Source of the DNA: an uncultured Bacteroidales bacterium
GTDB lineage: Bacteria; Bacteroidota; Bacteroidia; Bacteroidales; VadinHA17
NCBI GenBank assembly: GCA_963737255.1
Contig: CAVTSB010000003.1
Span: 1,255 to 65,254, forward strand
DNA length: 64,000 nt
Reading direction: 5' to 3'
Part shown: piece by piece, positions 1-64,000 of the stretch
Layout of the letters: each line of letters begins with the position of its first letter
Position numbering within the stretch: the first letter of the stretch is position 1
Made by a program: the position numbers and the translations under genes
The notes under the pieces: model-generated
What the model saw: only the letters and a program-made list of their open reading frames with translations
Databases searched by the model: none
What the model was told of the DNA's origin: nothing

Positions 1-354
1 TGGAAAGATAATTTATAAAATGAGCTATTTTCCCTGAAAGATTCAAGCAATTATTCAGTAAATCATTATAAATTTCTTCATTAAAATGCTTTGCATCAAA
101 TGATCTGTAGACCTGAGACCGGGTCTCACCGAGTGAACCTTTAGATATATACAGAAAATTAATAAATTCCTTCTTCCCGTCTCTTTCAAATCCCTCTGCA
201 ATATTATCCATAACTGAACCGCTGGACCTAGAATCTGATCTTTTAATGAAAAGTCCTTCCCTAACGACGTAGTTTCTGCAATTCTTCTGATCTTCTTACA
301 CAATTCTCTGGCTTGCTGCCATACCTCAAGATCTTCAAATCTTTTTATTGTCAT
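1..354 (-). pseudogene. four-helix-bundle protein (23S rRNA intervening-sequence protein family), frameshifted as assembled, 3' end off window
   Basis: The N-terminus [22 protein letters not shown] is typical of the family. After ...KDQIL the family-like sequence [41 protein letters not shown] continues in another frame. The slip is near 228-233, and that frame stays open to position 1. Confidence 0.75.
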
Positions 355-375
355 TTCACTTGCTCTTTATATAAT

Positions 376-430
376 ACTCTGAAACTCTGAAACTCTGAAA
401 CTCTGATACTCTGAAACTCTACACTCTGAT
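376..430. repeat. tandem octamer array (ACTCTGAA) about 6.9 copies
   Basis: Read directly as actctgaa x3, actctgat, actctgaa, actctaca, ctctgat. It fills the gap between the four-helix gene start and the export-gene stop. Confidence 0.95.
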
Positions 431-1199
431 TACTTAAGCACATTCCACATCAACACAAACGTTGTGATCGTACTAAGAATAACTGAATACGGAAAGGCAT
501 TCATCCGGAAAAACTTACCTTTCATCGGCCTGGCATAAATGACATCGTTTGGCATTACATAAAAAAATTCAGAGGCCATAATGCTCCTGTCAGTCAGAGT
601 GAACTCCTTAACTATGTTGCCATCAGGTGTCTGCCTGATCATCTGTATTTTCTGCCTGTTGCTGAATTCGTCAGATCACCTCCCATGGCAAGCGCCTGGA
701 ATATGTTCATCCGCTCTTTGTATATCGGGTATCTGCCCGGACGCTGAACTTCTCCAATAAGACTCACATAGTTATTAACCATCTTTACGGTTACTGCTGC
801 ATCAGCGACATAGCCTTTCAGTATCTTCTCCACTTCATCTGTGACCATGGCCAGGGTTTTTCCGGCTACCATTATCCTGCCGGCATATGGAAGCTGTATG
901 AAACCTTCACCATCCACCGGATAGCTTACCAGGTCGGCACTCTGTTCGGTAACACTGATACTGTATGTTGCAACAGGCATCGTATTAAACATTGCAGACA
1001 ATTGCGGATCGGGGGTCACTACCCTGATAAAGAGGTTATCGTATGGTTGCAGAAGGTAAGCAGGTTGTGCAATGGGCATAAAGACACTCCGGCTATCATC
1101 TGTCTGGAGGTAGGTTAACTTTCTGTTTGTAACACAGGAGGAAAAAACCACTAAAGAGAAAATTGTGATAAGGAAAGGGTTTAATTTCATGAATTTCAA
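430..1199 (-). CDS. polysaccharide export outer-membrane lipoprotein (Wza-like, Poly_export/SLBB), one frameshift as assembled
   Basis: ORFs 639..1199 and 430..642 join across a 1-nt slip near 665-672 (AMGGDLT / EFSNRQKIQMIRQTPDG). It has a lipoprotein signal (VVFSSC) and the motifs PYDNLFIRV and GEVQRPGRYP. Confidence 0.7.
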
Positions 1200-1202
1200 A
1201 TT

Positions 1203-1448
1203 AAGATAAAAGAAAAGTATAAGATAAAAGATAAAAGGGGCCGAGCGTTAAGAAATTGCCCGTGGAGGGCCGAGCGTTAATAAAACACCCTGTGGGAGAT
1301 TTTAGTGAGGAGCCAGATTGCAGGTGGAAGGTAAGATCAAGATAAAAGATAAAAGTCACAAGATAAAAGTAAGGAAGCTAAAGAATTTGCAGAGGATAAA
1401 AGTTGGCGAAGGATAAAAGTAGAGGTGGCAAAAGACAAAAGTACAGGG
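1203..1448. repeat. purine-rich degenerate GATAAAAG/GACAAAAG array (left arm)
   Basis: At least 9 octamer copies are read directly. There is also a 14-bp direct repeat GGGCCGAGCGTTAA x2 at about 1238-1280. Confidence 0.85.
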
Positions 1449-1453
1449 ATTAG

Positions 1454-1741
1454 TTACCTTGTTTTTTGAACGATTGATCCTAATATACTTTTAAGTTCTC
1501 CTGATTCTTTGATTAGAAAGTCAAGGTCCTTTCCATTAATCTCTTTGACAGTTCTTTTAATGATTCGGAGCCAATAATTTGATTCCCTCATTTCGCGAAG
1601 CGAAATCCGTACTTTATTTGAAAAATCAGCCTTAGATGAACCTCCTTGTGATTCTTCATAATTAGCCCCGGATGAACAAGCACTTTTGGATAACTGAGTC
1701 CGGATAGTCTTATTTTCAGGGGAATAAGGCAATGTTTTCAA
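1454..1741 (-). CDS. four-helix-bundle protein (23S rRNA IVS protein family), N-terminally truncated
   Basis: The stretch IRTQLSKSACSSGANYEESQGGSSKADFSNKVRISLREMRESNYWLRII matches the family core. The frame stays open upstream (ERLFEFAVAVIEF) but has no ATG, and the ORF-track start is a TTG. Confidence 0.7.
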   Translation of the reverse strand: MKTLPYSPENKTIRTQLSKSACSSGANYEESQGGSSKADFSNKVRISLREMRESNYWLRIIKRTVKEINGKDLDFLIKESGELKSILGSIVQKTR

Positions 1742-1837
1742 AAATTCAATTACTGCTACCGCAAACTCAAAGAGTCTTTCACAAAGGACAAAAGTGTAAG
1801 AACTAATAACTTATTCACCACAATTTTGAATTGCCCT

Positions 1838-2030
1838 TCTTTTTCACTTTTATCCCCGCCTAAGCGTGATTTCGGAGTTACACTCCTCAACTTTTTGCTT
1901 TTGTCCTTTGTCTTGTTTTTGTCTTGTTCATTCTTCCACTTTTATCTTTATACTTTTGTCTTTTATCTTGTTTTCGTCTTGTTCCTTCTTCCTCTTTTAT
2001 CTTTTCACTTTGTCTTTTGTCTTCCCTCCA
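1838..2030. repeat. pyrimidine-rich CTTTTATC/CTTTTGTC array (right arm, reverse complement of the left arm motif)
   Basis: Read directly. The reverse complement of 1991-2029 aligns with 1203-1240 at roughly 27 of 31 positions. Confidence 0.85.
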
Positions 2031-2639
2031 GGGCATGCTTCCGCCCCGTCAGTCACAACTGAATTTGGATGTAACTATCTATTATTGAAATGGATATGGC
2101 CCTCAGATTGCTCTTCAGGCCATCTTGTTTTAGTCGCTGTAAACAGGTTCAGGTAAAGGTCTCAGAAACTTATATTTCTATGATAAAAATATGTATTCCA
2201 AGTGCTAATGCCAAATTTTATTGGAATCGAAATAGCTTAGTATGGCATAATTTGATCTCATTTTGCTATTCGGAATTGTATTTTAACTATGAAAAGGGCT
2301 TATTTATCTATGAATTAGAAGCGTTTGTCAAAATCCCAAAATAATAAAAATTCAGATTTTCGCTAAAACGTAATAACAGGAAAGCATCCCATGATGCCAC
2401 CCGTTATTACCCAATGAAAGATAAAAAGGCATTGGTAATGTTGCTAACAGGACCCGCTTTGGCCATTTCAGGAGAAAAGGGTTGGAAGCCAGTTTTTTAT
2501 AGCCCGACCGGGAAAGCACGGCACGGCAAAATAGAAGAGGATTATCCGGAAGACTTTGTATGCAATATGCCGGAGATAATTTTTACATAAGGAAATGCGT
2601 TACTAATTTGGCGAATTATAAACATAATGGTATGTAAAC

Positions 2640-3650
2640 ATGAAAAGTAAGGCCAATATTGATTTTATTACTTTAATACTGGGAATAGTATTACTTTTCA
2701 TGAATAGTTGCAGAAAAGAAGAAAATAAAGCCCCTGATGGTCAAATTGTGAGCCCCGCAAATGGTACTGAATTTGAGCAGGAAGATATAGTTACAATTTC
2801 GGTTGTAGCTGAAGATATGGATGGGAGTATTGCAGTAGTACGCTTTTTTATAGATGATACCTATGTTGGTACATCAGAAACAAAGCCGTATACTTATAAA
2901 TGGGATACAACAGATAAAACAACAGGGAATCATATTATTAAGATAATTGCTGTGGATGATGAAGGAAGTACCACTTCCTGTGAAATTTCAATTGTTCTGA
3001 AAACAAGGAACATCGCGATAATTTTTAATCCTGACTTATCATATGGTTCCGTTACTGATATTGAAGGTAATATCTATAAAACCATTGATTATGAAAATCG
3101 GACATGGATGGCAGAAAATCTGAAGACAACCAAATACAATGATGGTACTCCAATCACCTGGGAATCTGGTTTTGCAGCCTGGATCAACAGAACTACTCCG
3201 GCTTATTGCTGGTATGAAAATAACGAAATAAAATACAAAGACATTTATGGCGCTTTATATAACTGGTTTACAGTAGATACTAAAAAGTTATGCCCGACAG
3301 GGTGGCATGTTCCAGACGATTCAGAATGGTATTATACAGCCTATTTCAATGTTGATGTATTAGGAGGCAGGCTTAAAGAAACGGGTACAAGACACTGGGC
3401 CCCTCCCGAATCATACGGTGATCCAATTGAGTTATCAACTAACGAAAGTGGTTTTACAGCTCTCCCAGGCGGCTGGCGGAATTATGATGGTTTTGTATCT
3501 ATTAAACTGGCTGGTAAGTGGTGGAGTTCCACATCTCACACCGAATCTTCAGCCGGGTATGTATCTCTTGATCATAATTATAGTTATTCTGAAGGTAATT
3601 TTACTGACTTTCAGATGGGATTGTCTGTACGTTGTATCAAAGATAATTGA
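2640..3650 (+). CDS. lipoprotein with Ig-like domain and Fibrobacter succinogenes major paralogous (FISUMP) domain
   Basis: It has a signal with Cys (LFMNSC). FISUMP hallmarks are present: WMAENLKTTKYNDGTPI, YGALYNW, CPTGWHVPDDSEW, NESGFTALPGG, WWSST and GLSVRCIKD. Confidence 0.8.
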   Translation: MKSKANIDFITLILGIVLLFMNSCRKEENKAPDGQIVSPANGTEFEQEDIVTISVVAEDMDGSIAVVRFFIDDTYVGTSETKPYTYKWDTTDKTTGNHIIKIIAVDDEGSTTSCEISIVLKTRNIAIIFNPDLSYGSVTDIEGNIYKTIDYENRTWMAENLKTTKYNDGTPITWESGFAAWINRTTPAYCWYENNEIKYKDIYGALYNWFTVDTKKLCPTGWHVPDDSEWYYTAYFNVDVLGGRLKETGTRHWAPPESYGDPIELSTNESGFTALPGGWRNYDGFVSIKLAGKWWSSTSHTESSAGYVSLDHNYSYSEGNFTDFQMGLSVRCIKDN

Positions 3651-3727
3651 CCTGATAAGAATCCATTAAACAGCCCTCAGAAATCGCCAACCCGGGGCAT
3701 CTTTATATAGAAAAGCTTACCTTATCC

Positions 3728-3746
3728 TCGTGATTCCGGCGCGATT
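3728..3746. repeat. 19-bp copy of the 3' end of tRNA-Arg (att-like direct repeat)
   Basis: TCGTGATTCCGGCGCGATT is identical to 25981-25999 and lies in the same orientation. Confidence 0.8.
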
Positions 3747-3917
3747 GTTCGCTGCGCTCACGAGCTCGCCGCTCCGCTCCTCGGTCCCTGGCAAGGGTTC
3801 CGTTTTTTATTTTTCTCTCCCTCCGAAGGAGTGTAAGTCTTAAATATAAATCTTCAGCCCGCCTTTCATCTGACCGGTTGGTTTCTCCGGTTATGAAATG
3901 TGAAATAGCCGCTACAT

Positions 3918-4286
3918 TTAGGTATTAATAAGGTCAGATATAGCCTGTACAAATTCTTTGTGAACTAATGGCTTCTGAAAAACCAGATCAGCTCCCAGGT
4001 ATTTTGCACTTGTGAGGTATCCTTCATAATTAAATCTTCCACCACCGGATATTGCTACGATCTTTAATCCCGGATTCTTTTTTCTCAGGTAGAATATCAG
4101 TTCAAGACCTTCTTTCTCAGGCATCACAATATCAGTTACCAGGAGATCCGGAAGACAGCATTCAATCATTTCCAAACCTTCATTCCCGTTGCTGGCAATA
4201 TTAACTTCGTGTCCGGCTTTTTCAAGCATCCTTTTAAGCATTGCCAGTATCGAAGGATCATCATCAATTACTAAAATTTTCGCCAT
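3918..4286 (-). CDS. single-domain response regulator (CheY-like receiver)
   Basis: MAKILVIDDDPSIL...DLLVTDIVMPEKEGLELI...KIVAISGGG follows the receiver pattern, including the phospho-acceptor Asp context. Confidence 0.85.
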   Translation of the reverse strand: MAKILVIDDDPSILAMLKRMLEKAGHEVNIASNGNEGLEMIECCLPDLLVTDIVMPEKEGLELIFYLRKKNPGLKIVAISGGGRFNYEGYLTSAKYLGADLVFQKPLVHKEFVQAISDLINT

Positions 4287-4298
4287 CGCTAAAGTTGA

Positions 4299-6308
4299 TT
4301 AGTTTTCATCCAGGACTTTTCTGATAACCTTGCTGAACTCGCTCAGTTTGATTGGTTTCAGAATTATTTCATAAGAACGGTTTTTTGACTTTGTCACATC
4401 AGATAATTTGTCGATGTATCCGGTTATTATAATGACTTTCAGATGGGGATTTATTTTCCTCATTTCTCCGGCAAGTTCTGTTCCGAGCATTTTGGGCATA
4501 GTCTGATCTGTTACGAGTAATGAATATTTCCCGGGATTTCTTTTAAACTCCTCAAATGCTTCACTGCTGTTGGTCCTGGTGGTGACTTTATATCCGAGGT
4601 TTTCCAGCATCTTTTTGCCCATAAAAGTTATGTCCAGTTCATCGTCGACAAACAGTATGTGTTCGACTCCACGTGGAAGCAGATCTGAAGAATTGATTTC
4701 ATTGACGGGACCTGAAATGTTGTATGGGAAATAAACAGTGAATAATGTACCTTTCCCCGGAGTGCTTTCCACAGTTATTGCCCCATTATAGTTGCTGACT
4801 ATACCGTGCACTACAGAAAGACCGAGTCCTGATCCTGAACCCACTTCTTTCCTGGTAAAGAATGGCTCAAAAATTCTTTCCTTTGTTCTTCTGTCCATTC
4901 CATGACCAGTATCTGATAGTCTTATTCTTACATAAATCCCTATCTTAAGATTGTTGATTTTCTTCGCTGTATTCTGATCAACCATTACACTATCAACCTT
5001 TATGTCAAGGATGCCTCCCATATTTTTCATAGCATGGATGGCATTTGTACATAAATTCATGATAATCTGGTGTATATGAACTGGATCTGCAAGAATTATC
5101 CCTATTCCCGAATCAATACTTTTCCTTATCTCAATTTCATGAGGGAGGGATGCCTTGATAAGGTTTATTACTTCGACTACAATCTGGTTTAGTTCCACAG
5201 GCTTCCTCTCCACGTTCACTTGCCGGCTGAATGTAAGGATTTGCTGGACCAGGTCTTTCCCTCTTAAAGCTGCATTATTTATCTGTTCCATATCGAAACG
5301 CAGAGTGCTTTCCTCAGGAAGTTCTTCCAGGGCCATATCTGTGTAACCCAGGATCGGCGTCAGGATATTGTTAAAGTCATGCGCTATACCCCCTGCCAGC
5401 GTTCCGATCGTCTCAATTTTTTTGAGCTGAAAAAGCTGAGTTTCCAGTTCGCTTCTCTCCTTTTCGGATCTTACGCGAACCTCTATCTCTTTCTTAAGTT
5501 TTAAATTGGTATTTGTCAGCTGTCGGGTCCTTTCAATTACTCTTTTTTCCAGGGTGCTGTTAATTGCTTTGACTTTGTCCTGTTCCAGTTCAAGGAGTTT
5601 TCTCATATAAAAATCCCTCCGTGCGGATAGTTCCTGGGAATACCCTATGAGCATTCCGATAATATTTGAACTGATAAAGAAAAAATTGTTATTGACCAGT
5701 ATCGTGAAAGGCGTGTCTGAGATCCATATAGCTGATATCTCGTAAGCAATTACAATCAGCCAGCCCGCTAACGATGCATAAATAAAGCGCGCTTTAGCAA
5801 ATGTATATCCAAAAATGAAGATCAGTATAAGGCCGGCATAATATGAATAGTTGGATACCCTGGCACCAAGAATTATCATTATTATAATTCCGGATCCGGT
5901 AATAAACATGATGCATGATATCAACAATTGCATATATCTCCTGAACGTTTTGAAATATGAAAAGGCAAATACTGATATGAAAACCGGAAATACAACAGCG
6001 AACCTTATCATCCAGAATATTTTTTTCAGTTCCGGTACCGTGGCGGCATCAAGAAGTGCAAACGCACCGTAAAAAATCATCGCCAGGATCAGAGAAAACC
6101 TGAACGGGTTCAAAGCCTTAAGGTAGTAGTCATTAATAAATTCAGATTCATAATTCGACAAGTATCCTGTAAATGAAAGGGTTAATTTGTTAAAAGTCAT
6201 TGATTCCGATCTTTCCGGGCTCAATCCCAGGAAATTAATCCGCATATTTTTGAAAATATTCATTATTTTCTGACTATCTATCTTATAGTAAACGTCAGGA
6301 GTGGGCAT
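4299..6308 (-). CDS. hybrid sensor histidine kinase/response regulator with multi-TM N-terminal sensor
   Basis: About 6-7 hydrophobic helices are followed by a coiled coil, an H-box (GGIAHDFNNILTPILGY), an HATPase region (DTGHGM, GSGLGLS) and a C-terminal receiver (ILFVDDE...LVTDQTMP). Confidence 0.85.
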   Translation of the reverse strand: MPTPDVYYKIDSQKIMNIFKNMRINFLGLSPERSESMTFNKLTLSFTGYLSNYESEFINDYYLKALNPFRFSLILAMIFYGAFALLDAATVPELKKIFWMIRFAVVFPVFISVFAFSYFKTFRRYMQLLISCIMFITGSGIIIMIILGARVSNYSYYAGLILIFIFGYTFAKARFIYASLAGWLIVIAYEISAIWISDTPFTILVNNNFFFISSNIIGMLIGYSQELSARRDFYMRKLLELEQDKVKAINSTLEKRVIERTRQLTNTNLKLKKEIEVRVRSEKERSELETQLFQLKKIETIGTLAGGIAHDFNNILTPILGYTDMALEELPEESTLRFDMEQINNAALRGKDLVQQILTFSRQVNVERKPVELNQIVVEVINLIKASLPHEIEIRKSIDSGIGIILADPVHIHQIIMNLCTNAIHAMKNMGGILDIKVDSVMVDQNTAKKINNLKIGIYVRIRLSDTGHGMDRRTKERIFEPFFTRKEVGSGSGLGLSVVHGIVSNYNGAITVESTPGKGTLFTVYFPYNISGPVNEINSSDLLPRGVEHILFVDDELDITFMGKKMLENLGYKVTTRTNSSEAFEEFKRNPGKYSLLVTDQTMPKMLGTELAGEMRKINPHLKVIIITGYIDKLSDVTKSKNRSYEIILKPIKLSEFSKVIRKVLDEN

Positions 6309-6505
6309 TAGATTTTATCAAATGCTTTTTAAAATTATGGGATAATAGCATTTTTAACTTTTTTATATGGTAATGATTTGAATTGAGTTGGATTTCTGTT
6401 TAGACAAAAGCAGTTATTCATGGATCAAGGCAAATATACCTTGCTCAACTTACAGATTTTTGCCTCAAAGAGTATTTGAGGAAGGTTTACAGGCAGGAAT
6501 GTAAT

Positions 6506-7405
6506 TCAATGAATTTTAAGGAAAAGATTTACGCCAAGGGCTTCGGCATCAATAGAAACTTTCCCGTTCAGGAGACCTGCCTCTCCCGCAATCCTTAGCA
6601 GATCCTCTCTGCTTCTGTAGTTAAGGTACCAGTCAGATACGAGCTCCATAAAGTTTTTTGATGGATTTTCAGTGCTGAAATTGCCAATTACAAACTCCCC
6701 TCCTTCAGCCATGTAATTGATGTATTTTTTGACCAGGTAAACAAAGTGCTTCTCCCTGAAATAATCAAATAATCCGGCACTCCAGATAAGGTCATACCTC
6801 TGATAAGGCTCAAACCTTAAAACATTGACCTTGTAATAGGAAATCAGTTTTTCAAATTTTTTGTTCTTATTTGAGGAATAGTCAATAGCATTCTGGTCAA
6901 AATCCACCAGGTCAAACCTTATATCGTTTCCGGTGTATATGTTTAGAAATTCATTTACATCTGTTGCCGGTCCGGAACCGAGTATCAGGACCTTTTTTTC
7001 GCCATGTTTTTTAAAAGCAAGATTTCTGCATTGATTAAGGAAATAATCTTTACGGTTCCTCACAGCCCTGGATCCGGCCTGATTCTGAAAACAAATATCC
7101 CAGTTACGGTATTTTTTATTTCCATTAACATGGTGTGAATAAATATGATCGATCAAATAAAAATCTCCCGGATACCCAAATGGCTTTATGTAACAACGGC
7201 CAACCAGACTATTGATGTTAAGTATTGGGTTTAGTACTTCCCTGAACTCACGCAGATATTTTGGATCCAAAGTATTGACAATGAAAGTAAATTCTTCATA
7301 ATCACGAAGTTCAGGACCGCCGTTTTTGACCAGATATGTAAGGAATAATTTCTTATTAATATCAAATGCACAATCAGCCCTGTAAGTTACGTTAAGCATT
7401 TTCAA
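6506..7405 (-). CDS. class I SAM-dependent methyltransferase (KPxGYxGD N-terminal motif type, PhcB-like by memory)
   Basis: Motif I is KKVLILGSGPATD and the post-motif is DLIWSAGLFDYF. Upstream of these lies IKPFGYPGDFYLIDHIY. Confidence 0.65.
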   Translation of the reverse strand: MKMLNVTYRADCAFDINKKLFLTYLVKNGGPELRDYEEFTFIVNTLDPKYLREFREVLNPILNINSLVGRCYIKPFGYPGDFYLIDHIYSHHVNGNKKYRNWDICFQNQAGSRAVRNRKDYFLNQCRNLAFKKHGEKKVLILGSGPATDVNEFLNIYTGNDIRFDLVDFDQNAIDYSSNKNKKFEKLISYYKVNVLRFEPYQRYDLIWSAGLFDYFREKHFVYLVKKYINYMAEGGEFVIGNFSTENPSKNFMELVSDWYLNYRSREDLLRIAGEAGLLNGKVSIDAEALGVNLFLKIH

Positions 7406-7824
7406 TTATCAGGTTTAAAACAAAAACACTTTTGATACCCTTTAGGTTAAGAATTTTCCCATCATTAGGCAAACATAATTATATTTTTAGTATTCAAGTG
7501 CTCAGACGCTAATTTTTCTTCCTGACTTTGAGTATTATACACCGGAAAATTATTTGAATAGGTTGAAAAGCTCAACCTGTTGATGCTTAAAGGAGGGTCA
7601 ATTCCCGTGAGCACCTGGTCGGGTTGTTAAAAATAAACTTGACTCGTATCATATTTGTATCGTAACTTTGTTAAAGTCAATGTAATTCCCAATTGAGGCA
7701 AGCCAATGGTAAAGCTCCTTGTATTGGTGAGTCAATTAAATCCTGATGGATTTCAAGATACCCTGAATCGAAGGGCAAAATCTCATTATCTTAAGTAAAT
7801 GAAGTACTTAAAACTAACAGCATC

Positions 7825-9546
7825 ATGAGTAATAAAAGTGAATTTCAGGTAGCAGGCCAAAATAAGTTGGCTTTGTTTACATTAAAACTTCATCGTGGTG
7901 AGGGGAAGACTCTCATTGCAATGAGTTGGAAGAAAGACAAACCACCGGATGATTTTGAAGGCTTTGCAATCGAATATCAGGAACCCGGTGGTAATAGATT
8001 CTATCCCTTGAAAAACCGACTCAGATTTGAAAGTCCGAAGAAAAAAGTCAGTGCGAACAGTTTTTCCACCAGGTTGGCACCTATTCAGAAATTTCGCTGG
8101 GTACATTTTCCTCGCAATGCTGATTTGCCTGGCGAATTCGTATATAGAATTACTCCCGTTTTCATGAATGAGTATGACGAACTGAGTTATGGTGAATATC
8201 AAGAGGCTGCAATTGTCCTGAAGCGTGAAACATATCCAGGGCAGCTTAATGTGGCATTTACAAGAGGCTTTGTCTCTTCACAGGCATTTGTTGATCGATT
8301 TGAATCCAGAGGTGCAATTTCTACGTTACTGCCCTCAATTGCAAATAGGGGTCTTACTTTTAAACCGACACACCCTGAGACAAAGGAAGCACTTGAGTGG
8401 ATGGGCTTTGAGGCAAGGAGCGAAATTCTGGAGCTGTTGGATAAAGCAATTTCAGATCCTGGAGCACAAGTTTATGTAGTGGCGTATGATCTAAATGAAC
8501 CGGAATTAGTTACGCGCCTCGAGCAACTCAAATCCAGGCTAAAAATAATAATTGATGATGATGGTCCACATGGAGCCCAGGGTTCAGCAGAAAATGAAGC
8601 AGAAAAACTGTTAAAGAAATCTGCCGGAGTGAATAATGTGAAAAGGCAACATATGGGGAAACTTCAGCATAATAAGACTATAGTAGTCGAAGGCACAAAT
8701 ATTAAGGCAGCCGTCTGTGGTTCAACAAATTTCAGTTGGCGCGGACTTTATGTTCAGTCGAATAATGCAGTCATAGTCTATGGCGAAGAGGCAATAAAAC
8801 CATTCCTGGAAGCTTTTGATAATTATTGGACAAATAACTCTCCAGGAGGGTTTGGCACCACTAACTCGGCAACCATTATTGATCTTGGACTAGATGGGAT
8901 TGATGCTAAAATATCTTTTTCGCCACACTCAGCAAACAATGCATTACTGTCAACTATAGCTGATGATATAGAAAAAAATACAACATCAAGCTTATTTTAT
9001 TCGATAGCTTTTCTCTATATGACACCAGGTTCAATTAAAGAAGCTATTAAAAATGTTTCTTCAAAAAATAATATATTCAGCTATGGGGTTTCGGATAAAA
9101 AAGTCGGAGGATTAGATGTTCATAAACCCAATGGGAATATTTCGCCATTATATCCTGCTGCATTAAGTAAAAATGTCCCGGAACCTTTTAAATCAGAACC
9201 AACTGGAGGAGGAGGTACACGGATGCATCATAAATTTATTGTTATTGATTTCGATCGACCTACCGCCCGTGTATATCTGGGTTCTTATAATTTCTCAAAA
9301 GCAGCCGACACCAGTAACGGAGAGAATCTCCTCCTGATCCGGGATCGGAAAATAGCAGTATCTTATATGATTGATCTTTTGTGCCTGATTGACCATTATC
9401 ATTTCAGAGTTACCCAGAACGAAACCAGGAAAGCTAAGAAGGAACTTAAATTAACCAAACCACCTCGTTCTGCTAATGACATCCCCTGGTGGTCAGAGTA
9501 CTATACTGATGATATTAAAATTCAAGACAGAATCCTTTTTTCATAA
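7825..9546 (+). CDS. phospholipase D-like protein with two HKD-type motifs
   Basis: The two motifs are LQHNKTIVVEG...GSTNFS and MHHKFIVIDFD...GSYNFS. The N-terminal roughly 140 aa form a beta-rich domain of unknown type. Confidence 0.8.
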   Translation: MSNKSEFQVAGQNKLALFTLKLHRGEGKTLIAMSWKKDKPPDDFEGFAIEYQEPGGNRFYPLKNRLRFESPKKKVSANSFSTRLAPIQKFRWVHFPRNADLPGEFVYRITPVFMNEYDELSYGEYQEAAIVLKRETYPGQLNVAFTRGFVSSQAFVDRFESRGAISTLLPSIANRGLTFKPTHPETKEALEWMGFEARSEILELLDKAISDPGAQVYVVAYDLNEPELVTRLEQLKSRLKIIIDDDGPHGAQGSAENEAEKLLKKSAGVNNVKRQHMGKLQHNKTIVVEGTNIKAAVCGSTNFSWRGLYVQSNNAVIVYGEEAIKPFLEAFDNYWTNNSPGGFGTTNSATIIDLGLDGIDAKISFSPHSANNALLSTIADDIEKNTTSSLFYSIAFLYMTPGSIKEAIKNVSSKNNIFSYGVSDKKVGGLDVHKPNGNISPLYPAALSKNVPEPFKSEPTGGGGTRMHHKFIVIDFDRPTARVYLGSYNFSKAADTSNGENLLLIRDRKIAVSYMIDLLCLIDHYHFRVTQNETRKAKKELKLTKPPRSANDIPWWSEYYTDDIKIQDRILFS

Positions 9547-9617
9547 TAGCCTCAACTGATTATCCTTAATTAAACTGTTAATTTCTTATGCAACTTTTAA
9601 TCAATATACTCTAAACC

Positions 9618-10235
9618 ATGTTACAAGATAAGATTCCCATTCCAACTGATCATTTTTTTAAATTTCTTGCAATCTCTGGATTAGTTGCTACAATATACTG
9701 TGCATCCTTTCCATTAATTTTTATAACGCCTTATAATGACAAAATAGATGAACATAATTTGTTAGTCGCAGATCTTAAAGCAAAAGAAGGCTATCTTCTG
9801 GGAACTATTAGAGATTTAAAAGGTTATATACCAGATAGTTTAGAAAAGAATCAAATATTTTATTTCCTGAATCTAGGTGATGTCTCAGATACATGCTATT
9901 ATATAAACCTGACTGTTGATTCTTCATTAAATCGGCATATAAAAGAGCTTAATAAGAATTATTTTGAATTAGCAAGGACTAGGTTTAGTTCTGGGGTAAT
10001 GCATGTTTCTATGGATGTGGATTCAAAAAATTTGAAGATTCATGAAATATTAACTTATTTATGCGGATTCCTCGCTTTTGGCTTGACAATTTGGGGAATG
10101 TTCTTATGGTATCGATATCAGAAGAAACTTGATGGTTACCAAATGAAGGTCGACAATCACCAACGATTACTTATCCGTAAGCTTGAACTTGAAATAAAAG
10201 CCCTTGAAAAAAATAATGAGAACACGATTTTATAA
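9618..10235 (+). CDS. hypothetical two-TM membrane protein with C-terminal coiled coil
   Basis: The ORF has hydrophobic segments FLAISGLVATIYCASFPLIFI and ILTYLCGFLAFGLTIWGMFLWY. I recognise no family. Confidence 0.5.
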   Translation: MLQDKIPIPTDHFFKFLAISGLVATIYCASFPLIFITPYNDKIDEHNLLVADLKAKEGYLLGTIRDLKGYIPDSLEKNQIFYFLNLGDVSDTCYYINLTVDSSLNRHIKELNKNYFELARTRFSSGVMHVSMDVDSKNLKIHEILTYLCGFLAFGLTIWGMFLWYRYQKKLDGYQMKVDNHQRLLIRKLELEIKALEKNNENTIL

Positions 10236-10401
10236 GATTAGTGACCCAAGTAATAGCTATTCGGATTGCTCTCATTATGTTTTATCACAGTATTTTATAA
10301 TTACGATAATCAAGTAGTTTTAAGTGTATGATTTGTGAAGTGAACAATTCTGTTATAACAATAAACAATTAATAATTAAGATAATGAAAGGAGATTGAAC
10401 T

Positions 10402-11340
10402 ATGTACACCAAAATTATGAATTGGTCCATAAAAGGACTCAAACTGAAATTATTTTGTTTGTTACTGCCAATGAGTCTTCTATTGGTATCATGCAGCAAA
10501 CCCTTTTATCCGGGTAAATCTGATCCGCTATTGAAGACGATGCAGGCATGTTCAATGGAATGGGGTACGAAAGTAACAGCTAAGATTACTGCAAAATTTG
10601 AAGACCTTAAAAAGGGCGGAGTAGTTGAATGGGAGGCCGCAAGGGAAGCCGGCGGAATCTTGTTAAAAGACTTCAAGAACGATTCGATAAAAAAAGAGGT
10701 TTATGATAAATATATTAATTGCATTAAACCTGCTATTGAGAAATTAATATCCTCTGATCAACGGCCAACGGTTGTATTAATCGGATCTAAAGAGGATTAT
10801 ACAACTTATAAGATGAAGGACTTAGAGCAAACCAGTGTAGAATTGTTGCAGAAGAGATTTGGAAACTTCAATGTTTTACCATTCACTGTTAGTTACATTT
10901 GGGACAATGAAGAGTCGATACGTGAAGTCAAGCCGGCAGTCATTGTAATTCATGCTTCCGCATTTCATAATGATCAGCACAAGGACGAAGCGATATCTAA
11001 ATTTCAAGCCCTCATATTGTCTTTGTATGGATTGTCTGAAACAAAATTTTTGGTATTCTCGCGCCTTCCAGAAGAAAATCCTTCTCCTGATCTCTGTCAG
11101 AGATGGAACCGTCAAGTAGATTTCTTGAGTGGAAAAAAATTCCGCAACCGTCTAATTTTCTACCCGATGCCTGGGGAAGAATCAAACTTTACAGGTAAAG
11201 CAGGGATTGAAGTCAGCCAAATAGTAAGATGCTTAAGTGGATTAGAAGCAACGAGTTACAGTTCAGTTTACTTACGTGAAATTGAAAAAGAAGCGCAGCA
11301 ACGGATACTTAATAGTTCATGCACCCTAGTGAGACGTTAG
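10402..11340 (+). CDS. hypothetical lipoprotein
   Basis: The ORF has a signal and lipobox (LLLVSCSK). I recognise no family. Confidence 0.5.
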   Translation: MYTKIMNWSIKGLKLKLFCLLLPMSLLLVSCSKPFYPGKSDPLLKTMQACSMEWGTKVTAKITAKFEDLKKGGVVEWEAAREAGGILLKDFKNDSIKKEVYDKYINCIKPAIEKLISSDQRPTVVLIGSKEDYTTYKMKDLEQTSVELLQKRFGNFNVLPFTVSYIWDNEESIREVKPAVIVIHASAFHNDQHKDEAISKFQALILSLYGLSETKFLVFSRLPEENPSPDLCQRWNRQVDFLSGKKFRNRLIFYPMPGEESNFTGKAGIEVSQIVRCLSGLEATSYSSVYLREIEKEAQQRILNSSCTLVRR

Positions 11341-11470
11341 AACACCAAAATAACATGTAACTCAGGCAGACCGAGCAATTGCTAGTAATTTTAAGGGCTC
11401 GTTTGTAGTGTCGGGATATTAGGTTAGGGTTGAAGTTGAGAATCCTATTTCCGTAAGTTCTTAGGTGTTC

Positions 11471-11722
11471 GGGTTGCTCTCTTTATGTTGCATTGCAGAA
11501 ATGCTTAGGTAATAGGTATGCAACATAAATCGCAACCCTCACTATTGATTAATGCGAGCCTGCTGCATCCAATTTTAATCGGCAATTCGTGGGTTTGCAA
11601 GAAGCAATATTTCATGACACAGCAAGGCCAAGCCCTTCGGGTTACTGCGTAAGCCTTGCTTTAGTCATTAAATACCCCCACTTACATTTGCCGAAAATTG
11701 TCTGCTACTCGCGACGGCTCGC
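11471..11722. ncRNA. candidate structured RNA region (nested helices, class unknown)
   Basis: Hairpin 11471-11538 pairs GGGTTGC/GCAACCC and TTATGTTGC/GCAACATAA. A second domain at 11554-11722 has P1 GCGAGCC/GGCTCGC, P2 AATTTT-CGGCAA/TTGCCGAAAATT, and hairpin 11614-11668 with an 8+5 bp stem and a CCC-UUCG-GG tip. Confidence 0.35.
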
Positions 11723-12239
11723 CTGATAATTAATTCTCGATTTTATTTCAATGTCCAATAAATGTTAAAGGAAATAGGTTTTTTGGCTATGATGTTCAGG
11801 ATTAGAGCCAGTTCTAACCCATCTTAATCATAAATGCTTGTTTAATTGGTATTAGCCTGTATTTCAATAATATACGTATTATTGAATTTGGCAAATAAGG
11901 CCATTCCCAGCCCGTTTAAGACCCGATCTCCCTTTTCCTGGTATCTACCTATTTCTGAAATGCAAAGTGTCCTAAAATGCATTATATCAAGCAAATACGC
12001 GATTTTGTCATTTCTGACATTATATAACAGATTGTATTAATGTATGTTATTGTAATAATTGACACAGGGAATTTGGGAACAGAATTACGGAATAATAATT
12101 CATTACAGTCTTAGGATATCAATCAAAGGATAATAGTAAAATATTTCTGCGATTTTCACTTCCCTATTCTCCAGATATTGCCTAATTTCGATCAACGTAG
12201 AAAGTCAGACAATTGCATCAAGCATTGGAAGTGTTGAGG

Positions 12240-12470
12240 TTTGAAGGGAAGTGGCTGTTGTGACTGACCAGGCAGTGCTATAATAAAACCGTTATGGCAC
12301 AATTATGCCACATAACTGTTTGAAAAGGTGACTGATCTAAGCCATATCCAGGAGTTGCTGGGGCATAAGAGCAGCAGGGCAATTTTGATTTATACTCATG
12401 TATACGACTCAGAGCATACAGAAGATCAGTTGTCCGTTTGATGATCTTTAAGGAAGTTGAAAAAAGGACC
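12240..12470 (+). pseudogene. tyrosine recombinase/integrase, C-terminal fossil with stop and frameshifts
   Basis: AIIKPLWHNYAT*LFEKVTDLSHIQELLGHKSSRAILIYTHV corresponds to the family pattern HxLRHSFATHLLExGxDLxxIQxLLGHxSxxTTxIYTHV. The terminal SPFDDL-like CPFDDL lies in another frame. Confidence 0.7.
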
Positions 12471-12680
12471 ATCATTGAGAATATTTGGTATAAAAGATGA
12501 GTTACTTTAATATGAGTAATAGGAACGTAGATTTTCCGGGTTAGGAATTCTATAACTATAAATTCAACTCATGTGGACAGAGTTTACAACACCACAGAAA
12601 TAAAGCTACATTTTGATGATTTATAACCAGTTAGCAAAAATTTGTGATAATCATTAGAGTTTAATTTAACCCCTAAAGAA

Positions 12681-13901
12681 ATGAAAACAAAGCTTCTAAT
12701 TTTAACAATGATCCTGTTATGTTCCTGTGGCAGCAAAAGCACTCATGATAATAACAACTCTTTTATCAAAATCGACCTCTTTTCAGAGCCCTCATCTGTG
12801 ATTTCAAATCTATCTGACATCGCCTCTAATGTAGAATATGTTCCTCTTCAAACTTCTGAAAATTCTATGGTTTCTACAATTTCTAATGTGAAAACCAACG
12901 GCGATATAATAATTGTATCTAGTTTTAGTTTTAGTAATCCTGAATTAATTTGTTTCGATAGAAATGGGCGTTATCTTAAAAAATTAAGCAAATACGGCAG
13001 AGGACCAGGAGAATACTTTGTTATTGGAGATTTTGATATTAACTATAAAGCAAATATTCTTGTATTGTTATCAAACACCATTATAATGGTATATGACATT
13101 ATAGGGAACGAATTTGTTTTTAATAAGTCTTTGAATTATAACTCAACTTACTACAATCGAATTGATAAAATTAATTTTATTCCAGGTCAAAATAATATTT
13201 TACTTTCATACTTAAGCACTACGTTTGAAAAATTTCGAAATCTAGTAATCAACCTTAATGGAGATACACTTGATACCAGACTCAATAATTACAAATTCAC
13301 AATTGATCCAACTCAAGGAAAGGAACAACAGGTTCTTGCGTCACCCTATGAAAACATAAGTTACAATTATAATAATTCCCTGCATTTTAGAGACTGGTTC
13401 TCTGATACAGTCTTTACAATTGGTCAATCAAATAGTATCATTCCCTATTTAAGGTTTAATTCAAATGGCAAGCAATTTAATCCGGATGATTTGGCTAAAT
13501 TATATGTTTTGCAACATAGTGGAGGTAGTTATCCAGATGATTATGTTACAGTTGATTTTATTATGGAAAGTCCGCGATATATAGTTTACAACTATACATA
13601 TAAAAAGGCAACTATTTATGAATTACATGATAAGGTAATGAATAAAAAAATTGGAATTAGGACCAAACCTTTCTTAGAAGATGATATTACGGGCGGACTA
13701 AATGTTGAGCCTAAATTAAGTTTCAATGGCAAATTGTATTCCTGGGTTGAAGCAATCGATTTGAAGAACCATGTTTCAAGCGAGGAATTTAAGACTTCAG
13801 TTGTAAAAAATCCTAAAAAGAAACAAGACTTAGAAACATTGGCTAACACACTTAAAGAAACTGATAATCCGGTTCTAGTTGTAGTGACTCTTAAAAACTG
13901 A
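12681..13901 (+). CDS. 6-bladed beta-propeller lipoprotein (BF3164-like family), paralog A
   Basis: It has a lipobox (LLCSCG) and the shared motifs SDIASNVEYVPLQTS, GRGPGEYF and C-terminal ETDNPVLVVVTLKN. Confidence 0.7.
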   Translation: MKTKLLILTMILLCSCGSKSTHDNNNSFIKIDLFSEPSSVISNLSDIASNVEYVPLQTSENSMVSTISNVKTNGDIIIVSSFSFSNPELICFDRNGRYLKKLSKYGRGPGEYFVIGDFDINYKANILVLLSNTIIMVYDIIGNEFVFNKSLNYNSTYYNRIDKINFIPGQNNILLSYLSTTFEKFRNLVINLNGDTLDTRLNNYKFTIDPTQGKEQQVLASPYENISYNYNNSLHFRDWFSDTVFTIGQSNSIIPYLRFNSNGKQFNPDDLAKLYVLQHSGGSYPDDYVTVDFIMESPRYIVYNYTYKKATIYELHDKVMNKKIGIRTKPFLEDDITGGLNVEPKLSFNGKLYSWVEAIDLKNHVSSEEFKTSVVKNPKKKQDLETLANTLKETDNPVLVVVTLKN

Positions 13902-14332
13902 TCATCCCGATAGAAATAAAACAAAACTTTTGCTAACACGGATGGTATGGGTAATTGCCTTCAGCAGCCCGGACAGTTTGGTAATCAGCTCCAAAAGTCT
14001 ATGCGATGTAAATTCAGTATCACTTATTAAACTTTGTGTACCATGACTACTCCTGCTACCGAGACAAAGTCAATAGGGCTGCTGGCCGACGCGCAGTTGT
14101 CATGGTTTTTGCATCGCCAACTTAGACAGTTTTATCGTGACGGGACAAATCCTGCCCATCTACCGGGACTCAGCCATCTGGACAACTTTATCTGGACGAG
14201 AAAACTCTACGTCCGTCTACCGGGACTTTGCAAAAACTCATGCCAACCCTGACACAGACGGCAACTCCCTATACCACCGGGCCGTTAGCAATCATACGAG
14301 ACAATACACATTCCCATATAATATAAACTATT

Positions 14333-15064
14333 ATGCAGCAGATTGATTGGAATAAATGGCTAACATTAATTGCAACATTGGCTCTATTTGTTGCTATTCT
14401 AATACCATTAATTCAGAAAAAATATGAAGAAAGAAAAGCTAAAACTAGCTTTCAGATGTATCTCAAAAAATATTTTGGGATACTCTTTAATATACTAACT
14501 TACGACAAAATTGAATATACAAAGCCATCTGCAAAGGATTCCCCAGAAAAACTTCAATTATCATTTGGTGATTATATTAACAAGTTCGAGATAGACTTAA
14601 AAGAAAATCGAAATACAGTTCAATTTAGAGTCGCATTTTCAATTATTTTCAATCTTCAAAACTTACTATTTGTAATTCACCGGATTCAACTAGCAATTAA
14701 GCAAACTGATACAAATAAATTATATGAGCAAACTCTTGAATATGGGAACAGCCTGACTAAAAAAGAATTAAATAAAATATATGCAATTCTACTATTAATG
14801 GAGCATTTCACATCGGTTACCTCATTTCATGACAGGTTTGGGTCGATGAAATCTATTCAGCGAGAGAATAATGAAGAAGTATGGATTGGGCTAAAAGTTG
14901 ATCAAAAATTATTAAAAAACCAACAATTAATTCTAGAGGATTTTCAACACTTAAACAATGATGAATCAAGTATTCATGAAATAGTAAATATTAGCAAACT
15001 ATTGTTACAGGAAGTTAAAATCTTCTACGAATTTGAGAAACTAATGAAGAAGAAAAGAAAATAG
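14333..15064 (+). CDS. hypothetical membrane-anchored helical protein
   Basis: The ORF has one N-terminal TM segment (WLTLIATLALFVAILIPLI). I recognise no family. Confidence 0.45.
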   Translation: MQQIDWNKWLTLIATLALFVAILIPLIQKKYEERKAKTSFQMYLKKYFGILFNILTYDKIEYTKPSAKDSPEKLQLSFGDYINKFEIDLKENRNTVQFRVAFSIIFNLQNLLFVIHRIQLAIKQTDTNKLYEQTLEYGNSLTKKELNKIYAILLLMEHFTSVTSFHDRFGSMKSIQRENNEEVWIGLKVDQKLLKNQQLILEDFQHLNNDESSIHEIVNISKLLLQEVKIFYEFEKLMKKKRK

Positions 15065-15082
15065 TACAATTGCTGATACATA

Positions 15083-15120
15083 GGGCTTCATAAGGTGCGA
15101 AGCACCCAGTAATGAAGCCC
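15083..15120. repeat. conserved compound hairpin module, copy 1
   Basis: GGGCTTCAT-aa-GGTGC-gaa-GCACC-cagta-ATGAAGCCC lies directly downstream of the ORF ending at 15064. Confidence 0.8.
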
Positions 15121-15366
15121 ACATTGAAGTAAATCCCTTCCATGTCTTTAATATGGGGATTCAATGGGATCTTTTAATGATTGTTTATTTACGACACAAA
15201 GGAAGCCTTGAAAAAGATCCTGACAATCTTTCGGAAGATGCAGAGGTGTTCCTTAATTGCGGCTTTTAGTGAAAAGAACTGGGTAAACTGCCTGTTTCAT
15301 AGATTGGTTTTTTAATTTATCGGCTGAAGGAGTATCTAAGGATGCTCGTTTAAGTGTTTTTGTCCA

Positions 15367-15528
15367 TTTTCGACCTCACAGGAGCTGTTTTGAGGCATTT
15401 TGGTGGGCATGGAGTACTTATACCGGAATTTGCGGCATGTAGTAATGTTTCCGGGAAAAACCGCCATTATCGGGAAAACAATTAAAACCGGCAAGAATTC
15501 AGACAGTTTGTTAGACAGACTGCCGTTA
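15367..15528. repeat. 162-bp dispersed repeat, copy 1 (ends in the box TTAGACAGACTGCCGTTA)
   Basis: It aligns without gaps to 21478-21639. I counted about 13 mismatches in 162 positions by eye. Confidence 0.9.
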
Positions 15529-15569
15529 TAGGCAAGCACGAGGCTAATCACTACTTAAATTACCTGATT

Positions 15570-16817
15570 ATGATCTTAGACTTAGAGAAGCAGCTAGCAA
15601 AAAGCAAAAGCTACACATTTATAGTAGTTATGATCCTCTTAATTATAACCGTTAGTTGTGTTCCACCAACTAAAAAAGTTGATACACTCAAGGCAAAAAA
15701 TTCTTTCTACAAAATTGATGTAGCTAATCTAATGAATAAGCAAAGAGAGGTATATCTTTCCGAAATTGCTGATTCAATTGAGTATGTACCATTAGAAACC
15801 TCAAAAATCTCATTACTCGACTTTATTTTTGATGCTCAATTTACCAAAGATTTTATTTTTATTCATCAAGCTAAGGGTCCCCTAGCGCAGTTTGACAGGT
15901 CAGGGAAGTTTATCCGATACATTAGCCGAATTGGAAGGGGACCTGAAGAATACGGACTAATAAGGGAATTCAGCGTAGATGAAGTCAATCGCAATATTTT
16001 CATTCATTCGAATTATACCAGAACAATTAACATTTATTCCTTTGAAGGGGAATTTTTAAGAACCGTCAGATATCCAGACGATTATGGGAATATTGTGTGG
16101 AGCAGAGATAGTTTATTCATGTGCTTTAGTGAACCTAAAATGGGAAAAGAAGAAACTGTTTTTGATGAAAGAAATAGTAAGGGTGAAATTATTCAATCAA
16201 TTAAAAACCATTTTTTCTGGCAAAATAACAGCAATTATAGTTTTATGTCTGGGTTTAATGTAAGGAATGTATTTTACAGACTTCATAATACACTCAACTT
16301 CAAAGGTTGGTATAATGATACAGTATACACTTTCAGTGACGACAATAAATTCATTCCTAAGTTTCTTTTAGAACTTAGAAATAATAAATTGCCAGATCAA
16401 TTAAGACCGGAAGTGACACAAAAGCCCGTGAGTTCTCCTGAGTTCTATTGGGCTAGTGTTAAGGAATCATCTAGATTTGCTTTCATTATTTATGGCACCT
16501 ATGCAGATAAAAATTTACGAATTATTGATATTGGTCTAATCTGCTATGATAAATTGAATGCGACTGGTTTTTCTGTTTTAAACAAAAATGAGAAGTCTGA
16601 GTTCATAAATGACTTGGATAATGGGCCTGATTTTGAACCTGAATACATAAATGATTCATTGGCATTCTGTTTCATATCAGCTTCGAGGTTTTTAAGATTT
16701 CTAAAAACAGATAGTCCCCACGTAAATAATGACAAGAAGGAGATTCTTATTAACAAGTTCAAGAAATTAGAAGAGAGCGATAATCCTATATTAATGAAAG
16801 TAAGATTAAAGCTATAA
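15570..16817 (+). CDS. 6-bladed beta-propeller lipoprotein, paralog B
   Basis: It has a lipobox (ITVSCV) and the motifs SEIADSIEYVPLETS, GRGPEEYG and C-terminal ESDNPILMKVRLKL. It is closest to paralog D. Confidence 0.7.
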   Translation: MILDLEKQLAKSKSYTFIVVMILLIITVSCVPPTKKVDTLKAKNSFYKIDVANLMNKQREVYLSEIADSIEYVPLETSKISLLDFIFDAQFTKDFIFIHQAKGPLAQFDRSGKFIRYISRIGRGPEEYGLIREFSVDEVNRNIFIHSNYTRTINIYSFEGEFLRTVRYPDDYGNIVWSRDSLFMCFSEPKMGKEETVFDERNSKGEIIQSIKNHFFWQNNSNYSFMSGFNVRNVFYRLHNTLNFKGWYNDTVYTFSDDNKFIPKFLLELRNNKLPDQLRPEVTQKPVSSPEFYWASVKESSRFAFIIYGTYADKNLRIIDIGLICYDKLNATGFSVLNKNEKSEFINDLDNGPDFEPEYINDSLAFCFISASRFLRFLKTDSPHVNNDKKEILINKFKKLEESDNPILMKVRLKL

Positions 16818-16979
16818 TCAAATTATTATAGAATGAAGACCTTTAAATCAGACTACACAAAGAGACAAAAAAACATTCGTCTACCATGACAAATTGTGGA
16901 AGCCTGCCTATAACGGACGATAAAAGTCATTTTTTTGTCACGGTTTTTGCGGGCTTCCTCTTTCTAGCAAGTTTATCAT

Positions 16980-17290
16980 CCTAAGTTGTACCCGGATACG
17001 CTCATCTGCCCGCTACCAAAATTCTGCACCATGACAAATATATGGCTCCGACCCAATTTGTACCGCGACACTGCACCAACGGCTTCGAACAAGTTACTGC
17101 ACCATGACAGATACCGGTCACCCGCAAGTTTGTACCGCGATTACGCCTGCACGCCATAAAAATTGTACCATGACGGCAAAAACCGCGCCATGCTTCGCTC
17201 CCGACGGCCTTAGTAAAACCGTGATGAAAACGCGAAATCCTGCCGACGGCCCCCGGTCGCTCAGCAACAAAAACGCCTTCTATTGCCGGG
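16980..17290. repeat. GC-rich degenerate tandem repeat with roughly 35-bp period
   Basis: Successive units start AAnTT.TGYACC(AT/GC)GAC at about 17018, 17055, 17091, 17126 and 17158. Confidence 0.6.
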
Positions 17291-17294
17291 CCGT

Positions 17295-17403
17295 CAGTCT
17301 GTCTAATAACTAAAATGAAGCCCCTGAGAATTGAATATTTGAAATTTTTTGTGTATAGGTATCCAAAGAAATGAGTAAGCAAAATGGGTTATTAGACAGA
17401 CTG
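17295..17403. repeat. 16-bp perfect inverted repeat with a 77-nt loop
   Basis: CAGTCTGTCTAATAAC at 17295-17310 is the exact reverse complement of GTTATTAGACAGACTG at 17388-17403. Confidence 0.9.
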
Positions 17404-17502
17404 CCATTAGCAATAAGGCAATTTCAGTACGCAAATTTCAAATACAAATAATATCCTCTAGACAATAGTCAAGACTTAGATAGATTCAAAGAATCTTCAA
17501 AA

Positions 17503-19886
17503 ATGCTTATTAAAATGTTTAAAAATTATTTTAAATCAGCATTCAGTTTTTGGAAACATAACAAAATATTTGCATCCATAAATGCAATGAGTTTGTCAAT
17601 AGCACTTGCCATTTCTTTCATTATTATGCTTTATGTTGTAAATGAGTATAGTTATGATAGATGCCATGCAAATCATAAAGGATTTTCAGGGTTCTTAACT
17701 ATTATGTCGATTATAAGAAATCATATACAGAAACTCCATACGTTTTAGCCTCAGCACTAAAAGCTGAGTATCCCCAGGTTGAAAAATCCATATCTGTAAT
17801 ATCCAAAGCTAGCATAATAATAAAAGTTGAAGATGAAGATTTTACTGTATCTGATGCAGTTTTTACTAATTCTGAAGTTTTTGACATTTTCACACTTCCA
17901 ATTGTAAAGAAAGTACAACAAGGAGACCTTATGGAGGATAAAAATTCAATTGTCATTTCCCAGGAGTTAGCAAAAAAAATCTTCCCGGGACAGGATCCAA
18001 TCGGAAAGAGAATCACAATTAGTTCATCAGATGGAGATTTACAATTTTTTGTCAAAGCTGTTTTCAGGGATATCCCTTTGAATTCGACTTTCAAAGCTCA
18101 ATGTCTTTTTAGTAGTAAACTGATTATTGAAAACCTTAACAAAGCTTATAATGTTACAAATTCAGACAAGGACTGGACCAAAAACTCATTTGTAACCTGG
18201 ATTTTACTATCAAAAAACTCTGATGCAAAGGAATTAGAAGAACAATTCCAGGCTTTTGAGCTTAAGAACCTTGGCCAGAATTCTCATTATCATTATTTAC
18301 TTCAAAATTTATCAAAAGTTTACCTGGGTTCTGAAAATATCGGAAATGCCGGAATAAAAGGCAATACAAAGAATATAAAATTATTTATTACAATCGCTCT
18401 TTTAATAATTCTCGTTGCTTCAGCAAATTATATAATCCTGTCTACTTCTGTTTCATCTGAGCGTATGAAGGAAATTGGGTTGCGTAAAACATTTGGAGCA
18501 AATAATCGTGAAATTAAATATCAATTATACATCGAGTCTGTTTTAATGGCAATAGGGATAATGCCGATCTCAATTTTAATTATGTGGTCAGCTCTCCCAG
18601 CCGCAAGCAAGTTGTTCCAGACACCTATACAAATATTACCCTCAAACATACCGGCTTACATATTGATCTTCTTTACAATAACTTTGTCCATCGGTATTTT
18701 ATCCGGGGTATATATTTCCACAATCCTTTCAAGACTAGAGGTTACTAACATCATAAAGAAATCTATTCAAACAGGCAAAAGGAAAACTCTCCTACGCTCG
18801 TCGCTTATTGTATTTCAATTAATCATTTTTTGTTCTTTTGTATCATCCGTGCTCATTCTACACTCCCAATATCAATATGCAATTAAAAGAGATCCCGGAC
18901 ATTATAACAGTAACTTAATTATATTAAATCTTGGTCGAAATTTTAATGGATATTCAGCATTACTTAATGACCTTAAAGCTAATACTAATGTTATAATGGC
19001 TGCTGGATGTGCAGAATGCGTACCTATGCAGAATTCAGCAACAGGAATATACCAGAATTTCCAGGATAAAGAAGTTCGGGTACAAGTAGAGGCAATGTAT
19101 GTTGATTTCAATTTTTTGGAAACGTTGGGGATAAAACTGGTTGAGGGACGTTTTTTTTCCAAAGAATTTGGGAGTGATCAGACGCAATCTGTAATATTAA
19201 ACGAAACTGCTGTGAAGAAGTTAGGTATTGTAAATCCTGTTGGGCAAAAGATTGCAGGTTCGACTATTATAGGGGTTGTCGAGGATTTTAACCTTCATTC
19301 AATACATACAGAGATTCCACCAACAATGATTGAGTTGAAAAACGAAATTCATTGGCAGTTAGTTGTTCGTTATATGCCAGGTTCCTTTAAAAATGTCCTT
19401 CAGATGCTGGAGTCAGAATGGAAAAAATTTGATACCGGCCAGCCATTTAGTTATAATACAATTGAAGACCTGATTTCAGGCATATATTTATCAGAAAAGA
19501 AGTTGGGTATTTCAGTAGGTATTTATGCAATTATAGCAATTTTAATTGCTGCATCAGGATTATTTGGGTTAACTCTTTTTATTGCCAGAACCAGGACAAA
19601 AGAAATAGGAATAAAGAAAGTGTTTGGATGTTCTGAAAAATCAATTATTTACTCTTTTCTATGGGAAAACTTTGTCCTCGTACTTATAGCCGGATCAATA
19701 TCTATTCCTGTAACTCTTTATTTCATGACTAACTGGTTAAAGGATTTCGCTTATAAAATTAATATTAATTGGTGGGCATTAGTGATACCTTTTTTAATTG
19801 CTTTGATTATTGTTCAGTTGACCGTTTTTGTTTATTCATTCAACGTATCTAGAATCAATCCTGTTAACGCTCTGAAATACGAATAG
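17503..19886 (+). CDS. ABC transporter permease, FtsX/MacB-like, one frameshift as assembled
   Basis: ORFs 17503..17748 and 17931..19886 join if one A is added to the A-run at 17677-17679, giving HKRIFRVLNYYVDYKK. FtsX motifs are IGLRKTFGANNREI and IGIKKVFGCSEKSII. Confidence 0.8.
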
Positions 19887-19960
19887 CAATAAAAATTCTT
19901 TGTCTTTAATTAAATCTAAATTAACAGATTATATAAAATAGTCCTAACAGCTAATACATA

Positions 19961-19998
19961 GGGCTTCATACGGTGCGAAGCACCCAGTGGTGAGCCCC
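19961..19998. repeat. conserved compound hairpin module, copy 2
   Basis: GGGCTTCATACGGTGCGAAGCACCCAGTGGTGAGCCCC lies downstream of the FtsX stop. Confidence 0.75.
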
Positions 19999-20176
19999 GG
20001 TTGAAATAAATCTCAAAGGAAATTGAACTTTGTGGATATAAAGTGATGTTCCAGCCGTTTATCAGATTTTTGTTAAATGAACAGGAAAACTTCGGGGAAG
20101 AAATGTAAAGACAGACTCCCGTTAGCTGCAACAAATGTGCATAAGACGTGACTAATCAGCCTTTAATCCTTTTAAT

Positions 20177-21379
20177 ATGAAAGATTTATTCCCCCAAATG
20201 ATATTGCTTGATTTAAGGTTTATTAAGCTAGCATTATTGGCCATTTTGATTTGTTCATGTAACACATCTGATTCAAATCATTATGAGATCGATCCAAGAA
20301 CCTTTGGCGAGAATGATATTAAACTTTCAGATATTGCAGATGATATTACCTATATTCCCCTTGACAACAGCTTTCCGATAGCACTAGTCTATCATACTTC
20401 CATTAATATTTTGGAAAACTCGATATATCTATCAGCAAGGGATATAGGCATAATAAAATTTAACAGAAACGGAAAAATGCCTAAAGTAATAGGGAGGAGA
20501 GGTAGAGGCCCTGGAGAATGGCACTATTGCATGTCTGTTGCAGTAGACCCACGTAGTGAAACTATTTATGTAATGGACAATAGTAACGAAATTAAAGTTT
20601 ACTATAAAAGTGGAGTTTTTAAAGGTGCATTGAGATTACCAGGGAATGAAGATGGATTCGACTTCTCTCAAATAAATTTTTTTAATTCAAACCTTTTTGC
20701 TTCTCAATATATTAATATGGGACATGCAAAATATAACTGGATTATTATTGACACTCTAGGTAAAATAGTTACTTACAGATTTAATCCCATCCCAACATTC
20801 ACATCTAATATGGGGGGTAATGGTGGAATATTTAAATATGAAGATAAAATATCATACTGGGATTGGTATAATGACACAATCTTTACAATCTCTTCGGATT
20901 TAAACTATAAGGCATCTTATACATTTTCCTTTGGGGAAGGGAAAATCCCTCGAGATAAAATCCCGTCAAAAGATTTTTTCGACATTCTTTCTAAATATTA
21001 TCTAACAGCAAATATACTTGAGACAAAACGGTTTCTGTTATATATGTATGGACATAATAAAAGAGGGACACTGGCATTGATTGACAAAAAGACGAAAAAA
21101 AGTTATTTGACTCCAATTTTCGACGAAAAAGTTGATGGTATTTCTAATAATTTGGATGGAGGTTTGAAGTTTCTCCCTTTGTGTTATTTTACAGAAAATG
21201 AAAGAGAATATTTAATAAGTATCATTGACCCGTTCCAACTCAAAAAATATATCAATGGTGAGGAATTTATTAATTCAGCTTCTGAATTTCCACAAAAGAA
21301 AGGTTCATTAGTTAAGCTTGTAGAAAATGTAAAAGAGACTGATAACCCGATACTAATGCTCGTAAGATTAAAAAAATAA
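20177..21379 (+). CDS. 6-bladed beta-propeller lipoprotein, paralog C
   Basis: It has a lipobox (LICSCN) and the motifs SDIADDITYIPLDNS, GRGPGEWH and C-terminal ETDNPILMLVRLKK. Confidence 0.7.
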   Translation: MKDLFPQMILLDLRFIKLALLAILICSCNTSDSNHYEIDPRTFGENDIKLSDIADDITYIPLDNSFPIALVYHTSINILENSIYLSARDIGIIKFNRNGKMPKVIGRRGRGPGEWHYCMSVAVDPRSETIYVMDNSNEIKVYYKSGVFKGALRLPGNEDGFDFSQINFFNSNLFASQYINMGHAKYNWIIIDTLGKIVTYRFNPIPTFTSNMGGNGGIFKYEDKISYWDWYNDTIFTISSDLNYKASYTFSFGEGKIPRDKIPSKDFFDILSKYYLTANILETKRFLLYMYGHNKRGTLALIDKKTKKSYLTPIFDEKVDGISNNLDGGLKFLPLCYFTENEREYLISIIDPFQLKKYINGEEFINSASEFPQKKGSLVKLVENVKETDNPILMLVRLKK

Positions 21380-21412
21380 TCTACTAGTAAAAAATTGCAG
21401 CAGCTAATCCAT

Positions 21413-21440
21413 GGGGCTTTACACGGTGTGAAGCACCCGT
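21413..21440. repeat. conserved compound hairpin module, copy 3 (degenerate)
   Basis: GGGGCTTTACACGGTGTGAAGCACCCGT lies downstream of paralog C. Confidence 0.6.
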
Positions 21441-21477
21441 TATAGATTACAGGTTGTACTAAATCCATTCTGAAATA

Positions 21478-21639
21478 TTTTCGACCTCACAGTAGCTGTT
21501 ATGATGCGTTTTGGTGGGCATGGAGTACTTATACCGGAATTTGCGGCATGTTGTGATGTTTCCGGAAAAAACCTCCTTTATCGGGAAAACAATTAAAACC
21601 GGCAAAAATTCAGACAGGTTGTTAGATAGACTGCTGTTA
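21478..21639. repeat. 162-bp dispersed repeat, copy 2
   Basis: It aligns to 15367-15528 and ends in TTAGATAGACTGCTGTTA. Confidence 0.9.
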
Positions 21640-21854
21640 GCGGGCATTTGTCACAACCTCTGAACCACTGACTACCATATTATTACAATCTGACAATCTC
21701 TTTATATCAAGACAAATTCGACTGACCTGAAAGACACAAAAGGAAAATAAAAAACGCCCGCTAACTCCTCTTATTGAAATTCTAAATCCTTATGAATATA
21801 TTGCTATGACAATTTTCTTTTAATCTTGACTCTCTAAACTAAAAGTATGAACGC

Positions 21855-22892
21855 ATGAAAGTAAATGAAGTCCCTTTTATTGAAAACATTTTTATTGATA
21901 CCTCAATTTTTGAAGACCAAAATTTCTTTCATGGTAGTAAAATCCGCAGCCTGCTCCACTATTCAAACCTTGAATTTATTTCAATTTTCATGACAACGAT
22001 ATCTAAAATGGAATTAATTAATAGAATGAAAACAAGGTTAGAGAACTGTAAATCTGACTATAATAAATTAATAAAGGAACTTAACAATCATGAACAAAGA
22101 ATTTTAAAAAACATTGACATCTATGATCTAATCCAAGTTCCATTAATAACTGTAAATAGCAGTCTCCAGAGACTTATCAATAAGCTTGAAACTAATATTA
22201 ATGCCAATAAAATTAAAATTATAAATACTGAAAACTTAGCAGCAGAGGACGTATTTAATCGTTATTATAATAACATGCCTCCATTTGGGCCTGGTAAGAA
22301 AAAGTATGGATTTCCTGATGCATTTATCATAATGAGTTTGGAATCATGGTGTAAGAAAAATAGAAAGAAGATGCTTGTCTTAAGTAAAGACACTGACTTT
22401 CATAAATTTAAAAGCAGATACCTAATCTCCCAGGATAACATAACTGAATTGCTCCAGACTATTACTTTAAAATATGATTCATTTCAAGAGACACATATAC
22501 TCCCCACTATAAAGCAACTTTTAACCAAGTTCCATAAGGAATTGATTCAAGAGATTGAAAATCAAATTCAGGACAATGTCATACTAAAGACTGACTATGA
22601 AAAAACTGGTAACTTCAAAATTGAAAAGATGAATTTCTTGTCTGAGAAGGTAACCTCAATTAGAGACACTTACGCTGAAGTGGAAATAATGATGGAGGTG
22701 ACTAGTAGCATGACTGTTTTCCCAAGCCCTCAAGACATAGACCGTGCAATATTTGAAGACAAAATATCAAAACACAAACTTGTTCAACACATTTCGGTGC
22801 CAATAGACATTGAAGTTTACTATACGAGAGAGCAAACTGTTAAAATTAAATGGATCAACACCAATGAACCATTGGTTATCGAATACTATTAA
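21855..22892 (+). CDS. PIN-like domain protein (DUF4935-like)
   Basis: The N-terminal IFIDTSIFEDQNFF and the central GFPDAFIIMSLESW...VLSKDTDF resemble the PIN-like DUF4935 pattern as I remember it. Confidence 0.5.
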   Translation: MKVNEVPFIENIFIDTSIFEDQNFFHGSKIRSLLHYSNLEFISIFMTTISKMELINRMKTRLENCKSDYNKLIKELNNHEQRILKNIDIYDLIQVPLITVNSSLQRLINKLETNINANKIKIINTENLAAEDVFNRYYNNMPPFGPGKKKYGFPDAFIIMSLESWCKKNRKKMLVLSKDTDFHKFKSRYLISQDNITELLQTITLKYDSFQETHILPTIKQLLTKFHKELIQEIENQIQDNVILKTDYEKTGNFKIEKMNFLSEKVTSIRDTYAEVEIMMEVTSSMTVFPSPQDIDRAIFEDKISKHKLVQHISVPIDIEVYYTREQTVKIKWINTNEPLVIEYY

Positions 22893-23155
22893 TAAAAAAA
22901 CACTCCGCTAACTCGGACAATATGAGTAAGTTGTTTGTCACACTTTTTGCCCCGCCAAGGCGGGATTTCGTCTCCGCCTGTTGGCGGATCCTCAACTTTT
23001 GCTCCAGCACCCATGACAATTTTCTGGCTTTAGTACCATCCCGAGTACTCGGGACTGTCCAGCGCTGTCGTCGGGTAACACAACCTCCCTTTATTGTTGG
23101 GCTGTTAGGTTCAATTTACGTCGTATAAAGAACAAACAAACTCATTGAACAATAA

Positions 23156-24424
23156 ATGAATAGAATATTTTTCTTTTTCATGATCATTCTGACTTTCGGA
23201 TGTAATTCCCAAAATGGACAAAGAAATAAATTCGGTGATATTCAAGTAGACAGTCCATTCTACACAATCGACTTTCCTGCAATACTTGAAAATAAAAGGG
23301 AGGTACCAATTTCTGAAATAGCTGAAAATATAACCTATATTCTCCTCGAATCCACTGGTGAATCAGCATTAGGTAGAATTCATGATGCAAAGTTCACCAA
23401 GGACTATATATTCATTCATGCTTATGGGACACCTCTCCTTGCTCAATTTGATGTAAAGGGTAAATTTTTGCGATACATAGGGAAAATTGGCAAAGGCCCT
23501 GAAGAATATGATCTGATCCGGCAATTCAGTGTTGATGAAAAAACAGGGTTAATTTATATACAACCTAATAGGGTAAGGAATATTCAGGTCTATTCCTTCA
23601 CGGGTAAATTTGTAAAGACAATTAAGATTAATCGTGACGAAAGAGCAATCGTTTGGTGTAGAGACAGTTTATTTTTGTGTTATAGTGAGCCCTCAATTGG
23701 AAATGAAGAATATGTTTTCAAAGAAACAAACTCTCTTGGCGAAATAAGGCAAACGGTAAAAAACTACTACCAATGGAAAGATCCGCCTCCATTTGGGCGG
23801 ATGATGAGTTACCCGGGCCAACATTTCTTTTATCATCTTGACAATCGCCTTCATTTCAAGGGAGTCTATAACGACACAGTTTATTCATACAACAAAAACA
23901 GTAAGATTATTCCTAAGTTTTCAGTAGACCTCGGAAAATACAAGTTACCTGAAGAAATGATATTTGAACGTGGTTTAGTACGACGAATACCTCCTAAATA
24001 TTTGTGGGCTTGTGTCAATGAATCCGCAAACTATGTCTTCATCTATTATTCTGCTTATGATACTGATGATACTCAAGGACCAGGACATGGGCCCCTGGAG
24101 GCCGGATTTATGATTTATAATAAAAAAGAAGGTAAAGGAACTTCCATTAGGAGTAAAGATGGCAAAATGATTTTATTCAATAATATAGGTGATTGGGGAT
24201 TTATAAATGATATTGATGGAGGACCTGAATTGATACCTGAATACATCAATGATTCTTTGGCTTTTCGATTTATAAGTTCAATTGCGATGAAAAAATATCT
24301 TATGTCGGACGAATTCTTAAACTCAACACCAAAGGATCAAACTAAAAAAGCGATGCTTATTAACCAGATGGTTGGACTAAAAGAGACTGATAACGATCTG
24401 TTGATGATTGCTAAGTTGAAATGA
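23156..24424 (+). CDS. 6-bladed beta-propeller lipoprotein, paralog D
   Basis: It has a lipobox (LTFGCN) and the motifs SEIAENITYILLEST, GKGPEEYD and C-terminal ETDNDLLMIAKLK. Confidence 0.7.
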   Translation: MNRIFFFFMIILTFGCNSQNGQRNKFGDIQVDSPFYTIDFPAILENKREVPISEIAENITYILLESTGESALGRIHDAKFTKDYIFIHAYGTPLLAQFDVKGKFLRYIGKIGKGPEEYDLIRQFSVDEKTGLIYIQPNRVRNIQVYSFTGKFVKTIKINRDERAIVWCRDSLFLCYSEPSIGNEEYVFKETNSLGEIRQTVKNYYQWKDPPPFGRMMSYPGQHFFYHLDNRLHFKGVYNDTVYSYNKNSKIIPKFSVDLGKYKLPEEMIFERGLVRRIPPKYLWACVNESANYVFIYYSAYDTDDTQGPGHGPLEAGFMIYNKKEGKGTSIRSKDGKMILFNNIGDWGFINDIDGGPELIPEYINDSLAFRFISSIAMKKYLMSDEFLNSTPKDQTKKAMLINQMVGLKETDNDLLMIAKLK

Positions 24425-24615
24425 GCTTTGACTTTGTATCCTATCTCCCTAAGAATTGAGCGTCCTATATCGCTTAATAACAGGTAAATACAGCATTTAT
24501 AATAATTAATCTACGATCTAACTAATTATATATCATCACTATATATCTATGCAACATAGCCTGGGATTTTAATTCCGGGCTTTTTTATTTCTACTAACCC
24601 TTAAATCAAATAAAT

Positions 24616-24906
24616 ATGAAAACACGACAGACAAATATATCTGAAGTAAGACTTGTTTACAGAACAAAAGTCAAAGCTTCAGAGAGACTTAAGGTTAAAT
24701 GCTTAAAGAATGCCTTTGACATATTTATGGAAAGTTGGGACCTGGATTCCATCGAACATATTGAAGAGTTTAAGCTCATGTTACAGCGGGCGCAGCAAAT
24801 GAAATTTTTGGGCGAACTTGCAATAAAAAGACAAGGATATAATTCTACCGATGGGGATAAATCCTTTTGGGATAGTGTTGCATTTCGGTTGTGTTCATAT
24901 CTATAA
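24616..24906 (+). pseudogene. RadC-like JAB-domain protein, truncated fossil
   Basis: The first roughly 55 aa (ISEVRLVYRTKVKASERLKVKCLKNAFDIFMESWDLDSIEHIEEFKLML) match the N-terminus of RadC-like proteins from Bacteroidetes mobile elements. The HNHPSG metalloprotease core is missing. Confidence 0.6.
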
Positions 24907-25179
24907 GTTTTAGTTTATAATAGGGTAAAGGTATAATGTATAAATGAATGTAATAAATTAAATATCAATTATATAGTTGCTTTTTATCAACAAAATTAGT
25001 GACATTTATCAGTGATGCAAGGGTTATTTTGCAGTAATAGTGATACGCGTGTACAGGATTTGAGGCCAGGCGGCTGCGGAATTTTGGAAGTATCAGAAAA
25101 TAATAAATAATGATTCTAAATAACTTTTATCCTGGACTCTCTTAAATTTGATCTAATTATTTACCATAAGATCATAACT

Positions 25180-25842
25180 ATGTTGACGAATGATTGCCTG
25201 TCAGATTGGTTTAAGGATTTAAGTAAGATCATATTTGATACCAAAATATCAATTGACAACATTAGAAGAATAACACACCCAGAAGATGACATTGAAGAAA
25301 AAGTTTTAAAACATGGCTTTTTTTCGCATTGTTATCGTCAATCACGATTTACTATTATTGTACAATTGTGTAAAATTTTTAATAAAACCAGTAACCAAAA
25401 AAGAAATTTCTATAAACTCTTCAATCGACTTTCTATTGACAAATATGATAAGACTATTACAGATATCCTGAAAGAAAACGAATCATCAAACCATGCATTT
25501 GCTAATTGGGGTAATCTTGAAAGATCGGGTTTATTCACAAACAGAGTTGACATTGTAAATGAAATAAATTCGCTGATGAGTGAAATTGAAATTCAAAAAG
25601 GAATAATAGAACGAATTCTTGTTCTTAGAGACGGTCAATATGCTCACTCTGATCCTGATTCCAGATTACCAAATGTATCAAATCAAGAATTAGAAATTCT
25701 AATTAATCTGGCAATCAAAATTTATAACAACTTATATGGTAAATTTTATGATACCACACTGGTATTTGCCCATACTATTGACTGGAAAATTGATTATCCA
25801 ATTAAAGCTTTAGCAAAAATTAGGAGGGAAAGACTTAAATAA
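25180..25842 (+). CDS. HEPN-like (AbiU2-like) protein, putative
   Basis: The protein looks all-helical and carries an Rx5H motif in LVLRDGQYAHSD. The family assignment is from memory only. Confidence 0.4.
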   Translation: MLTNDCLSDWFKDLSKIIFDTKISIDNIRRITHPEDDIEEKVLKHGFFSHCYRQSRFTIIVQLCKIFNKTSNQKRNFYKLFNRLSIDKYDKTITDILKENESSNHAFANWGNLERSGLFTNRVDIVNEINSLMSEIEIQKGIIERILVLRDGQYAHSDPDSRLPNVSNQELEILINLAIKIYNNLYGKFYDTTLVFAHTIDWKIDYPIKALAKIRRERLK

Positions 25843-25983
25843 ATCCTCTTCAAATTTCATTATTATATGTACTTGTTAGGCCAGTTAGTTTCCTGTTGTA
25901 GATTTGTTGAAGGTTTCAGAAAAAATAAAAAGTGCAATTATCTGTATTTCAAGGTAATTGCACTATGAAGCACGACTGTTTCG

Positions 25984-26057
25984 TGATTCCGGCGCGATTC
26001 GAACGCGCGACCCACAGCTTAGAAGGCTGTTGCTCTATCCAGCTGAGCTACGGAACC
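25984..26057 (-). tRNA. tRNA-Arg (anticodon TCT)
   Basis: The 74-nt cloverleaf reads GGTTCCG TA GCTC AGCTGGATA GAGC A ACAGC CTTCTAA GCTGT GGGTC GCGCG TTCGAAT CGCGC CGGAATC A. No CCA is encoded. Confidence 0.95.
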
Positions 26058-26065
26058 AATATTTT

Positions 26066-26158
26066 ATTCAGAACGCACGACCCATCCCGAAGCCTCGGGA
26101 TTGCTCTATCCTCCCGTCCCGATAGCTATCGGGAGCTATCGGGATGAGCTACGGAACC
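26066..26158 (-). pseudogene. degenerate tRNA-Arg duplicate with palindromic insertions, lacking the 3' acceptor/T-arm half
   Basis: It shares GGTTCCGTAGCTCA and GGATAGAGCAA with the intact tRNA. A 33-nt insertion containing the palindrome TCCCGATAGCTATCGGGA sits in the D loop. The anticodon arm is replaced by the TCCCGAGGCTTCGGGA hairpin. Confidence 0.7.
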
Positions 26159-26262
26159 CTTCACGATGCCGGCTGCAAAAATACATTATTTTTCAATTTC
26201 ATCAATGTGAATTGTTCTGAAACACTCGTGCCGGCAGTCCCGAAGTTTTGCTCAGTATTATA

Positions 26263-26760
26263 TCATACTGACTTCATGTAATTTACAAGACCCTTTTTGT
26301 CGATTATCTCCCTGAGCTTATCCGGAAGAGGATCAAACTCGAACCTGTTTTTCCCAACAATGATTTCCCCTCTTTCAAGTCTTATCTCGACATTATCTCC
26401 CGGTCTGTAAGCCTCAACAGCTTCCTTATGCACAAAAAGCGCCAGCCCCTGGTTTATTGATGACCTGTAAAAGATCCTGTTCACCGATTTCACGATCACA
26501 GCCTGTACACCGGCATACGCAAGTCCTACCGATGGATGCTCCCTGGAGCTGCCACAGCCAAAATTCTCGCCCGCGATGATTATGTCACCTGCCTTCACCC
26601 CGGAACTGAACGAAGGATCAAAATCCTCAAAAAGATGTGGAATAATCGATGCCGGATCAGAGCTTAAAACATTGTAAGTGTATTTTCCCGGAAACATCTG
26701 ATCGGTATTCAGGTTGTCAACATCCGAGTAGTTCCAGACAGTTCCGACCTCCTGTTCTCT
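26263..26760 (-). CDS. aconitase-family small subunit (LeuD-like, short archaeal type), pair 1
   Basis: GDIIIAGENFGCGSSREHP is present. The frame is open upstream through VGTVWNYSDVDNLNTDQMFPGKY, and the start codon is unclear. Confidence 0.7.
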   Translation of the reverse strand, partial: REQEVGTVWNYSDVDNLNTDQMFPGKYTYNVLSSDPASIIPHLFEDFDPSFSSGVKAGDIIIAGENFGCGSSREHPSVGLAYAGVQAVIVKSVNRIFYRSSINQGLALFVHKEAVEAYRPGDNVEIRLERGEIIVGKNRFEFDPLPDKLREIIDKKGLVNYMKSV

Positions 26761-28055
26761 CCCTGCCTGATCTCCGATGTTTTGCTCTGTCCGGCGGAAA
26801 AGGGATACCTTTTGTTGTCCGGAATTCTTCGGGGATCGGTAATTACACCCGTCAGCGCCGAAGCAGCCACGGTGGCCGGAGATGCCAGATAAATTGAGGC
26901 CTCCCTGTTTCCCATTCGTCCCGGGAAATTACGGTTGGCCGAGGAGATTACAACGTGCCCGTTCGCGGGTATCCCCTGGCCTGTACCGAGACATGGTCCG
27001 CACGAAGGGGTCAGGATGTTGGCTCCCGATTCAATGAATGTTGTTATGAGTCCTTCACTGACAGCCTGAAGCAATATCTGCTGTGAAGCTGGTATTATAC
27101 TGAGCTGAAATCCCTCCTTGATCCTGTTCCCCTTCAGGATTCCGGCAGCGGCTCTCAGATCTTCAATCCGGCCGTTTGTGCATGTTCCGATAAGGCCTTC
27201 ATGAACAACAGTGCCGGCTGTTTCCGGAACTGACCGGACATTGTCAACATTATGGGGTGCTGCAACCACAGGAACAATCGCGGAGATGTCTATGCTATCT
27301 CCCGGGAATAAATCGCACCTTCGTCGGCCCAGACAGGATTTATACTTTGTGTTTTATCCGCCAGGAATTCCCCGAGTATCTCATCAGCCGGGAAAACGGC
27401 ATTTTTTGCTCCCATTTCCGAAGCCAGATTAGCCATAGTCATTCTGTCGGAAATTGAAAGATTTCTGACCCCTTCGCCATGGTATTCTATTGACATATAA
27501 TTTGCACCATCCGATCCGATCATTCCAATTATCCATAGGGCAAGATCTTTTGCATATACCTCTTCCTGCAATTCACCCTAAGATTAATCCTGATTGATTC
27601 AGGAACCCTGAACCAGGTCTCTCCCCTTTTCCAGATCCCTGCCGATTCGGTTCTGTCGATACCTGCAGCAAAAGCATTAAAAGCTCCGGCTGTTGATGTA
27701 TGGCTGTCGCTTCCTACAATCAGCATTCCCGGCCTGGCATGGTACGACATTATCTGGTGGCATATTCCTTTGCCGGCATCATAGAATTTATTAATTCCCT
27801 GATCTGCAACAATATCCCTTATTTCCTGATATTGTGTTGCCAGCTTTGCATCAGCCGGCGGGGCATTATGGTCAAGAACAACAAGCATCTGACCGGGATT
27901 AGCCACCCTGGTACCTCCCATTTTCTGAAAAGTCCTGTAAGATGCTTGCGGTGTTGTCGTGTGTAAGAATAATATCGGGACGGGCAAATACAATTGCTCC
28001 GGCATTTGCCCTAAAAATTTTTTCAGCGAATGTCAATGGTTTCATTTTGCACTAA
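26709..28055 (-). pseudogene. aconitase-family large subunit (LeuC/homoaconitase-like), pair 1, at least 3 frameshifts
   Basis: The pieces are 27529..28005, 27290..27571 and 26709..27269, plus an N-terminal MKPLTFAEKIF in a fourth frame. Motifs are IVGSDSHTSTAG, GTCTNGRIEDL, SCGPCLGTGQG and SSANRNFPGRMG. Confidence 0.8.
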
Positions 28056-28087
28056 TATGGTTTTGACAAAAGGGGATCCCGGATTCA

Positions 28088-28600
28088 TCAGAGAAGCCCC
28101 CCTTTCTGATATATTTCAAACTGGACTTCGGAAAATGGATCAGCTGCGACATTTTTATTATTTGCCTGATTTTCAATTTTTCCGTGTTATCAAATTGATA
28201 CTGTACCCGATCTCCATCAGATATTCCGAGATCTCCGATATTTTTGCACGTAATGACCGGGAAGGCTGCATTTATTGCATTTCTCTCATAAATTGCCCCG
28301 AACGATTCTGCAACAATAGCCTGAATACCAAGTGAAATAAAACAATCAACTGCCTGCTGGCGTGAACTTCCTGATCCGAAATTCTTTCCCGCAAAAACAA
28401 TATCACCCGGATGTGCTTTTTTTGCAAAATCCTCATACCCTTTAAGGTTATCGAATGTGTATTGCCCCATTTCCCTGATATCGGTTATTGCCAGGTACCT
28501 GTTATGAAAGATCATATCAGTATCGATATTGTCCTTTCTGACAAACCAGATCCGTCCTTCAATTATCTCAGGCTTCTTGTTTTCTACAGTAATCGGAACT
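28088..28600 (-). pseudogene. aconitase-family small subunit (LeuD-like), pair 2, frameshifted near both ends
   Basis: GDIVFAGKNFGSGSSRQQA is present. The family-like C-terminus PFSEVQFEIYQKGGLL* lies in another frame, and the N-terminal IEGRIWFVRKDNIDTDMIF lacks an in-frame ATG. Confidence 0.7.
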
Positions 28601-28619
28601 CTCCCGGCATTCCTGCCCT

Positions 28620-29901
28620 TTACCGGATTATGGCTGACCCGAATACAGCAGGTTTATCCGGGATCCTGTCGGGTGTTGTAATAAATCCTGCAATTGCAGA
28701 GGCAGCAACAATTTCGGGTGATGCCAGATAAACGCTTCCCTTTCCCTGTTTGCCCGGAAAGTTCCTGTTTCCGGTGCTGATTGTAACCTCACCCTGTCCG
28801 TTCTGCCCAACCTGACCTGCTGCACATCCTGCACAGCCGGCATTTGAAACAAGGGCTCCTGAATTCTTGAAATATCGAAATCAGGCCCTTTTCAAGGCAG
28901 CTTTTCCATATCCGGTCAGTTGCCGGCACAATTTTAAGAACAACTCCCGGAGCAACCTTTCTTCCCTTCAGTATCCGTGCAGTTTTCAGCATATCCTCCA
29001 TCCTTCCGTTTGTGCAGCTGCCGATGAAAGCGGAGTCAATCTTCATTCCGTACAAATCCCCTGCGTAAACTGTATCATGAGGTTCTCCCGGTCGGGAAAC
29101 CATAGGCCTGAAATCGTGAAACATCAATGTCGAAAGTTTTGGAATACCAGGCATCAGTATCAGCATATACAGGATCAAAGCCTTCATCTGACCGGGATGA
29201 ACAATATTCAATAATTTCTTCTGAAGGAGGAAACAGAATTATTATTGCACCCATTTCTGTTGCCATTGATGAAATTGTTATCCTCTCGTCAAGAGTCAGA
29301 TTTTCAGATGCTTCTCCATAAATTTCAACTGAGTAGCCAAGGAGAGAATTGGCTCCGAACACACTAGCAGGTTCAGAACAATATCCTTTGCACTGATATT
29401 CGCAGAAATTCCCCGGTAAGTTTAATTTTACTGATTCCGGGATTTTGAACCATATTTTGCCCTTGTTCCATGCCGAGCGATATCCATATCGCCCATTCCC
29501 TGTCCGAATGCACCGATTGCTCCAAGAATATTTGCATGCGAATCGGTAGAAACTGCAGTTGAACCGGGATAGACAATCCCCTCTTCAATAAGTATATGAG
29601 TTCCGATACCTGCATCAATATCATAAACTTTTATTCCGTTCTCACGTGCAAAGAGGCTGCAGATATGCTGGTTTACAGCATATTTCTGATCAGAGCCCGT
29701 AGGATTGCAGTCGAATGTGAAAAATGTTTTCTCCGGATTTTCGATCTCAAGTCCAAAATCCCTTATATTCCTGACAACATTTGCTCCCCCGAAATCGCGG
29801 GCAACCCTTGCATCTATTTCTATATCCACAATATCACCCGGCTTAAGTATATCATATTTTGAATGAAGAGCCAGTATCTTCTCAATCATGGTCATTGCCA
29901 T
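28620..29901 (-). pseudogene. aconitase-family large subunit, pair 2, at least 6 frameshifts
   Basis: The start MAMTMIEKIL is at 29901. Motifs VSTDSHANILGAIG, ISAKDIVLNLL, FIGSCTNGRMEDM, GCAGCAAGQVG and ISTGNRNFPGKQGKGSVYLASPE are scattered over three frames. Confidence 0.8.
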
Positions 29902-29950
29902 ATGCTCAAAATGTTTAATAATTGCGAAGATAATAAATATTTTGCAGAGA

Positions 29951-30805
29951 CTATTTAAATTGTGCCCTGTAATCTCTGGGGGAAAGACCTTCGGTTTTCC
30001 GGAATTGTTTATTAAAGTTGGAAATGCTCGAAAATCCGCATTCAGAGGCGATTTCATTAACCTGGTACTCGGTTTCACGAAGAAGGTAACAGGCTTTGTT
30101 CATCCTCACCCTGTTAAGATATTCGACAAATCCGGCGCCGCAGTTCTTTTTAAAGTACCTGCTGAATGAAAATGGACTCATATGGGCTACCTGTGAAACC
30201 TTTTCGAGAGTTATACGGTTTGTGAATAATTTTCCCTTATGATAATTATAAACATCAGTCATTTTTTTATTTCCTCTTTCATCAAATGCCTGTTTATAAT
30301 TTTCTGAGCAAAATAGATCTCTTTTGTCGGAGGCGGAAATCAATTTGATAGATCTTGAAAAAAACTAATCATTTTTTCAATTCCCTTATTGTGAACCATG
30401 TTTACGAGGTAAGGTTCAGCTTTTCTGCATCATCGACAGAAAATGCAATTCCCCTTTCCGAATCAATAAGCAGCTCTTTAACAGAATGAAGTTCGTGCTG
30501 TGACAGCAGTGCTTCACCAAGTGATGATAGCTTAAAATGAAGCAAAATGCTCCTGGCTCTTCCGGAGCATGAAGAACCATTCCTGTAATAGTTCCAGCAA
30601 TGCGGAATATTACCACCAATAAGCACAAGATCATAATTATCGAAGATCTCAACACTGTCTCCGACAATTCGTGTTCCGTTGCTTTTGGTGTTAAGTACAA
30701 TCTCATATTCAGGATGAAAATGCCAGAACCCGTTGGTTCTGAAATATATTCAGCCCTGAATCCACCACTGTCGTCATAAGTTATCTTTTCAAGTTCAGCA
30801 ACCAT
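29951..30805 (-). pseudogene. AraC family transcriptional regulator (cupin-like N-terminus plus HTH), frameshifted
   Basis: The C-terminal HTH reads ITLEKVSQVAHMSPFSFSRYFKK...GFSSISNFNKQFRK. The N-terminal half is split between ORFs 30416..30805 and 30402..30626. Confidence 0.75.
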
Positions 30806-30967
30806 AATAATCAGTTATTAATGTGAGGAAAATGAGGATTTTTATCAAATTTAATCAATAGTTGGTCGTATATCAACAAATAATTAATTCACTAATTATT
30901 TTTTAGTTTATTATTTTGATTATTAATTTTATTATTATTAAATTTGTTCCTAGCTCATGCTATTGGT

Positions 30968-31167
30968 ATAAGAGGAGAGAGCAAGGGTTGAGAGTGGAAA
31001 TCATCAGGATTGTATTGCAGACATTGACTTTCACATCTGGAACCTGAGGATTAGCGCCAGCTTACCATGGTTCCGTCCTTTTATCAGACAGTAGACACGG
31101 GAATTATCTCACTAATAAAGCCCGCTCCCTGATTTTCACAACAACCCTTTCTCCTCTTATTTTTTTT
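30968..31167 (+). other. 193-nt element closed by a long imperfect inverted repeat and followed by a T8 run (candidate sRNA or MITE)
   Basis: Pairing is 30968-30980 with 31148-31160 (13 bp), 30985-30990 with 31142-31147, and 30994-31003 with 31130-31139. TTTTTTTT follows at 31160-31167. Confidence 0.35.
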
Positions 31168-31324
31168 GGCAATACTTCAATAATTTCAGTCTCAATTTTT
31201 ATCTTTAATTCATGTTCATCGAATTAAAATCGTTATCTTTGATTTAAAGGAACTCGGTGGAAAGAGATTTTAGTTCCCGAAAACGGAGGGGAAATGAAGA
31301 CATATATCAGAAGAAGGGAAAAGA

Positions 31325-32008
31325 ATGATGATCTTGATCGTGCTTTACGGGGGTTGGGGCACTGATGAGAATGTGTTCACTCCCCTTTGCACCGATGATT
31401 TTGATTTTATTCTTTTTTATAACTATTCGGCCGACGAAGCTCTTCTGCTTCCCGAAACAAAAACATACAAGTCAATTACTCTTATCGGCTGGTCACTGGG
31501 TGTCTGGGCAGCAGAATATCTTTCACCCAGGACAGGAATAAAGCCCGATCTTACAATAGCAGTTAACGGAACACCTGTACCGGCCGATGACCATTATGGA
31601 ATTCCGCTGAACATATTTGAAGGAACACTCAATAATATCACTGAGAAGCATATGGAGAAATTCTACCTCAGGATGTTTGGAGACAAGAAGACCTATTTCC
31701 GAAATTCAGACAGGATCCCTCACAGGACCATTAAATCGCTGCATGATGAACTGAGATGGCTCTACAACCGGATAATGGAACAGAAAGAGCCCGGATTCAG
31801 ATGGGATTATGCCGTCACAAGCGAAATCGACAGGGTATTTCCGGCTAAAAACCTGAATGATTATTGGGAAAAGGAAACAGAAACAAAACATATTGTGTTG
31901 CCACTCCCCCACTATTTCTTTCATGAATGGCAGTCTTTCAATAAATTTACAGATTTTGTCAGGGGTTTTGATGAATCAGGTAAGGCTGAAAAAGGGACCG
32001 TAAAGTAA
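31325..32008 (+). CDS. bioG: DUF452 family pimeloyl-ACP methyl ester esterase (BioG-like)
   Basis: LIVLYGGWGTDENVF, LIGWSLGVW and NGTPVPADDHYGIPLNIFEGTLNN match the BioG/DUF452 pattern. Confidence 0.6.
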   Translation: MMILIVLYGGWGTDENVFTPLCTDDFDFILFYNYSADEALLLPETKTYKSITLIGWSLGVWAAEYLSPRTGIKPDLTIAVNGTPVPADDHYGIPLNIFEGTLNNITEKHMEKFYLRMFGDKKTYFRNSDRIPHRTIKSLHDELRWLYNRIMEQKEPGFRWDYAVTSEIDRVFPAKNLNDYWEKETETKHIVLPLPHYFFHEWQSFNKFTDFVRGFDESGKAEKGTVK

Positions 32009-32057
32009 GGATTTACTATATCAGGTACAGGATCAGAAAAGTGCCTGTCAGCATTTT

Positions 32058-33395
32058 TCAGAGGTCTTTTACCAGTATGTTGGAGTCAGACTTGGAGACC
32101 AGTTTGTCAAATTTCTCAAGCATTCCCGTTACCTTTTCGTATTCCTTGCTTTTTGCAAATATCTGATTCGGGTACCCTTCTTGTCAAGCTTGTTCAGGAT
32201 ATAACTTACGGACAGTTTATTGATATCCATTGCAGGCTGGATACAATCTTTCTTCATGTTCATTTTCGTGAATCACCGAAACCAGTTCCACATTGTTTAG
32301 GTCCTGAAGTATGTCAGTGACCAGTCTGACAGGAATCTTGAGGCTTTTGGCGATGGTTTCGGCACTGATTGGTTTTTCTCCTTCTGAGAAATTCCTTACC
32401 AGTTTGTTCATTATCATAAGGACAAGGGCTCTCTTCTGGAAATGGCTTACGTTAAGTGCATCAGATTCAAATTCATACCTCGAAAGGTTCTGGTTCGCAA
32501 ATGAAAGCTCTGCTCCCAGAAGAAGAATGATCCAGCTGGCCTGGACCCATAATATGAAAAGGGGAATTGCTGCAAAGCTTCCGTAAATCGCATTAAGCTT
32601 TGTAATACCAAACTGAAGGTCAATATATAGCCATTGCAGGAGCTGAAGAATCGTACCGGCAATAATTCCTGCTACCAGTGCAGGCATGAATTTTACCCTG
32701 GTATTAGGCATTATCATAAACAGAAGGGCAAGTGCCATCCATGTCAACAGGTACGGTGCAAATTTCACAAGAAAGCTCACGACAGGCTTGAAGAAATCAA
32801 GAATTGCTGCCCGTGAGATAAAATTAGAGAGTTCTGTGCCAACAAACACTGTTATACTGCTCGACAGGATCAGAAGCACGGGGCCAATCAGCATTATTGT
32901 AAGATAGTCGGTAAATTTACGATACCATGGCCGCGGAATCCTGATCTGCCATATATGATTGAAAGAACTCTCTATCTGATCGAGAAGTGACATAACGGAC
33001 CAGAAAAGGATAATTACACCGATACCGGCAATATAACCACCCCTTGTCTCCTGAAGTGCATTCCTCGAAACATTCAGCATCCAGTTCAGCACTTCAGGCT
33101 GCGTCTTAAATTCCTTTGTCACAATTTCTTCAAGATTCAGGTCGAGACCAAAGCCCTTGGCAATTGCAAAGGCAATTGCTACAATCGGAATGACTGACAG
33201 GAGGGTGTAAAATGTCAGGGCGGAAGCCCTGAGAGTTACTCTGTCGTTCAGAAATCCGCGGGCTGCAGCTACAATTATGCGTGACTGTTTTATCAAAAAC
33301 GACTTGCGCTTCGACAGGTCAGAAAGTGAAGTATGCCAGATGATATCATTTAAGGATCTGGCTTTTTCAAGTACCCAGGAAACAGGATTTGCCAT
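32058..33395 (-). CDS. YihY/BrkB family membrane protein, C-terminal frameshift as assembled
   Basis: TLRASALTFYTLLSVIPIVAI and YGSFAAIPLFILWVQASWIILLLGAE are present. The C-terminal tail continues in another frame (PAMDINKLSVSYILNKL...) down to a stop at 32058. Confidence 0.75.
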
Positions 33396-33572
33396 AACTC
33401 TTATTTAAAAGCTCTCAGGCGCAAAGATACGAAATACCTCAGGGTGTATAAACGGATAATCCGATTATTTATTGATTGATACGAGCTTGAATCATTCAGA
33501 GCAACAGACCGTGTAGTTTTTTTCATATCCCGGATTAAAATAATTGCTAATTTTCACCCTAATCTGCCGTAA

Positions 33573-34264
33573 ATGAAAATCGAGATCCTGGAATTTGTTG
33601 ACGGGGCAAAACAGGCAAAAGGCCTGACCGTAATAATTGATGTATTCAGGGCTTTTTCAGTTGAGTGCTATGCCTATTATGCAGGAGCGGCAAGGATGAT
33701 AGCGACGGGTGAGACGGGTGAGGCATTGAGGCTGAAGAAAGATTACAGGAATGCAGTCCTGGCCGGGGAAAGGCATGAAAAAAAGGTTCAGGGATTTGAC
33801 CTTGGAAACAGTCCGACGGAGATACTTAAGTCTGATCTTACCGGCAAAACGATGGTGCATTCAACAACCGCCGGTACAAACGGACTGGTAAGTGCCGCAG
33901 GAGCTGATATTCTGCTTGCTGCGAGCCTTGTTAATGCATCGGCAACTGCACGTTACATAAGGAGTATAAATCCCGGCCTCCTGTCCCTTGTAGCGATGGG
34001 TTACCGGGCAAAGGAACCGGCCCTGGAGGATCTCCTGTGTGCCGAATACATTAAATCGCTTTTGACAGGTCAGGAAAATCGTTTGAAAAGGAAATATCGG
34101 ATCTGAAAAACAGCTCCGGGAAAAGGTTTTTTAATCCTGCAAACCTTGGCTTCTCCCCTCCTACCGATTTCTTTCTCTGCACCATGACCGACAGGTTCGG
34201 ATTTGTGCTCAAGGCAGAAAGAAGGCTTGACGGGAATATTGATATTGAAAGGATCGATGTCTAA
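33573..34264 (+). CDS. comB: 2-phosphosulfolactate phosphatase family protein (ComB-like), one frameshift as assembled
   Basis: IIDVFRAFS and LAGERHEKKVQGFDLGNSP are present. The C-terminal 60 aa continue in another frame after about 34085. Confidence 0.6.
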
Positions 34265-35216
34265 ATCGTATCAGGCGGTATATTGAACATCGGAAGGATC
34301 TTTCTCCTCCTGTGAATTTCGCGGTATGTGCAAAACATACTGATTTTGTAAAACCTGAATAACTCAAGGGATACCTTTGATGAATCAAGTTTTATCTCCA
34401 TTTTGTCCCTGAACCTTATAAACAGACCTGCCATAATCCTGGTAAGATGAAAAAACCTCAGGAACCTGTATATCCGCAATAAGCCCACAATTGAAGAAAA
34501 GGTCTTCTTATCGGTCACATTATCGTATAGCTTGCTGAGATTTTCAATGCTGTATTTAGTTTTTACAAGGTACTCTTTGTTCGTTTCAAGGCCTTCATGA
34601 ACCAGTCCGTTATCGATATGAAGCATATTTATCCCTGCTTTTTTCAGCTGGTAGCCAAAAAGCGTGTCTTCGAAGCCGTATTGTTTAAGTTCCTCGTAAA
34701 ATCTGAACTTTGAGAAGATTGTCTTGTCAATAAGCACATTGAATGTTGAAAACCTGGAATAAGGATGTTTATTCCTCTTTCTGCCTTTCTCTGTTCCATT
34801 TTCCTGCCATATTTCCATCTGAGGATCTTGTCAGGATCGCCCGGAGGCGTATGAGCTGTATATTATCCCCCCGCATATCACCCTTGCCGATCGACGTAAT
34901 CAAGCCACTTCTGAAGGAATGTCTCGGCAGTACCCGGAATCATTGCGTCGGCATCAATAAACAGCAGGTAATCACCCTTTGCTTCGAGAATAAGACGGTT
35001 CCTTATTGCTGCCCTGCCTATATTCTTTTCTGACACAATAACCTTGACCTTATCGTCAGCAAGCGACAGATATTTTTTCCTGTAATCTTCAGACGATCCG
35101 TCATCACCGATTATTATTTCACAGAATTCCCTTACCTTTTCCATTCCGTTGCTCATGCTGTGGACCAGGGCGACAATATCAAAATCATTGACCGGAATCA
35201 GGATCGAAATCTTCAT
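34261..35216 (-). CDS. family 2 glycosyltransferase, one frameshift as assembled
   Basis: The N-terminal piece 34878..35216 reads MKISILIPV...IIIGDDGSSEDY...LLFIDADA. The C-terminal piece is 34261..34818. Confidence 0.7.
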
Positions 35217-35337
35217 TTACCGGAATTTCAGGTTTAAGGTTATCAAATGTACAATTTATTTTCAATATTCCGAAAACACTGCTTTGGCAAAGAAATTGCA
35301 ATGACTATTTTTGCTTTTGCTAATTAGCTTAAAAAAA

Positions 35338-36758
35338 ATGAAAAAAACATTATTTTTCGTGATCCTCATTGCCGCATCGCTGGTTTTAACAGTCAGATAA
35401 AAAAGGGTTATGAAATTGCCGTTAGTATCTCAGGTCTTCAGGATTCAACAATTTATCTTGCTTATCATCTTGGCGACAAGCAATATATCAAGGATACCAT
35501 TAAACTTGACAAAAAAGGATATGGAATCTTCAGAGGCCCTGAAAGCCTGCCGCAGGGTATTTATATGGTAGTGCTCCCGGGCAGGCAATACTTCGAAATA
35601 CTGATGCCGGATGATCAGTTCTTTTCAGCATCATGCTCATTTCCTGATTATTTTAATACATTGAAGTTTTCCGGATCAGATGAAAATACTTCCTTTGTTG
35701 CTTACCAGAAGAAATGGGTCGAAATGCAGAAGAAGGCTTCGGCTATAGTTAAAAGGCTTCAGAATAACAAACAGAATCCTGATTCCCTAAAAATCCTCTC
35801 CCAGAACCAGAAAGAGCAGGAAGAATCGATGAAATCATATCTCCGGGGTGTCATAAGCGAAAACAAGGGGAATCTTCTTTCGGTACTTGTCAGGGCAATG
35901 CTTCCTGTGGAAGCCCCGGAAATCAAAGTCCCTGCAGTAATCACGAATCCTGATTCAGTAAAGTGGATACGCACTTATCTTTATAACAAGGATCACTTCT
36001 TTGACAATATCGACCTGACTGATGAAAGGCTTCTCCGGACTCCTATTCTGCAGGCCAGGCTGAATGCCTTCTTTACAAATGTTGTAATCCAGTCGCCTGA
36101 TTCCATTAACAAGGAGATTGACAGGATAGTAAAGAAAGTAAGCAAAAACCATACTATATTTCAGTTTATTTCTGTTTATCTTTTCAATCATTTCAGGGAA
36201 AGCGAAATAATGGGACATGATGCCGTGGTTGTCAAACTTGCTGATGATATCTATCTGTCGGGGAAAGCCGACTGGGTTTCGGATGAATTCAAAGATGATC
36301 TCAAAAAACAGGTCGATCTGATTCGCCCAAACCTGATCGGGAAAAAGGCTCAGAATCTTATAATGGACTCATACAAAGGGATTTTTGTTTCACTGTATGA
36401 TGTTGAAAAGGATTTTACAATTCTCTATTTCTGGGAACCTGACTGCGGCCATTGCAAGGAGGCCACTCCAAAACTGAAAGCTTACTACGATAAGGCTAAA
36501 AATGAAGGAGTTGAAGTATTCTCAGTGTGCACAACATCTGACCGGGACAAATGGGAGAAATATATTTCAGAGAACAAACTTACATGGATCAACGGGTGGG
36601 ACCCGGAAAGAAGGACCAATTTCGGTTATTATTACAATGTCCAGAGCACTCCCATGATTTATATCCTTGACAGGAACAAAACCATTATTGCCAAGAAGAT
36701 CGGAGTGGATGATATTCAGTCATTCATCGATAATTACAGGAAATACTTCAGGAATTAA
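35338..36758 (+). CDS. TlpA-like thioredoxin-fold (redoxin) protein, one frameshift as assembled
   Basis: The signal peptide MKKTLFFVILIAASLVL from the ATG at 35338 is separated from the main ORF by a slip at the A6 run 35399-35404. The active site is WEPDCGHCKE. Confidence 0.7.
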
Positions 36759-37770
36759 CCGTATTGGTTCTGATCCAGTTTATCAGGTCATAAATATTTT
36801 CAAACTCGGCCGTATGGCCGGGGATATTACATTTCCACCCGGAATCAGGACCGGATCTCACTTCAACCGAAATATCCGATGATTTAGATTCCGAAACTGA
36901 ATATCCTGCTCTTGTTATGGCTTTCTCCGTCCAATATTTGAAATCTCCATCCCCTGACACAGTAATGAAACCCCTGGGTTTGCTTCTTAATGAAAAACTT
37001 CCATTCTGAGTGTTAAAGCTGACTTTTGATTCATCGAACAGGTTTTTGAATGATCCGCTGATCATGATATCCTCGGGAGCTCCTTCAAGCAGGCCGTCAT
37101 CGAGCATGAGCCATATCTTGTCGGCCTGGCTGACAGCCATGTAAAAATCATGGGTGGAATAGATGATCGTTTTGTTTCTCTTCCGGGCCAGATCGTGCAT
37201 AAGGTTCATCACTTCATATTTACTGCTGATGTCGAGAAATGCGGTTGGTTCATCCATAACCAGTATCACGGCATCCTGCGCAAGAACCATGGCGATCATT
37301 GCCCTCTGGCGCTCACCGTCGGAAAGCTCAGTCACCGGCCTGTCGATGAATTCACTCATTCCCGTTTTCATAATAGCATCCATAACTGCCTTGTGGCTGG
37401 CTGTGTCAATCCGGCCAAACCAGTCGGTATGCGGAAAGCGTCCGAGGGCGACCAGGTCATAGACTCTCAGGTTACTGACCTTTACTATTTCTGTTGAAAT
37501 ATATCCGACCTTTCCTGACAACTGCATCCTTGAGTATTCATGAATATTCCTGCCATCAATTCTGACCATTCCGCCCAGCAACGGACGAAGGCCGGCTATT
37601 GTACCCAGAAGAGTGCTTTTCCCAATTCCGTTTTTACCTATAACAGCAATCAGTTCGCCTGCAGAGGCTGAAGCATTCAACGGAGGAAGAAGGACTTTCC
37701 TGAATTTCCCGGATTCATACCCGATCTGAAGCGATGAAAAAGATACTATTTCCTTCCTTTTGTCTTTCAT
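36748..37770 (-). CDS. ABC transporter ATP-binding protein (iron-siderophore/B12 type) with C-terminal extension
   Basis: Walker A is GKNGIGKST, the signature is LSDGERQR and Walker B is ILVMDEPTAFLD. Confidence 0.85.
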   Translation of the reverse strand: MKDKRKEIVSFSSLQIGYESGKFRKVLLPPLNASASAGELIAVIGKNGIGKSTLLGTIAGLRPLLGGMVRIDGRNIHEYSRMQLSGKVGYISTEIVKVSNLRVYDLVALGRFPHTDWFGRIDTASHKAVMDAIMKTGMSEFIDRPVTELSDGERQRAMIAMVLAQDAVILVMDEPTAFLDISSKYEVMNLMHDLARKRNKTIIYSTHDFYMAVSQADKIWLMLDDGLLEGAPEDIMISGSFKNLFDESKVSFNTQNGSFSLRSKPRGFITVSGDGDFKYWTEKAITRAGYSVSESKSSDISVEVRSGPDSGWKCNIPGHTAEFENIYDLINWIRTNTVNS

Positions 37771-38836
37771 CAGAAAATATCTGAATACCTGCGGTTTCTA
37801 AGAATGACCCAGATCACAACGGGTATGCCTATCAGGGCTGTAATCGAATTAACAGGCAACACATTATCCGACCACGGCATCTGGGAAATGATGTCACTGA
37901 CAAGCATAATGATCCCGCCTAACAGAATGGTGCCGGGTATCAGTATCTTATGATCAGATGTTCTGAATACTATTCTTGCCAGATGAGGAACTGCAATTCC
38001 GATAAATCCTATCGGTCCGCAAAAGGCCGTTACGGTGCCTGCAAGTATGCTGGTTCCGGTGATCACGATGAAACGGGCAACTTTTACGTTCAGACCGATA
38101 CTCCCGGCGTAATTTTCACCAAGGAGCATTGCGTTCAGCATCTTTACCGATGCCAGGCACAGAATGAGACCGGCAGCCACTGACACCACCATAACATTCA
38201 TTTGTGAGGAGGTCAGGTTGCCAAGGCTGCCCATTGTCCAGATAATATATGACTTCAGCATGGTCTCGTTGCTGAAATACTGCATTATGCTGACGATTGC
38301 AGAAATTCCGCTCGACAGCATAATTCCCAATATCAGGATTGTCATAATGTTTCTGACCCGGGCAGAAATGACCATTATGAGGATCATTACAGAGCCTGCT
38401 CCCACCCAGGCGGCAGCTGCAATAGCCCAGTTCCCGGTAACGCTGACAGCATCGGGTGTCAGATTTGAAGAAAAGCCCAGTATCACAAATGCAACTCCCA
38501 GGCTTGCTCCCGAACTGAGACCAAGGACATAGGGACCTGCCATGGGATTCCTGAATAGAGTTTGCATCTGCAATCCACTTATTGACAGTGCAATACCAAC
38601 TGCCATTGCAGTAATTGCCTTTGGCAGCCTGAACTTTGTAATAATGATATCCGCCATTCCGCCTGAATCGGAAAAAAGCGCTTTAAATACCTCCGAGGTC
38701 TTAACATTACCGAACCAAGCAAAAGATCGAGCAGGAAGAAAAAGATAACCAGCACCATCAAAATCGTAAAGATCAGCTTATAGTTTCTTCCCGGTATATG
38801 AAACTCGATTGCCGGTATGCGTTCGCCTGGTTTCAA
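37770..38836 (-). CDS. FecCD/BtuC family ABC permease, one frameshift as assembled
   Basis: ORFs 38579..38836 and 37770..38657 overlap in different frames. The protein has multiple TM helices and a typical FecCD C-terminus (ALIGIPVVIWVILRN). Confidence 0.8.
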
Positions 38837-38845
38837 GAAACTGGA

Positions 38846-40027
38846 TCAGTTAAGTTTTTTATAAAAGATTAATTCATCTCCCGGAAAAAGTTCAGGATGA
38901 AGGATTGTTGCAATATCTTTTAAAACTATATCAGGATTGATACATCCTCCTTCCCAGTAATCATTTCCGCCATCCGGTTTTCTCCGCTTCGTATTATTAT
39001 AGAGGTTACCCTTTTTGAAACTTTGCAGGTCGGCCAGGCGGGGGTCAATGGAAATGATCTGCGTTTTTGAATCAGCCGTTCCGATGTTAAGCCAGTAATC
39101 GGCATTCAGTGCCTTCATATAAACATTTTCAAGTGCGGTGGGCAGTGAGACTGACGATTCGGTTGTTTGCCAGAGGTAATTTCCCCCGGCATCATTGATC
39201 AGCCGGCTTATATATGAGTTCCCGGGCGATATATACCATGTGTCCTTGAACGGCAGGCCAAGCAGGACATCCGGTCGTTCACCGGCCTTTTCACTCATTA
39301 AATTCCTCAGATCAATGTATTTCTTTTCAGTTTCCCTGAAAATTGAATCGGCCAGGTGCTCCTTGCAGTACAGTGCTCCCAAAAGCTTTATCCATTCAGC
39401 CTTTCCCAGAGGATCGTTTTCAAGATAATCGGCATTGAAAACCACCTTTATCCCAAGTTCTTTCAGCTTTCCGATATAACCTGCCGATTCACTTCCTATG
39501 CCATAGACCATTACCAGATCAGGATCCAGCTTTATGATCAGTTCCTTATTCAGATTATCGTCATACCCTATTTCCCTGATCTCCCCATCCTCAACCAACT
39601 CTCTGAGATCATCCCCATAGATGAACCCTGTTCCTGAAAATCCGGTTACAGATCCTGCTTCATCCAGCGCTGAGATCATTGCAAGATGAGTTGTCGACAT
39701 GCAGATGATATTTCTTACCGGAACCCTTATCACCTCTGATTTGTCAGTTCCTGCCGGAAGATCTTTCCCCTCCTTTACGAGATACCATTTCTGTACAACA
39801 TTGCTTGCACCCTGCCAGGGATTGAATACCGAGACCTGCGAATACCCATGCAATTTTTCTATTTTTAGTCTCTTCGCATACGATATAATGGGCACTTGAG
39901 GAATTTCATGAATATTCCTGACAGTTTTGTTTTTACATGTGCAGGAAAATGGCAAAACTATGATAAACAGAAGGCAGATCTTTAAAAACCTGACAAGAAA
40001 ATCAGTTATTTTCCCGGTAAAAATCAT
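38846..40027 (-). CDS. ABC transporter periplasmic substrate-binding protein (BtuF-like)
   Basis: Its position in the operon fits, and it shows class III binding-protein features (DPDLVMVYG). Confidence 0.7.
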   Translation of the reverse strand: MIFTGKITDFLVRFLKICLLFIIVLPFSCTCKNKTVRNIHEIPQVPIISYAKRLKIEKLHGYSQVSVFNPWQGASNVVQKWYLVKEGKDLPAGTDKSEVIRVPVRNIICMSTTHLAMISALDEAGSVTGFSGTGFIYGDDLRELVEDGEIREIGYDDNLNKELIIKLDPDLVMVYGIGSESAGYIGKLKELGIKVVFNADYLENDPLGKAEWIKLLGALYCKEHLADSIFRETEKKYIDLRNLMSEKAGERPDVLLGLPFKDTWYISPGNSYISRLINDAGGNYLWQTTESSVSLPTALENVYMKALNADYWLNIGTADSKTQIISIDPRLADLQSFKKGNLYNNTKRRKPDGGNDYWEGGCINPDIVLKDIATILHPELFPGDELIFYKKLN

Positions 40028-40088
40028 TCTGTATAAGGATCAGGATTGTTTTTAAAGCAGATTCCGCCCGGAATAATATCAGCCTGCA

Positions 40089-41084
40089 TCAGTGAAACCA
40101 GCCCTCCTTCGAATTGTATCTCAGAACATTTCCTTTATTCTGATAATCAGAGGCATCGGTGACGAATATATCATCATTTGCCGGATTGATTCCCAGCTTA
40201 TAGAAATTGTAGCTTGAATTCTGGATAAAAACAGATGACGGCAGGGCAGATTCATTTATGTTCATTCGTCTTATCCCATTCTGAAGATAAAAAAGTGTTT
40301 CACCTGTTCTGTTGATCTGCAGGCATGTCGGGGAATCATTAATTGAAGGGAACTGAAACCTGTTTATTATTTCAAGGCTCTGGGGATTTACTGCAATCAG
40401 CTCGGCAAAGTGCTCACGCTGCCAGCCTCCGTTGCACAGAATCCAAAGTGTGCCGTTCCGGTCGAAAACCATGCTCTCCGGCTCCATTCCCACTTCGATG
40501 GAATCGATTACCGTGTTATCGGGTGTATTGATCACGAAGACCTTATTTCCTCCGGCCCAATGGGCTACAAATGCCTTTGAATTGTAGACGGAAACAGCTT
40601 CCGAAGGATGCTTCAGGGCGATGTACCCGGAAATTGTGTTTGAAGCCAGATCAAGAATTGTTATGGAATCGGAATAGAGGCTTGTAACATAAGCCTTATC
40701 GCGGTCCAATACAGAAATATATCTTGGAGCGATAAGTCCGTTAATCGTTGCTATCGATCTGAGAAAATCCCTGTCGACCACTTCTATCTTTCCCGAGTTG
40801 TTCACAACAATATACATTCTGGTTCCGGCAATCTCGGCTGAATAAGGTACATCGCCCAGTGGACGGTGGTTGACCGAGAGAAAAGCGTGGTTGAACAATT
40901 TGACCGAGTCGTATGAAAAGAAGGAGAGCGATCCGTTTCCCGATCTGAAATTGCCTTCATTTACAATGAAAACGCCCGGGCCCGACAGGAATGATTCTTC
41001 AATATCATTAATTACAGGATCGGTAAGCTTCAGACAGGAGCTCAACGAAATGAATACAGCTGCAATGATTAAAAATTTCCGCAT
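40089..41084 (-). CDS. cell-surface beta-propeller lipoprotein (YncE/DUF5074-like; BtuG-like position next to the receptor)
   Basis: It has a lipobox (SLSSC), a repetitive beta-propeller pattern, and lies immediately downstream of the riboswitch-controlled receptor. Confidence 0.55.
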   Translation of the reverse strand: MRKFLIIAAVFISLSSCLKLTDPVINDIEESFLSGPGVFIVNEGNFRSGNGSLSFFSYDSVKLFNHAFLSVNHRPLGDVPYSAEIAGTRMYIVVNNSGKIEVVDRDFLRSIATINGLIAPRYISVLDRDKAYVTSLYSDSITILDLASNTISGYIALKHPSEAVSVYNSKAFVAHWAGGNKVFVINTPDNTVIDSIEVGMEPESMVFDRNGTLWILCNGGWQREHFAELIAVNPQSLEIINRFQFPSINDSPTCLQINRTGETLFYLQNGIRRMNINESALPSSVFIQNSSYNFYKLGINPANDDIFVTDASDYQNKGNVLRYNSKEGWFH

Positions 41085-41087
41085 AAC

Positions 41088-43004
41088 TTAACTTTTAATT
41101 TGAAAAATAACCGAAAGTAAATAAGAACGTCCCGGCATCGGATACCAGGCAATATTCTGGTAACTTACATTAAACAGATTATCAACGATAATGCTCAGTT
41201 CATATGTTGTTTTTTTTGAATTTATTCTCCCTCCGAAACTGAGGTCACTCACCGCATATCCGGGAAGATAGCTTGAGTTATCAGCAGTCAGGTATCTGCG
41301 GCTGATACAGTTGGCACCGAATGAGGTATAAAGGCTTTTCCAATTTATTCTTACGATTGAACTAAACTGATTTTCAGGTATATAAATAAGCTGCCTGTCG
41401 CCTGAGTACCCTGATGCTTCCCCTGATCTTTCAGGTGTCGCTTTCGTATGGGAATAGAGTACCGTAAGCAAAGTTTTGAAATGCGACTGCGAATAAACAA
41501 GGGATACCTGTGATTCAATTCCTGCTGTACTGATTTTGGCAACATTGTCCGCAACCCAGTAGCTATTATCTCCCGGGAGCCATTGTATCATATCTGTTAT
41601 ATAGTTCCTGAAAGCGGTCAGACTGCCATTTACATTAACCGAAGAAGAGACCGGAACTGCAATTTCCCATCCTATCTCAGCCGTATACCCGTTCTCGTTT
41701 TTAAGTTCCTGATTTCCGCCCGGAGACCAGTACATATCGTTGAGTGTCGGGACTTTTGAATTTTTTGAAAAATTTGCCCGTAGAAAATAATCCTTTTCTG
41801 AGAATGGTTTGATTTCAGTTCCGGCTGAAAAATCGGGCACGAGAAACTCTTTGTCATGAAGAGTTTCCCTTATCAGTAAACGAGTTACAAGCCACCGGGT
41901 CAGCCTTGTTTCAGACGAAATGGCGAGAGATGCAGTGTTCCTGTTACGTTTTCCTGTATAGTTATTTGAATTTATGAAGTTCAGCTCGTTGTCGAGCGAG
42001 ATCTTCAATCTGGTAGTTGGGCCGATTTCAGTCAACATCCCTGTTTTAACTATAAAGCTGCGGGCACTATTCCTTGAATCGATAGAGACAAGCCTGTTTG
42101 TATAATTAAGCTTGTCTGAGATAAAAGCGCCCGTTATGTTGAAATTGGCTTTTTTGTTAAGCGATTCATAGCTGACGAGGCTGCGCACCGACAGGTCATT
42201 CTGTTTCTCGCCGGGATTAGCTGAAAGCATGCTCAGGGGGACAGGAAGATTTCTTGAGGTTTCCTGATACCAGAATCTTGTTGAAAAGATACCTTCTGAT
42301 CCCTTAAAATAGAGCTCCTGAATAAATCCCCTCTGGCTTACCTGACTGTTTTTCCGTCTTTCAATAACAGGTTCCGTACCAGCCAGATTATTCACAAAAG
42401 GAAAGTTGTTTTCTGCAGAGTTCAAAAATCCCCTGGTTATGGATTGAAATCCCGAATTACCCGTTTTTACTTTGACCAGTCCTGAATATCTTCCGAAACT
42501 TCCCAGGCCAGGATTTATAAAAAGGACGTCTTCCTTCTTCCAGTCAGGTTTTGTTTCAAGATTTATTATTCCGCCAAAACCGCCACCGCTGATATCCATC
42601 GATCCCCCACCGTATGAGACCTCAACTGCATCGGCAAATCCTGCCGGAACCAGCGACAGGTCGAATTGTCCGAGCATAGGATTATTAATATTTATTTCGT
42701 TCCAGACTATCCTGGTATGACCCGGTCCTGTACCTCTGAAAGATGGAGTCGCAATCCCGCCTGAACCATATGATTTGACAAACAAAGATGTTCTTTTCGA
42801 AAGCAGGTCAGCAATTGTCCGGTGGGTGTATTCGCTTAAAACGGCAGAATCAAGACGGATCGACCTGAAGCCGGCTGAAGGATGTCCATTCTCTTTTGCA
42901 GAGATCAAAACCTCCCTGATCACGATCGTGTCGTTCCGGAACATATCCTGTGCCTGCAGGCTTGCAGTGAATAAAAGGGCAGTATAAAAAATGGCAGTTC
43001 TCAA
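41088..43004 (-). CDS. btuB: TonB-dependent receptor (BtuB-like)
   Basis: A signal peptide, a plug region and a long beta-barrel pattern are present. It is the first gene after the cobalamin riboswitch. Confidence 0.8.
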   Translation of the reverse strand: MRTAIFYTALLFTASLQAQDMFRNDTIVIREVLISAKENGHPSAGFRSIRLDSAVLSEYTHRTIADLLSKRTSLFVKSYGSGGIATPSFRGTGPGHTRIVWNEININNPMLGQFDLSLVPAGFADAVEVSYGGGSMDISGGGFGGIINLETKPDWKKEDVLFINPGLGSFGRYSGLVKVKTGNSGFQSITRGFLNSAENNFPFVNNLAGTEPVIERRKNSQVSQRGFIQELYFKGSEGIFSTRFWYQETSRNLPVPLSMLSANPGEKQNDLSVRSLVSYESLNKKANFNITGAFISDKLNYTNRLVSIDSRNSARSFIVKTGMLTEIGPTTRLKISLDNELNFINSNNYTGKRNRNTASLAISSETRLTRWLVTRLLIRETLHDKEFLVPDFSAGTEIKPFSEKDYFLRANFSKNSKVPTLNDMYWSPGGNQELKNENGYTAEIGWEIAVPVSSSVNVNGSLTAFRNYITDMIQWLPGDNSYWVADNVAKISTAGIESQVSLVYSQSHFKTLLTVLYSHTKATPERSGEASGYSGDRQLIYIPENQFSSIVRINWKSLYTSFGANCISRRYLTADNSSYLPGYAVSDLSFGGRINSKKTTYELSIIVDNLFNVSYQNIAWYPMPGRSYLLSVIFQIKS

Positions 43005-43089
43005 TTACACACTTCATTTTATGCTGCCGGGAAAAGTAAGATCAGGGAATCTTTGAATGATTCTGCGCTTTTCTTCCCGAAAGCATTGA

Positions 43090-43262
43090 ACTAATAGCTT
43101 GTCTGGCAGGTCTTCTGACTTGTCCCGGTTTTAAGAAGCCTTCCCATCCCTGACTATGGAACAGTGGCAGGTATTTCTTGAAACCATCGTCGTTTAAACG
43201 ACCGGGCATCACAGCAGCGGGTACTGTCGCGGATTCATACCGCATTCCCTTTTCACTACAAT
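43090..43262 (-). promoter_or_regulatory. cobalamin (B12) riboswitch
   Basis: The minus strand reads AAAAGGGAATGCGGTATGAATCCGCGACAGTACCCGCTGCTGTGA...CCTGCCACTG...GGGATGGGAAGGC...CAGAAGACCTGCC. The B12-box GCCACTG and the flanking conserved blocks are present. Confidence 0.85.
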
Positions 43263-43467
43263 GATTTTATTTCATTGTAAAACCAATACAGGGCAAAGGT
43301 AATGGAATTTCAAATAGATCTATATCGAGATATTAACAATTTATTAATCGTTAAGTTGCAGGTTGCCAGCCTTCGCTACCTCCTTCGCTAAAGCTACGGA
43401 GGTCAAAGAAAGCTACGGCTGGTAAAACTGGTTGAAGGTTGCTGGTTAATCTGCACATGCAACTTAA

Positions 43468-46091
43468 TTATTCTATGTTCTTGAGGATCTGCTCCCCTAT
43501 CCCTATTCTGTATCCTGATGACCTGTAGATGATATTGCCGTTTTTGTCCACAAGGATAATATAGGGGAAGCTGATGCCGGAGCCGTCATTGCTGATTGTT
43601 TTCAGTATTTCCAGATTTTTGTCATATACCGGCCTCTGAGCTCTCAGGCAATCCTTTGTAGTTCTCCGGTTTAAACTCACTTCCTGAAACCCGCTGATCG
43701 ACGAGGAAAATAAAGCCTCCTCCCCAGGAATCAAGTTCTTTTTTAAGCAGGGGCAGATCGTTAAGAACATGCTTTGTCGGTTCTTTTTCAGGCTCAAGCC
43801 ATGCCATGACCACTCCTTTATCCAGGATCTTGTCTGCCAGCGATTCCCGGACCGGTATCATTTCCATTACTTTCTTAAGGTCGAGTCTGCCGCTTATTTC
43901 AGGGGGCATATTGTCTTTTCTCAAGTTTACTTCGATGGAGAGGTGCTGGTTTTCCTTCAGATCAAAAAATGAAATATCCGAAAGTATCTTGTTATCATTG
44001 AGCCTGTTACCTGTTACGAGCATATAATGTCCCGGAACCAGTTGAAGCTCTTCCCTGAAATCGGTTATCCGCCTGTTAAATTCATAGTCGAGAGTATTGT
44101 ACCTTCCGTTTTTAAAATGAGCTATTGTAAAATGTATATGGTACTCAGGAACAGGATTTGATTCGGCGGAAAATATCCTGAGATATCCTTTCGGTCCGGA
44201 TGGCCTTTTTTCGGATGCGAAATAGACGTCGTTCCATTTCTGATCAAAGTAATACTGGGGAATATTGCTTCCCGGTTCGAGTCGTGAAGGTATGCCCAGC
44301 GTCCGGCAAAGCGCAACAAAATAGATCGAACGTGATTTTGTGTCTGAAACTTTTAACTGATGGACACCTCCGGGTGTAAGCGGAGTTTTATAGTAGTTTG
44401 CGGCATCTTCGATGGTAATATTTTTGTCAACATAATCCCTGATAACTTCGGGATTGCTCCCTGCTTCCTTTACCAGTTCAGGGGGAAGCCCGTTAAGAAG
44501 AAATCCCCGCCACCCTGTCAGGAGTTCGTCTGATACCCTGGGATTAAGAATGTATCTGACAAACAATTCATTATTGGTACCCATGTCCGGCAGGGTCATT
44601 ACATTCTCAAGATGATCGTTAAGCACCGGAATCTTTGTATCCCTGAGGTCCTTGTCGGCAATTACTCCAAGCAGGGCGAGGGCAAGTTTCCGCCTGGCCG
44701 CAGGTGCATTGGAAAGAAAGGAGGCAATTGTTGTGTAATTGCCCATACTCCTGGTAATCAGATCGCCAATAAGTGCCGTATCCGCATTAATCTGACGGGC
44801 AAGGGAGTAAGCTTTTTCAGGTTTCATCCAGGTATCAACGTATGCCTGCCTTATCTGGTTTTCAGAATTTATGCGTTCCGTGTTCCCTGCAGCAAGATCA
44901 GCTGACGGGGCATCGAACGGAGTGCGGAGGACTGGAACCTTAAGGTCGTATTCCTCTCTGTAGGTCCCTTGCGGCACCCGGTCGAGCTTCAGAGTAACCG
45001 TATCAATATCGGCAACTGATATTTTTGCAAAACTGAAATCATCACCCTTCCTGGCCCATACAACCAGATCCCCAAGTCCTGTTTCAAAGCTGCTGACTCC
45101 CTCATTATTCACCGGTACTGTTGCAATTGGGTAAAACTCGGCATAATTATAAAGCTGGTACTCGACCAGGGCACCTGTGGCAGGTAATCCTTCCCGGTCA
45201 AGGACCTTTGTGAAAATCTTTTTTGTTACGGCATATTTTGAAGTGTTATTGATCTCGGAATAATCCCTGTATTGATTAATAACATTTTCAGTTCCTGTTG
45301 AAGCCCCGAATGATTTGGTATGAACAAGCATTGCCCGTCGTGCCGGTTCGGTAAACCAGCCAAGGTCGAGGACAGGTTCCGGCTCACAGGCACCCATATA
45401 ATACCACTGCCCGTCAATCCATATTTCAACCCAGGCGTGGTTATCGTCAGTGTGCGCCCACCGCGGTGTATAGACCTGGCGCGCAGGAATTCCCGCGGTA
45501 CGGAGAGCGCTTACTGTAAAGGTTGATTCCTCGCCGCATCGTCCTCGGGCTGAAAGGATTGTACTCAGAGGTGCTGAAGTCCTGCTGTCGGACGGCTGAT
45601 AAGTAACTTTTTCGTGGCACCAGTGGTTTATTTCAATAGCTGCCTGCTCCATTTCCATTCCCCTGATCCTTTCTCTAATTTCATCATAAAAGACTATTCG
45701 GAATGAATCAAGGTTTTCATTGTTGACCCTGCAGGGCAGAACATAATGGAGGAATATATCCCATGGGATTTTTCTGCCCCATGGTGATTCATTTCGTGCT
45801 GCGAATTGCCACATCGGTATTTGCCAGGAAGAATTCTCCGGAATAGTCGGCAAGGTCGCTTAACGGCATAAATGCAAAAAGGAACTTCAGCGCCTCAGTC
45901 TGTGAAGCCGTCAGGTCACGGTTAAAAACTTCAAACAGCTCTTCCTTACGGTTTGAAGCCAGCCTCTGCTTTTCAGCAAAAACCGATTCAACGGTACCAT
46001 GGTATTCCTTATCTGTTATCAGCTGTTGCTCCGAGCATCCTGCTGCAAAGAAAAAAGTAAGAATTATCAGAATGCTCTCAGGAACCTTCAT
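43468..46091 (-). pseudogene. transglutaminase-like domain protein with C-terminal thioredoxin-like region, at least 2 frameshifts as assembled
   Basis: The pieces are 45789..46091 (signal and lipobox AAGC), 43622..45853 (core GRCGEES...HAWVEIWIDGQWYYMGACEPEP) and 43468..43797. Confidence 0.7.
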
Positions 46092-46102
46092 TAACAGTTA
46101 AT

Positions 46103-47137
46103 CTAAATTGTACCGCAGGAACTCCTTACAATAAGGTCGGGAGTAATATTAACCTGCCGCTTGTACTTGCTCTTTCCGGAGTTCCTGACCTCAGACCAGA
46201 TCATATTAGCCACTTTGAGGGCCATTCCGGTAAGCGGCTTTCTCAGGCATGTAACCGGAGAGGAAAGAATGTCAAAGCCTATGCCCTCCTCCATCGAGAT
46301 CAGCGCTATATCCTGAGGGATCCTTATCTTCTTCCTGTTGAGCATCGCCATTACCCTGTAAACAAGTCCGGCATGCATAATTATCATTATATCGGCCCGG
46401 TAAGGCGGGCGCATGAATTTCTCAATTTCTCCCAGTTCGGGGTCATTTCCATTGATCTGGTGGTCAAATTCCACAACAACCGGTTTATTAATACCCGGTT
46501 TGGCCGCCAGGGCATCCTTGAGTATCTCTATTGCAGGAGCATCCCTCAAAGTGCAGCCCCGCTCAGTAACCAGCAAAACGTTTTTGTAACCGAGTTTATC
46601 GATATGGTCGGCAACGCGTCTTGACCCTTCAGTAAGATCGGTACAGACCGTGTTGAGTCTGAGTATTTTTATTGATTTTTCAAGCATTACAAAAGGGTAA
46701 CCAGATGTCCTCAGGGCACGTATAGTATAATCATCGGCAGCTTCCCCCACAAGAATAAGACCGCTGTAGAATTTCTTAAAAGCTCCGACAAGCCTGTTGT
46801 ACCTTCCGTCGTCAGGATCCTTTGTAATAATCGAAAAGCCTACTCCAATGCTTGCGAAAGCCTTCTGGAGAAAGGGAGTGATCTCGTACACAAACGGATC
46901 ATGAAGAGATGGCACGATCATACCTATCACTCCGGGTTTTTCCTCAACCGGCAAAATTTCATGTTTGTCTTTCTGAAGCTCAAAATACCCCATCTGCCTG
47001 GCGAGGGCAAGGACTCTTTCCTGGGTATCTTTTCTGATACCATGCTGGTCAGCTTTATTGTTTAAAACAAGTGAGACCAATGTACTTGAAACATTTAACC
47101 TTTCAGCTAAATCTTTGTTCTTAACTTTTTTCCCCAT
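46103..47137 (-). CDS. LacI family transcriptional regulator
   Basis: The HTH reads KDLAERLNVSSTLVSLVLNNK, followed by a periplasmic-binding-like fold. The likely start is MGKKVKNK. Confidence 0.85.
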   Translation of the reverse strand: MGKKVKNKDLAERLNVSSTLVSLVLNNKADQHGIRKDTQERVLALARQMGYFELQKDKHEILPVEEKPGVIGMIVPSLHDPFVYEITPFLQKAFASIGVGFSIITKDPDDGRYNRLVGAFKKFYSGLILVGEAADDYTIRALRTSGYPFVMLEKSIKILRLNTVCTDLTEGSRRVADHIDKLGYKNVLLVTERGCTLRDAPAIEILKDALAAKPGINKPVVVEFDHQINGNDPELGEIEKFMRPPYRADIMIIMHAGLVYRVMAMLNRKKIRIPQDIALISMEEGIGFDILSSPVTCLRKPLTGMALKVANMIWSEVRNSGKSKYKRQVNITPDLIVRSSCGTI

Positions 47138-47301
47138 TTCCCCTAAAAATTTGAATCCTAATTTATAACAATTTTTAAATGCAATATACCTTAATAACAT
47201 AATTATTAAGATAATTTAACATTCAACGCTGAAAAACACAGGAACGGGCCTTCTAAACTTAAAATCAGGTTGGCCCTATCCTTTCAGGGGATATTGAAAT
47301 T

Positions 47302-49269
47302 TTACCTTTTTGCGGGTTGAATTCCTCTTTGTTTAGCTGCTTCCTCAAGCCGTTGCTGCCATTTGGATTTCTTTAGCGGTTTTTTCCTGTTTTCCTCGAG
47401 TGTTGCAAGCAGTTTCTTCTGATCGATAAATCTCTTTGAAATGTAGTTTTGCAGCAAGGAAAGAACGTTGGCAAGAAAATAATAGTAAGTCAGCCCTGAT
47501 GAGAAATTGTTAAGCATGACCATGAACATGACGGGCATCATGTACATCATCATTTTCATCCCCGGCTGATCCTGGCCTGCCGACGAACCTGAAAATTTAG
47601 TTGCCAGGACCGTGGATGCAGTCATAAGAAGAGTCCAGAGACTCACGTGGCTTCCGTATATGGGTATATTAAATGGCAGAGTCAATATGGAATCATATGT
47701 TGAAAGATCGGTTGCCCACAGGAAAGGTTCCTGTCGCAACTCAATCGAAACCGGGAAGAACCTGAACATTGCAAATAATATTGGCATCTGAAGCAGCATG
47801 GGAAGACATCCTCCCATGGGGTTAACGCCGGCCCTTTTATAAAGATCCATGGTTGCCTGCTGCTTTTTCATGGCATCTTCCTTTTTAGGATATTTGCTTC
47901 CCAGCTCATCAACCAACGGTTTCAACACCTGCATCTTTGCCTGCGAATTGTACGATTTAAGGGTCAGAGGCAATAATATTAGCTTTATAATGATAGTAAG
48001 AAGAAGAATTATGAGGCCGTAACTTGTAATATATTTTTCAAGCCAGTTAAAAACCGGAATAATTATAAACCTGTTTATCCACCCAATAATATTTTTCCCG
48101 AGGAAAACGAGCTGGTCGAGTTCCAGTCCCTCCTTGCGCAAGGTCGAAATATGATTCGGGCCATAGTATAATTTCATGCTTACAGGTGCAGACGGCCCTG
48201 AAGCGAACGGGACTCCTGCTTCAGCTGTAAAATACCTTGTATACTTTTCGGATGCGACAGTTTTTGTTGAAGTGACAAGTCCGTTCAGAAAGAATTCATC
48301 GGTTATGAGAACTGAAGAAAAGAACTGATCCTGAAAGGCAATCCAGCTCAGCTTCGTTGTAATATCGACTGTCTCGGTCTCTTTTTGCGATCTTAATCTG
48401 AGCCCATCAACTTCATCCTGGTAGTATTTATATTTTATAGTTGTGTAGCTGTCTTCGTTCTGCCTCCCCTTCTCCTGCTGCGGTATATACATCTTCCAGT
48501 CGAATGTCAGGCTGTTCAGATTTGATGCGACGACATCTTCCATTGATTTGAAAATGACATCAAAATCCACCATATATTTATCAGGCTCAAGCGTATATTT
48601 ATACTCAATATATTTCTCTTCGCCGGCCATAAGTCTGAGACTTACGCTTTCGGGTTGTGATGTTACGCTGAAAGAGCGATTTTCAGAAACAGGCGTAAAA
48701 TAGAGGTTATTTGTCTCAATCGCTTTATTATCAGAGGTATAAAATTTAAATCCAAAGACCGTTGAGTCGCCTGAGAATAATACCAGGGGAAGGGAATCGT
48801 GTGTACGGTAATCCTTTAATCGCGCGGAGTATACCCTGCCGCCTTTTGGCGAGATCTTGAGTTCCAGCTTATTGTTTTCCAGAGTTATCAAACCGGAATC
48901 ACCGGTGGAAGAACCGCCAAAAACTCCAAAACGGCTTGAGTCGGGTTGTGCGCTGGCAACTGCCTGTACAGATTGTTCACCCTCGACCGGAGCAACAACA
49001 AGTGAATCTGATTTTTGAGCGGCAGGAACAAGACCCAGCAGATTATTCAATTCATTGATTCTTGCAACCGTTTCCGGCTCATTTGGTTTAAATCGCAGGG
49101 CATTCATATATTCAGCCCTGGCATTTTCCATATCGCCCCTGGCGTACAACGAATCTGCCTTTTCAATTACCGCCTCATACGATTTATTTAATTTGCTGCT
49201 GTTATATACGCTAAATCCTATAAAGATCAGAAATATCAGAATTATACCAATTATCGTGTTTTTATCCAT
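47302..49269 (-). CDS. yidC: membrane protein insertase YidC
   Basis: It has a long periplasmic domain and the conserved core MQVLKPLVDEL...LYKRAGVNPMGGCLPMLLQMPILFAMF. Confidence 0.9.
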   Translation of the reverse strand: MDKNTIIGIILIFLIFIGFSVYNSSKLNKSYEAVIEKADSLYARGDMENARAEYMNALRFKPNEPETVARINELNNLLGLVPAAQKSDSLVVAPVEGEQSVQAVASAQPDSSRFGVFGGSSTGDSGLITLENNKLELKISPKGGRVYSARLKDYRTHDSLPLVLFSGDSTVFGFKFYTSDNKAIETNNLYFTPVSENRSFSVTSQPESVSLRLMAGEEKYIEYKYTLEPDKYMVDFDVIFKSMEDVVASNLNSLTFDWKMYIPQQEKGRQNEDSYTTIKYKYYQDEVDGLRLRSQKETETVDITTKLSWIAFQDQFFSSVLITDEFFLNGLVTSTKTVASEKYTRYFTAEAGVPFASGPSAPVSMKLYYGPNHISTLRKEGLELDQLVFLGKNIIGWINRFIIIPVFNWLEKYITSYGLIILLLTIIIKLILLPLTLKSYNSQAKMQVLKPLVDELGSKYPKKEDAMKKQQATMDLYKRAGVNPMGGCLPMLLQMPILFAMFRFFPVSIELRQEPFLWATDLSTYDSILTLPFNIPIYGSHVSLWTLLMTASTVLATKFSGSSAGQDQPGMKMMMYMMPVMFMVMLNNFSSGLTYYYFLANVLSLLQNYISKRFIDQKKLLATLEENRKKPLKKSKWQQRLEEAAKQRGIQPAKR

Positions 49270-49306
49270 CTATAAGAAAATATTGAATGAGTATATGTTG
49301 TCAAAG

Positions 49307-52937
<3,631 letters not shown>

Positions 52938-53225
52938 ATTCAATCCTTTATGGTTCAATAGCTTTATGAACTTAAAACTCCATGACAATCCATGGATTTT
53001 TAAGAGTACGAAATTATCGAATTATTTATAAAAACTCAAGTTTTACCATAAATTAAAATGATTATCAATTATTAAGCCTTCATTGAGGAAAATAAATGCG
53101 TAACAAGAGTCTTTGAAAGGAGAGTTGAAAACAGAGTTGAAAATCATATATTGATTATATTTACTTTCTGAAGATTTGAATTTTTCCGGAAATAAAAAAC
53201 CTAATCCGGACTAATATTTAATGAG

Positions 53226-53399
53226 ATGGATCAGAAAGAAATAATAATTCTTGTTGCAGTTCTTGTTTTCGTAGCTGTTCGGTTATATCAGAAGTATGCA
53301 AAGAAGGGCAAGGGTGTAAAAGGCACCAGGGAAACCACTTCTTCAAGCTTTTCCCAGTCGGCAGGTGAGGATGATTATGAGCCTTATTCGAAAAAGTAG
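53226..53399 (+). CDS. 57-aa single-TM small protein (hypothetical; not in ORF track)
   Basis: I translated MDQKEIIILVAVLVFVAVRLYQKYAKKGKGVKGTRETTSSSFSQSAGEDDYEPYSKK myself. It has one hydrophobic helix and a charged tail. Confidence 0.3.
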   Translation: MDQKEIIILVAVLVFVAVRLYQKYAKKGKGVKGTRETTSSSFSQSAGEDDYEPYSKK

Positions 53400-53400
53400 A

Positions 53401-54690
53401 TCAGCTTCGGTTCCTCGAAATCAGGTAACGGAACGGATTAAAGATCTTCTGCAGCAGACGCAGGTCATCTGTGATTATCTCTGCGGTGCCCTGCATATTC
53501 TGGGTGAAGTCAAGCTTATTACCGTACAGTGTGGTCAGTCCCGACGGAAAATTAAGCTCTATAATATAGGTGTCGCCTGATGGAACAAGGGACTTTGATT
53601 TTACAACACCTTTTATCATGCCATATTCAAGATACGGGTAACCGCTCAGTTTGATATTGACTTCCTGTCCGGGTCTGACTTTCCCGGAGCGGTTCATCTT
53701 CAGATTTATCCTTCCGACAAAATCACCGGTAACAACCGGAACAATACTCATTACCGGCTCGTCTCTGTTAACAGTCTGGTTTTCGCTCCAGAATTTAGTA
53801 AATGTCACGACGCCGCTGAATCGTGCAACAAGCAGATAGGTGTTTTCCCACATCTTCAGCTGGGCTTTAAGGTTCAGGAAAGATTCGCTGAGCACTGAAT
53901 TGTATTTTTCCCCCTCCTCCAGCTTTTTTATCCTGTAATCCTGGAGAAGCTGCCTCTTCTCGGCAAGTTCGATTGATTTTGCCGAATGATCGAGGCGTAC
54001 CTGCTGGAGTTCGATATTAATCCTGATAAGCGACTGGCGCGATTTTTCAAGTTCACTTTCGGAAAATACCCCGCTTTCGTGAAGCAATGAATCCCGACGG
54101 TACTTTCTGGCTTCCAGCGTCTGGTTCTCCGCATATAATTTCTCCTTTACCTTTACCCTGCCTATGTAGGCAAGTATGCCGTCTATTTCGTCGGTAATGG
54201 AGTTGGCCTTATTGCCGTAGAAATCATTGATGTTGTAATTATTGTAATCTGAGAGAGCTTTCCGGAAGGTACCCCAGAATCCCTGAATTTCTCCCAGTTC
54301 AGTAAATTCAGGCAGATCAGGTGGCAGGAGCGAACCCGGATTTTTTAGAGTGTCAATGAAGGACCGTAGTTTTTCAATTTCACTGACTGATGCTGCAGTC
54401 TCCATGACGGCCAATAATTTACCCTCATTTACAATTTCCTTGTCCTTCACATAAAGGTTCTGAATCTGACCCGTAACTTTGGATAAAAGGGTAACAGGTG
54501 GATTGACTGTTGTAATTTCCACAGGAGCAGGTATGGTATCGGGATATTTTATCAGCCACGCAAAAAATATAAGCACTGCAAAAACAAGAAGTATTATTGT
54601 ATTGCCACATCTTACAATCTTTGCCGGGGTATGCCCCATTATTTCATTTACCGGTTCAGAGTAGATTATATCGCTTTTCTTTTCATCCAT
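53401..54690 (-). CDS. HlyD family secretion (membrane fusion) protein
   Basis: It has an N-terminal TM segment, a long coiled coil and a beta-barrel C-terminus. It lies immediately downstream of the peptidase-ABC exporter. Confidence 0.8.
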   Translation of the reverse strand: MDEKKSDIIYSEPVNEIMGHTPAKIVRCGNTIILLVFAVLIFFAWLIKYPDTIPAPVEITTVNPPVTLLSKVTGQIQNLYVKDKEIVNEGKLLAVMETAASVSEIEKLRSFIDTLKNPGSLLPPDLPEFTELGEIQGFWGTFRKALSDYNNYNINDFYGNKANSITDEIDGILAYIGRVKVKEKLYAENQTLEARKYRRDSLLHESGVFSESELEKSRQSLIRINIELQQVRLDHSAKSIELAEKRQLLQDYRIKKLEEGEKYNSVLSESFLNLKAQLKMWENTYLLVARFSGVVTFTKFWSENQTVNRDEPVMSIVPVVTGDFVGRINLKMNRSGKVRPGQEVNIKLSGYPYLEYGMIKGVVKSKSLVPSGDTYIIELNFPSGLTTLYGNKLDFTQNMQGTAEIITDDLRLLQKIFNPFRYLISRNRS

Positions 54691-54698
54691 ACTCAGGT

Positions 54699-56887
54699 TC
54701 AGTTTCCAAGTTCAAGCTGGTTTTTTACAAGATTATAATAAGCTCCGCGCTTTTCAATAAGATTTTCATGTGTTCCTGTCTCGGTGATCTGCCCGTCATC
54801 AAGAACGACAATCTTATCGGCATTGCTTACTGTACTTAGCCTGTGAGCGACAATTATCACTGTTTTCCCCCTGAAAAAATCTCTCAGGTTTTCAACTATT
54901 GCCTTTTCAGTATTGGCATCGAGTGAATTTGTTGCCTCATCAAACATAAGAATATCAGGATCTTTATAAACGACCCGGGCGATCAGTAACCGTTGTTTCT
55001 GTCCTTCGCTGAGTCCATGGCCGTCGGACCCAATTTTCGTATTGTAACCAAGGGGCAGGGATTCAATAAATTCCCTGATATTTGCCGTGCCTGCAGCTTT
55101 TTTAAGCTTTTCTTCATCGAGTTCGCGTATTCCAGGTGCAATATTTCCGGCAATCGTATCAGGAAATAAAAATCCATCCTGCATTACTGCCCCTGCTTTC
55201 TCCCGCCACAATTTCAGGCTGATATTTGGAAGGGGGATATCCCCTATCGTGATTTCTCCTGTTACTGGCTGATAAAATCCCAGAAGCATCTTAAGCAGCG
55301 TTGTCTTTCCGCTTCCGCTCACACCTACAATTGCAGTTATTTTATCCTGTTCAATAACAAGATCAGTATTTTTTAATGCAAATGGGGAACGCGGCCCTTC
55401 ATACTGATAAGAAAGATTAGTCAATCTGATATTTTTATTTTCAGGAAGCCTGGCTACCTTGTTCTCAGAATCAGTCTCTTCATCATCCATATTATGAACC
55501 TCAGCCAGCCTGTCGAGGCTCATCCTGGCATCCTGTGACAGTTCTGAAGAATCCTATGATCTGGTTGACCGGGACATTAAGCTGACCGATTATGAACTGA
55601 ACGGCAAGCATCATACCCAGGGTCATGTTTCCCTTAAGAACTGCGGTGGCAGCAACAATTGTAATCAGTATGTTCATTATTTCGTTTATCAGGGTGGCTC
55701 CGGCCGACTGGTACTGGATTAGCCCGAGTCCTTTGACTTTCAGCCCGAAAAGTGAAGCCTGATGCGTTTCCCAGTCCCACCGCTTGCTTAATTCGCTCTG
55801 CGTAAGCTTTATCTCCTGCATACCGTTTATTATGTTTATAAGCTTTGAATTGGAGGCTGACATCTCTTTAAACCTCTGGGTATCGAGCTTCGCCCTTGAG
55901 TTCATGAAAAGCGACACCCACAGCAGATACAGAAGGGTGCCTGCAAGGAAGATCAGAAATATCTTAAGACTGAATATTGCCAGTACAATACCGAATACTA
56001 TCAGGTTAAAGAATGAAAACAATATGCTGAGGCTTGCCGATGTAAGAAATTCCTCAATCCTGTTGTTGTCATCGATGCGCTGAAATATGTCGCCTGTCAG
56101 CCTTGTATCAAAAAATGCAATCGGAAGGGCCATAAGCTTCTGAAGGAATCCGGAAATTATTGCCACGTTTACACTTGATCCGATATGAAGAAGCAGCCAA
56201 CCGCGCATGAATTCGACTGACATTCTTCCAATAACCAGGGCGAGCTGGGCAAAAAGAATCAGGTAAATAAATCCTATGTCATTATTATTCAGTCCAATAT
56301 CGATTATTGACTGGGTAAGGAAAGGTACGATAAGCTGAATCAGACTCCCGATAAGGAGGCCAAGAATAAGCTGTCCGAGATACTTTTGATACAGTTTGAA
56401 ATACTTCAGAAGGAATCTGAAACCTTTTGATTTTTGATGTTCATCTTCAATATTGTAAAGAGCCGGTGTAGGTTCTATTATCAGTGCGAGCCCCGTTTGC
56501 TTTCCTTCGGTTGCCGAACTGATCCATTTTTTTTCAAATTCTTCACGTGAATATCTGACGAGCCCGGTTGCCGGATCGGCAACCCATACTTTTTCCCTGC
56601 TGATCTTGTAAACAACAACAAAATGCTTCTGGCCCCAGTGCACAATACACGGGAGGGTCATTTTTTCCGCAAGCATTTCAAACGGGATCTTTACCCCAAG
56701 TGTCCTGAATCCCAAAGAATCAGCTGCCTCGGAAAGTCCCAGAAACGAAACACCGCTTTTTGTTATGAAGCATCTTTTTCTCAAGGTAATCGAGTGAAAA
56801 GTTCTTTTTGTAAAACGCTGCTACCATTTTCAGGCAGGCAGGACCGCAATCCATCGCATCATATTGTTTTACAAACGGAAATAACAT
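54699..56887 (-). pseudogene. peptidase C39 domain-containing ABC transporter (PCAT), at least 2 frameshifts as assembled
   Basis: The N-terminus MLFPFVKQYDAMDCGPACLKMVAAFY, from the ATG at 56887, carries the C39 catalytic Cys. The TM domain is ORF 55501..56784. The NBD is ORF 54699..55523 (GVSGSGKTT, LSEGQKQR, ILMFDEATNSLD). Slips lie near 56783 and about 55530. Confidence 0.85.
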
Positions 56888-57020
56888 TTTCTACGATCTT
56901 GTCGTTTAAATACGAAAGTAAAGATATTTATTATTTAGTAAAAAATACTTCATTAATTCGGGCATCCGAACTGACAGATCAACACTTTTAACCGGGGAAA
57001 TACTATATTTGTCAACAATT

Positions 57021-57600
57021 ATGCAGAAATAATCAGCGATTGTTCCGCAAAATTTCAGATAGTAGCAATAATTGAAGGCATTCGCCAGCAGGACGACGAA
57101 ATACTTAACTGGCTTTATGATAATTATCGTGAGACGGTCAGGCACCATATACTCAAGAACAGTGGCTCCGAAGCTGATGTCTCTGATGTATTCCAGGAAT
57201 CAATTATAACCCTCTACAATCAGATATCGGGAAATGAACTTAAGCTGACAACTGATCTTAAGGGTTACTTTTTTGGTATCGCGAGGAATATCTGGAGCGC
57301 CACTCTGCGGAAAAAGCTGAGAAATACTGAAATTGATCCTGACTTTCCTGATGACGGTGGCAGTGATGAAGCCGGGAGTGAAATTCTTGAAAGAATTGTG
57401 AGCAGGGCATTCCGAAACTTAAGCCTGATTCCCAGACTATTCTTACTCTGTTTTCGGAAGGCAATTCATATGAGGAAATAGCGCTGAAAATGAATCTCAA
57501 GAATGAAGACCTAGCAAGGAGAAAGAAGTATCTGAGCAAAGAAACCCTCATGGAACTTATCAAAGAGGATCCTGAATATAAGGATTATCTGAATTTATAA
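57021..57600 (+). pseudogene. sigma-70 family (ECF-like) RNA polymerase sigma factor, frameshifted
   Basis: The region-2-like part is DVFQESIITLY...GYFFGIARNIW. The region-4-like part SQTILTLFSEGNSYEEIALKMNL lies in another frame after about 57420. The ATG at 57021 is also out of frame. Confidence 0.65.
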
Positions 57601-57749
57601 TAATAGAGGAATAAGAACCAATCCGAGCAATATTGCTGCAGCACCTGCCAGAATATCAGATCTTTCTTGAATAATAAAGGGATTCATTGTTCCCGTAAAT
57701 AACCAGCGCAGACCAGAAATAAGGATGTGACCGCAGCATATCGGCTTTC

Positions 57750-60689
57750 TTAAGATAATTCATGCCTTGCTTTTCTGAGTGCATCACTTTTTGTTTCTCC
57801 CTTTTTGAGATATTTGTAAAAATTCTTTACAATTTCGGTACCTGACCTGTCCTCAATCTCCCACATTGACATAACAACTGACTGACTTCCGGAATATATA
57901 AATCCCCTTGCCAGGCTCAGTATACCCTCACCTGAATTCAACTTTCCCGATACCAGTGTTGCACGAACTGAGTATTACCATTTTGGCCTTAAGCGGTATA
58001 TCATATACCTCATAAGTATTCAGGTTGCCGTCCTCAACAGAGTCCGTCGGCCTGGTAAAACAGCATTTTGGAATGCATCGGATACTGATCATTCAGGACA
58101 GTATGCATCGCAAGGTGAATAATATCATAATTATGTGCTTCCGCCTTAAACCTCATTTCCGTAGCGCCGTCATTTATACACAGAGTTCCTTCCGTAAGTT
58201 CTGAAACATATTCAGCTTCCTGGCGGGCAAACGGCAGATCATTGATACCTGACAACCTGACCTGCCTGGTCTGAAGCACTGAATCGATGTTGATCGTCCT
58301 GGTATAAACCGGGGCAAATGCTATAAGACTGTTTGACATGCTGACAGTCATTTTTTTCACTGACTCTGCCAGCAGTGTTGCAGAATAAGTATACGAGATC
58401 CTGAATTCATTCATCATATAGGGGAGTTCCCTGTAAAGGATATCATCCCCTTTGAATTCCTGATAAGGAATCGTCTCAAAAGGGATATATGAAAGAATAT
58501 TATCGGGAGAAATTAATAACTTGTCTGATATCAGGTACTTTCGCACGGGTTCCAGAATTTTCCTGTAAATCCGGCCACCGTAAAGTTGATATTTCATGAA
58601 TTCTGACTTTGCATCCATGAAAGGTGAAGGCAATGAGAGAAGCTTTCTGAATTCCCTTACATTATCAAAAAAACCGGAATCAACAGGCATGGTAAAAAGT
58701 TTGGTGAATTTCCTGTTAGCCAGAAAAATATAGATAACAGTATCAGATACCACGTAATTCAAATAGTTCGTGTTTCTGCCGGCAACGGAAGGAATATCAC
58801 CGGGCTTTACGACTTCTGTGTTATATTTCAATAAGTAATAACCGGGATACTGCTTCTCGAATAGTTTCACAAGCGAATCACGTCCCTGCGCAGCATTAAA
58901 GACATTACCCTTCCATTCTGCTATAAGCTGGGCGTCAGGTGATTTTTTATTGTTTTCCTCCGAAATTTTGGCGTTATAGAAACTGATCTCTGTTTTGAGC
59001 TTTCGCTCAAGCTCTGCAACCTCAGCGGGAATATGGAACTGAGTTGCCTTAAGTTCACGGGTTGATGCGAGCAGTCCAGCTACTTTGCTCTTTTCAGCGT
59101 ATTCAAATGCCTTCTCCAAGGTATTCCTCACGCCCGGTATGCCTGTAACATAAATCAAAATCCCTGATTGCTTCAACGTAGGCATCCCTGTAACGGTCTC
59201 CCAGTACGAGCCTGCTTTCCTCTTCGGTGATATTGATCCTTACCTTTTCCAATAACGCAACAATTATTTCAGACGTGCCGGAAGCTGCGATCAGATAACC
59301 GTAATTATCAGATTTTCTGAAAATATCCCATAGGATCCGGTATTTTGCGTTCAATAAATCGATCGACCATCTGTCGGGCTCAATCAACGCAATATCAGGA
59401 TTTTCAACGCCGGTATACCCCGGATTGTCCGGAACAGAGGTGAAGAGTAATTCCTGTATCCTCCTGAGAGCCTTTGCCGAATCTCCGTTCTCATTCAGCG
59501 TCAGGGCATACCCGAGAATAACCTGGTTTCTCAATGACAGATCTTCCTTATGATCATTGAGATAACCGATACACAGTTCATAAAAAAGAAGCGATTTTTT
59601 GATGTCCTTCCTGAATGTTCTCAGGTATTCTGCATAGTTTTTCAGCACCTCAAAATAATCTTTCGAATTCTCTCCATACGATTTTTTAGCTTTTTCAAGA
59701 GAATTCAGGATAAGCTCCTCGCCCTGATCAATCCTTCCTGCGTTAGCAAGCACAACAGCAAAACTGTTTACAAAGTTAAACGACAATATTGAATTTGATG
59801 ATTTTGTCATTTCAAACCCACGCTTAAAATACTCATCGGCCTTGTCGTTCAGCCCAAGGAAGAAATATGTGGCCGCCAGACTATTGAGCAGATTAATATA
59901 ATTTGCATCCTTCGGAAGGAAGTTTTCTTCATAAATCAATTCCGCCTTCTCAAGGTAAAGAGCAGCCCTGGAATAGTCGGACAAGCTTATATAGCATATC
60001 CCGATATTGGAGTAGATCGTTGCCCGATCCTGACTGTAATTATCATTTCCCCCGTTTATCAGTTTCAAAGCTTCATTTCCGAAACTGATTGCCCTGGTAT
60101 ATTCGTAAAGTCCGAAATTTGCCGTGATAAGATTCGACAGACCCTTTAACAACACAGGGCTTGATTCACCATGGAGCTTTTTATCTATTTCAAGCGACAT
60201 GAGGGTATATTCCTCCATCCTCTTGAAATCACCGAAATTGTTATACACTACTCCCAGGTTAAAAAGACATTTTGCATGAATTTCATCATCGCATTTCAGG
60301 CGTTCCCGTATGGATGAAGAAAGAGAGAACCAGACTGCAGCTTCCTTGTTTTTACCTGTTATCAGATTATACACACCAATGTAATAATAGGAATCGGAAA
60401 AAATCAGATTATCATTTTTTTGTCCACTTAGATTTTTTATGATGGAATTTACGACGATTCCTGACCTGACGGTATCGCCTGAAGTCATATAAGCCTGAAA
60501 TTCATTATTCAACCTTTCGAGCGCACGGTTTAAAGAATCATCCTGGAGTCCGGTGCCTGATTCCTGGTAATTATTAACCAGCGACCTTGTGAAATCAGGT
60601 TCCTCCGTATCTGAAGCAGTTGCACAGGCTATCCCTGAAATGCAAAGGAAGATTAGTTTAAACCACCATATATGATTCTTATAAATCAT
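57750..60689 (-). pseudogene. TPR-repeat plus CHAT (caspase-like) domain protein, at least 3 frameshifts as assembled
   Basis: The pieces are 59103..60689 (signal and TPRs), 58034..59185 (ending HLAMHTVLND) and 57750..57941. The catalytic-Cys context VILSSCNTG is readable between the pieces, in another frame. Confidence 0.75.
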
Positions 60690-60926
60690 CTGGTACTTGC
60701 TGATATTTATGAAAATCCCCGCTTAAAGATCACAAGTATAATTGAAAATGCCAAAATTTATCTCAATCTATCAATTTTTTTTCATCAGTAAGTTACTGAT
60801 TTTCTTGACATAAGTTTTTTTATGAAAAAAAGTTGACTTTTTTTGGTCACAAAACCATAGTTTCCGACATGTAACAATAGAATTGCGAATTACCCTGACT
60901 AAGTATCAACGACTAAAATTAAAAAG

Positions 60927-61064
60927 ATGAAAAACCTGAATTTTGAAAAAACCGAAGAGATTTTTGATGAGTACACCCTTACTCCGGAAGAAATGATTTG
61001 TATTAAAGGTGGTGATGCCGGCGATCCGATTGTAAAACCAATGCCTCCGGTTGTCAGAATTTGA
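60927..61064 (+). CDS. double-glycine leader peptide precursor (GG-Bacteroidales type), 45 aa, not in ORF track
   Basis: I translated MKNLNFEKTEEIFDEYTLTPEEMICIKGG / DAGDPIVKPMPPVVRI myself. The leader ending LTPEEMxxIKGG is the pattern cleaved by C39 exporters. A weak hairpin plus a T-rich tract follows at about 61079-61107. Confidence 0.65.
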   Translation: MKNLNFEKTEEIFDEYTLTPEEMICIKGGDAGDPIVKPMPPVVRI

Positions 61065-61310
61065 AAAAGGAATAATCCTCCCGCCTTGGCGAAGGCAGGA
61101 ATTTTATAACATTATTGGCTGTGTTTTGTAGTTGAGTTTTCAGCTATCGATGCCGGAAGATATGTATTACGATCGGTGTCGGATGGCATGCGAAGGAAGC
61201 AGGTCGCATTTAAGTCCTGCGCGAATGATATTCTGAATTATAGATTTAATGGATATATGAATATCTGTATAATTAAGTATGGAAATAAATATTAAACAAA
61301 ACATAAAATT

Positions 61311-62055
61311 ATGAAAACAATTGATTTTTCATATTTCATCGAAAGGTACATAGCCGGAGAGATGGATGAAGCCGAGAAACAGTGGTTCAGAAATGAAATG
61401 GACGGAAACGAAAAGCTTCGAAAAGAAGTGGAGATCAGACGGAAAACGGAAGCAATCCTGAAAAATCAGGATCTTCTGAATCTCAGAATTAAGCTGGACT
61501 CCATAGAAAAGAAAAGAGCTGTTGAAGTTAGCGTCAGGAGGCAGACAAAGCATACAACAGTTAAGTATGCCGCAATATTTGCCGGTCTGATTATTATCGG
61601 CGGGATTGCACTGTTCTCGAATAAAGGTCCTGATTCAGGCGAAATTTTTGAGAAGTATTACACACCATACGAGGCAACGACAACACTCAGGTCCGACGTT
61701 GTAATGGATAATTCTGATTTTAACCTGGCCCTTGAGTATTATGAAATACATGACTACAGGAATGCTGCCATATACTTCTCCAGAGCTCTTGAGAACACAC
61801 CGGGGGACATGCATTCAGCTCTGCTGAACGGGATTTCGAATTTTGAAATCAGCAATTATCCTGAAGCCGAAGAGTTCATTATCAAAAGTGATCGATGACA
61901 ATAAAAACCTGTATATCGATCACGCTCAGTGGTACCTGGCTCTATGCTACATAAAAACTGACGAAAATCAAAAAGCAGCTGAACAGCTGGCCATAATTGA
62001 AAAATCAAAAAGCATTTACAGGAAGGATGCCAGGAAAATTCTAAGAAGCCTGTAG
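61311..62055 (+). CDS. anti-sigma-like single-TM protein with periplasmic TPR region, one frameshift as assembled
   Basis: The N-terminus FIERYIAGEMDEAEKQWFRNEM is typical of anti-sigma N-termini. The TM segment is YAAIFAGLIIIGGIALF. TPR-like repeats continue in ORF 61843..62055. Confidence 0.55.
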
Positions 62056-62074
62056 CAATATTAATAACAAGCAA

Positions 62075-62911
62075 ATGTTTAATCTTTCGGGAAATAATAA
62101 GGGAGAATCGGTTAAACCGGATACAACCGGTCAGACCAGTGAAAAGGTCCTGCAATCGTTGAATCAGAATTTAATTAATTGTCCTGCAGTATTGTCCGGA
62201 ATGTCCCGCGAAATGCGGACTCAAATGAACTCAATTGTTGCATTTGCATATCTTCTTAATAAAAAGGAATATACAGACGAGGAGAGGGATGAATTCAGCC
62301 TTCAGATCTATAACTCATGCGAACAGATGATATTGTCTTTTTGACAATTTTCTTGATTCAGCAGTCATTGATACGGGTAATTCAAAAACTGAAGCAGGAA
62401 TTTGCAATCCAGACGAAACATTTAGTGATCTTTTTACGGAATTCAGGGAAGATATTGAGAAAGGATAAATACAAGGACATTATCCTTGTGTCCGAAAACC
62501 AGCCGCTTAAGAATGCGTGAGTACCTGGTTGATACTAACAGGGTGACAAGGGTAATTCGCAATTTGTTCCAGAATGCCCTCAGCAATACAAAATCAGGTT
62601 ACATTAAGGTCGGTTATTATGTCAGGAATGGTGACTGACATTCTATATCCTTGATTCCGGCGAGGGATACTTCAGGTGCCGGGAATTTCTTCAGACGCAG
62701 GATCTGGCCGAATCCCTTTCAAAGTTCAATGATACATATTCAGCCATGAATCTGATCCTTACAAGGAATCTTATTAAAATGATGAATGGATCGGTATGGA
62801 TTGAATGCAACGGATTAACAGGATCCGGTATTTACTTTTCAATTCCGGTTTCAACTTCAGATGTTGAATCTTTGCCCAAAGAATATACGAACAGTATGAT
62901 TGCTATCTGAT
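62075..62911 (+). pseudogene. soluble sensor histidine kinase (no TM), several frameshifts
   Basis: The H-box context is SREMRTQMNSIVAFAYLL. The N-box VIRNLFQNALSNT and the G-boxes (ILDSGEGY, GSGIYFSIPV) are readable only by switching frames. Confidence 0.65.
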
Positions 62912-62992
62912 ACCAGATGTCTCTTTTCTTAATGTCTGAATGCCCCCAAAGCATGCGCCAGAAAATAGTTGTCCACCCGGGCAGCTATTTTT

Positions 62993-64000
62993 TTACTTTT
63001 TCATTTCCAGGATCTGGACTTCAGTTCTTCTGTTGAGCCTTCTCCCCTCTGATGTAACATTGTTCCCTATGGGCGACGCATTTCCATAACCTTTATATTT
63101 CAGCCGTTCAGCCGATACTCCGTTTTCGGTAAGAAAATTGACTACAGACAGCGCCCTTTTTTCAGAAAGGACAAGATTGTGTTCATTATTTCCGGTGGCA
63201 TCAGTGTATCCTCCAATCTCAACTATCAGCTGATTGTTGCCGCTCAGAAGATCTGAAAGCTTGTTCAGTTCCGACAGAGATTCCTTTCTTAAGTTCCCAG
63301 GAATCCGTTTCGTAGAAAATGTTGGCGAGGAGCATCTTTTCACCAACCTTCAATGGACTCAGCTTTATCTTCATCAGGTACGGTTTGAGGACAGAGTGCT
63401 GTCCTTCAAACATAAAATTTTCCGAATAAAACAAATAACCTGCCTTGCTGACATTCAGTGCATAATTAAATCCTGAAGGCAGGCAGACCAGGAAATTCCC
63501 GTTTCTGTCGGTAGTATTCTTCAGGACTGGTTTCCCGGTGGAAAGATTGATCAGTTCAAAGTCGGAAATAAGCATTTTCCCGTTCTCCCTGTCCGTTACC
63601 TTACCTTTAAAATATGCAACAGGGTCAGGTCTGTACCGATTCAGGGAGGTTAAAAGAGTAAATGTTTTTTCCGGTTTCGTTATCTCTTTTTGAAGAAAAA
63701 TAAGCTTTCTGGCCGCCAGATTCAATCACCAGCCCCATTTCATCATTAAATGTATTTATAGGATAACCAAGGTTCAATGGTTCAGTCCAGGTAGTATCAT
63801 CAAGCATACGGGTCATGTAGATATCGAATCCTCCCATTCCCGGCAATCCGTTTGAAGAAAAATAAAGTGTCTTACCGTCAAAATGAATGAATGGCGACAT
63901 TTCATCACCTTCAGTATTTATTTTCTCTCCCAGGTTTACAGGTTCCTTCCATTTGCCTTTTTGATCTGAAACTGAATACCAGAGATCCTTTCCTCCTATC
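62993..64000 (-). pseudogene. OmpA-family protein with PD40/TolB-like repeats and carboxypeptidase-regulatory-like domain, frameshifted, 5' end off window
   Basis: The C-terminus reads IVEIGGYTDATGNNEHNLVLSEKRALSV...NRRTEVQIL. Upstream pieces 63219..63725 and 63625..63900 lie in other frames. Confidence 0.7.

Follow-up and report, generated by a model that had tools for sequence, protein, structure and literature searches.

Related Signaling Systems

In the Myxococcus DdvA/DdvS system, an ECF-type sigma factor is paired with a single-pass anti-sigma factor and a periplasmic TPR-CHAT protease bearing a His-Cys dyad, the latter two being fused in DdvA; the TPR-CHAT portion has been proposed to act as a site-1 protease ahead of RseP, and reports of the fused type are confined to Myxococcota and a single Comamonas (PMC11506125). 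Type III-E Craspase (Cas7-11, Csx29, Csx30, Csx31, and RpoE) likewise couples a TPR-CHAT protease genetically to an ECF-like sigma factor and a restraining protein, although in Craspase the protease is cytoplasmic, is triggered by target RNA on Cas7-11, and cuts the anti-sigma-like Csx30 (PMC11506125). Short unmodified peptides are matured from double-glycine precursors by a C39-PCAT with an accessory protein in the streptococcal ComC/ComAB/ComDE and BlpC/BlpAB/BlpHR systems, which sense them through a polytopic membrane histidine kinase paired with a LytTR response regulator. In the DegS-RseA-RseP-sigmaE pathway of E. coli, the periplasmic site-1 protease DegS is activated by a free C-terminus (the YxF motif of OMPs) and cuts a single-pass anti-sigma factor. 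A CHAT protease, HetF, also acts in heterocyst patterning in Nostoc. The same process involves a PCAT, HetC, in peptide-based developmental signaling (PMC10986499).

Here, a cluster of seven genes at 53401-62910 of a 64,000-nucleotide stretch of DNA (hereafter the window) from an uncultured Bacteroidales bacterium (GCA_963737255.1 CAVTSB010000003.1:1255-65254) is compared with these systems. The reading that we favor, with confidence evenly balanced, is that of a split DdvA-like signaling cassette of a large uncultured Bacteroidales clade, equipped with its own secreted peptide. As in DdvA/DdvS, an ECF-type sigma factor, a single-pass putative anti-sigma factor, and a probably periplasmic TPR-CHAT protein with a His-Cys dyad occur together, and the same logic is proposed, i.e., a CHAT site-1 cut, an intramembrane protease, and sigma release. 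In contrast to DdvA, anti-sigma-like and TPR-CHAT parts are two separate membrane proteins here, the former with its own small TPR domain; the zinc-binding anti-sigma motif is lacking; a GG peptide and a soluble kinase are added, frequently with an exporter; and no CBASS or CRISPR regulon lies near the cassette. Unlike Craspase, the cassette has no cas genes, its protease is predicted to lie outside the cytoplasm, and its candidate trigger is a peptide. With the ComC and Blp systems it shares the precursor type and the exporter with its accessory protein, and in both cases the mature peptide is short and unmodified and autoinduction is likely, whereas its kinase is soluble and has no partner regulator and its output would pass through a sigma factor. 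DegS offers a functional analogy only, with no homology to the proteins described here: the peptides have a conserved free C-terminus like the DegS ligand, but DegS is a PDZ serine protease whose ligand is a misfolded porin and not a dedicated secreted peptide. The HetF and HetC genes differ in being unclustered, cyanobacterial, and without a sigma/anti-sigma pair. No description of this gene composition was found in full-text searches of the literature, in keeping with an earlier remark that no described system was known to have it; that remark does not extend to the sensor side, for which DdvA/DdvS and Craspase-Csx30-RpoE are precedents. With a small exported peptide alongside a membrane-anchored caspase-like protease and a sigma/anti-sigma-like couple, the cassette looks like an undescribed peptide-sensing switch.

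Gene Content and Reading Frames

All seven genes named in the preliminary description were recovered in place by profile matches and ORF reading. The minus strand carries the genes for an HlyD-family membrane-fusion (adaptor) protein (53401..54690; 429 aa, intact; HlyD_3 and TIGR01843) and a PCAT exporter (54699..56887; a peptidase-containing ABC transporter with a 6-TM domain, ~728 aa in three pieces; Peptidase_C39, ABC_membrane, and ABC_tran). The gene for an ECF-like sigma-70-family factor follows on the plus strand (57041..57600; ~186 aa, TTG start; TIGR02937) and is convergent with, and overlaps at its 3' end, the minus-strand gene for a TPR-CHAT caspase-like protease (~57586..60689; ~1030 aa in at least six pieces; Pfam TPR_12 and CHAT). 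The remaining features, all on the plus strand, are a conserved promoter-like element (60845..60875), the intact 45-aa ORF of a GG-leader precursor peptide (60927..61064), a GC-rich hairpin with a T-rich stretch behind it, immediately 3' of the peptide stop codon (61074..61101), and the genes for a single-pass TM-TPR protein (61311..62055; ~247 aa in two pieces; TPR Pfam matches only) and a soluble histidine-kinase-like protein (62075..62910; ~277 aa in five pieces; HisKA and HATPase_c).

Five of the seven genes are frame-disrupted, as had been noticed previously. Alignment to four close relatives assigns 15 single-base indels to the genes for PCAT (insertions at 55540 and 56788), the sigma factor (insertion at 57067, deletion at 57414), the CHAT protein (insertions at 57615, 57657, 57762, 57951, 58047, and 59115), the TM-TPR protein (insertion at 61872), and the kinase (insertions at 62332, 62454, and 62516; deletion at 62635). 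All cluster genes are intact in four strains at 89-98% identity, the frame-corrected dN/dS of 0.08-0.14 is the same as between intact copies, and the genes are under purifying selection. Given these intact genes, this dN/dS, and a second indel patch elsewhere, the frame breaks are most likely assembly errors and not part of the biology of the cluster. There is only a slight chance that the window copy is a truly decaying pseudogene cluster whose frameshifts are real in this organism, as might be suggested by the confinement of the 15 indels to five genes, with the 12 kb upstream clean, and by an in-frame stop that arose independently in the TM-TPR gene of a strain 96.7% identical (L001). Such decay is at odds not only with the dN/dS but also with the indels themselves, 13 of the 15 being single-base insertions outside homopolymers (whereas deletions usually predominate), and with the absence of nonsense mutations and larger deletions from the window copy; moreover, a like patch breaks genes of the aconitase family (26.2-30.1 kb), the OmpA-family gene beyond 62993 is similarly hit, and a related contig of long-read style (L084) shows split genes of its own at other places.

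Conservation and Genomic Context

The cluster matched 407 species-level genomes of uncultured Bacteroidales and is complete in every sufficiently long locus among the best 80 of these matches, the data being drawn mostly from a single clade whose housekeeping flanks are syntenic as well. In metagenome loci anchored on the sigma gene, the CHAT (53/54), TM-TPR (27/28), and kinase (23/23) genes are adjacent, as are those for PCAT (48/52) and HlyD (34/41). The core of peptide, TM-TPR, CHAT, and sigma genes recurs in at least three contexts with unrelated flanks and in other gene orders: L089 (HlyD-PCAT-HK-TMTPR-pep-pep <-> CHAT <- sigma) lies between xylose and SprB genes, L094 (HK-TMTPR-4 peptides <-> CHAT <- sigma) has no exporter, and L096 (sigma, CHAT, peptide, and TM-TPR) adjoins a photolyase gene. 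With the best 80 matches and these three contexts in agreement, the co-conservation anticipated for the genes was not refuted, and on such sequence comparisons their adjacency is not coincidental. In a further arrangement (L092), overlapping sigma and TM-TPR genes form one operon divergent from CHAT, beside an integrase island, and the peptide gene is absent; the peptide is therefore not a universal signal of the module. In L177, a GG peptide gene is divergent from CHAT with no TM-TPR gene following.

PCAT also matches TIGR03796 and TIGR01193, and its C39 catalytic motifs, read directly from the sequence, are present (Cys in DCGPAC and His in HWGQKHF), which marks the peptidase as active-type by its motifs. 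Relatives encode intact 728-aa PCAT orthologues with the HlyD gene directly downstream, and a hydrophobicity scan places a single N-terminal TM segment in HlyD. That PCAT-HlyD is joined to the core in two distinct places speaks for a functional connection between exporter and core. The exporter is nevertheless separable, being absent from some loci: in L094, L096, and L144 the peptide gene is intact but no exporter lies beside it. Furthermore, -7 boxes of the ordinary Bacteroidetes type lie upstream of the PCAT gene and of the sigma gene (TATATTTG for the latter), both of which lack the TGTCAC motif described below, so that exporter and peptide may not be co-regulated in the window arrangement.

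The Peptide and Its Promoter-Like Element

The 45-aa precursor divides into leader and core as MKNLNFEKTEEIFDEYTLTPEEMICIKGG|DAGDPIVKPMPPVVRI, and its leader, ending ...EEMICIKGG, reads as canonical double-glycine type; the mature peptide is predicted to be DAGDPIVKPMPPVVRI. The family comprises 87 distinct cores of 13-20 aa, Ile-terminated in 73 cases, which share the motif -PxxPP[VI][KR]I, are Pro-rich, acidic to neutral, and not amphipathic, and almost lack Cys. Tandem peptide genes occur in L038 (five), L069 (two), L089 (two), and L094 (four). An identical peptide was present on 22 contigs examined, and the peptide is unchanged across strains whose neighboring genes differ by a dS of 0.1-0.6. 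This invariance, together with the conserved C-terminal motif and the scarcity of Cys, is more in keeping with a ligand than with a toxin caught up in an arms race, and the peptide may serve as a pheromone.

The promoter-like element consists of a T-tract followed by (T/G)GTCAC AAAA-N11-GACATGT, which generalizes to TGTCAC-N15-GA(C/A)(A/C). A regular-expression search found this motif in 50 of 80 loci, single per locus and always in the peptide-sense orientation; the window has one occurrence. Its TGTCAC box lies 68-92 nt 5' of the peptide ATG in the differently flanked loci L089, L091, L094, and L096, and a related form, GATCAC-N15-GGAAC, precedes the peptide gene in L177. As for the hairpin, a terminator scan flags a minus-strand stem, a plus-strand reading gives a stem followed by ATTTTAT, and relatives have a stem at the equivalent place (CTGTTTT...AAAACAG); the structure could be a terminator or attenuator ahead of the TM-TPR and kinase genes.

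Protease, Sigma Factor, TM-TPR Protein, and Kinase

The CHAT protein comprises an N-terminal signal-like hydrophobic segment, ~12 TPR-like helical pairs, the CHAT domain, a C-terminal TM anchor, and a basic tail, and is predicted to be periplasmic and tethered by its C-terminal TM helix. The motifs of the His-Cys dyad are intact (HLAMHT and LSSCNTG), H858/H862 and C909 are invariant among the orthologues compared, and an intact protein (P0001) is 96% identical. An AF2 model (pLDDT 82) has DdvA as its top Foldseek match in the PDB (8rot_A; E = 7e-12), followed by separase and the Craspase TPR-CHAT protein, and the modeled protein thereby has the DdvA/separase/craspase fold.

The sigma factor scores 54.5 bits against TIGR02937 (cutoff 42.9), with weak matches to Sigma70_r2 and r4_2 and to the III-E RpoE-like model NF041236 (E = 1e-4); relatives encode intact 186-aa orthologues. 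The TM-TPR protein begins with a cytoplasmic helical domain of 80 aa, followed by a TM segment at about residues 85-103 and three to four periplasmic TPRs, and one TM segment is found in 68 of 72 orthologues. Its TPR domain is accordingly in the compartment of CHAT and its 80-aa domain in the cytoplasm. An earlier label of this protein as anti-sigma has no family match behind it: the N-terminal domain matched no anti-sigma family, giving a single faint hit to zf-HC2 (E = 0.12), a structure search matched no anti-sigma domain (AF2 pLDDT 62, with weak Foldseek matches to small TPR proteins only), and public annotations read "TPR protein" or "hypothetical" throughout. From its architecture and gene order, the protein may still be an anti-sigma factor, although the non-adjacency of the sigma and TM-TPR genes in the window lineage counts against this.

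The kinase, which had been described as a TM-less histidine kinase, matches HisKA and HATPase_c in the window and in its orthologues, has no sensor domain, and lacks a hydrophobic segment in 65 of 66 orthologues, so that the domains and the TM absence stand; the phospho-acceptor does not, the H-box of the window copy being SREMRTQMN, with Arg replacing His (of 66 orthologues, 51 have His, whereas the 15 that form the subclade of the window have Arg). An analogy drawn with the Com/Blp kinases fails in the absence of a membrane or sensor domain and of a response regulator in the cluster, with the His lost in the subclade and the gene itself absent from some loci. The broader interpretation as a peptide-pheromone circuit is partly supported: the co-conservation stands, this analogy does not, the exporter is separable, and the sensor side has a close precedent.

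Proposed Mechanism and Alternatives

In the split DdvA-like cassette, the exported Pro-rich peptide would gate CHAT cleavage of the putative anti-sigma factor. The TM-TPR N-terminal domain would sequester the ECF-like sigma factor while PCAT-HlyD would strip the leader and export the Pro-rich core, 13-20 aa long with -PP[VI][KR]I-COOH at its end. Once either the TPR array of CHAT or the TPR domain of the putative anti-sigma factor recognizes this peptide, CHAT would be activated as a site-1 protease and cut the periplasmic part of the anti-sigma factor; intramembrane proteolysis would then free the sigma factor. Acting on the TGTCAC-N15-GAMM promoter, the freed sigma factor would transcribe the operon of peptide, anti-sigma, and kinase genes, so that the circuit would induce itself and at the same time supply its own negative feedback. 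The soluble kinase may be an accessory cytoplasmic modulator.

Other readings of the same genes deserve consideration. The combination of GG leader, PCAT, and HlyD is the standard bacteriocin export set, tandem amplification of peptide genes is common for bacteriocins, and the Pro-rich core end -P-[KR]-[IL] is reminiscent of the C-terminus of insect apidaecins; the peptide might thus be an unmodified linear Pro-rich bacteriocin exported by PCAT-HlyD, with the sigma factor, TM-TPR protein, CHAT protein, and kinase providing regulation or self-protection. We regard this as quite unlikely, as the short cores are not cationic and lack Cys and amphipathic character, the cluster holds no immunity-like gene, the locus is a conserved core of hundreds of species and not a strain-variable accessory island, the peptide is invariant even at a neighboring dS of up to 0.6, and it adjoins the CHAT and TM-TPR genes even where the exporter is absent. 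Alternatively, the peptide may be a substrate of CHAT, which would mature or destroy it, or a securin-like pseudosubstrate inhibitor that holds CHAT inactive, with sigma release answering to peptide loss or another cue. This possibility is unlikely, although some observations point to it: no genes adjoin each other as constantly as those for the GG peptide and CHAT, which are always divergent, even in L177; all cores begin acidic or Gly-rich, often with D/E then P, a possible caspase-type site; and separase, a structural relative, is under pseudosubstrate control (PMC11506125). There is, however, no known cleavage-site preference for this CHAT family, the strictly conserved Ile-COOH end would be expected of a free terminus that is recognized more than of a peptide cut internally, and the sigma-type promoter before the peptide gene suits positive autoregulation.

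A very unlikely reading, lastly, is that the sigma/anti-sigma/CHAT genes form an envelope- or phage-sensing module that answers to an external signal, for example a phage or an envelope protein, the peptide and exporter being a regulon member or a separate neighbor. The L092-type loci, with their integrase island and no peptide gene, would suit such a module, as would the persistence of the adjacency without the exporter and the fact that DdvA/DdvS governs a defense island (PMC11506125). On the other hand, no defense genes lie nearby, PADLOC giving generic matches only (a weak TPR match for CHAT and a P-loop ATPase for PCAT). Also against such a module, the peptide gene sits within the TM-TPR/kinase operon and bears the only conserved special promoter in at least five contexts; in L089, PCAT-HlyD itself joins the peptide/TM-TPR/kinase operon.

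Gene Content of the Cluster

The preliminary description had assigned seven genes to a peptide-export and regulatory cluster, and ORF listing, translation, and profile searches recover all seven at 53401-62910. On the reverse strand lie an intact HlyD-family adaptor gene (53401-54690) and the gene for a C39-peptidase-containing ABC exporter (PCAT; 54699-56887), in which the catalytic Cys and His motifs are present; these are followed by an ECF-like sigma factor gene on the forward strand (57041-57600; TIGR02937, 54.5 bits against a cutoff of 42.9) and a reverse-strand gene for a TPR-CHAT protein of about 1030 aa (about 57586-60689). The forward strand then carries the genes for a 45-aa GG-leader peptide (60927-61064; MKNLNFEKTEEIFDEYTLTPEEMICIKGG followed by DAGDPIVKPMPPVVRI), a single-pass transmembrane protein of about 247 aa with a C-terminal TPR domain (TM-TPR; 61311-62055), and a HisKA+HATPase_c kinase without a membrane segment (62075-62910). 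The flanks are housekeeping in character, with DUF349, CTP synthase, and YidC genes upstream and an OmpA/PD40/TPR protein gene downstream. An exact-sequence look-up found no record of the HlyD protein of the window.

Between the HlyD and DUF349 genes, a 57-aa ORF (53226-53399, forward strand) codes for a product with a single TM helix and a conserved C-terminal end (...DDYEPYSKK); this ORF is retained at the same position in three related loci (L002, L003, and L085), is absent from L089, and is nowhere annotated. A 209-aa radical-SAM protein encoded near the cluster, which we take to resemble QueE/activase, was considered as a peptide modifier and rejected, as its gene is part of the syntenic flank and is absent from other contexts.

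Conservation of the Gene Neighborhood

A CHAT-anchored scan, in which the CHAT alignment was searched against one genome per species, returned 407 hits, all from uncultured Bacteroidales MAGs, the source samples being wetland, sediment, or sludge; among the best 80 of these (CHAT identity 45-65%), the whole cluster is found in the same order in each locus long enough to hold it. A complementary sigma-anchored metagenome scan yielded 76 unique loci, and, with each component counted where the flank suffices, CHAT lies next to sigma in 53 of 54, TM-TPR is present in 27 of 28, the kinase in 23 of 23, PCAT in 48 of 52, and HlyD in 34 of 41. The DUF349/CTP-synthase and OmpA/radical-SAM flanks are, however, also kept in all 80 CHAT-anchored loci and in most of the sigma-anchored ones. 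Because these housekeeping flanks are syntenic too, conservation within the clade cannot by itself tell function from inheritance; lineage synteny was thus rejected as sufficient proof of linkage, and the argument was built on loci with other flanks (L089, L094, L096, L092, and L177).

The same seven parts recur in L089 in another order and between other flanks, namely xylose-utilization genes and an SprB-type adhesin gene: HlyD, PCAT, kinase, TM-TPR, and two peptide genes are divergent from CHAT, which is followed by sigma. L094 has a kinase gene, a TM-TPR gene, and four tandem GG-peptide genes divergent from CHAT and then sigma, with no exporter within 10 kb; in L096, photolyase and receiver-protein genes adjoin those for sigma, CHAT, a GG peptide, and TM-TPR; and on the short contig L177, a GG-peptide gene is divergent from CHAT. 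The gene order of the window is found in L091, where the flanks are partly different. The L092 type (L092 5159-13351) has sigma and TM-TPR genes overlapping in one operon, divergent from the CHAT gene and, preceding it, a gene whose 413-aa product has a T9SS C-terminal sorting domain; this group adjoins a tyrosine-integrase island, and no peptide, kinase, or exporter gene is found at the locus. Identity of the outgroup proteins to those of the window lineage is 32-40% for sigma and 28-34% for TM-TPR.

As read from these loci, the associations are nested: sigma, TM-TPR, and CHAT form the core, to which most lineages add a GG peptide and usually the kinase as well. PCAT-HlyD occupies either of two positions in the cluster or is presumably encoded elsewhere. 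The circuit first proposed for the window depended on its genes being co-conserved elsewhere, and, given this nesting across contexts, they are, in that they recur together outside the clade with other flanks; the exporter, by contrast, behaves as a separable module. That the cassette genes form one functional signaling unit is quite probable. The CHAT family itself is very large (34,780 clusters at E <= 1e-30 in an exhaustive profile search), about 35 of these clusters representing the present clade before a plateau of outgroups is reached. In one outgroup locus (L176 8001-15015), tandem TPR-CHAT paralogues of 1233 and 1103 aa follow three 697-844-aa proteins, for which no Pfam hits were obtained, and a 90-aa TPR protein; as no sigma, TM-TPR, or peptide partners are found there, the wider CHAT family has other uses.

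Within the syntenic clade, piecemeal loss of the exporter can occur. In L144 (4454-7118), DUF349 lies directly beside sigma with no PCAT or HlyD gene between them, and the peptide gene is kept; co-loss of peptide and exporter in this locus was considered and rejected after a relaxed search recovered the peptide gene. In L153-type loci (L153, L156, and L174; 4907-9842), PCAT is kept and HlyD is not detectable.

The Sigma Factor and Its Candidate Promoter

The sigma proteins are 176-207 aa long and have the ECF (group 4) layout, in which sigma-2 and sigma-4 are the sole regions; for the proteins of the window and the outgroups, Sigma70_r2 gives scores of 23.6-31.5 bits, with a weak match to r4_2. 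The intergenic region between the peptide and CHAT genes contains a strongly conserved block consisting of a T-tract and then TGTCACAAAA-N11-GACATGT, which in the window occupies 60845-60875 (first position G) and which occurs once per locus, always in the peptide-sense orientation. In L089, L091, L094, and L096, the TGTCAC box lies 68-92 nt 5' of the first peptide ATG and is followed 15-16 nt downstream by GACA, GAAC, or GTAC; the L177 form is GATCAC, and in L092 the box precedes the CHAT operon. This TGTCAC-N15-GAMM motif, which looks like a bipartite alternative-sigma promoter, precedes the peptide/TM-TPR/kinase operon and not the sigma gene, and the cassette's own sigma factor is the obvious candidate for its reader. 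A search allowing three mismatches found no TGTCAC-type site in the window besides the one before the peptide gene. Ordinary Bacteroidetes -7 boxes, TATATTTG and TATCTTTAC, are present at the sigma and PCAT genes; the sigma-PCAT intergenic region contains only such housekeeping-type boxes, and no promoter motif common to the peptide and exporter operons was found. A hairpin directly 3' of the peptide stop codon (61074-61101), conserved in position, suggests that the peptide is highly expressed and that part of the transcription reads on into the TM-TPR and kinase genes.

The TM-TPR and TPR-CHAT Proteins

The TM-TPR protein comprises about 80 cytoplasmic residues with three predicted helices, one TM helix, and three to four periplasmic TPRs; a single hydrophobic segment, preceded by basic residues and followed by the TPR domain, is found in 68 of 72 orthologues, a single-pass topology of anti-sigma type. 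Pfam searches (with the full-length protein and with the N-terminus alone), PDB profile searches, which gave no sequence hit, and AlphaFold2 modeling (three N-terminal helices, pLDDT about 80) followed by Foldseek, which gave no anti-sigma match, identified no anti-sigma domain at the N-terminus; zf-HC2 gave one faint hit (E = 0.12) in one of nine members. By eye, the segment YxxGEMxxxExxWFxxEL appears to fit the helix pattern of an anti-sigma domain, with no zinc ligands. All public sources annotate the protein as a TPR protein or as hypothetical. The putative anti-sigma assignment draws on this topology, on constant company with sigma, and on the overlapping sigma/TM-TPR operon of L092-type loci, the two genes not being adjacent in the arrangement of the window.

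The CHAT protein has a signal-like hydrophobic segment at its N-terminus and, at its C-terminus, a TM helix and a basic tail, features that place the TPR-CHAT body outside the cytoplasmic membrane, and a periplasmic location is predicted. Its AlphaFold2 model (59 sequences; pLDDT 82) shows some 12 helical repeats and, after them, a caspase-like domain of alpha/beta type in which the His-Cys dyad (H858/H862 and C909) is invariant. In Foldseek, the best PDB match (8rot_A, E = 7e-12) is DdvA, an anti-sigma factor that spans the membrane of M. xanthus; separases and the TPR-CHAT subunits of Craspase, the type III-E CRISPR protease, come next.

The Peptide and the Exporter

Peptidase_C39 hits were obtained on both N-terminal fragments of PCAT, and the motifs QYDAMDCGPAC and HWGQKHFVVVY are present in the translation; ABC_membrane (E = 1.6e-27) and ABC_tran (E = 1.3e-30) supply the membrane and nucleotide-binding domains. 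TIGR03796 and TIGR01193 align across the fragments, which, being frameshifted, give no full-length score; intact orthologues are 728 aa. A cognate double-glycine substrate is encoded nearby by the 45-aa ORF, whose leader reads ...LTPEEMICIKGG, and the GG leader is conserved in 89 unique precursors.

No hit to the peptide was found among curated models (NCBIfam, Pfam, and PADLOC), so that it matches none of the curated GG-motif precursor families of Bacteroidetes. The family comprises 87 distinct cores behind a canonical leader (…LSNEEMIxV[KR]GG); the cores are 13-20 aa long, with an acidic or Gly-rich start, three to five Pro, almost never Cys, and a net charge of -1 to 0, and they end in -PxxPP[VI][KR]I, Ile being the last residue of 73 of the 87 cores. 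Strains whose neighboring genes differ by a dS of 0.1-0.6 have an identical peptide. Tandem peptide copies occur in several loci: five identical copies in L038 (8701-9613), two diverged copies in L069, two copies in L089 (9341-9669), and four with slightly different C-termini in L094 (8848-9600).

Relation to Known Systems

The closest described counterpart is DdvA/DdvS, the Myxococcus anti-sigma factor with fused TPR-CHAT and its sigma factor. A predicted extracytoplasmic TPR-CHAT module with a His-Cys dyad is common to both; in DdvA, however, a single polypeptide contains the anti-sigma domain, the TM helix, and the TPR-CHAT module, whereas two separate genes are found here in every locus examined, and DdvA/DdvS controls an adjacent defense island (CBASS or CRISPR), whereas the present cassette is flanked by housekeeping genes. 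Membership in a defense system was considered and rejected, since PADLOC gave nothing specific at the cassette (no system was matched, and the hits were a weak one to TPR and generic ones to ATPases), and the neighborhood gene tables contain no type III-E Craspase genes (Cas7-11/gRAMP or a CRISPR array). With neither a single polypeptide nor a defense regulon, the cassette cannot be filed in the DdvA/DdvS family.

The comparison with Gram-positive Com/Blp quorum sensing, on which the preliminary description had modeled its circuit, holds for the peptide and exporter and fails for the receptor kinase and its regulator. The Com/Blp receptor is a polytopic membrane histidine kinase paired with a LytTR response regulator, and the cassette has neither: 65 of 66 kinase orthologues are without a hydrophobic segment, no response regulator is found in the cluster, and the H-box His, which 51 of the 66 orthologues have, gives way to Arg in the remaining 15, which constitute the subclade of the window. 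The kinase retains intact ATP-binding motifs, has no sensor domain, and is missing in four loci. RRNPP systems likewise differ, in that their receptor, a TPR protein of the cytoplasm with an HTH or phosphatase effector fused to it, binds re-imported peptide, whereas an extracytoplasmic location is predicted for both TPR proteins of the cassette; the resemblance to Rap proteins is of the generic TPR sort (E = 6e-9), and no HTH or Opp genes are found in the cluster. The preliminary description knew of no system of this composition, and a full-text literature search likewise found none; the ECF reclassification paper, searched by term, does not mention CHAT.

The Arg-type H-box, S-R-E-M-R-T instead of S-H-E-M-R-T, lies at 62195-62225 in the window and is shared by loci L004-L029; as the gene is intact and under purifying selection in that subclade, a function independent of His autophosphorylation is suggested. 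Stand-alone receiver proteins are encoded a few genes from the cassette in L096 (1759-2244; 161 aa) and L002 (1560-1961; 133 aa), the latter adjoining a Cpn10-like gene in the clade of the window, and are possible partners of the orphan kinase.

Proposed Mechanism and Alternatives

The cassette is best read as a sigma/anti-sigma switch that a TPR-CHAT protease operates and that is, in this case, split and linked to a secreted peptide of its own. The proposed mechanism is modeled on DdvA/DdvS and, less closely, on Craspase-Csx30-RpoE and DegS-RseA-sigmaE. The sigma factor would be held at the membrane by the TM-TPR protein, and PCAT-HlyD would cleave the leader and export the peptide, whose free invariant C-terminus would be bound either by CHAT, through its TPR array, or by the anti-sigma factor, through its own TPR domain. 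Binding would lead to site-1 cleavage of the anti-sigma factor and then to intramembrane proteolysis, and the freed sigma factor would fire the TGTCAC promoter before the peptide/anti-sigma/kinase operon, which in the L089 arrangement includes the exporter. Of this picture, the gene content, its conservation, the fold, the predicted topology, and the promoter-like motif are observed, and the binding of sigma, the recognition of the peptide, the cleavage, and the dependence of the promoter on sigma are inferred. Taken as a whole, the explanation as a split DdvA-like signaling cassette with its own secreted peptide has an even chance of being correct; the specific model of activation by the peptide is offered more tentatively, and the main limit throughout is that comparative genomics supplies the whole support for the mechanism.

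Bacteroidota are rich in ECF sigma factors, with about 22 per genome (PMC7826278), and DdvA is the one studied periplasmic TPR-CHAT anti-sigma factor, its activating signal still being unknown (PMC11506125). The cassette would add an uncharacterized sigma/anti-sigma family with its own candidate promoter, and, with a candidate ligand encoded beside the protease, the question of what triggers TPR-CHAT proteins becomes directly testable with a synthetic 16-mer; it is of high interest to the fields of bacterial signaling, ECF sigma factors, and CHAT/caspase-like proteases. We know of essentially no description of peptide signaling in Bacteroidota. On a joint reading that we consider rather doubtful, the exported -PP[VI][KR]I peptide would bind the periplasmic TPR array, CHAT would make the site-1 cut in the separate anti-sigma factor, and an ECF-like sigma factor with its own promoter type (TGTCAC-N15-GAMM) would be released. 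No earlier pathway of Bacteroidota would then be based on a peptide for quorum or self-sensing, and no earlier dedicated secreted peptide would be the natural trigger of a TPR-CHAT (caspase/separase-type) protease; the cassette would be a split DdvA with a known ligand.

Several less probable rival explanations compete with peptide activation. The peptide may be a bacteriocin encoded with its regulator, a reading compatible with a dedicated exporter and to be weighed against the identity of the peptide among diverged strains; it may instead be a substrate or securin-like inhibitor of CHAT, for which the separases among the structural matches offer a parallel. Alternatively, a DdvA-like sensor may be triggered externally, with the peptide merely a member of the regulon; the peptide-free core of L092 accords with this, and the position of the TGTCAC motif before the peptide operon speaks against it.

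A further rival, that the window copy is genuinely pseudogenized, bears on the frame disruptions. Alignment to close relatives bears out the five broken genes of seven reported previously, and patches of single-base insertions in this assembly do look like pseudogenization. With four independent contigs from other samples as reference, the window contains 15 coding indels (13 single-base insertions and two deletions), the same against all four and none at a homopolymer; DNA identity to the window is 96-98% for L001/L087, L084, L086, and L088 and 89% for L085, and every cluster gene is intact in these close relatives, except that the TM-TPR gene is interrupted in L001 by one in-frame stop. Once the indels are removed, the window genes have a dN/dS of 0.08-0.14 relative to L084, equal to the values between intact strains (0.03-0.14), and no nonsense codons or larger deletions are found in the cluster genes. 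Similar patches occur elsewhere: at 26263-30364 (reverse strand), an AraC-type regulator gene and two genes of the aconitase family (large and small subunit domains) are broken up, each of the three into a number of ORFs that overlap and lie in different frames, and the OmpA/PD40/TPR outer-membrane protein gene (62993-64000, reverse strand; 645 aa and intact in relatives) is likewise broken by insertions at 63283 and 63632. The genes between the first of these patches and the cluster are intact, and the 12 kb upstream of the cluster is clean. Given that the indels are the same against all four contigs, the purifying-type dN/dS, the lack of nonsense codons, and the similar patches, the disruptions are very probably local assembly or polishing errors, and we conclude that they carry no information on the biology of the cluster.

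The stop codon in L001 (4049-4099; L087 is the same locus), a strain from another sample that is 96.7% identical to the window, is an independent hit on the TM-TPR gene, into which a base is inserted in the window; either a true loss-of-function variant with constitutive sigma activity or a sequencing error could account for it.

Follow-up and report, generated by a model that had tools for sequence, protein, structure and literature searches.

Do the double-glycine (GG) leader peptides that Gram-negative bacteria export through C39-peptidase ABC exporters (PCATs) act as signals or as toxins? The question has been asked for about two decades, and according to a paper from 2024 the evidence still speaks neither for nor against GG peptides as signals in these bacteria (PMC10986499). 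It is raised here by a 45-aa reading frame in a 64,000-nt stretch of DNA (the window) from an uncultured Bacteroidales bacterium of the VadinHA17 lineage, which the original prediction had taken for the precursor of an exported signal peptide. The ORF (60927-61064, plus strand) translates exactly as first proposed, into MKNLNFEKTEEIFDEYTLTPEEMICIKGG followed by DAGDPIVKPMPPVVRI and a stop codon, and is divided as follows:

60927-61013, plus strand: leader peptide, 29 aa, MKNLNFEKTEEIFDEYTLTPEEMICIKGG, with predicted cleavage after G28-G29
61014-61064, plus strand: core peptide and stop codon, DAGDPIVKPMPPVVRI, 16 aa

An ORF this short, for which NCBIfam and Pfam scans return zero matches at E ≤ 1, could have arisen by chance or belong to a non-coding RNA that is never translated, the more so as its 5′ region is conserved as strongly as the ORF. 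The substitution pattern argues otherwise. Among 15 orthologues, differences accumulate at third codon positions (1962, compared to 892 and 800 at the other two), pN/pS of the ORF is 0.33, and the peptide frame is the sole frame that stays open throughout, also in orthologues that are only ~50% identical. The positions of start and stop are conserved, and an Rfam scan of the locus gave no match. By these sequence comparisons the ORF is a genuine coding gene, and an untranslated chance ORF is already very unlikely, with a probability close to negligible. Homologues occur in 13 GTDB species genomes and on 42 metagenome contigs; clustering of the protein-database entries gives 120 clusters at 90% identity and leaves 108 representatives when the cut-off is 50%, and all copies are unnamed or "hypothetical". 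A six-frame search of the 64-kb window for the GG-leader pattern retrieves one ORF, the peptide itself (mean of 0.03 in 100 shuffles), and no sibling precursors were found in the window or across the 75 sequences scanned, leaving one precursor per locus.

GG leaders are defined here as 15–30 aa long, ending in GG, GA or GS, with positions -4, -7 and -12 hydrophobic and position -8 acidic. The leader shows all of these features: L(-12), T(-11), E(-9), E(-8), M(-7), I(-4), G(-2) and G(-1) correspond to the consensus LSxxELxxIxGG. L18, E21, E22, M23, I24, C25, K27, G28 and G29 are invariant across the 15 orthologues, and the key positions of the GG leader are invariant or nearly so both in these and in 93 homologues. 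The core is constrained to a similar extent (pN/pS 0.34 in the 15 orthologues), follows the consensus [DE]-x-G-[DE]-P-I-[LIV]-K-P-x-x-P-P-[VI]-[KR]-I-COOH, and would yield an unmodified mature peptide with a monoisotopic mass of 1702.944 Da. Among 92 distinct cores, the length varies between 15 and 18 residues (16 aa in 62), the proline content is ~26% and the net side-chain charge is 0 or -1. Close relatives differ in the first 2–3 residues only, the C-terminal dodecamer being almost invariant. Conservation of the core in relatives, proposed at the outset as a check, is borne out, with ~86% of the distinct cores terminating in P-P-[VI]-[KR]-I. Cysteine-freeness, a further feature pointed out then, applies to the window peptide and does not extend to the whole family, 6 of the 92 distinct cores containing Cys.

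An exporter and an adaptor are encoded upstream of the peptide gene in window coordinates:

53401-54690, minus strand: HlyD-family membrane-fusion adaptor, 429 aa, intact (TIGR01843 9.3e-20, PF13437)
54699-56887, minus strand: PCAT, with C39 peptidase, ABC membrane domain and ABC ATPase (Pfam, NCBIfam)

The C39 exporter that the original prediction had recognized nearby by its DCGPACL motif is present at a distance of 4.04 kb, with the catalytic Cys in the context QYDAMDCGPACL and the His present downstream. The prediction did not mention that the gene is split by two frameshifts in the window, where it appears as three ORFs (56887-56720, 56784-55501 and 55523-54699) owing to two single-base indels, located at 55539 and 56787 by comparison to locus L016. 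Relative to L016 the pN/pS is 0.12, and no in-frame stops remain once the indels are removed. The intact orthologue of L005, the locus that serves as reference for main-lineage orthologues, has 728 aa and matches PF03412 at 3.5e-37 and TIGR01193 at 2.8e-125. The HlyD partner noted near the peptide gene is likewise in place; it has an N-terminal membrane anchor, and its gene adjoins the PCAT gene in every locus, including the rearranged locus L072.

Four further genes surround the peptide gene, and their products point to regulation:

57040-57600, plus strand: ECF-type sigma-70 factor, ~186 aa, whose three-frame translation matches L005
57595-60689, minus strand: TPR-CHAT protein, ~1005–1030 aa (PF13424, PF12770), fragmented by indels in the window
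61311-62055, plus strand: single-pass membrane TPR protein, ~248 aa, with a frameshift near 61872 in the window
62075-62910, plus strand: histidine-kinase-like protein, HisKA and HATPase_c, ~278 aa, frameshifted in the window

Translation of the ECF factor likely starts at a TTG at 57040, and indels shift its frame near codon 10 and near 57414. The gene is preceded by a Bacteroidetes sigmaA -7 box (TATATTTG, 57004-57011), and TTGTT together with this -7 box, of the standard form TAnnTTTG, is conserved in 17 loci. The L005 orthologue matches TIGR02937 at 2.8e-16 as well as Sigma70_r2 (PF04542) and r4_2 (PF08281). In all loci, the ECF and TPR-CHAT genes are adjacent and convergent, with 3′ ends that meet or slightly overlap. 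The TPR-CHAT protein opens with a signal or anchor sequence, continues with TPR repeats and a caspase-like CHAT domain that carries a His/Cys dyad, and ends in a membrane helix, the hydrophobic segments spanning residues 1–20 and 976–1003; since such a segment lies at either end, the bulk of the protein is predicted to be periplasmic. Its dyad is intact (HLAMH at 58117-58103, SSCNTG at 57969-57952), pN/pS compared to L016 is 0.13, and the L005 orthologue scores 1.1e-53 for CHAT (PF12770) in addition to TPR_12. Comparison to PDB sequences returned generic TPR matches only.

For the membrane TPR protein, the predicted topology places a highly conserved 80-aa helical N-domain in the cytoplasm, followed by one membrane helix and a periplasmic domain with three TPR-like repeats. 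Foldseek and HMM searches against the PDB yielded generic 3-TPR matches only (Hop TPR2A, Sec72, CHIP and YbgF, all at E of at least 0.1) and no anti-sigma domain; the sole direct hint at such a function is a weak match to the NCBIfam model NF052375 'antisigma' at E = 0.027. An AlphaFold2 model of mediocre confidence (pLDDT 65.7) predicts three helices for the N-domain, and the best 120 of 772 matches in a homologue search all come from the same lineage. On account of its topology, its neighbourhood and the one weak match, this protein may act as an anti-sigma factor or as a sensor. The kinase-like protein is soluble, with no membrane segment, and its H-box in the window, SREMRT, carries Arg instead of the phospho-acceptor His; the same replacement is found in 29 of 38 distinct orthologues, the 9 that retain His being divergent. 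No receiver-domain gene is present in the cassette.

Frameshifts thus affect the PCAT, ECF sigma, TPR-CHAT, membrane TPR and kinase-like genes of the window, with the HlyD gene intact. Compared to a contig of 96.6% identity, the window contains 22 single-base indels, 19 of which are extra bases in the window, and on that contig the ECF sigma, TPR-CHAT, peptide, membrane TPR, kinase-like and PorE-like genes, all of them fully contained, are intact. With indels removed, the cassette genes show pN/pS values of 0.12–0.15 and zero in-frame stops. Pseudogenisation of the window cassette is rejected on the basis of the intact near-identical contig, the low pN/pS and the lack of in-frame stops, and the comparison to this contig indicates that the frameshifts are probably assembly errors rather than decay.

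The HlyD, PCAT, ECF sigma, TPR-CHAT, peptide, membrane TPR and kinase-like genes form a seven-gene cassette, the order of which is constant in the 65 loci of the main lineage wherever the contig covers it; five of these loci (L006, L034, L035, L057 and L060) are without the kinase-like gene. The main-lineage peptide gene is single-copy and holds a constant chromosomal position between housekeeping genes where contigs reach that far, and it is adjacent to and divergent from the TPR-CHAT gene in all loci. Because most loci represent one lineage with conserved housekeeping flanks, independent evidence of linkage comes mainly from two contexts outside it that were obtained through a profile search of the peptide: (i) L066, where the full gene set has a different left flank (Nramp and 5-oxoprolinase instead of DUF349 and the small membrane protein sm59), and (ii) L072, where the PCAT and HlyD genes have been relocated to a site downstream of the kinase-like gene and protein identities to the L005 orthologues are only 26–58%. 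The original prediction would have been weakened if relatives lacked homologous GG-leader ORFs beside PCATs; such ORFs are present, and they are linked to a PCAT even in L066 and L072. Its central claim, a GG-leader precursor coupled to a neighbouring C39 exporter and HlyD protein, is thereby upheld by both the consensus match and a clustering that survives rearrangement and a change of flank. A PADLOC scan ruled out a known defence system as the identity of the cassette, and a limited literature search found no comparable cassette.

The peptide gene itself is bracketed by two further elements:

60846-60871, plus strand: conserved upstream element, GTCACAAA-N11-YGACATG
61078-61101, plus strand: stem-loop just 3′ of the stop codon, CCCGCCTT-GGCG-AAGGCAGG, then AAUUUUAU

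The upstream element matches once in the window (0 expected) and occurs in one copy per locus at a fixed spacing of 26 nt in 53 of 54 distinct loci. In divergent relatives, where a T-run precedes it, the element reads as a clean inverted repeat (TGTCAC-N12-GTGACA); L072 yielded no copy. Inspection of the upstream alignment by eye revealed no Bacteroidetes sigmaA -7 box (TAnnTTTG) 5′ of the peptide gene, and the element may serve this gene as an operator or as an alternative-sigma promoter. It is partly palindromic and its spacing, TGTCACA-n13-YGAC, is shorter than that of typical ECF promoters, so that it may bind a dimeric regulator instead of the cassette sigma factor. No second copy, which we sought as a link to an ECF regulon, is present near the sigma, exporter or protease genes. 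The stem-loop folds with -12.7 kcal/mol (z = -1.9), and its stem is kept in 24 loci, where 90% of cells are paired compared to 39–63% in slid controls, with limited covariation; it is likely a terminator or attenuator of a small transcription unit.

Is the product of this unit a toxin? The peptide could be a small unmodified antimicrobial, of the class II bacteriocin or microcin kind or a proline-rich peptide with an intracellular target, of the apidaecin type, which its size, proline content and C-terminal R/K-I loosely recall, and its neighbours would then merely regulate production. Mature class II bacteriocins and microcins are considerably longer than 16 aa, cationic, and amphiphilic or Gly-rich, whereas the cores have 15–18 aa, a charge of 0 or -1, and no amphipathic or hydrophobic character; the early judgement that a peptide this short and Pro-rich is unlike a typical bacteriocin is supported, as the length, proline content and low charge of the core all set it apart from class II bacteriocins. 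Microcins and bacteroidetocins typically come with immunity genes and often reside on mobile or variable loci, unlike this 16-aa non-cationic core, which is encoded at a fixed chromosomal site with no immunity gene in the cassette. The only small membrane protein nearby, sm59, does not belong to the conserved gene set since it is lost from L066, and the conserved cassette contains no immunity-type gene. Single-copy occurrence, a fixed site and purifying selection are also the opposite of the patchy, multi-copy and diversifying pattern that bacteriocins usually show. What the cassette does share with class II microcins and bacteroidetocins (ColV-CvaAB-TolC) is a Gram-negative PCAT with a membrane-fusion protein for a GG-leader peptide. 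This combination is the standard export route of those peptides, which are toxins of considerably greater length (PMC6671954, PMC12219008). We consider an antimicrobial function unlikely; the context of the cassette suggests that the secreted peptide has a regulatory role and is not a toxin. The proposed reading of the peptide as a signal and not a bacteriocin has been strengthened by its sigma, TPR-CHAT, membrane TPR and kinase-like neighbours, which the original prediction had overlooked.

The leader also resembles those of Bacteroidota RiPP precursors, and the core might be modified before export by enzymes encoded elsewhere, as in a TIGR04149-like or graspetide-like system. Like TIGR04149 (GG_sam_targ_CFB) precursors, the family belongs to Bacteroidota and has a leader in the style MK.LN...L...EM..[IV].GG, lactam links between the conserved Asp/Glu and Lys residues of the core are conceivable, and the six Cys-containing cores fit as well. 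Membership in this 'GG-Bacteroidales' family, which the original prediction had proposed, does not hold: the window peptide matches neither TIGR04149 nor other models, and 2 of 15 relatives reach E = 0.01, far below the threshold. Most cores are without Cys, Ser/Thr clusters and aromatic residues; unlike TIGR04149 precursors, the core is devoid of the residues that the cognate enzymes cross-link. The absence of a radical-SAM or other maturase, noted at first sight, is confirmed for the window, and no radical-SAM/SPASM maturase or other modifying enzyme, adjacent or otherwise, is encoded in any of the cassette arrangements; the nearest radical-SAM gene, a small QueE-like one in relatives, lies beyond the PorE-like gene and outside the cassette. 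A modified product appears highly improbable. Since the cassette contains no maturase, the exported peptide is more simply taken to be linear and unmodified.

From these elements we propose the following sequence of events, in which the peptide is the only, dedicated cargo of the cassette. (i) As the sequence shows, the 45-aa precursor has a small transcription unit of its own between upstream element and hairpin. (ii) By analogy to PCAT biochemistry, the cytoplasmic C39 domain would cleave after Gly28-Gly29, and PCAT and HlyD, presumably together with a TolC-like channel encoded elsewhere, would export the 16-mer DAGDPIVKPMPPVVRI, which (iii) would remain linear and unmodified. (iv) The conserved C-terminal dodecamer with its free P-P-[VI]-[KR]-I carboxylate may then be bound by a periplasm-facing TPR module, that of the caspase-like TPR-CHAT protease or that of the single-pass membrane TPR protein, and binding may switch this pair of protease and membrane protein, which would control the ECF sigma factor. 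(v) Transcription, possibly also that of the peptide gene, may then change through the sigma factor or through some other regulator at the TGTCAC...GACA element. We regard the first three events, taken together, as quite likely, and the last two, again jointly, as a tentative proposal. The reading as a whole, an unmodified exported ligand of periplasmic TPR proteins that would control an ECF sigma factor, is the most likely of those considered and is put forward at a little less than an even chance.

Mirror-tree and partial Mantel tests were performed for leader and C39 domain and for core and TPR domains. All pairs correlate through shared phylogeny, and once phylogeny is controlled for, none of the partner domains shows specific co-evolution with the core (partial Mantel r of 0.03–0.21, p at least 0.054). 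Instead of being a ligand, the exported peptide might serve the TPR-CHAT protease as substrate, decoy or inhibitor, or it might report on exporter activity, and the cassette would then be a purely cell-autonomous envelope checkpoint. This would fit the position of its gene, beside and divergent from the TPR-CHAT gene in all loci, and the intact dyad of the protease; in addition, the conserved Lys at -9 and Lys/Arg at -2 of the core could be caspase- or metacaspase-type cleavage sites. The conserved core Lys precedes Pro, however, and Lys-Pro bonds are poorly cleaved by most proteases, while the sequence offers nothing that separates a checkpoint from a ligand. We consider the checkpoint distinctly unlikely.

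Among the closest known parallels are the Gram-positive GG pheromones of the ComC/CSP-ComAB-ComDE and BlpC-BlpAB-BlpHR systems, reviewed in PMC7595303. As in these, a GG leader for a C39 ABC exporter precedes a short, linear and, as predicted here, unmodified peptide, and the precursor gene is set among dedicated export and regulatory genes. Unlike these, the cassette is Gram-negative with a HlyD protein and has no membrane histidine kinase and no response regulator; its regulators are an ECF sigma factor, a periplasmic TPR-CHAT protein, a membrane TPR protein and a kinase-like protein that is soluble and in many orthologues has no phospho-acceptor His. The core differs as well, being proline-rich with a conserved free C-terminus and without pherotype-like diversification.

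Coupling of TPR-CHAT proteins to sigma factors has precedents. In M. xanthus, a periplasmic TPR-CHAT module of DdvA is proposed to gate release of the ECF sigma factor DdvS, in response to a signal that has yet to be identified (PMC11506125). ECF54 sigma factors have CHAT proteins in their conserved genomic neighbourhood (PMC8999054), and the TPR-CHAT protein Csx29 of the type III-E Craspase cleaves Csx30 (PMC10028731). The cassette resembles the DdvA/DdvS, ECF54 and Csx29/Csx30/RpoE systems in that a TPR-CHAT protein is genetically coupled both to an ECF-type sigma factor and to a partner in the membrane or with an inhibitory role, and it resembles DdvA in the periplasmic location predicted for the TPR-CHAT protein. 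Cleavage of Csx30 is reportedly linked to an RpoE-type sigma factor in the Craspase study. DdvA fuses anti-sigma domain, helix and TPR-CHAT in one chain with an incomplete dyad, whereas the cassette has two separate proteins, the membrane TPR protein and a TPR-CHAT protein with an intact dyad, and none of the three systems has a co-encoded secreted peptide and exporter, unlike the cassette.

In mechanistic and purely hypothetical terms, the cassette may further resemble the DegS-RseA-sigmaE envelope stress pathway, in which C-termini of outer-membrane proteins activate DegS, which cleaves RseA: a free C-terminus would be read by a periplasmic protease module, and a single-pass anti-sigma factor would be cleaved. 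DegS is a serine protease that reads C-termini of misfolded porins through a PDZ domain, whereas the cassette would use a TPR module, a cysteine protease and a dedicated exported peptide. Taken to its full extent, this would amount to cell-cell or autocrine peptide signalling of an undescribed kind, the first in Bacteroidota, with a 16-mer read at its C-terminus, an anti-sigma factor cleaved by the CHAT protease and an ECF sigma factor released; we rate this full scheme as rather unlikely. HetC, which acts in heterocyst differentiation of Nostoc, is another Gram-negative PCAT whose presumed cargo is a regulatory peptide and not a toxin (PMC10986499). It has no known substrate and no GG-peptide gene in its vicinity, whereas the probable substrate of the cassette is evident from the neighbouring ORF. 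HetF, the namesake CHAT protease, acts in the same developmental pathway as HetC.

The cassette unites a synthesizable candidate ligand, an exporter, a TPR-CHAT protease, a membrane TPR protein and an ECF sigma factor in a compact unit, and its gene set is conserved across lineages whose proteins are only 26–58% identical. Because candidate ligand, exporter and regulators occur together in one conserved unit, the questions of GG peptides as signals and of the activators of TPR-CHAT proteins become directly testable. The peptide belongs to a family of small proteins with more than 100 clusters, previously 'hypothetical' or uncalled, in Bacteroidales of sediments, wetlands and anaerobic digesters. 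If the signalling reading is true, it would supply the missing class of activating ligands for TPR-CHAT-gated sigma factors and would give a clear Gram-negative example of signalling by a GG peptide.

We confirmed the originally predicted ORF at 60927-61064(+), whose translation is MKNLNFEKTEEIFDEYTLTPEEMICIKGGDAGDPIVKPMPPVVRI, a 29-aa leader followed by a 16-aa core. In a six-frame scan of the window for the leader pattern it was the sole match (mean of 0.03 in 100 shuffles). Protein searches returned three homologues, and a DNA-level scan identified 13 loci in GTDB species genomes (every one a Bacteroidales, Bacteroidota or 'Rikenellaceae' MAG) and 42 metagenome loci; a profile search gave 120 clusters at 90% identity and an exhaustive HMM search 108 representatives at 50% identity. 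Where databases name these homologues at all, the name is 'hypothetical protein'. Among 15 orthologues, differences number 1962 at third codon positions vs 892 and 800 at the other two, pN/pS is 0.33 for leader and core alike, and the peptide frame is the only one open throughout. We conclude from these comparisons that the ORF is a gene; that it could be a non-coding artefact is scarcely conceivable.

The leader, conserved as L-x-x-E-E-M-I-C-x-K-G-G, reads as a textbook LSxxELxxIxGG double-glycine signal, and the peptide fits the sequence definition of a double-glycine substrate of a PCAT (C39 peptidase and ABC exporter). Every locus, without exception, encodes one precursor. The 92 distinct cores span 15–18 residues (exactly 16 in 62), contain 26% proline, have net side-chain charges of 0 or -1 and converge on the C-terminal consensus P-I-[LIV]-K-P-x-x-P-P-[VI]-[KR]-I, with the PP[VI][KR]I terminus in ~86%; the window peptide departs slightly from it, with PPVVRI as its last residues. 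Among close relatives, only the first 2–3 residues past the cleavage site vary, and more distant members still share the leader and, after it, a short core that is rich in proline and has a hydrophobic tail (PPVTTDPEI, PPIIIIIGD and PPVIVIPEEG are examples). An antimicrobial function, for which a double-glycine leader might speak, is unlikely: the peptide differs from class II bacteriocins and microcins in size, charge, immunity gene and population pattern.

The peptide gene lies in a cassette of seven genes, listed here in the order of intact relatives, with window coordinates for the exporter and adaptor that coincide with their original placement.
53401-54690 (-): gene 1, HlyD-family adaptor
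54699-56887 (-): gene 2, PCAT, 728 aa, QYDAMDCGPACL
(+): gene 3, ECF sigma factor, ~186 aa
(-): gene 4, TPR-CHAT protein, ~1005-1030 aa
(+): gene 5, peptide
(+): gene 6, single-pass membrane TPR protein, 248 aa
62075-62910 (+): gene 7, soluble HisKA/HATPase_c protein, ~278 aa

This order is the same across 65 main-lineage loci, as far as contigs extend, which is weak evidence by itself because these loci have housekeeping flanks in common. Independent evidence for linkage comes from two divergent members: L066 keeps all seven genes next to a different left flank, and L072, whose cassette proteins are only 26–58% identical to their main-lineage orthologues, has exporter and adaptor relocated to the opposite cassette end. 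The kinase-like gene 7 is missing from five loci. At 53226-53399(+), between DUF349 and HlyD, the main lineage conserves a membrane protein of 57 aa that has one helix and an acidic tail, DDYEPY, and gave no family match; it probably lies outside the cassette, since L066 lacks it. In the window, B12 uptake genes, YidC, CTP synthase and DUF349 lie in the 25 kb upstream. We also observed a cobalamin riboswitch at 43088-43303(-) (Rfam RF00174, 93.8 bits), preceding a TonB-dependent receptor, a DUF5074 protein and BtuF/C/D-like uptake genes (36748-43004), and a lone tRNA gene at 25984-26057(-) (RF00005, 67.5 bits).

No modifying enzyme was found within any version of the cassette seen, and the radical-SAM gene near it in relatives is QueE-like; a RiPP modified by remotely encoded enzymes is thus very improbable. 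The original interpretation is thus supported in part and, through the cassette, considerably extended: the prediction of a PCAT substrate without a maturase stands, and assignment to TIGR04149 does not: the window peptide gave no match, as against two of 15 relatives at E=0.01.

Six genes in the window are frameshifted (PCAT, split into three ORFs, ECF sigma, TPR-CHAT, membrane TPR, kinase-like and PorE-like); the HlyD gene and the genes at 47–55 kb are unbroken. In L016, a JGI metagenome contig 96.6% identical to the window, the fully contained counterparts are intact. The two differ by 22 single-base indels between 55539 and 63632, all of them within the window's final 9 kb; at 19 of them the extra base is in the window. 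With the indels removed, pN/pS is 0.12–0.15 and no in-frame stops occur, so we treated the frameshifts as consensus errors.

Upstream of the peptide gene we identified one copy per locus of the element GTCACAAA-N11-YGACATG, ~55 nt 5' of the ATG in the window and ~60–70 nt in most relatives, and of 54 distinct loci, 53 have the same spacing; divergent members show the element as a clean inverted repeat, TGTCAC-N12-GTGACA. No Bacteroidetes sigmaA box was seen there, unlike the neighbouring ECF gene, which within 57004-57047(+) has a sigmaA-type -7 box (TATATTTG) and, ~30 nt 3' of it, a conserved TTG at 57040 as apparent start codon, with no in-frame ATG among the orthologues examined. We could not attribute the element to the cassette's ECF sigma factor. 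A stem-loop 3' of the peptide stop codon is kept in 24 loci, with pairing in 90% of cells vs 39–63% in slid controls. Just past this terminator-like hairpin, many of the 24 loci (alignment A5) conserve AATGACATT (window 61105-61125), which repeats the GACAT half-site and may, judging from this repeat, be a second site, 5' of the membrane TPR gene, for the upstream element's regulator.

The TPR-CHAT protein carries a signal-like segment at its N-terminus and a membrane helix at its C-terminus, and its His/Cys dyad is intact (HLAMH, SSCNTG), features that predict an active caspase-like protease in the periplasm; that the peptide merely serves as a protease substrate or decoy is improbable. In the 248-aa protein, a single membrane helix is predicted to link a highly conserved cytoplasmic helical domain of 80 residues to a TPR domain in the periplasm. 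The kinase-like protein, soluble and without a membrane segment, keeps its ATP-binding boxes and a conserved C-terminal tail ..[IL]-[AT]-I, and has Arg for the phospho-acceptor (H-box) His (SREMRT) in 29 of 38 distinct orthologues, window included; nine divergent orthologues keep the His.

Because PCAT biochemistry is established and the linkage conserved, the precursor is likely to be cut after Gly29 and exported by the PCAT together with HlyD. Of the two TPR modules in the periplasm, one would then bind the peptide's conserved free C-terminal segment as a ligand and so control the pair of protease and membrane protein that governs the ECF sigma factor. A mirror-tree analysis gave no specific signal, and structure and profile searches returned nothing beyond generic TPR matches. 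The proposed peptide-to-sigma step is analogous to DegS/RseA in logic only and may be likened to the autoproteolysis put forward for DdvA, whose activating signal is still unknown (PMC11506125). ECF and TPR-CHAT genes are known to be associated in genomes (ECF54 context, PMC8999054), a pairing common to the cassette and to the one studied case, DdvA/DdvS (PMC11506125), from which the cassette differs in architecture because functions are split over two proteins. Gram-positive pheromone systems rely on a membrane kinase and a response regulator, both of which the cassette lacks. In the literature searched we found neither the peptide family nor a cassette of GG peptide/PCAT, ECF sigma factor and TPR-CHAT. 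The cassette supplies a defined candidate ligand for two questions, GG-peptide signalling in Gram-negative bacteria and the activating signal of TPR-CHAT/ECF systems.
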